Below are positions 1 to 20,000 of a stretch of DNA of 20,000 bases, piece after piece. Under the pieces are notes generated by a model. That model did no database searches. It worked only from the letters and a program-made list of their open reading frames with translations, and had not been told where the DNA came from. The stretch's first letter is position 1, and each line of letters opens with the position of its first letter. The position numbers and the translations under genes were made by a program. The DNA comes from an uncultured virus (IMG/VR IMGVR_UViG_2671181191_000004) (lineage: Duplodnaviria > Heunggongvirae > Uroviricota > Caudoviricetes). The stretch lies in IMG/VR virus record IMGVR_UViG_2671181191_000004; one strand, given 5' to 3'.

Positions 1-90
1 CCGACGCATAGCATCGGCTTCCACTTCACGTCTACGATAAGTGGAACTTCCATTTTTGTATGTACGTATACCGCCTGAAGTCTTTGCCAT
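1..90 (-). CDS. Partial ORF running off the window edge; fourth MAKT[SA]GG[VLI]R-leader protein
   Basis: Manual translation from ATG at 90 gives MAKTSGGIRTYKNGSSTYRRREVEADAMRR... It starts 2 nt after the TAG of the 93..353 ORF. Confidence 0.85.
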   Translation of the reverse strand, partial: MAKTSGGIRTYKNGSSTYRRREVEADAMRR

Positions 91-92
91 AT

Positions 93-353
93 CTATCTTC
101 TACTTAATCCCATATAAGTTGAACGTTTAGCTTTTGCATCACTGGGAATCATACCATTATACGCTCTGCTGAAATTAGTAAAATATCTCTCATAAATAGA
201 TTTTACCCTATCTCTGATTACCCGTTGCTTTTCCGAACTTCCATACTGTCTATAAGCTTGCGTTTGAATACGATACCTTTGCGCAGTCAATTCCTTCATA
301 GACTTTGTACGTTCCTTCCCATTACTCCTTACTCCTCCTGATGTTTTAGCCAT
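93..353 (-). CDS. Small basic protein with MAKTSGGVR leader (86 aa)
   Basis: ORF track. It has 21 K/R against 6 D/E by manual count and is tightly packed in the operon. Confidence 0.85.
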   Translation of the reverse strand: MAKTSGGVRSNGKERTKSMKELTAQRYRIQTQAYRQYGSSEKQRVIRDRVKSIYERYFTNFSRAYNGMIPSDAKAKRSTYMGLSRR

Positions 354-364
354 ATCTTTAATTC

Positions 365-700
365 TTAATCACCAACAAACTTACTTCCGAAACGTCCTCT
401 TTTATTAGGTGTGTAAAATGCAGATTCTGGTATAGATAAATCATCATAAGAACTCCTTTGAGCAGGTTTCAAATCTTTATACTCCTTTCTCATTTTATCA
501 AGATAAGACTTATTGGCAGCAGCTTTATAATCAGTAGTTACCGCCCGACCGCCATAGTTTCTCCAAGCCTGTTTTATACTTTCTGAAAAAGATATTTTTC
601 CGCCATAAAGTCTATAGAGTTTATGTGCCATCGCCATTACTTTCGAACTGTTCATTCGAGACGAAGTTCCATTCCTTACTCCTCCTGCCGTTTTAGCCAT
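365..700 (-). CDS. Small basic protein with MAKTAGGVR leader (111 aa)
   Basis: ORF track. It starts 2 nt after the upstream stop and contains a VMxxA...FSExxKxAW helical motif. Confidence 0.85.
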   Translation of the reverse strand: MAKTAGGVRNGTSSRMNSSKVMAMAHKLYRLYGGKISFSESIKQAWRNYGGRAVTTDYKAAANKSYLDKMRKEYKDLKPAQRSSYDDLSIPESAFYTPNKRGRFGSKFVGD

Positions 701-702
701 AG

Positions 703-1038
703 TTATCTCCTTCCGGTGTATCCACCTCTTCCTGCTCGGAATTCACGTCTGTCTCTAACTTCAAACTCACGAGCTAGGTCACGATTATAAATATCATATT
801 GTGTACCTCTGCGTGTATCTTTGTCAATAGCTGCTGCTGTAGCAAAGCCTGATTTAGCAGGACTATCAAAGCGGGATGCAACCCTATCAATCCACTTTTC
901 GGCCTGTGATTGTGTACGAAAATTCTTTTGTAACCACCTTGTTTCTCCATTACGATTCTGTACCGCAACTGAAGCCTGAAAATTTCCTCCACTTCGTGAA
1001 GAACTACCACTTCTTAGCCCACCTGCCGTTTTAGCCAT
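703..1038 (-). CDS. Small Arg-rich protein with MAKTAGGLR leader (111 aa)
   Basis: The likely start is ATG at 1038, which overlaps the upstream stop (ATGGCTAA) and is preceded by AAGGAGGTGA. The ORF-track start at 1092 lies inside the upstream gene. Confidence 0.85.
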   Translation of the reverse strand: MAKTAGGLRSGSSSRSGGNFQASVAVQNRNGETRWLQKNFRTQSQAEKWIDRVASRFDSPAKSGFATAAAIDKDTRRGTQYDIYNRDLAREFEVRDRREFRAGRGGYTGRR

Positions 1039-2137
1039 TTTCACCTCCTTTCTTGATTTGCTTAACTCTATTAGCCATGAACTGCTCAACATAAAGTACG
1101 TTGTTTTGCAAACATAATTCCCTTATTGCTTCACCACCTCCGTAAACGATCATATTGGGGTTGTCTTTACCTGATATTTCGCGGGCTATTTGTATTTCCA
1201 ACTTAAGGTATTCCTGTCTATCTGTATAACCACGCGTAGCAAAAGCATCGTAGCCATCTGGAATACCCAAACAGTTATATTTGTAGAATTTTTGCGCCAC
1301 ATTGAGATCTACATAAATCTTAGCACCACACTCCTGCCAAAAACGGGCAATCCAACGCTTCATATAAATTTGTTGTAAGCCGTAGGCTATAGGTGTGGTA
1401 TCGAATAAAGATAGATTGGGTTCTACCAGTTCGGTGCATCCGCTATCCAATACGGATATTGGATTATTCCAAATATTGGTAAAACGATAATCTTCCACAT
1501 AAAAGTGATAGGTGGATATCCCCTTCTTAGCCCTTGTATCCGAACCCCATCCAGCAAAGGGTAGTAATAATCCACTTGTAGGTTGTCCGTCAAACAATAG
1601 ACTAGGGACATCAAACTCGTTATTACTGTCATAAATACGGTCACCAAGCATCATAGCAAAAAAATCAGCTTTCCTAACTTCTTCCTCGCCTGTTTCCTCT
1701 TGTTGTTTGGGCTTTTTTAGCTGCTTATCCTCTTTCGGTTCTTGCCACACGTCAAAGCCCCATTCTTCCAACTCTAAGCTATCCCATTCATTAGCCAAAG
1801 CATCCCAATCGTTTTCACCAAAAGGATTGTTATCTTGAATAAGCATCTGACGGAGCTTTTCTACCGGCATATTTTCGGGTAATATACAACAAGGCACTTC
1901 TGTCCATCCGAGATACTTGTATGCCTGCAAACGCATATTTCCACCAATGACAACATAACTACCATTATAAGGATAAACAAGAATATCTCTCGCCTCTGTC
2001 ATTTCTGGAAGTGACTGTATAGAGCGACACAACTTACGAAATTTCTCATCTTTGATAAGACGGGGATTCCTCGGCAGCCCTTCTAGCTGTCCTTCATTCG
2101 GGATTACTTTCGATATATCTATCTTGGCTCTTTGCAT
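1031..2137 (-). CDS. ParB/Srx-like N-terminal domain fused to a DUF4417-like domain
   Basis: The N-terminus NPRLI...LCRSI...VVIGGNMRLQA...VPC...IQDN fits ParB-N. After an acidic linker, HFYVEDYRF..IWNNP...PNLSLF...KRWIARFWQECG matches the DUF4417 pattern as I recall it. Confidence 0.8.
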   Translation of the reverse strand: MQRAKIDISKVIPNEGQLEGLPRNPRLIKDEKFRKLCRSIQSLPEMTEARDILVYPYNGSYVVIGGNMRLQAYKYLGWTEVPCCILPENMPVEKLRQMLIQDNNPFGENDWDALANEWDSLELEEWGFDVWQEPKEDKQLKKPKQQEETGEEEVRKADFFAMMLGDRIYDSNNEFDVPSLLFDGQPTSGLLLPFAGWGSDTRAKKGISTYHFYVEDYRFTNIWNNPISVLDSGCTELVEPNLSLFDTTPIAYGLQQIYMKRWIARFWQECGAKIYVDLNVAQKFYKYNCLGIPDGYDAFATRGYTDRQEYLKLEIQIAREISGKDNPNMIVYGGGEAIRELCLQNNVLYVEQFMANRVKQIKKGGENG

Positions 2138-2142
2138 AAAAA

Positions 2143-2193
2143 TACCTTTGAACTACTATTACTCATCCAAAGGTACTACCACAACCAAAGATA
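2143..2193 (-). promoter_or_regulatory. Candidate promoter and leader hairpin of the ParB-DUF4417 operon
   Basis: Minus-strand TAnnTTTG boxes lie at 2186-2193 (TATCTTTG) and 2168-2175 (TACCTTTG). The segments 2143-2150 and 2168-2175 form an inverted repeat. Confidence 0.4.
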
Positions 2194-2235
2194 ACGAAAT
2201 ATCTTCAATTGTTATATGTGACAATCTGTCTTAAG

Positions 2236-2442
2236 TCACAAAGTCTTTTTCAGCCATTTATCCCGTCTTTCTCTGCACACCTCTAAGGTAGGCGCACAAC
2301 AAGAAAACAACTCACCGTCTTCTGTACGATAGTCGTATTGGTACATTCTCACTCTCTTTCTGCCTAACTTCGTTGTGTAGGTAGTGTAATTCTCTTTACC
2401 GGGCTGGCATACGCTGCAACCGTTTTCATTTATTGAGTTCAT
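2236..2442 (-). CDS. DUF3873-like protein
   Basis: NGCSVC..G.ENY...YQYDYR..DGELFSC.APTL..CR..RDKWL is the Bacteroides DUF3873 pattern as I recall it. Likely start is ATG at 2442. Confidence 0.7.
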   Translation of the reverse strand: MNSINENGCSVCQPGKENYTTYTTKLGRKRVRMYQYDYRTEDGELFSCCAPTLEVCRERRDKWLKKTL

Positions 2443-2453
2443 AATCACTATAT

Positions 2454-2651
2454 TTAATGTTTAGCATTCAATCTTTCTTCACTCGTATAAGCCACTACAA
2501 GACCAGTTTCATCGTGCTGTATGGTGATGTACTTTTCGTTCTTGTCAATGGTAGTAAAGTCGTACATGGTACATAGCTTGCCCAATACTTTGCCCAGTTG
2601 CTTCATCAGTGGGGCTTCGGGGCTGATAACTAAAACTAAATCTGCTTTCAT
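2454..2651 (-). CDS. Hypothetical phage protein (65 aa)
   Basis: ORF track; the start is preceded by CACACGATT. Confidence 0.8.
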   Translation of the reverse strand: MKADLVLVISPEAPLMKQLGKVLGKLCTMYDFTTIDKNEKYITIQHDETGLVVAYTSEERLNAKH

Positions 2652-2666
2652 AATCGTGTGTATTTT

Positions 2667-2697
2667 GGTAACCCGAAGGCTACCGAGTTAAACCTTA
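2667..2697 (-). repeat. Intergenic unit 1: TAA-GGTTTAAC plus a C(UUCG)G hairpin
   Basis: Minus strand reads TAAGGTTTAACTC GGTAGCC-TTCG-GGTTACC. Confidence 0.75.
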
Positions 2698-2907
2698 ATT
2701 AATTCTTTCATATTTCTGCAATACGCTTACAGGTATACCATCGCTAACACCACAATCATTCTCAATTATACCAAAAGGCGTAATATTATTAGCAATCTTT
2801 TTACATTCTGCTACACTTTCACCATCATATCTCTCGTAGGTTCTTAATACTGTATATATTACTTCAAGGCTACCGGGGTGAATTATTTCTTTGTACATCT
2901 CTTTCAT
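2695..2907 (-). CDS. Hypothetical protein (70 aa)
   Basis: ORF track; bounded by hairpin units on both sides. Confidence 0.75.
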   Translation of the reverse strand: MKEMYKEIIHPGSLEVIYTVLRTYERYDGESVAECKKIANNITPFGIIENDCGVSDGIPVSVLQKYERIN

Positions 2908-2922
2908 AATCTTCTATATTGC

Positions 2923-2953
2923 GCAGGGCTTTCGCCCTGCTGGTTAAACCTTA
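2923..2953 (-). repeat. Intergenic unit 2: TAA-GGTTTAAC plus a GAAA tetraloop hairpin
   Basis: Minus strand reads TAAGGTTTAACCA GCAGGGC-GAAA-GCCCTGC. Confidence 0.75.
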
Positions 2954-3121
2954 GAATTTGTATTGAATTGTATCAAGAGGATTAGCACCATTAGAAACTG
3001 CTACTTCAAATGCTTCTTCAATGGTTGTCTTACCTGTTGCTATCTCGTGACGTGTTTCACTTTCTGCAAAACCGTTGCCTTTAACTTCTTCTGACCATGT
3101 GTAAAAAACTACTGTAATCAT
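2951..3121 (-). CDS. Hypothetical protein (56 aa, MITVVFYTW...)
   Basis: The likely start is ATG at 3121, downstream of the hairpin. The ORF-track start at 3160 would translate the hairpin. Confidence 0.7.
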   Translation of the reverse strand: MITVVFYTWSEEVKGNGFAESETRHEIATGKTTIEEAFEVAVSNGANPLDTIQYKF

Positions 3122-3136
3122 TGCTCTATATCTTTG

Positions 3137-3169
3137 TGGTGGGGTTATTAGCCCCACCAATTAAACTTA
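3137..3169 (-). repeat. Intergenic unit 3: TAA-GTTTAAT plus an 8-bp hairpin
   Basis: Minus strand reads TAAGTTTAAT TGGTGGGG-CTAATAA-CCCCACCA. Confidence 0.7.
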
Positions 3170-3415
3170 TAATATCGTAATCTCTTTGTTGCCTATCTCT
3201 GTATCTACATTCAGAACCTCATACTTTTGAGCCCTGTAATTATAAACGATCTCACAAGTATTGAAACCTCTACCATCTTCTCTTTGGTCATATATAGTAT
3301 TTATATGCTGATACATTTTATTGCCTAACATAAAGTTTATCTTGCCTGATGTACAGAAGTAGAATGCTACTGCATACTTCAATGTTTTCTTTTCATCAAT
3401 CTTCTTTGTTGCCAT
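3167..3415 (-). CDS. Hypothetical protein (82 aa, MATKKIDEKK...)
   Basis: ORF track, with the start moved to ATG at 3415, just after the upstream stop at 3426. Confidence 0.75.
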   Translation of the reverse strand: MATKKIDEKKTLKYAVAFYFCTSGKINFMLGNKMYQHINTIYDQREDGRGFNTCEIVYNYRAQKYEVLNVDTEIGNKEITIL

Positions 3416-3425
3416 GATTGTATAT

Positions 3426-3608
3426 TTAAGCATTAATACCAATTGCGTTTCTCATAAAGTCACTTGCTTGTTCTACTGACATACCTAGTTTCTTTTGAAT
3501 CAGAAGAAGCATACAGCTTACTTGTTCTTCTGTATCTAAGTTACCTTGTGCAAACTCTGACATGATGAACTTCTCTATCATTCTTTGTTTAATTACTGAT
3601 GCTGCCAT
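3426..3608 (-). CDS. Hypothetical protein (60 aa, MAASVIKQR...), first gene of the leftward accessory operon
   Basis: ATG at 3608 is preceded by ATACGATT and lies downstream of a minus-strand TACATTTG box. Confidence 0.75.
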   Translation of the reverse strand: MAASVIKQRMIEKFIMSEFAQGNLDTEEQVSCMLLLIQKKLGMSVEQASDFMRNAIGINA

Positions 3609-3651
3609 AATCGTATATTTTTTAATTGTTATTACTTCGTTTCTGATGATG

Positions 3652-3763
3652 CAAATGTAAGGTATATACATCACACAGCAAAACAACAAGTGATATTAAT
3701 TATCACTATTAACATTATTTAGTGATATATATATATCACACATACACAATAAACGTATCTTTG
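3652..3763. promoter_or_regulatory. Divergent promoters with GTGAT-N-ATCAC palindromic operators
   Basis: TACATTTG (-) at 3652-3659 and TATCTTTG (+) at 3756-3763. Palindromes: AGTGATA-TTAAT-TATCACT at 3689-3707, GTGATATATATATATCAC at 3722-3739, and an imperfect copy at 3657-3674. Confidence 0.7.
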
Positions 3764-3782
3764 CAAAAAGAAAAAACTAATT

Positions 3783-4082
3783 ATGAATAGAATCAAAGAA
3801 GTAATTAAAGAACAGGGCTTCACTATAACAAGCCTTGCAGATAAATTAGGAATCGCACGTGAGAGCCTTTCACGAATGATAGTATCGCCATCATACCCAA
3901 CACTTGAAAAGATTTCCAATGCGCTGAATGTTCCGATATGGCAACTATTTGTTTCACCAGTAGAAGTCACAGGAGAAGGTGAACTAACCGCCCTCATCCA
4001 ACACAAAGGAGACTTCTATAAAGCCAGTACCATAGAAGAACTGGAACAAATTGTAGCTGAAATCAAAGATAAAGCCAATTAA
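3783..4082 (+). CDS. XRE-family HTH transcriptional regulator
   Basis: RIKEVIKEQGFTITSLADKLGIARESLSRMI...PTLEKISNALNVPIWQLF is a cro/C1-type HTH. Confidence 0.9.
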   Translation: MNRIKEVIKEQGFTITSLADKLGIARESLSRMIVSPSYPTLEKISNALNVPIWQLFVSPVEVTGEGELTALIQHKGDFYKASTIEELEQIVAEIKDKAN

Positions 4083-4107
4083 AGTTGTTATATATGTAAA
4101 CTTTTAC

Positions 4108-4115
4108 TATATTTG
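4108..4115 (+). promoter_or_regulatory. -7 promoter box of the toxin-antitoxin operon
   Basis: TATATTTG ends 4 nt before ATG 4120. Confidence 0.6.
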
Positions 4116-4119
4116 CATC

Positions 4120-4455
4120 ATGAAAAAAGAAAGAGAGATATTATATTATGAGAGTTACTTTATAGACTTCTTCATGTCATTAGAGGATGGAGCAAAGAAA
4201 AAAGTATCTTATGTGCTTGATATGCTCAAGACACAAGAGCGACAGAATAAAAACTTCGTGAAATTCATACGCGAGGGTGTATATGAATTAAGAGCAAGCC
4301 ATAACGGAAATATTTATCGTGCTTTCTTTATCTTTGATGATGGGAACATCGTAATGCTGTTTAACGGTTTTCAAAAGAAGACCCAGAAGACACCTGAAAG
4401 TGAAATTAATAAGGCTTTAAAACTTAAAAATGAATATTATGCAAGCAAATCCTAA
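4120..4455 (+). CDS. higB: RelE/HigB-family toxin (Gp49-like)
   Basis: GVYELRA...IYRAFFIF...IVMLFNGFQKKTQKTP.SEI.KA motif; it lies upstream of an HTH antitoxin. Confidence 0.88.
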   Translation: MKKEREILYYESYFIDFFMSLEDGAKKKVSYVLDMLKTQERQNKNFVKFIREGVYELRASHNGNIYRAFFIFDDGNIVMLFNGFQKKTQKTPESEINKALKLKNEYYASKS

Positions 4456-4741
4456 AATTGGAAGTATGGATGCCGTATTAGACAAATTATACGGCAAAGT
4501 TGGCTCACCTGAAAGGGAGGAGTTTCGCAAAGAGGCATACGCTTATTGTGTGGGGCAAATGATTAGTGACGCACGTAAACAAGAAAAAATGACACAATCT
4601 GAACTTGCGGAAAAGGTCGGTACTAATAAAACTTATATATCAAGGATCGAAAAAGGAGTTATAGAACCAGGAGTTGGTTTATTCTTTCGCATCATTGATG
4701 CACTGGGACTTAAAATAGAAATCGTCAAGCCCATATTATAA
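4439..4741 (+). CDS. higA: HigA-like XRE antitoxin
   Basis: ARKQEKMTQSELAEKVGTNKTYISRIEKG HTH. It overlaps the toxin 3' end; start is ATG at 4439 or 4430. Confidence 0.88.
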   Translation: MQANPKIGSMDAVLDKLYGKVGSPEREEFRKEAYAYCVGQMISDARKQEKMTQSELAEKVGTNKTYISRIEKGVIEPGVGLFFRIIDALGLKIEIVKPIL

Positions 4742-5025
4742 TGGATAAACAAGAACTATTCATCTGCGCTTGTAACAGCGTAGAACACCAATTGATAATG
4801 TCATATTTCGCGGATGAAGAAGACAGGGAAGTATATTGCAGCGTGCATCTAAAACCGGAAAGAAACATATTTAAACGGATATGGAAAGCCATAAAATACA
4901 TATTTGGTCATCGGAGTATCTACGGTGATTTTGATGAATTCATTTTCAAACAGGAAGATGCAGACAGATTGCAACAGATAGCCGACTATCTCAAAACTTG
5001 TAAAGAAAGAAAGCCGGAGCACTAA
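4741..5025 (+). CDS. Hypothetical protein translationally coupled to the antitoxin
   Basis: TAATG overlap at 4739-4743; CxC...H and CxxH residues. Confidence 0.8.
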   Translation: MDKQELFICACNSVEHQLIMSYFADEEDREVYCSVHLKPERNIFKRIWKAIKYIFGHRSIYGDFDEFIFKQEDADRLQQIADYLKTCKERKPEH

Positions 5026-5041
5026 CCCCGGCTTTCTTTTT
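5006..5041. terminator. Bidirectional intrinsic terminator
   Basis: Inverted repeat AAAGAAAGCCGG (5006-5017) / CCGGCTTTCTTT (5028-5039) at the junction of convergent genes. Confidence 0.8.
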
Positions 5042-5059
5042 CGTGCTATGGTAGCACCT

Positions 5060-5497
5060 TCAATTGATTAGCCCTTTGAATTTTAACCGATTTACGATTT
5101 CTGTGTAAAGATAATCTATATCCGCACGATAATCCTTATAATTGTTATAGTTAAACGTGACATTAACGTAAAGGTTAGAAATTCCTGTAGGGGCTTTAAA
5201 TCCCAATATGCCGGCAAGTATATCACGTACCCCTCTGGCAATCTTTCCACCTGCTAATGCACTTGGGGAATAAAGGAAAAGAATTATAAAGATGAATTTC
5301 TGCCGGAAGCTGGAACCGGCTCTTCTCTCAGGTAATCCGCAATTCCCCACAATTTCACAGTACCATTTGAATATTGTAGGAATAATACTTAGATCTAACA
5401 AAATAGGTTTGGTTAACTCTTGTTCTCTTTCCGATAATCTTGATTTCTGCTCTCTAATATATTTTAACTCCGATATCGCTGAAAATTCCTTCACCAT
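5060..5497 (-). CDS. Hypothetical phage protein (145 aa), possibly DNA-binding
   Basis: ORF track; last gene of the leftward run before the terminator. Confidence 0.8.
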   Translation of the reverse strand: MVKEFSAISELKYIREQKSRLSEREQELTKPILLDLSIIPTIFKWYCEIVGNCGLPERRAGSSFRQKFIFIILFLYSPSALAGGKIARGVRDILAGILGFKAPTGISNLYVNVTFNYNNYKDYRADIDYLYTEIVNRLKFKGLIN

Positions 5498-5537
5498 AAC
5501 ACAATTATTTTAAAAGTAAATAGTATATTTGCACTAT

Positions 5538-5592
5538 AATCGTGTGAGGGAGGATTGAGTGGTCGTGCGCTTGGTTCTCCTTTCTTATTTTA
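5538..5592 (+). ncRNA. Candidate small RNA A (G·U-rich 16-bp hairpin)
   Basis: TATATTTG box at 5524-5531. The 5546-5583 hairpin needs 7 G·U pairs, so it is stable only as + strand RNA. A U-rich tail follows. Confidence 0.4.
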
Positions 5593-5764
5593 CAGATTTA
5601 TTCTTTTTCATAATAATCCTATTCTTTTCATTCACTTCCCTACTCCACATAATAGCGGAATAAATAGCTTTCGCATATAAAAAGAGTTCCTCACGACTGG
5701 TAAGGAACTCTACCCTAAAGGCTGCGCATTTTGCATCAGTCCAAACATTTTTATCTATCTTCAT
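5585..5764 (-). CDS. Hypothetical protein (59 aa), not in the ORF track
   Basis: Manual translation: MKIDKNVWTDAKCAAFRVEFLTSREELFLYAKAIYSAIMWSREVNEKNRIIMKKNKSVK*. Confidence 0.6.
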   Translation of the reverse strand: MKIDKNVWTDAKCAAFRVEFLTSREELFLYAKAIYSAIMWSREVNEKNRIIMKKNKSVK

Positions 5765-5862
5765 TGCTCATTAGTTAATTTTATATATTTATAATGTTAA
5801 CAGTTAACATATATATTTGCCTGCTAAACCATGTTATAAGATGGCTGAACAAAGGCTGATAA

Positions 5863-5893
5863 TTTGCATAATTCCTGTAAATCCGTACCTTTG
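5863..5893 (+). promoter_or_regulatory. Consensus Bacteroides promoter (TTTG-N19-TACCTTTG)
   Basis: TTTG at 5863-5866 and TACCTTTG at 5886-5893, with a 19-nt spacer. Confidence 0.75.
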
Positions 5894-5897
5894 CAAT

Positions 5898-5964
5898 GTG
5901 TTTTTCATAGTATTAGATTAAGGTTAACAAAAGATTGGCTGTCTGGGATAGATAGCCTTTTTTT
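5898..5964 (+). ncRNA. Candidate small RNA B, complementary to a translation-initiation region
   Basis: It has its own promoter. The 5' part is GTGTTTTTCATAGTATTAGATTAAGGTTAA, followed by the terminator GGCTGTCT-GGGAT-AGATAGCC-T7. Confidence 0.7.
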
Positions 5965-6045
5965 GTTTAGTATCACTTCAACAAATTAATCTCAAGAAAT
6001 AGTCTCTATAGATATTCATCTTTTTATCTATCTTTGTGCACTATT

Positions 6046-6203
6046 TAATAAGTCACCTTTAATACAATTGATTATGTTAGCTCGTATTTTTGTCATGGTT
6101 GTAGCCGGTGTTATTATTGTATACGTAGTGCGCTGGATAGATAGTATGTTCTCTAATTGGAAAAGGTAACTTTCAAATATCGGGTATTGATAATAAGTCA
6201 CCT
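6046..6203. repeat. 13-bp direct repeat TAATAAGTCACCT flanking the peptide ORF
   Basis: Copies at 6046-6058 and 6191-6203. Confidence 0.8.
6074..6169 (+). CDS. 31-aa hydrophobic peptide, type I toxin-like (Fst/Ldr-like)
   Basis: MLARIFVMVVAGVIIVYVVRWIDSMFSNWKR*. A TATCTTTG box lies at 6029-6036 and the ORF is flanked by a 13-bp direct repeat. Confidence 0.6.
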   Translation: MLARIFVMVVAGVIIVYVVRWIDSMFSNWKR

Positions 6204-6216
6204 CTTTTCTGATTAG

Positions 6217-6507
6217 TTATGATTGTTGTTCATCGTTCAGTATGTTATCAATCAAATTGTCTATTTCTTGATTGGATAGAAATTGTTTACCTACATCCTT
6301 TTGCTTCTGAAGTTCAACTTTAAGCCTACTTTCTATCCTTCCCAATGCAGAACAAGTGTTCTTATCAGGATAATACCAGTCTATCGAACTACATACAATT
6401 AGCTTTATGTGGTCTAATTCCAGACTATCAGGGCAATGTTCATTGAGATAATCTAAGTCTTCTTTGATTAACTTCTCGTATGCCTCCTTACTCATCTTTA
6501 TGCTCAT
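6217..6507 (-). CDS. Hypothetical protein (96 aa, MSIKMSK...)
   Basis: ORF track, with likely start ATG at 6507. Confidence 0.7.
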   Translation of the reverse strand: MSIKMSKEAYEKLIKEDLDYLNEHCPDSLELDHIKLIVCSSIDWYYPDKNTCSALGRIESRLKVELQKQKDVGKQFLSNQEIDNLIDNILNDEQQS

Positions 6508-6551
6508 ATTTTTATACTTTTGAGAAAGAAAATAACTCAGTTCCATTTAAG

Positions 6552-6851
6552 TTACGAATTAAGTTTTTCAATAAATTGTTTCACAGTAGGGCAATCCCTA
6601 CCTATGCATACATCTGCGCAATCGCAGCACCAATCTGATTTGTACTCACAGTTTTCTATATAAGATTCAATAGCTTTCTGTTTCATCTCTTCCCCAGCAA
6701 GATAGAAAGCCTTTTCAAAGGTTTCCAATACAGCCTTTCTTACAACAGAGGTAGCTACACATACACTTTTTTGATGAGCTATTTCGGCTCTTACCTTATA
6801 ATCGCTATTGCTCCAATGCTCAGAAGCATATTTAGATACATTTTTATTCAT
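6552..6851 (-). CDS. Hypothetical protein with a Cys-rich C-terminus (99 aa)
   Basis: Likely start is ATG at 6851 (MNKNVSKY); MKQKAIE...C...CC.C...C...C motif. Confidence 0.75.
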   Translation of the reverse strand: MNKNVSKYASEHWSNSDYKVRAEIAHQKSVCVATSVVRKAVLETFEKAFYLAGEEMKQKAIESYIENCEYKSDWCCDCADVCIGRDCPTVKQFIEKLNS

Positions 6852-6870
6852 TCCTACATCGATTTTGAAT

Positions 6871-7380
6871 TTACTTGTACCAGCGTCCACCGCAATATTT
6901 ACATACGAAATAATTCCCCATACTCATCACCTGAACTTTTTCATCAACGCATATACGACACATACAAATCTTGTGGTCGCCATCGGATTGCGGCTGTTGG
7001 ATTCTATCATATTCCCAAAATGAGAGTTTCCCTTTAGCTGGTATTGGTTCAGGGAAAAGAATAGGATTAGCCAATACCCAATTGTATGCACCTTTATCTG
7101 CCCAAACAGATGCATAGTTCTGTACACAGTCTACAATCTCCACGCTACCGATGATGGAGCCAAAAGGAAGATCGTTGAAACCTATACGACTCATAGGTGT
7201 ATTAAGCACCTTTAGTCTTTGGTTTGGCTGTAAACATCCAAATTTGGAAATATCCCCCTTTACACTTGAATGTATCAGTACACGTCCACGGAAATTTGTT
7301 TGCCAACTCCGGTTCTCAATGTCCTTGATACCGTGGACTATCAAGGATGCCCACGGTTGCTTTATTGTTATTGCTTTCAT
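6871..7380 (-). CDS. ASCH domain protein with a C-terminal Cys-rich extension
   Basis: KAITIKQPWASLIVHGIKDIENRSW...RGRVLIH...GSIIGSVEIVDC...KGKLSFW is a typical ASCH signature. Confidence 0.9.
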   Translation of the reverse strand: MKAITIKQPWASLIVHGIKDIENRSWQTNFRGRVLIHSSVKGDISKFGCLQPNQRLKVLNTPMSRIGFNDLPFGSIIGSVEIVDCVQNYASVWADKGAYNWVLANPILFPEPIPAKGKLSFWEYDRIQQPQSDGDHKICMCRICVDEKVQVMSMGNYFVCKYCGGRWYK

Positions 7381-7389
7381 TTCTATTCT

Positions 7390-7584
7390 TTATGAAGTTA
7401 AATCGTTCAATTCATATTCATACCTTCGGAAGAACCTTCCATCTTTAGTCATAACAACATAAGTTATAAACGATACGTCCGACTTGTTTAAAGTCTCTAC
7501 AACAATTACTTCTGCCTCTAACAGGTCTCCATTCTTAGTGAACTTGACCTTGTCACCAATATTAAATTTAGTCTCTATTTTCAT
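7390..7584 (-). CDS. Small SH3-like phage protein (MKIETKFNIGDKV)
   Basis: ORF track; the KFxIGDxV start is common in small phage beta-barrel proteins. Confidence 0.75.
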   Translation of the reverse strand: MKIETKFNIGDKVKFTKNGDLLEAEVIVVETLNKSDVSFITYVVMTKDGRFFRRYEYELNDLTS

Positions 7585-7589
7585 GGCGT

Positions 7590-7695
7590 TTAATCTCCCA
7601 TTTCCTCAATTATTTCATCGAAAGAGGGGATAGGCATCCATTCCATAGTGTTTTTCTACAGCTTCTATAGCCGCTTGTTCTAATGTCTGTTTCAT
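7590..7695 (-). pseudogene. Internally deleted remnant of a DUF551-like gene
   Basis: The N-terminus MKQTLEQAAIEAVEKHY is joined out of frame to a C-terminus EWMPIPSFDEIIEEMGD*. Confidence 0.55.
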
Positions 7696-7704
7696 ATCAA
7701 TCTC

Positions 7705-7941
7705 TTATTCGTTTATATTAGGAATCTGACCAAATTTCATATAGTAGTCTATATTTTCATGCGGAGAGCTTTCTTTTCCGTTTATTATATCAACTACATG
7801 ATTCCATGAACGCATTACATTCCGATCCAAACATGATTCTCTTTTTGAAGAATCAAGCGCATTTGCTACCATCCGAAGCGTATTAGCTATTTCTTTAAGC
7901 TCCCAAAGAGGAACATTAATGGTTTTCGTTGATTCGCTCAT
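7705..7941 (-). CDS. Hypothetical protein (78 aa)
   Basis: ORF track; operon packing. Confidence 0.75.
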   Translation of the reverse strand: MSESTKTINVPLWELKEIANTLRMVANALDSSKRESCLDRNVMRSWNHVVDIINGKESSPHENIDYYMKFGQIPNINE

Positions 7942-7955
7942 ATCCGGTTTGGTTA

Positions 7956-8231
7956 TTATTTAAATGTAAACCTCTTAACAACTTCTTCATCCACATCAGG
8001 AAGCGCTCTGTATTGGCATTCAGTTGCAAGTATTATTCTTCCGTCGCAAAGACGAATAATAGTTCGGAATGGCAATTCTCTATCATCCCGAATTATTACG
8101 CCAGGAATTGTATTTTCCGCTTTGTAGAAAAAGCAAACTTCCACTTTACGGCCAATACCTCCCATTTGACTTTCCTCTACTGAATATTGTTTAGGAAAAC
8201 TATTTACATCTATCTTTTTCTCAATTCCCAT
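7956..8231 (-). CDS. Hypothetical protein (91 aa)
   Basis: ORF track; operon packing. Confidence 0.75.
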   Translation of the reverse strand: MGIEKKIDVNSFPKQYSVEESQMGGIGRKVEVCFFYKAENTIPGVIIRDDRELPFRTIIRLCDGRIILATECQYRALPDVDEEVVKRFTFK

Positions 8232-8252
8232 AATACTTTCATATTTATCAAG

Positions 8253-8621
8253 TTACACGTTAATAGACATTCTTTTAATATGCGCAAAACAATCATCCAT
8301 AGCCTTGTCAAAAACTTCTTGACTTATGATATTTTTCTCAATCCGTTCCACGTATTCACCTGCGTAAGATGCAAGTTGGATGCTTGAATCACTATTACTT
8401 ACATCTTCTCTATTGTCAAAATATACATGTATACAATCAAATACCACTTCATCACCGATTTCATCAGTATTTACCCTAACTATCGCTGTGATTTTTTCAT
8501 AAGAAGTATGCGCCAGGTGAATACACTTTCCAACGAGATATTGATATTTTGCCTTTTTTTTATCGGCTTCCTGTTTCTTTAGCTTCTGTATTTCAGCTTC
8601 TAATTTCTGTATTCTGTTCAT
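8253..8621 (-). CDS. Hypothetical protein with an N-terminal coiled coil (122 aa)
   Basis: ORF track; 2-nt gap to the upstream gene. Confidence 0.78.
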   Translation of the reverse strand: MNRIQKLEAEIQKLKKQEADKKKAKYQYLVGKCIHLAHTSYEKITAIVRVNTDEIGDEVVFDCIHVYFDNREDVSNSDSSIQLASYAGEYVERIEKNIISQEVFDKAMDDCFAHIKRMSINV

Positions 8622-8623
8622 AT

Positions 8624-9202
8624 CTACTTAGTTTTTAATGTTTCACGAATAAACTCTCTCATTTCTCGAATTGTCAGTTTTTTCCAGAATGGGAAAGTTT
8701 TTGATCCTATTATATCATTGCTGTGTATCTTTCTAAGCTCAAGAGTTACTTTTTCGGATTCAAAAATTGGGCGCATTGGTCTGAGGACATAGGTATTTTC
8801 CCATTTATTAGCCTTGTTCCATTTGTCCCAAAAAGAAAATTGTTCATCATTGTATTTCCATGATGGAAATTTGTCTGACAGTTCTAAAGGTATGTTATAG
8901 TATCCTACATTTTCCCACCATGCCAAGCTTCCATCTTCTGTGCTTTTTAGAAGACACTTAGTGTATTTACCAGCTTCCTCTTTAACATCGACAACCCACG
9001 ATAAATACCATTTAGTAGTTGGCGCTGCCATAAGTCGTACAAGGCTTCCAATCGGAGGTGCACCCCCTATCTTTACAGATTCAAAACCACTACCTTCACT
9101 AAAAGGAGGAAAGTATTTGCCATCATACAGGGTATTGGTGCAGAAGGTTATTACATAATTCAGTATCTCCAGTCTTGCCCGGCTGAACGTTTCATGCTTC
9201 AT
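8624..9202 (-). CDS. Hypothetical Trp-rich protein (192 aa)
   Basis: ORF track; operon packing. Confidence 0.8.
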   Translation of the reverse strand: MKHETFSRARLEILNYVITFCTNTLYDGKYFPPFSEGSGFESVKIGGAPPIGSLVRLMAAPTTKWYLSWVVDVKEEAGKYTKCLLKSTEDGSLAWWENVGYYNIPLELSDKFPSWKYNDEQFSFWDKWNKANKWENTYVLRPMRPIFESEKVTLELRKIHSNDIIGSKTFPFWKKLTIREMREFIRETLKTK

Positions 9203-9219
9203 ATTTAAATTGATTTAAA

Positions 9220-9408
9220 TTATTCAATTTCACAGATATAACCATTCTCACGCATATAATCTGAAATATCGTCTTTGGATATGGAATCCAGTAATTTAGT
9301 AGAATCTCTTTCATCGACTTCTGCTGTTACTCTGACATATCCATTTCCAGCCATACTTGTCTCTATCTGAACGCTTGTCGCATCCACATCTATTGATATT
9401 GTTTTCAT
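9220..9408 (-). CDS. Hypothetical acidic protein (62 aa)
   Basis: ORF track; operon packing. Confidence 0.7.
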   Translation of the reverse strand: MKTISIDVDATSVQIETSMAGNGYVRVTAEVDERDSTKLLDSISKDDISDYMRENGYICEIE

Positions 9409-9428
9409 ATTGTACTTTTTAGAACTAT

Positions 9429-10064
9429 TTATTTCTTCGGATAACGATTAATTTCAGCTTGAATATAATTAGCTGGTACATGATACCTTTCTACTACGGT
9501 TCGGCGTTCTTCAATTTCCCGAAAGTTACGTCCTCTAATGATGATGTCCATTTCTTCGCTCCGCTCACGGAGAAACTTCCTAAATGCTTCACCGACAGTT
9601 ATCGTATCGAAATACCCGTAAAACTTACCGTATTTTCCAAGTTTGAAGCGGGCGATAAATAAAAGAAACTCTGTCAACTTAATATAGTGATACTGAGCAA
9701 CAAACAATCGGGAAAATTCACTCAGAGCGTCTATATCAGCACTCTCTTTCGTAGAAGAAGCGAAATCAATAGTCAATAGTTGAGTCTTCACCCACAATGA
9801 GGAAGAATCGCAGCCATACATTCGCTCAAGATCAGACATTGTAGGAGATTTCTCACTGTAAGCCTTTTCCATATCCGAAAGAATAATCGTTTGAAGCGAA
9901 GTGGAATAGGCAGAGGAAAAAGCCTTAAAGGTCGGGTATCTCTGTTTGATGGTCGATAGCAGAACTTCCCTGTTCGATGGCTGCATACTCGTCAAGGAGC
10001 ATTCTTGCCTTTGCTGCCTTATCAGCATTCCGATTGTTTTGTCCTTGGATTCCTGTTTTTCCAT
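9429..10064 (-). CDS. DUF6633-like replication-associated protein (helicase-loader position)
   Basis: EFLLFIARFKLGKYGKFYG..D motif; directly follows and overlaps the initiator. The start is uncertain. Confidence 0.65.
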   Translation of the reverse strand: MEKQESKDKTIGMLIRQQRQECSLTSMQPSNREVLLSTIKQRYPTFKAFSSAYSTSLQTIILSDMEKAYSEKSPTMSDLERMYGCDSSSLWVKTQLLTIDFASSTKESADIDALSEFSRLFVAQYHYIKLTEFLLFIARFKLGKYGKFYGYFDTITVGEAFRKFLRERSEEMDIIIRGRNFREIEERRTVVERYHVPANYIQAEINRYPKK

Positions 10065-10901
10065 ACTTGATGTTTAACCATTCTTGATAATCACGTTCAG
10101 TTCCCGTAAATACTACACCAGTCCAACCGGATTCGATTGCCCTCTCAATTTGCCTAATGGCAAACTCTTCTTCAAAATTAGAAAGTTTATTAAGCGAAAG
10201 CTGCAACGCATAGTTGAGCTTATTTTTCCACTTCGGAGTATTTCGTAAAGTTTCCCAAGCAGACATGAAAGCTATCGAAGAAAAAGGATAAACTAAAGGC
10301 TTTTTATCTCCATCTTTTTTCCGGGACTTCTTTGGCTTTTCGGGTGGGGGGCTCTCGTGCGTACGCGCGAGACTCTCTTCGTTTATAGTTTTAATATCTA
10401 TAATAGGTGGAATTTGCATTTCATCAGTACCATTTACCGATGATATTACCGGAGTAGTACTTTTATCATCGGTATTTTCATCAGTACGTAGTACCGAAGA
10501 AATTACCATGTCATTTACTGATGATTGAGCTTTCTCTATCTGGACATCTTCGGTATTTTCTTCGGTATTTTCATCAGTACCATTTACCGATGATATTGCT
10601 GATGTTTTCATATCGTTACTCAGAACTGATAGAAAAGAGTAGTAACACCCTACCCTTTTATCCCGGCATGATTCGAAAGATATTAGCCCTGTGTCAGCAA
10701 GCGCTTTGCGTGATTTTCGCAATGTTTTATCCCATATATTCAATGATGTACATAAAACAGAGCTACGAGCCTCAAATACTTCCTTCCACCCCTTTTCATT
10801 GCAAATAGATATTAACTCATAGTAAAGGGCCTGATCTATTGCCGTGAGGTATGTATCAGCCGAACCTTACGAAGTTTGGATATTAGTTGATAGCTATTCA
10901 T
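9925..10901 (-). pseudogene. Phage replication initiator with a 1-bp frameshift at 10860-10861 (possibly a sequencing error)
   Basis: ATG at 10901 overlaps the HNH stop (ATGA). MNSYQLISKLRKVR joins ADTYLTAIDQALYYELISICNEKGW... if one G is restored. It has a wHTH-like N-terminus, internal repeats and an IERAIESGWTG C-terminal motif. Confidence 0.75.
10419..10597. repeat. Iteron-like direct repeats (putative origin) inside the initiator gene
   Basis: The 29-bp TTTCATCAGTACCATTTACCGATGATATT occurs at 10419-10447 and 10569-10597. TCGGTATTTTCATCAGTAC occurs at 10469-10487 and 10562-10580. Confidence 0.75.
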
Positions 10902-11191
10902 AAACGGAAATATCTATTTGCTGCACATTCATCAAAAGACTTCACACGCTCTATAAGCCGCTTTTGCTTTTGTCTGAAGGCTAAATTATTGTCATACTTA
11001 TTGTGGCATTCCCGGCACAATCCAACAATATTGAGAGGATTAGTGTAGTGCTCAGGGTATTCCGATTTTGGCACTAAATGGGCAGCGTCAGACATCAACC
11101 TGCCACAAATTGCACAATATGGAGATAGGGTTTTCTTTATTTCAGCAACCTGCCTATTCCGCTGTGCCTGCTTTCTGCTTATCTGCTTCAT
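10898..11191 (-). CDS. HNH endonuclease-like protein (NinG-like)
   Basis: CAICG...AHLVPKS...NIVGLCRECHNKYD. Confidence 0.8.
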   Translation of the reverse strand: MKQISRKQAQRNRQVAEIKKTLSPYCAICGRLMSDAAHLVPKSEYPEHYTNPLNIVGLCRECHNKYDNNLAFRQKQKRLIERVKSFDECAANRYFRL

Positions 11192-11247
11192 AAAAATAGA
11201 TTTTAAAGAAAGTTCCCGGATACCAAACCAATGGACACCGGGATAAT

Positions 11248-11511
11248 TTATCTACCATGTTTCATTCTATGGCAATCTTCACACAGCGTTTCAAGACAAT
11301 ACAAGAATTCTAATTCGTGACCAACAATAGAATATCCTGCAATGTCATAGACTTTGTGATGAACCTCCAAATTGTATGTCTTACCACACACCTGACATTT
11401 ATGCCCATCACGAATTCTAACCTTACGCTTTACCTCTTCCCAATACGGATTATTCCTCAGGCTCTGCCGGTATTTCGTCGGCCTCCCCTTCTTGTGCTTC
11501 AGTCTGTTCAT
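11248..11511 (-). CDS. HNH endonuclease
   Basis: RDGHKCQVCG...LEVHH...LETLCEDCH; likely start is ATG at 11511 (MNRLKHKK). Confidence 0.85.
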   Translation of the reverse strand: MNRLKHKKGRPTKYRQSLRNNPYWEEVKRKVRIRDGHKCQVCGKTYNLEVHHKVYDIAGYSIVGHELEFLYCLETLCEDCHRMKHGR

Positions 11512-12274
11512 CTTCTTTCCTCCATGGGCTTTCTTCAATTGCTACTCTATGCCATTCATGGCGTTGTACAGGAACTACCTCTCCGCTATCTTCATCTAAA
11601 AAGTCCTCGATCCAATGTTCTAACCAAACATCCTGACCGTCTTCTTCCCAGACTTCAACAACATTCTCATCCTTGCCAAATTTGCGAAGGTTCTTTCTCG
11701 TATCCTTCACATCTATATCAGGTAAATCATAACCAAGTGCTTTAAAGGCTTCCTGATTCATTTCTCCCGAATTAAACAAGTCGTTGTATTCATGCTTTGG
11801 TATTTCTTGGACCAATGCCAGCCGAAATGCATCATTTACCCATGAATAATACAGGTAATGCCCCATCACAGGAATACGAAAGGTATCAATCATCTTTAAA
11901 GGATAATCCTTAATACCTTTCTTTGCCAAGTTCACAAGGTCTTTGAACTGGGTATGTAAGGCAGAAATCTTTGCCTCAAAGTCTTTCTTCTCTGTATTAA
12001 ACTTGGCTTTCAAAGATTCGAACTGTGCTTCAAGTTCCGGAATCTGTTCCTCGGCAATCTCACCATAATTCGCACGGATAGTTGAGATTTCATAATCGTC
12101 CATCACCCGGTTAGCGATTACGTCTTTCTCTTGAATGGTAACGAAACTCTCAGCAAGCTTCTTCTTTACATCATCCATAGAGACACAATCAGAAAAAATC
12201 ACTTCGGGAAATTTCACGGTGGCAGGGAGCTTAAATTTAAGTTCCTCCGGTACATAGTCTTTTAAATCAATCAT
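11450..12274 (-). CDS. Hypothetical acidic protein with a coiled coil (274 aa)
   Basis: Long ORF in the recombination/replication cluster. Confidence 0.85.
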   Translation of the reverse strand: MIDLKDYVPEELKFKLPATVKFPEVIFSDCVSMDDVKKKLAESFVTIQEKDVIANRVMDDYEISTIRANYGEIAEEQIPELEAQFESLKAKFNTEKKDFEAKISALHTQFKDLVNLAKKGIKDYPLKMIDTFRIPVMGHYLYYSWVNDAFRLALVQEIPKHEYNDLFNSGEMNQEAFKALGYDLPDIDVKDTRKNLRKFGKDENVVEVWEEDGQDVWLEHWIEDFLDEDSGEVVPVQRHEWHRVAIEESPWRKEDEQTEAQEGEADEIPAEPEE

Positions 12275-12297
12275 TGTTCTTTGTTTTTTATTAATTT

Positions 12298-12660
12298 TCA
12301 GAAGGGTAAATCATCATCTTGTGTGGTAGTAGTTGGTGCGTTGACAGTATCCAAATTGTTTTCCCTAAAAGGTTTCATGTTCCCAATGAATGGTTTAGCA
12401 TCCAACACTTCCTTGGTTTCACGTTCTCGATAATCCTTAGAGAAGCTTTGTCGTATTGTATGCGTTTGTCCATACCGACTGACTTCTTTACGCTCATAAA
12501 CATTAATTCCCAGATAAACCCCTTCAGCTTTCAAGTCTGTCCCTACCTTTACATATAAATCGTTCTCTTGAATAGGGATTACAACACATTTTATTCCGCG
12601 AATAGTGGCTATACCAGCCATATCCATCTTTAGTAAATTGATGTTTCCTGTTAGATTCAT
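12298..12660 (-). CDS. Putative single-stranded DNA-binding protein
   Basis: C-terminal DDDLPF tail typical of SSBs and a beta-rich body; likely start is ATG at 12660. Confidence 0.6.
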   Translation of the reverse strand: MNLTGNINLLKMDMAGIATIRGIKCVVIPIQENDLYVKVGTDLKAEGVYLGINVYERKEVSRYGQTHTIRQSFSKDYRERETKEVLDAKPFIGNMKPFRENNLDTVNAPTTTTQDDDLPF

Positions 12661-12661
12661 A

Positions 12662-13807
12662 TTATTCAAAATCATCTATAGCCACCGGATGAAGAAGTTT
12701 CTTACTCCAATCAGGAAGCTGCATGTCAATTATACCACGAGCACCATCTTCCGCTTTAGCATCATAGCCGGGAAACCACTTCTTATCGAAGCAGTCTTTG
12801 ACAATGGAAAGTGCATAGTGATATTTGTATTTCCCATTCGCCAGATCATCAGGCGACCAAAAAAGGACGGCCACATCATAAGGCTCGACTGTCTGCAACA
12901 TAATCATTATGGTTACATTGAAGTTTCGCCCTGTAATGCCACTCATTACTTCTTGGTACATACCTTCTGACAACTCATATTTGAGTTTGGCGCAATCATA
13001 ATAGAACTTGCCGAGGTCATCGGCTCGTGTGGTCTTGAAAGAAATAACGGCATTTACACCGATGTTTTCTTCTACATTGAAATAATCAGGTCTTACCCTA
13101 ACATCAAGTCCGGTTTCCTCGTCTCTTCCATAGAAAGATACTTCTGAATAAGCGCCTTTGAGAATCTGAGGGATAATACCACCACCGTACCAATAATAGT
13201 TTCTTTTCAAGGCAGTGATAATCATATTCATTTCTTCACTGATGAAAGAATAGCCTAGATCAATAAGCTTTTGTTTCAAATCGTCCCGGTACTCTTTAAG
13301 TGCATTGAAATTCCACTTTTCAGAAGGTGATTCACTCTCAGCATTCTTTGCATAATCTTTCTCGTTTTCAAGAAGTCCTTCATAGAAATCGATCATCTGA
13401 AGCACACCGTCCTTTGATGCTTGATTACACACCGGCTCCACCTTTACAAGTTCAAACAAACGAGGTTCCAGAAAAGCCATGTGGGCAAATGTGCCTAATT
13501 GAAAACAAGGTTTTTGCTTTTCTTCAAAAACTCGCTCCCAGTCATAGTAGAACGAGCGAGGGGTTTTGAGAGCATTTTTCAAATTAGAGGAAGAAATGTG
13601 CTTACTTTCAAGATAAGTTTCCATTGAATCACGTTTGACTGTCCCATTTACACTCAAGGATTTCAAATCTATGTTTATAGGCTTCTTATGACTATTTAAG
13701 GCTATAAAATCCAAAACTGTTTCTTTTGTTGGGTAGTCATCCGGATTATAGGCAGAAGGGTTAAGTTCTTCCCCTTCTGCACAATCGTTCAAATCAAAAT
13801 CTATCAT
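12662..13807 (-). CDS. RecE/exonuclease VIII-like PD-(D/E)XK protein (DUF3799-like)
   Basis: ISSSNLK...GTFAHMAFLEP...SEVSF...DEETG..VRVRPDY...FKTT...Y.....MY. Confidence 0.8.
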   Translation of the reverse strand: MIDFDLNDCAEGEELNPSAYNPDDYPTKETVLDFIALNSHKKPINIDLKSLSVNGTVKRDSMETYLESKHISSSNLKNALKTPRSFYYDWERVFEEKQKPCFQLGTFAHMAFLEPRLFELVKVEPVCNQASKDGVLQMIDFYEGLLENEKDYAKNAESESPSEKWNFNALKEYRDDLKQKLIDLGYSFISEEMNMIITALKRNYYWYGGGIIPQILKGAYSEVSFYGRDEETGLDVRVRPDYFNVEENIGVNAVISFKTTRADDLGKFYYDCAKLKYELSEGMYQEVMSGITGRNFNVTIMIMLQTVEPYDVAVLFWSPDDLANGKYKYHYALSIVKDCFDKKWFPGYDAKAEDGARGIIDMQLPDWSKKLLHPVAIDDFE

Positions 13808-14265
13808 TCAACTGCTGATAAGTTTATACGTAGAGGTTTTACAGACCAATTATCGGATTGGAAATTATTGGTCTTATTCTTTCTCTTTCCCATGTAAGTG
13901 ATTTTAAGAGGAACGCCACTTTTGAGCGAGCCATTCTCAATATATTGTTCTAGAATACCAACTAATCTACGAGACCCATTAGTCACAGTCTGTACTATGC
14001 CATCCTCTGATCTCTCAAGGAAAGTAGCACAATCCAAATCAATCAGTTCACCAGTTCCAGTAGCACTTAAGACCTTTTGAGGCTTAATTTCTACGAAAAA
14101 CATTTTCTTAAACTCACCGGCATGTTCCGGCGTCCAGTAGTTGCCGCAAAGATCAACAGGTAATTCCTGAGCATCCTCTAAAGAGGGAAGATCACTTGTA
14201 CTTAAATCTGCTGCCTGAATCTCAAATGAAGACTCTTGCTCTTTCAATGCTAATTCTTTACTCAT
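13804..14265 (-). CDS. Hypothetical protein coupled to the RecE-like gene (possible OB fold)
   Basis: ORF track; 4-nt overlap with the downstream gene. Confidence 0.8.
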   Translation of the reverse strand: MSKELALKEQESSFEIQAADLSTSDLPSLEDAQELPVDLCGNYWTPEHAGEFKKMFFVEIKPQKVLSATGTGELIDLDCATFLERSEDGIVQTVTNGSRRLVGILEQYIENGSLKSGVPLKITYMGKRKNKTNNFQSDNWSVKPLRINLSAVE

Positions 14266-14288
14266 AATCGTAAAATTTAAAAAGTTAA

Positions 14289-14516
14289 TTATATTCTTTG
14301 TTCTTTAGAATCAATAGCATAGAGAAACACATCGCAGGCATTCACATCATAAGGAGACATCTTAGTTGGTCCCGTTTTTGTCGCCCGAATTTTATTTTCT
14401 CTAATTAATTTTTCAAGCCTATACCGGCCACCTACAAATCCCGCTGCTTGCGACTTATTCAGAGGTATCCTATTTCCGATTCGATAAAGGGTACTTAATT
14501 TAGTTTCTGCATTCAT
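14289..14516 (-). CDS. Small excisionase-like HTH protein
   Basis: LNKSQAAGFVGGRYRLEKLIRENKIRA resembles an Xis/MerR-type HTH. Confidence 0.6.
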   Translation of the reverse strand: MNAETKLSTLYRIGNRIPLNKSQAAGFVGGRYRLEKLIRENKIRATKTGPTKMSPYDVNACDVFLYAIDSKEQRI

Positions 14517-14875
14517 TCTGACCTCCTTGCTCTTTCAAATGTTTCAATTTTCGTCCTTCGTGCCCTTCTCATATCGCTCTGTTCGTGATAAAGCGACAAA
14601 GAAAAGACACATAATAAACCACAGGCAACGGATGTACGAATGATAGGTGAAAAATCCATTGTGAACTTCACACCGGCTATCCGTTCATAAAGCATGGTTG
14701 CCAATTCCCGACCATTCCTCACCTGCAAAACATCAAAAGCCCTCTGCAATTGGTTGTTTATTGTACTAACTGCTCGACATTTGAGATTTGCAATTTCTTT
14801 CTTTTCATACCCTTGTGCGTACATTCGTGCTGTAATCTCGCATTCAGGTGTGAGCTCTGTAAATACTCTATCCAT
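14513..14875 (-). CDS. LuxR-type HTH protein with a hydrophobic C-terminal segment
   Basis: LTPEC...ARMYAQGYEKKEIANLKCRAVSTINNQLQRAFDVLQVRNGRELA. Confidence 0.8.
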   Translation of the reverse strand: MDRVFTELTPECEITARMYAQGYEKKEIANLKCRAVSTINNQLQRAFDVLQVRNGRELATMLYERIAGVKFTMDFSPIIRTSVACGLLCVFSLSLYHEQSDMRRARRTKIETFERARRSE

Positions 14876-14893
14876 AATCGTGTGAGTTGATAA

Positions 14894-15117
14894 TTAGTAG
14901 TTCCTTACTACATAGAACTTCCCTTTAGGAGCTCCTTCTTGCTGAATAGAATAAAGTACATCTTCCGGTTCTACAAGCCGATTGGCTCTCGCCAAACGAT
15001 TCAAATCTTGAACCATACGGGACACTTTCACATAAAGAGATAAAGAGAAAGGTAGCTTATCATTTTTCTTTATCAGCTTCTCTTTGACTTTTTTCTTTCT
15101 TCTGATTCTTTTGCCAT
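14894..15117 (-). pseudogene. 74-aa hypothetical gene with a 1-bp frameshift in an A6 run (15089-15094)
   Basis: Restoring one A gives MAKESEERKKVKEKLIKKNDKLPFSLSLYVKVSRMVQDLNRLARANRLVEPEDVLYSIQQEGAPKGKFYVVRNY*, which fills the gap exactly. Confidence 0.65.
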
Positions 15118-15144
15118 AAGATTTAATTTTAAATTAATGATTCG

Positions 15145-15226
15145 TGGATGGTAGAGGAATCGAACCCCTCTCACTCGTTTGAATTGATTGCGCAACACGA
15201 AGCTCTAACCGATAAGCTAACCATCC
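15145..15226 (-). tRNA. tRNA-like gene with an enlarged anticodon loop (identity undetermined)
   Basis: Acceptor stem GGATGGT/ACCATCC, D arm GCTT-ATCGGTTA-GAGC and T arm AGGGG-TTCGATT-CCTCT. The anticodon arm is 9 nt longer than canonical and CCA is not encoded. Confidence 0.75.
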
Positions 15227-15265
15227 AAAATAATAAAGGTGCGCTATTCTCACGAACGACACACC
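15227..15265 (-). terminator. GNRA-loop hairpin with a U-rich tail
   Basis: Minus strand reads GGTGTGTCGTTC-GTGA-GAATAGCGCACC followed by TTTATTATTTT. Confidence 0.6.
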
Positions 15266-15306
15266 CCAGTACAAACACAAAATAAAACACGACAAAAACA
15301 GTTATG

Positions 15307-15489
15307 TCAATAATCCTCTTTCAACTCCGAATATGTCAAAACAGTAAGTATAATAGATAAAACAAACATTATAGATGTCAGTATAACACCGGACATATAC
15401 ATGGGACTATCCTTGATAACAGCATTACATAGTATCACTGTCATACATAATAATATGACCAATGAAAAAGAAAACATAATCACTTTCAC
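15307..15489 (-). CDS. Small two-TM membrane protein (60 aa)
   Basis: Two hydrophobic segments; GTGA overlap with the upstream stop. Confidence 0.65.
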   Translation of the reverse strand: MKVIMFSFSLVILLCMTVILCNAVIKDSPMYMSGVILTSIMFVLSIILTVLTYSELKEDY

Positions 15490-15683
15490 GGCAACTTCTC
15501 CTTTACTTTAGCAAGTGTGCATTTACTTTGGTGAACTGCATCATCAATACGCAGCATTAAACTATCCATTTCTCTTGTACGTCTTATAGACAAAGCCGCC
15601 AAACAATCAGTAGTAGCTTTCAATTCACGTGAAAGTTCTTTCACCGTATCTTCCAAGAATTTCATGTACTCGATTTCTTTCAT
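15486..15683 (-). CDS. Hypothetical coiled-coil protein
   Basis: ORF track; likely start is ATG at 15683. Confidence 0.65.
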   Translation of the reverse strand: MKEIEYMKFLEDTVKELSRELKATTDCLAALSIRRTREMDSLMLRIDDAVHQSKCTLAKVKEKLP

Positions 15684-16014
15684 AAACAATAAGTATTAGT
15701 TTGCGCCCGCCAACCTTTTAGACAGTTGTACCAGTAATCGAGAACTGACGGGCTTTTATATCAATACCAGTACGGACGCCCAACCCGTATGCTTACTGCT
15801 TAATGGACGGTTTTGCTGTGGTTTTACTTATCCATTGTTTTCGCGCCCAAAGTAGCGCCCTTACATTTGCTGAGTCGTAAGTTAACTCATCTTTTATTCC
15901 AGTCAAAAGCTAACTGTCATGTATCAATGTCACATGCTGACATACAAGCCCTTTATATCTTGCATTATTTCAGCTATATCGTGGGTGAAGAAGAAGATAT
16001 AGCAGTGTTCCACA

Positions 16015-16026
16015 ATGTCAAAGAAC
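16015..16026 (-). promoter_or_regulatory. boxA-like antitermination site
   Basis: Minus-strand GTTCTTTGACAT resembles the boxA consensus GCTCTTTAACA and is flanked by hairpins at 16038-16071 and 15973-16003. Confidence 0.55.
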
Positions 16027-16096
16027 TAATCAATAGTGCCCATGTAGAATATTCTCTACGTCTACACGGACTGTCGTGCGTTGCATAATCGTGCAA

Positions 16097-16186
16097 TCAA
16101 TCCTCATAGAAAAATTTATCACCTGACTTTCTGAACAGTCTATAGCCAGCGTACAGGCTTGCCAATGTTATCATCATTTCTATCAT
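16097..16186 (-). CDS. 29-aa peptide with a hydrophobic N-terminus
   Basis: MIEMMITLASLYAGYRLFRKSGDKFFYED*; ATGA overlap with the upstream stop. Confidence 0.55.
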   Translation of the reverse strand: MIEMMITLASLYAGYRLFRKSGDKFFYED

Positions 16187-16392
16187 ACCGCCATTCTGTC
16201 AAGTTGAAACTCTATGTACTCAATCTCTTCTTGAATACTCTGCAAGGCTTCTTCTTTGGTATCAGTATTACAGTATGTGCAAGCTTCTGCCTCTGACATA
16301 CCGTCTACTCTATCAAGCTCAGTACAAGCCTTATCTAAAGACTTTTCAAACTCATAAGCATCTATGCTGTCACATACCCTATACTGTCTCAT
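16183..16392 (-). CDS. Hypothetical acidic protein (69 aa, MRQYRVCD...)
   Basis: Likely start is ATG at 16392, 1 nt after the upstream stop. Confidence 0.75.
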   Translation of the reverse strand: MRQYRVCDSIDAYEFEKSLDKACTELDRVDGMSEAEACTYCNTDTKEEALQSIQEEIEYIEFQLDRMAV

Positions 16393-16393
16393 A

Positions 16394-16725
16394 TCATGCA
16401 ATCTTTAAAAGGTTAGCTTTTTTGTAGCATCTGAACTCTTGGCGTTCGGTATCATAGTAAGTTTGAACAGTGTCATTCTTCGCTCTTTTATCAGTACCTG
16501 TAATAGTTGGCATCAGCTTTTCATTCAGTGTGCCATAGGCTTCACGTACAGAACCATCTACTTTTTGAAAGTAGAACTTCACAATCTTACTTTTCATTTG
16601 AGCTTTCAGCTTTAAGTTTGCCAAGCAACTTTCAGTGCTTCACTCATTGAAAAACCATTTCTCTTCACGAAAGACCATGCAAGTGACATCACCTCTTTCA
16701 TTTGATTTCTAAAATTCGTGCTCAT
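16394..16725 (-). pseudogene. WYL-like/SH3 beta-barrel (DUF2693-like) protein with a 1-bp frameshift at 16621-16622
   Basis: MSTNFRNQMKEVMSLAWSFVKRNGFSMSEALKVAW joins ANLKLKAQM...VKFYFQKVDGSVREAYGTL...YYDTE..EFRCYKKANL if one G is restored. Confidence 0.75.
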
Positions 16726-16806
16726 AACCGTGTGATTTAATATGTTTATACTATTGCGTTACTCAAACTTTCTTCGTTTCTTTGTATCATTGAATGTTTG
16801 ATGATG

Positions 16807-16894
16807 CAAATATACTACAATATTGCAGTATTACAATAAATACAATGCAATATTGCATGTTTTTAATCTTTATTAATACTAAATTATTGCAGTA
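16807..16894. promoter_or_regulatory. Lysis/lysogeny switch: leftward promoter and three 18-bp operators (consensus TACTGCAATATTGCAGTA)
   Basis: TATATTTG (-) at 16807-16814; operators at 16813-16830, 16843-16860 and 16877-16894. Confidence 0.8.
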
Positions 16895-16895
16895 C

Positions 16896-17573
16896 ATGAC
16901 AACAGAAGAGTTACTCAAGAAAGCAGAAGAAGCTATTAAGTTACTTAAAGAAAGCAAGTTATCTAACTATGTGATATCAAAGCAGACCCATATATCACAA
17001 AGTACATTGGGTAATTACAAAAATGGGAAAACTAAACCAACACCTGCAAATACTGAAATACTACTGCAATTTTTCAGTAGTGAAAATGTATTGGCAATTG
17101 AGAATGAAGCAATACCATTAAACCAAAACTATATTATAAACGTACCATTAGTGAATCAATACGCACAAGCCGGCTATTTATGCGGATTTCAAGATGCGGC
17201 ATACATAGCTACACTACCTACTATACCTTTTATAATAGACCACGAAGCTAAAGGAAACTATGTAGCATTTGAAGTAAGAGGTGACAGTATGAATGATGGA
17301 ACTGAAGAGAGTTACCTTGAAGGAGATAGACTTCTTTGTAGAGAAATAGCTCCATATCTATGGGGAGAGTCTAAATTGCATATCCGGAAATGGGATTTCG
17401 TTATTGTACATGAAGAGGGAATTTTGGTAAAACGAATAATAGATCATAATGTAGAAAATCATACTATTACAATACATTCTTTGAACGATATGTATCCTGA
17501 CAGAGTTATTGATTTGGCAGAAGTTAGACAAATCTTCAATGTGATTGAATTGCAAAGACCAAGAAGGAGGTAG
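16896..17573 (+). CDS. cI: CI/LexA-like repressor (HTH plus S24 peptidase)
   Basis: HTH ISKQTHISQSTLGNYKNGKTKP, cleavage site AQAG, catalytic VRGDSM and VKRI. The likely start is ATG at 16896, since the ORF-track extension spans the operators. Confidence 0.9.
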   Translation: MTTEELLKKAEEAIKLLKESKLSNYVISKQTHISQSTLGNYKNGKTKPTPANTEILLQFFSSENVLAIENEAIPLNQNYIINVPLVNQYAQAGYLCGFQDAAYIATLPTIPFIIDHEAKGNYVAFEVRGDSMNDGTEESYLEGDRLLCREIAPYLWGESKLHIRKWDFVIVHEEGILVKRIIDHNVENHTITIHSLNDMYPDRVIDLAEVRQIFNVIELQRPRRR

Positions 17574-17611
17574 TTTAAAAGTTTAATATACAAACTATTA
17601 AAACTAATACG

Positions 17612-19075
17612 ATGAAATTCAATCAATACACATGGAATCTATATAAGCAATCTTCTGACGGACAAAAAGCTATTAAGGAGTTTGAAGAAGCCAATGAGAA
17701 AATGACTGAATACGAACTGTTTTCTAAATACAATCCTAATTCAGCACATTTTCTTTCAGAAGACTATTTTTTAGAAACATGCGACCTATTTTGGGCTTGC
17801 TCTTTCGACAGTGCAGAAAAGCCTGAAAACCATGAATCTGCAAAGCGATTTTATTATACACTCACGACCAAAGGGATATTTGATGAAGAGCATGTAGCAG
17901 TAATCAATGAGGGCGAATACCAATTAATGCTATCTGCTAATGATATGTTGTCATTCATGTTATATTACTTTGCCCCTGAATACTTTTTCCCAAATATTTT
18001 CAGAAGTCGTTTTTTCGTTTTAAATAAGATAACAGACACATTCGAGATAGAACTTCCTCCTATTCCTAAAAAATCTGATTATAAATCGAGATGTATGTAT
18101 TATTGGGAATTGTGCGAGGTATTTTATCGGTTTAGAATTGAAAACCAGCTCTCTCCAGCAGAGTTATGCGCATTTTTATATGACTATGCACCCAATTTTG
18201 TTTCAAAAGAAAAAACAGATATTCCACAACCGGCACAAGCATGGTTCATTGGTGGGAAAACAGCCCCGATAGAATCCATTTTAGATTTTACTTTTTGGCA
18301 GGCTAATCCTGAAACCCAAAAAGGCGATATTCTAATTCACTACGAAACATCACCAGTTAGCGCAATCACTTGTTTGTGGATCGCTCAAACAGATGGAGTG
18401 ATAGATCCATTCTTCCACTATTACAGCAATACGTATATAGGAAATAAAATAGATATTCCTCACATCACATTGAAAGAACTTCAAACAGACGATTATTTTT
18501 CAAAGCATCCGCTTATCAGAAAGAAGTTCCAGGGAGTGAACGGATGGCCGATGAGTAGCGAAGATTATTCTGAACTTCTACGAATGATAAAGGCAAAAGG
18601 GTTTGATACAGAAACCTTGCCAAAGCTGTACGCTCCTACACTACCCCAAAATGTAAGTATAGAGATAGAACGAGACGTAGAACAACAGTTATTAGAACCT
18701 TGGCTTAACTCTATGGGATGGCATGAGAACAAAGACTTCATTCGCCAATTACCAATACATGCAGGACGTGGGCACCGGATATTCCCAGATTACGCTTTGC
18801 ATTATGAAAATAAGCCGGATGAGGAAAAGTCCAAAGTGTTGATTGAAGCCAAACTTTACATGAAGAACAACCAAGAGATAGAAGAAGCATTTTTGCAAGC
18901 TCGCTCATACGCTTGCCTTCTTGAATCCACTATAATAGTTCTTTGTGATAAACAATGCCTAATAGTTTATGAGAAGAAACAAAGTTTTGACCGGGACAGC
19001 TATAAGAAATACTACTGGGAAGAACTAGAAAATCCCGATATATTCAACGAATTAAAGAACAAACTAAATATTTAA
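17612..19075 (+). CDS. Restriction-like nuclease with an EVE/PUA-like middle region and a C-terminal PD-(D/E)XK (HsdR_N-like) domain
   Basis: C-terminal ERDVEQQLLEPWL..MGW...RQ...PDYAL...LIEAK...AFLQARSYA; middle AWFIGG...W...KGDILIHY...I. Confidence 0.72.
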   Translation: MKFNQYTWNLYKQSSDGQKAIKEFEEANEKMTEYELFSKYNPNSAHFLSEDYFLETCDLFWACSFDSAEKPENHESAKRFYYTLTTKGIFDEEHVAVINEGEYQLMLSANDMLSFMLYYFAPEYFFPNIFRSRFFVLNKITDTFEIELPPIPKKSDYKSRCMYYWELCEVFYRFRIENQLSPAELCAFLYDYAPNFVSKEKTDIPQPAQAWFIGGKTAPIESILDFTFWQANPETQKGDILIHYETSPVSAITCLWIAQTDGVIDPFFHYYSNTYIGNKIDIPHITLKELQTDDYFSKHPLIRKKFQGVNGWPMSSEDYSELLRMIKAKGFDTETLPKLYAPTLPQNVSIEIERDVEQQLLEPWLNSMGWHENKDFIRQLPIHAGRGHRIFPDYALHYENKPDEEKSKVLIEAKLYMKNNQEIEEAFLQARSYACLLESTIIVLCDKQCLIVYEKKQSFDRDSYKKYYWEELENPDIFNELKNKLNI

Positions 19076-19079
19076 TATT

Positions 19080-19796
19080 ATGAAGAAGATTTTATTTTTA
19101 ATGACGGCTGCATTGATGATAATAGGATGCAGTAGCGATGATGACAATAATAATTCCGACGAGGGAGAACAAATTGATTTCCATTTCGATAAAAAAGAAA
19201 TTACAGCAACGTATGGGGAAGACTTACTTATTGAGCTAATGGGTATTGCCCCATCAAAATGCAATATATATTCTTCTGATGAGTTTATATTAGATGTTTC
19301 AAACAATAATGATAAAATTAAAATTGTCCCCCATTATGCAGGAAATGCCTTAGTTATAGCAGAATATAAAAACGTAAAAGATACATGTAACGTAAAAGTA
19401 AAGCCTACTTTATCTTATGCAGAAGAGCCAATTTTAACATTAGGAACATCTCGATCGGAAGTAAAGAAACAAATGTCACAATATCAACATAGCGGAACAG
19501 TTGGTGGGTATACTGGAGAAGATTATTTTTTTAATACGAAATCAAAAGTTTGCTACCAATTCGACACCAATGACAAATTAATCGCAATAAAACAAGAACT
19601 TACAAAGTCTTCTTATGGAATAAACAGGGTAAAAGAAGGACTTTCTCAAAGATATAAACAAACAAGTCATTCGAACAATGTTTATTGGTATTCACATCCT
19701 AATATAATGACTGTTAGAGTAGAAGAGCAAGTTTCCAAGGTCTATGTTTGGTTCGCAAAAGATGCAGTAATAATGGAACAATGTTATCCATGGTAA
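19080..19796 (+). CDS. Lipoprotein with an Ig-like domain
   Basis: SpII signal MKKILFLMTAALMIIG-C followed by SSDDD; Big_2-like SSDE...GNALVIAEY...DTCNVKV. Confidence 0.85.
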   Translation: MKKILFLMTAALMIIGCSSDDDNNNSDEGEQIDFHFDKKEITATYGEDLLIELMGIAPSKCNIYSSDEFILDVSNNNDKIKIVPHYAGNALVIAEYKNVKDTCNVKVKPTLSYAEEPILTLGTSRSEVKKQMSQYQHSGTVGGYTGEDYFFNTKSKVCYQFDTNDKLIAIKQELTKSSYGINRVKEGLSQRYKQTSHSNNVYWYSHPNIMTVRVEEQVSKVYVWFAKDAVIMEQCYPW

Positions 19797-19808
19797 AGCA
19801 TAAATATT

Positions 19809-20000
19809 ACGATTGGCTTTCTAACCATCGTACTTCTAATGTTCGGAGTACTGCAAATCATCCTCTTCTTCAAAGTATGGGGAATGACAAATGACATCAG
19901 AGGGATAAGAGACAAATACCTCAAAGATGAGGATGAAAAAGAAGAGAGGAAACGGAATACGATCCCCGAAATCAATAAGGGGATAAAACCGATGACCTAA
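19809..20000 (+). CDS. Small single-pass membrane protein (start uncertain: ACG at 19809 or ATG at 19839)
   Basis: Manual translation: IGFLTIVLLMFGVLQIILFFKVWGMTNDIRGIRDKYLKDEDEKEERKRNTIPEINKGIKPMT*, with TAA at 19998-20000. Confidence 0.65.
   Translation, partial: TIGFLTIVLLMFGVLQIILFFKVWGMTNDIRGIRDKYLKDEDEKEERKRNTIPEINKGIKPMT

What the first reader, a model, noticed from the sequence alone, without database searches (positions are those of the whole stretch)
61..1038. The shared leader is conserved as protein, not as DNA
Seen: the four starts read ATGGCTAAAACGGCAGGTGGGCTAAGA, ATGGCTAAAACGGCAGGAGGAGTAAGG, ATGGCTAAAACATCAGGAGGAGTAAGG and ATGGCAAAGACTTCAGGCGGTATACGT. Differences fall at synonymous positions (Ala GCT/GCA, Lys AAA/AAG, Thr ACG/ACA/ACT, Gly GGT/GGA/GGC/GGG, Arg AGA/AGG/CGT) or are conservative (S/A, V/L/I). 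The upstream spacers are also dissimilar. Inference: selection acts on the peptide rather than on a DNA recombination site or RNA signal, although residual nucleotide identity could still help shuffle cassettes.
Basis: seen in the sequence. Interest (0 to 1): 0.7.

Follow-up and report, generated by a model that had tools for sequence, protein, structure and literature searches.

The report
Shared address tag on phage cargo proteins
Four neighbouring small genes of a gut Bacteroidales prophage begin with the same nine amino acids, kept by selection on the peptide rather than the DNA, and the tag most likely directs varied toxin-like cargo proteins into the phage particle.

Summary
Four tandem minus-strand genes (window 1038-703, 700-365, 353-93, 90-<1) start MAKT[AS]GG[LVI]R. 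They lie between a ParB-DUF4417 gene and the terminase and portal genes of a 30.8-kb provirus.

In 80 related proviruses fetched through the ParB gene alone, 79 carry 1-4 such genes and the 80th a frameshifted one. Third codon positions vary freely (1.53 bits, against 0.42 and 0.25). Ser and Arg switch codon families. Leader pS is 0.70 and pN 0.14. Selection therefore acts on the peptide.

The tag is disordered, is followed by a G/S/N/T/R/K-rich linker, and sits on at least 16 unrelated cargo families here. A sister form, MAKxSGGTR, sits on 22 more. The window's last cargo has a CdiA-CT-like nuclease fold and occurs elsewhere as the C-terminal domain of MuF minor head proteins. Other cargos are ADP-ribosyltransferases, LPD3 and a zincin. 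Tag type is uniform within a phage and differs between lineages that share cargo.

Best reading (about 0.5): a phage-specific address tag that loads effectors into virions, like the T4 capsid-targeting sequence or the MuF domain. The receptor is unknown; DUF4417 co-occurs. No virion data exist.

The parts
703..1038 (-). Leader gene 1 (cargo family F02, 111 aa). Leader codons are 1038-1012, MAKTAGGLR. Residues 10-18 form an S/G-rich linker, followed by an alpha+beta domain of unknown function. The start overlaps the stop codon of the ParB-DUF4417 gene.
   Evidence: ORF and sequence; no Pfam or PHROG family; the alignment shows a conserved leader, an indel-rich linker and a conserved domain. AF2 mean pLDDT 73.9, with no secondary structure before residue 20 and pLDDT under 50 at residues 5-16; no clear fold match.
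365..700 (-). Leader gene 2 (cargo family F09, 111 aa). Leader codons are 700-674, MAKTAGGVR. Function unknown.
   Evidence: no family; orthologues in L016 and L022 are 69-70% identical with an identical leader peptide. Atlas hits are only unnamed viral or Bacteroidota clusters.
93..353 (-). Leader gene 3 (cargo family F11, 86 aa). Leader codons are 353-327, MAKTSGGVR. Function unknown.
   Evidence: no family; in L012 the same cargo is the first gene after ParB and carries the leader MAKTAGGIR.
1..90 (-). First 30 codons of leader gene 4 (cargo family F00, 173 aa in full at L002:1115-1636). Leader codons are 90-64, MAKTSGGIR. The cargo is a CdiA-CT-like PD-(D/E)xK-type nuclease or toxin domain.
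   Evidence: full ORF; phrog_36422, 1.4e-92. Pfam CdiA_C 21.3 bits, below the 26.6 cut-off, on orthologue L014. AF2 pLDDT 87.8, residues 1-4 below 50; the only Foldseek PDB hit with E <= 0.001 is 4g6v_A, the CdiA-CT toxin (E 1.1e-5, TM 0.54/0.69); the domain is C-terminal to Phage_Mu_F in 15 of 22 longer relatives scanned.
1031..2137 (-). ParB_N-like NTPase/nuclease domain fused to DUF4417 (368 aa). It is the conserved upstream neighbour of the leader array.
   Evidence: DUF4417 4.8e-36; phrog_940 'nuclease', 1.1e-89; the N-terminal about 100 residues match solved ParB proteins (E 3e-5), and the DUF4417 part has no solved relative; a leader-type gene follows it in 79 of 80 viral loci and in most of 78 genome loci.

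Best explanation
SHOWN. The window holds the start of the late region of a Bacteroidales provirus. The order is a ParB-DUF4417 gene, four small genes, then (beyond the window) small terminase, large terminase and an SPP1-type portal.

Each small gene encodes the same modular protein. It has a 9-residue N-terminal tag, MAKT[AS]GG[LVI]R. A disordered, indel-rich linker rich in G/S/N/T/R/K follows. The rest is a folded 'cargo' domain unrelated to those of its neighbours.

The tag is held by purifying selection on the peptide, which is stronger than on the cargo, while its synonymous sites are near saturation. Cassettes of tag plus cargo are gained, lost and pseudogenised between related phages. 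Tag type is uniform within a phage but differs between phage lineages that share cargo families.

INFERRED. The tag is a short linear address motif read by a phage-encoded partner of the packaging or head machinery. Through it, diverse effector or toxin-like proteins are incorporated into the virion and delivered with the DNA. The cargos include a CdiA-CT-like nuclease here, and ADP-ribosyltransferases, LPD3 and a zincin peptidase in relatives. This is the role played by the T4 internal-protein capsid-targeting sequence, and the role proposed for the MuF domain of MuF polymorphic toxins.

The receptor is not identified. The candidates are the SPP1-type portal, the terminase and the co-occurring DUF4417 protein.
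For: (1) Modular anatomy. The leader and linker are disordered in both AF2 models. Linker residues 10-19 are 75% G/S/N/T/R/K against 46% in the rest.

(2) One tag, many cargos. The V-type pattern scan gave 89 unique proteins in 17 clusters, one of which is probably a chance hit. The sister tag MAKxSGGTR gave 56 unique complete proteins in 22 clusters.

(3) Cargo types match those delivered by MuF or polyvalent proteins.
- F00 has a CdiA-CT fold.
- F00 aligns to residues 180-333 of the MuF minor head protein of Elizabethkingia phage TCUEAP3.
- Of 22 longer F00 relatives scanned, 15 carry Phage_Mu_F upstream of the domain.
- Of the 20 relatives of 250 aa or more, 0 have the tag, at the N-terminus or inside. 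Of 72 stand-alone relatives, 23 match a strict tag pattern and 39 a loose one.
- Four T-type cargos pass the Pfam cut-offs for ADP-ribosyltransferase families.
- F13 passes the LPD3 cut-off.

(4) Position. The genes always lie in the packaging or head module. In the V group they sit between ParB-DUF4417 and TerS. In the T group they sit directly after the portal (L226, L272, L255, L263), before TerS, between TerS and TerL, or after TerL.

(5) Phage-specific recognition. Loci with two or more tag genes never mix V/I/L-type and T-type tags: 0 of 36, 0 of 37 and 0 of 18. Cargo families F00 and F01 nevertheless occur with both tag types.

(6) No Phage_Mu_F over the cut-off in 26 V-group records, and no large ORF between portal and scaffold in this provirus.

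(7) Arms-race signature. There are 12 truncated cargos with an intact tag. Leaderless small ORFs follow some cargos, as immunity genes would.

(8) Precedents read in papers. The T4 capsid-targeting sequence sits on diverse internal proteins (PMC3012670, passages). [quoted passage not shown]
Against: No virion proteome, expression data or binding data exist for any tagged protein. The only cultured relatives found are Bacteroides phage Versailles and, for the domain, TCUEAP3.

No prohead protease was recognised in the head module, so T4-like processing cannot be assumed.

Phages with the identical tag have very different structural proteins. The window's major capsid protein has a detectable homologue in only 8 of 26 tag-bearing records. 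The portal family is shared in 23 of 26, but mostly at 24-27% identity. A conserved docking site on these proteins is therefore not evident.

The tag is not simply a substitute for MuF. In 13 of 34 T-group records there is also a 700-1005-aa ORF with a weak MuF match (13-20 bits, none over the cut-off), in some cases next to the tag gene.

Three of the window's four cargos have no recognisable function.

F00 has R where many relatives have K in the E-Q-K motif. No immunity-like ORF follows F00 in the ParB-anchored loci.
Confidence: 0.5

Rival explanations
1. The tag is the recognition motif for the ParB-NTPase/DUF4417 protein encoded just upstream. The tagged proteins would be its substrates or partners, for example processed, modified, activated or tethered to DNA by it. 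The purpose need not be encapsidation. This can also be combined with the best explanation if DUF4417 is the loading adaptor.
For: A tag-type gene follows ParB-DUF4417 in 79 of 80 viral loci, usually with overlapping stop and start. It also follows it in most of 78 species-genome loci, down to 37% ParB identity, with the tag drifting in parallel.

The T-type tag set was fetched by the tag pattern alone. In it DUF4417 is over the Pfam cut-off in 29 of 34 records and in 12 of 12 records at least 90% complete, against 0 of 14 control genomes.

In cluster A mycobacteriophage CloudWang3 a DUF4417-like gp1 is followed by an HExxH 'peptidase' with a Gly-rich N-terminus (MGGRGGGGG...), placed before an HNH gene and TerS.
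Against: These phages are related, so co-occurrence may only reflect shared ancestry.

In the T group many tag genes lie next to the portal or terminase and far from DUF4417.

DUF4417 has no known activity (bioRxiv 10.1101/2025.10.10.680097, passages).

The mycobacteriophage peptidase shows no significant similarity to the Bacteroides one beyond HExxH (BLASTP E 0.66).
Confidence: 0.2
2. The tag is read by host machinery. It could be an N-terminal degron or an export signal that limits the toxicity of the cargo in the producing cell or releases it.
For: Several cargos are toxin-like, yet most have no obvious immunity gene. A short disordered N-terminal peptide is what proteases and some export systems recognise; this last point is general knowledge, not tested here.
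Against: Tag type is uniform within a phage and differs between phage lineages of the same host order, while cargo is shared. That fits a phage-encoded reader better than conserved host machinery.

The tag has no hydrophobic stretch, and no signal-peptide-like feature is visible in the sequences.

The genes are always in the packaging module.
Confidence: 0.1
3. The conserved element works as nucleic acid. It would be a recombination site for shuffling cassettes, or a translation-initiation or RNA signal, and the peptide would be incidental.
For: Three of the window's four leaders differ at only 2-4 of 27 nt. Of 669 homology-block ends, 377 lie within -30..+60 of a leader ATG. Within-family leader pS (0.32) is below that of the cargo (0.51). 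The first leader overlaps the ParB stop codon.
Against: Third positions are near free, at 1.53 bits. Ser, Arg and Leu use unrelated codon families. Between-family pS is 0.70 against pN 0.16. The GGAGGA stretch that looks like a ribosome-binding site in two copies is GGTGGG or GGCGGT in the others. Two deletions found have ends inside the cargo rather than at leader repeats (L011; L066).
Confidence: 0.05
4. The shared N-terminus is only a remnant of common descent of paralogous genes and has no function of its own.
For: Tandem small genes often arise by duplication.
Against: The cargos are not alignable: BLASTP gives 17 and 22 separate clusters. The two modelled cargos have different folds. The nine residues are more conserved than any cargo, with pN 0.048 against 0.149. 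They persist across ParB identities from 100% down to about 44%.
Confidence: 0.03

Closest known systems
Capsid-targeting sequence (CTS) of phage T4 internal proteins (IPI, IPII, IPIII, Alt)
   Same: A short N-terminal peptide is shared by otherwise unrelated, rapidly diversifying small proteins encoded by a phage. In T4 it suffices to load foreign proteins into the head (PMC3012670, passages). An ADP-ribosyltransferase is among the cargos in both systems: T4 Alt per PMC5512222 (passages), and four T-type cargos here.
   Different: The phages differ: these are temperate Bacteroidales phages with an SPP1-type portal and Terminase_3, not T4-like. No prohead protease or scaffolding core is recognised here, so cleavage of the tag is unknown. 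I made no sequence comparison with the T4 CTS, because I had none from a tool. Encapsidation is not shown here.
MuF polymorphic toxins (Jamet 2017, PMC5576092; Bxa of Bacteroides stercoris prophage, Alexei 2024, PMC11699363)
   Same: [quoted passage not shown] The window's F00 domain is itself found fused behind Phage_Mu_F in other phages. ADP-ribosyltransferase cargos are also shared (PMC11699363, abstract).
   Different: Here the roughly 100-300-residue MuF domain is absent from the proteins and from 26 of 26 V-group records at the Pfam cut-off. Its place at the N-terminus is taken by 9 residues plus a linker. Several tagged genes occur per phage, whereas muf is 'with rare exceptions' single (PMC5576092, passage).
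Polyvalent proteins of phages and conjugative elements (Iyer 2017, PMC5512222)
   Same: The domain vocabulary overlaps (LPD3, ART, zincin peptidase, ParB-type domains), and so does the proposed delivery with the invading DNA. That paper notes 'solo versions' of such domains in phages (passage).
   Different: Polyvalent proteins string 2-15 domains in one polypeptide. Here each domain is a separate small gene with its own copy of a common tag.
Cargo-loading peptides of encapsulins (from my own knowledge; not examined with tools)
   Same: Short, Gly/Ser-containing disordered peptides joined by flexible linkers address unrelated cargo to the inside of an HK97-fold shell.
   Different: Those peptides are usually C-terminal and bind the shell protein. 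Here the capsid proteins of phages with the identical tag are too divergent to detect (8 of 26).

Membership tests
T4-type capsid-targeting sequence proteins | A conserved N-terminal peptide of about 10 residues on otherwise unrelated phage proteins | tested here: met
   At least 16 V-type and 22 T-type cargo clusters share the tag.
T4-type capsid-targeting sequence proteins | The peptide is removed by the prohead protease after loading into the scaffolding core | tested here: inconclusive
   No protease family hit among the head-module ORFs of the provirus. Absence of a hit is not absence of a protease, and cleavage cannot be tested in silico.
T4-type capsid-targeting sequence proteins | The proteins are physically present in virions and injected | not testable with these tools
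   No proteome is available. A search of the library for the motif strings found 0 papers.
MuF polymorphic toxins | N-terminal Phage_Mu_F (PF04233) domain | tested here: not met
   No MuF hit in the four proteins. 0 of 26 V-group records are over the cut-off; 2 have weak hits.
MuF polymorphic toxins | Variable C-terminal toxin domain | tested here: met
   Met for F00 only: CdiA-CT fold and homology to the C-terminal domains of MuF proteins. F02, F09 and F11 are unassigned.
MuF polymorphic toxins | Encoded in the head-morphogenesis or packaging module | tested here: met
MuF polymorphic toxins | Followed by a small immunity ORF | tested here: inconclusive
   Leaderless 56-80-aa ORFs follow F08 and the F03-like zincin in relatives. 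None is evident after the window's four genes.
CdiA_C (PF18451) toxin domain, for cargo F00 | Pfam gathering score | tested here: not met
   21.3 bits against a cut-off of 26.6 on orthologue L014. No hit at E <= 0.05 on the window's own copy.
CdiA_C (PF18451) toxin domain, for cargo F00 | Fold of a solved CdiA-CT toxin | tested here: met
   Foldseek hit 4g6v_A: E 1.1e-5, prob 1.00, TM 0.54/0.69, 135 columns. It is the only hit with E <= 0.001.
Polyvalent proteins | Two or more effector domains in one polypeptide | tested here: not met
   Each protein has one modelled domain behind the tag. Lengths are 72-244 aa.
Double-glycine leader peptides of bacteriocins | A leader of 15-30 residues ending in GG, next to a C39 peptidase/ABC exporter (feature list recalled from memory) | tested here: not met
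   GG is at residues 6-7 of a 9-residue motif. No peptidase or ABC exporter appears among the neighbours scanned with Pfam in the window and in L002.

The most novel reading that the evidence does not exclude
Bacteroidales phages carry a modular effector-delivery system addressed by a peptide. A 9-residue N-terminal tag (M-[AG]-[KR]-x-[SA]-G-G-x-R) plus a flexible linker is sufficient to load any small protein into the virion. The tag is read by a lineage-specific phage factor, with the uncharacterised DUF4417 domain (usually fused to a ParB-type NTPase) as the prime candidate. It replaces or supplements the MuF anchor and allows whole effector cassettes to be swapped between phages. If so, DUF4417 gains a function, and the tag becomes a tool for loading proteins into gut Bacteroides phages.
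Probability: 0.3. Interest if true: 0.85.

Novelty: new variant of a known kind. Interest (0 to 1): 0.72.

Why it matters
Virion-delivered effectors decide the first minutes of infection, and in gut Bacteroides they also affect colonisation (Bxa, PMC11699363, abstract). So far the known ways to get such proteins into a capsid are large anchor domains (MuF, polyvalent proteins) and the T4 capsid-targeting sequence.

A nine-residue tag shared by dozens of unrelated cargo families in common human-gut prophages would have three uses:
- It would give a simple sequence rule for finding candidate injected effectors, toxins and anti-defence proteins in metagenomes.
- It would give a testable handle on the unknown DUF4417 domain.
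- It could serve as a tag for loading chosen proteins into Bacteroides phages.

The finding also gives a clean natural example of selection on a short linear motif that can be seen from codon usage alone.

Tried and rejected
Nothing was folded, so the receptor question stays open.

The hosts of the T-type contigs are therefore not known.

(4) Function of cargo F02:
- Pfam and PHROGs gave nothing.
- A profile search against PDB sequences gave nothing below E 0.3.
- Foldseek against the PDB gave a best E of 0.058.
- VIA wide search gave a best Z of 5.5, which is generic.
- BFVD gave a best E of 0.008, to unnamed proteins.
- The Atlas gave 0.80, which is noise level.

(5) F09: the Atlas found only unnamed clusters.

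(6) A search for longer fused forms of F00 by word index found only two ParB or DUF4417 read-through fusions. The MuF fusions appeared only in the profile search.

(7) A distant stand-alone F00 relative (P0112) had no match in cultured phages.

(8) The promoter and terminator scan of the array showed no excess over shuffles.

(9) I first read the MuF result as 'the tag replaces MuF'. I weakened this after finding weak MuF-like ORFs in 13 of 34 T-group records.

(10) I considered the major capsid protein as the receptor, by analogy with encapsulins. I marked it down because its homologue is detectable in only 8 of 26 tag-bearing records.

(11) Basic C-terminal tails occur in 10 of 17 families. 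They could be DNA-binding, or a by-product of purine-rich start regions of the next gene. This is not resolved.
Full report
WHAT IS THERE. The window is the reverse complement of positions 4-20003 of a 30,833-bp record that IMG/VR classes as a provirus (G001). On the minus strand four small ORFs follow one another with gaps of 2-11 nt: 1038-703 (111 aa), 700-365 (111 aa), 353-93 (86 aa) and 90-<1. The last is 173 aa in full (L002:1115-1636).

Upstream lies a 368-aa ParB_N-like/DUF4417 protein (DUF4417 E 4.8e-36; phrog_940 'nuclease'). Its stop codon lies inside the first leader. Downstream, outside the window, come these genes:
- a small-terminase-like gene;
- a Terminase_3 large terminase;
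- an SPP1-type portal;
- a HicA/HicB pair;
- a scaffold-like coiled-coil protein;
- an HK97-type major head protein.

The plus strand of 1-1038 holds only ORFs of 55 aa or less.

The rest of the window looks like the early and regulatory region of a temperate phage. It holds an S24/LexA-like repressor, HTH proteins, a Gp49/HTH pair, HNH ORFs, a DUF3799 PD-(D/E)xK protein and a DUF3873 protein.

CHECK OF THE OBSERVATION. Among codons 2-9 of the four copies, 9 of 24 sites vary: 6 at third positions, 3 at first and none at second. The binomial P is 0.042. The peptide changes only S/A at residue 5 and V/L/I at residue 8. The motif occurs nowhere else in six-frame translation of the window plus L002, which together cover nearly the whole provirus. 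The back-translated pattern matched 1 of 401 Bacteroidota species genomes. That one is the centre genome, which has such a prophage. The reversed control gave 1 hit.

LARGER SAMPLES. I used four samples.

(a) Seventeen loci were fetched through peptides inside the last cargo. They show 1-4 leader genes per array.

It gave 207 instances and 108 unique starts. About eight have no phage context and short ORFs and look like chance hits.

(c) A sample anchored on the ParB-DUF4417 protein, and so not chosen by the leader, gave 414 relatives, of which the best 80 were kept.
- 79 of 80 have a leader gene starting between -10 and +26 of the end of the ParB match.
- The 80th (L216) has the same gene with a frameshift inside the leader.
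- Per locus there are 0 to 4 leader genes of 60 aa or more (2, 27, 42, 7 and 2 loci respectively), and 12 loci carry a truncated one.

(d) The same anchor in one genome per species gave 78 loci. The records are mostly labelled Bacteroidales: Paraprevotella clara and P. xylaniphila, Bacteroides, Alistipes, Segatella, Prevotella, Muribaculaceae, Duncaniella, Barnesiella, Dysgonomonas and others. A few bins carry labels of other phyla.
- 39 pass a motif filter.
- Most of the rest start MGRNSGGV.., MGRNSSGTR, MAKSYGGIR and the like.
- The tag therefore drifts as the phage lineage diverges.

PROTEIN, NOT DNA. In sample (c) there are 152 starts, 74 unique starts and 47 distinct 27-mers. Mean entropy over codons 2-9 is 0.42, 0.25 and 1.53 bits at codon positions 1, 2 and 3. 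Ser uses AGT, AGC and four TCN codons. Arg uses AGA, AGG and four CGN codons. Leader pS is 0.70 and pN 0.14.

Within cargo families the leader has pS 0.32 and pN 0.048, against pS 0.51 and pN 0.149 for the rest of the gene. Between families leader pS is 0.70. The nine residues are thus more constrained than the domains they precede, while their synonymous sites are close to saturated and are not homogenised among paralogues.

The exceptions to strict conservation are:
- G7E in 19 of 152 starts, always GAA, in three cargo families;
- K3N in two loci, and K3R, T4I, G6V, R9K and R9I in one locus each.

Some DNA-level constraint is real. In 46 of 79 loci the first leader overlaps the ParB stop codon.

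Breakpoints do cluster at the leader: 377 of 669 ends of HSPs with at least 85% identity fall within -30..+60 of a leader ATG, which is 11.5% of the sequence. Because alignments run through any conserved leader, this does not show that recombination happens in it. Two deletions I could read end inside cargo. L011 keeps the leader plus the 3' tail of F02. L066 keeps the leader fused to the last nine residues of F00.

ANATOMY OF THE PROTEINS. Behind the tag comes a linker that varies in length and sequence even among close orthologues. It is 75% G/S/N/T/R/K, against 46% in the rest of the proteins. AF2 leaves the tag and linker unstructured:
- F00: mean pLDDT 87.8, residues 1-4 below 50;
- F02: mean pLDDT 73.9, no secondary structure before residue 20 and pLDDT under 50 at residues 5-16.

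The cargos are unrelated to each other. There are 17 BLASTP clusters for the V-type tag, one of them probably a chance hit in a giant-virus contig.

A sister tag, MAKxSGGTR, was found with a second pattern. It gave 113 loci, 125 starts and 87 unique proteins. It heads 22 further clusters among 56 unique complete proteins.

WHAT THE CARGOS ARE. The window's last cargo, F00, has one significant structural neighbour, the CdiA-CT toxin of Burkholderia pseudomallei (4g6v_A, E 1.1e-5, TM 0.54/0.69). Its Pfam CdiA_C match is below the cut-off (21.3 bits).

F00 also aligns to residues 180-333 of the MuF-containing minor head protein of Elizabethkingia phage TCUEAP3. That gene sits next to the portal gene.

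A profile search of 1.84 billion representatives gave 229 hits:
- Of 22 longer hits scanned, 15 carry Phage_Mu_F in front of the domain.
- None of the 20 hits of 250 aa or more has the tag, at the N-terminus or inside.
- Of 72 stand-alone hits (150-215 aa), 23 match a strict tag pattern and 39 a loose one. Many of the remainder are visibly degenerate forms.

Among relatives' cargos:
- F13 passes the Pfam cut-off for LPD3;
- F03 has an HExxH motif and matches phrog_16681;
- four T-type cargos pass the cut-offs for ADP-ribosyltransferase families.

F02, F09 and F11 of the window remain unassigned.

Leaderless ORFs of 56-80 aa follow F08 and the F03-like zincin, as immunity genes follow toxins.

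WHERE THE GENES LIE. In the V-type group the genes are always between ParB-DUF4417 and TerS. In the T-type group the positions vary:
- directly after the SPP1-type portal gene, the usual place of muf (L226, L272, L255, L263);
- before TerS (L254);
- between TerS and TerL (L276);
- after TerL (L297);
- after DUF4417 (L235, L241, L285).

LINEAGE SPECIFICITY. A scan that leaves residue 8 free finds no locus that mixes V/I/L-type and T-type tags among loci with two or more tag genes:
- 0 of 36, 0 of 37 and 0 of 18 in the three viral samples;
- 1 of 8 in the species-genome sample, where the mix is N with V.

Yet cargo families F00 and F01 occur with both tag types. The tag therefore matches the phage, not the cargo. 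That is what an address read by a phage-encoded partner predicts.

WHO READS IT? This is open.
- Phage_Mu_F is over the cut-off in 0 of 26 V-group records, and two have a weak, divergent MuF after the portal.
- In the T group 13 of 34 records hold a 700-1005-aa ORF with a weak MuF match. The tag is therefore not merely a MuF substitute.
- The window's capsid protein has a detectable homologue in 8 of 26 tag-bearing records. Its portal has one in 23 of 26, mostly at 24-27% identity.
- DUF4417 is adjacent in the V group. In the T group, which was fetched by the tag alone, it is over the cut-off in 29 of 34 records and in 12 of 12 that are at least 90% complete, against 0 of 14 control genomes.

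DUF4417 has no solved relative. One preprint, read in passages, notes it only as a phage-enriched fusion partner of the ParB-CTPase fold.

The cultured Bacteroides phage Versailles has this order: nuclease (ParB-DUF4417), a 201-aa HExxH protein starting MGRNSSGTR, a 79-aa ORF, a 158-aa ORF where the small terminase is expected (by position only, not scanned), TerL and portal. The co-fold test I prepared was not available for this window.

COMPARISON WITH WHAT IS KNOWN. The nearest functional analogue is the T4 capsid-targeting sequence. [quoted passage not shown]

The nearest relatives by content are the MuF polymorphic toxins (PMC5576092, passages). [quoted passage not shown] Polyvalent proteins are also close (PMC5512222, passages).

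The four proteins fail the defining feature of both the MuF and the polyvalent families. They resemble a T4 CTS system in design, but processing and encapsidation are untested.

I found no description of the tag in the searches I ran:
- the six motif strings are in 0 papers of the library;
- 'capsid targeting' with 'Bacteroid' gives three papers, none on such a tag judging by their titles and abstract starts; one of them, PMC11699363, I had read in passages, where MuF is the only capsid-targeting element mentioned;
- 'Bacteroides phage Versailles' gives 0 papers.

I did not consult the supplements of the MuF and Bxa papers, and they could list such proteins.

VERDICT. The most likely function, at about 0.5, is a phage-lineage-specific address tag that loads interchangeable effector cassettes into the virion. 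A link to DUF4417 is the main alternative or complement. In kind this is a new variant of known virion-targeting systems, and it is directly testable.

Noticed in passing
window 1031-1038, and the same junction in 46 of 79 related loci: The ParB-DUF4417 stop codon lies inside the first leader (ATGGCTAA read as ..GGC TAA). Codons 2-3 of the first-position leader are therefore fixed at the DNA level. Where the first cassette is missing and the next leader reads ATGGCAAAG (seen in L041, another locus on the contig of L199), the ParB frame would by my reading of that leader run on seven codons (not checked by translation).
   Followed up: partly
L145, L146, L147, L171 (after cargo F08); L427:5261-5500 and many loci (after the F03-like zincin): Leaderless ORFs of 56-80 aa follow two cargo families. 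After the HExxH cargo they start M.KIELT..E..VI.QQLNG. They look like immunity or partner genes. Only one (L146) was scanned with Pfam, and it gave nothing over the cut-off.
   Followed up: partly
L011:997-1104 and L066:2501-2557: There are remnants of leader genes. One is the leader plus the out-of-frame 3' tail of F02 (35 aa). The other is the leader fused in frame to the last nine residues of F00 (18 aa, placed after TerL). Cargo is lost while the leader survives.
   Followed up: partly
C-termini of cargo proteins (for example L030:2501-2860, L091:2529-2888, L112:329-562): 10 of 17 cargo families end in a basic tail such as KRRRKK in at least half of their members. Within F02 the tail is either GRR or a long RRRKRR extension. 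It could be DNA binding, or a by-product of the purine-rich start region of the next gene.
   Followed up: partly
L428 (Mycobacterium phage CloudWang3, record 418-2952): In cluster A mycobacteriophages a DUF4417-like gp1 ('nuclease') is followed by an HExxH 'peptidase' gp2, then an HNH gene and TerS. The N-terminus of gp2 is a long Gly-rich region starting MGGRGGGGG. The order is the same as in the Bacteroidales phages, but the two peptidases show no significant sequence similarity (E 0.66). 252 Mycobacterium phage records matched the DUF4417 half.
   Followed up: partly
L002:5069-5682 and L016:9006-9679: The slot after the portal gene, where muf usually lies, holds toxin-antitoxin-like pairs. 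In this provirus it is HicA/HicB by Pfam. In a relative it is a 99-aa and a 129-aa ORF that look like a HigB/HTH pair; I judged this by eye and did not scan them.
   Followed up: no
window 2236-2448 (-): A 70-aa DUF3873 protein (E 2.8e-25) lies just upstream of the ParB-DUF4417 gene. I recall this family from Bacteroides conjugative elements.
   Followed up: no
window 4120-4738 (+) and 16794-17570 (+): There is a Gp49-like (DUF891) plus HTH pair, which looks like a toxin-antitoxin module, and an HTH-Peptidase_S24 (LexA/CI-like) repressor. Both are consistent with a temperate phage.
   Followed up: no
L263:3523-5622: A 700-aa ORF with a Gln_amidase (papain-fold glutamine deamidase toxin) domain and a weak MuF match follows a tag gene directly after the portal. 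It is probably a Bxa-type MuF toxin, so tag and MuF-like toxin sit side by side.
   Followed up: partly
L002:1400-1420 region of F00 (residues 98-100) and relatives: The window's F00 and its close relatives read E-Q-R where many distant relatives read E-Q-K or D-I-K, at what looks like the (D/E)xK position of the nuclease fold. Activity may differ.
   Followed up: no
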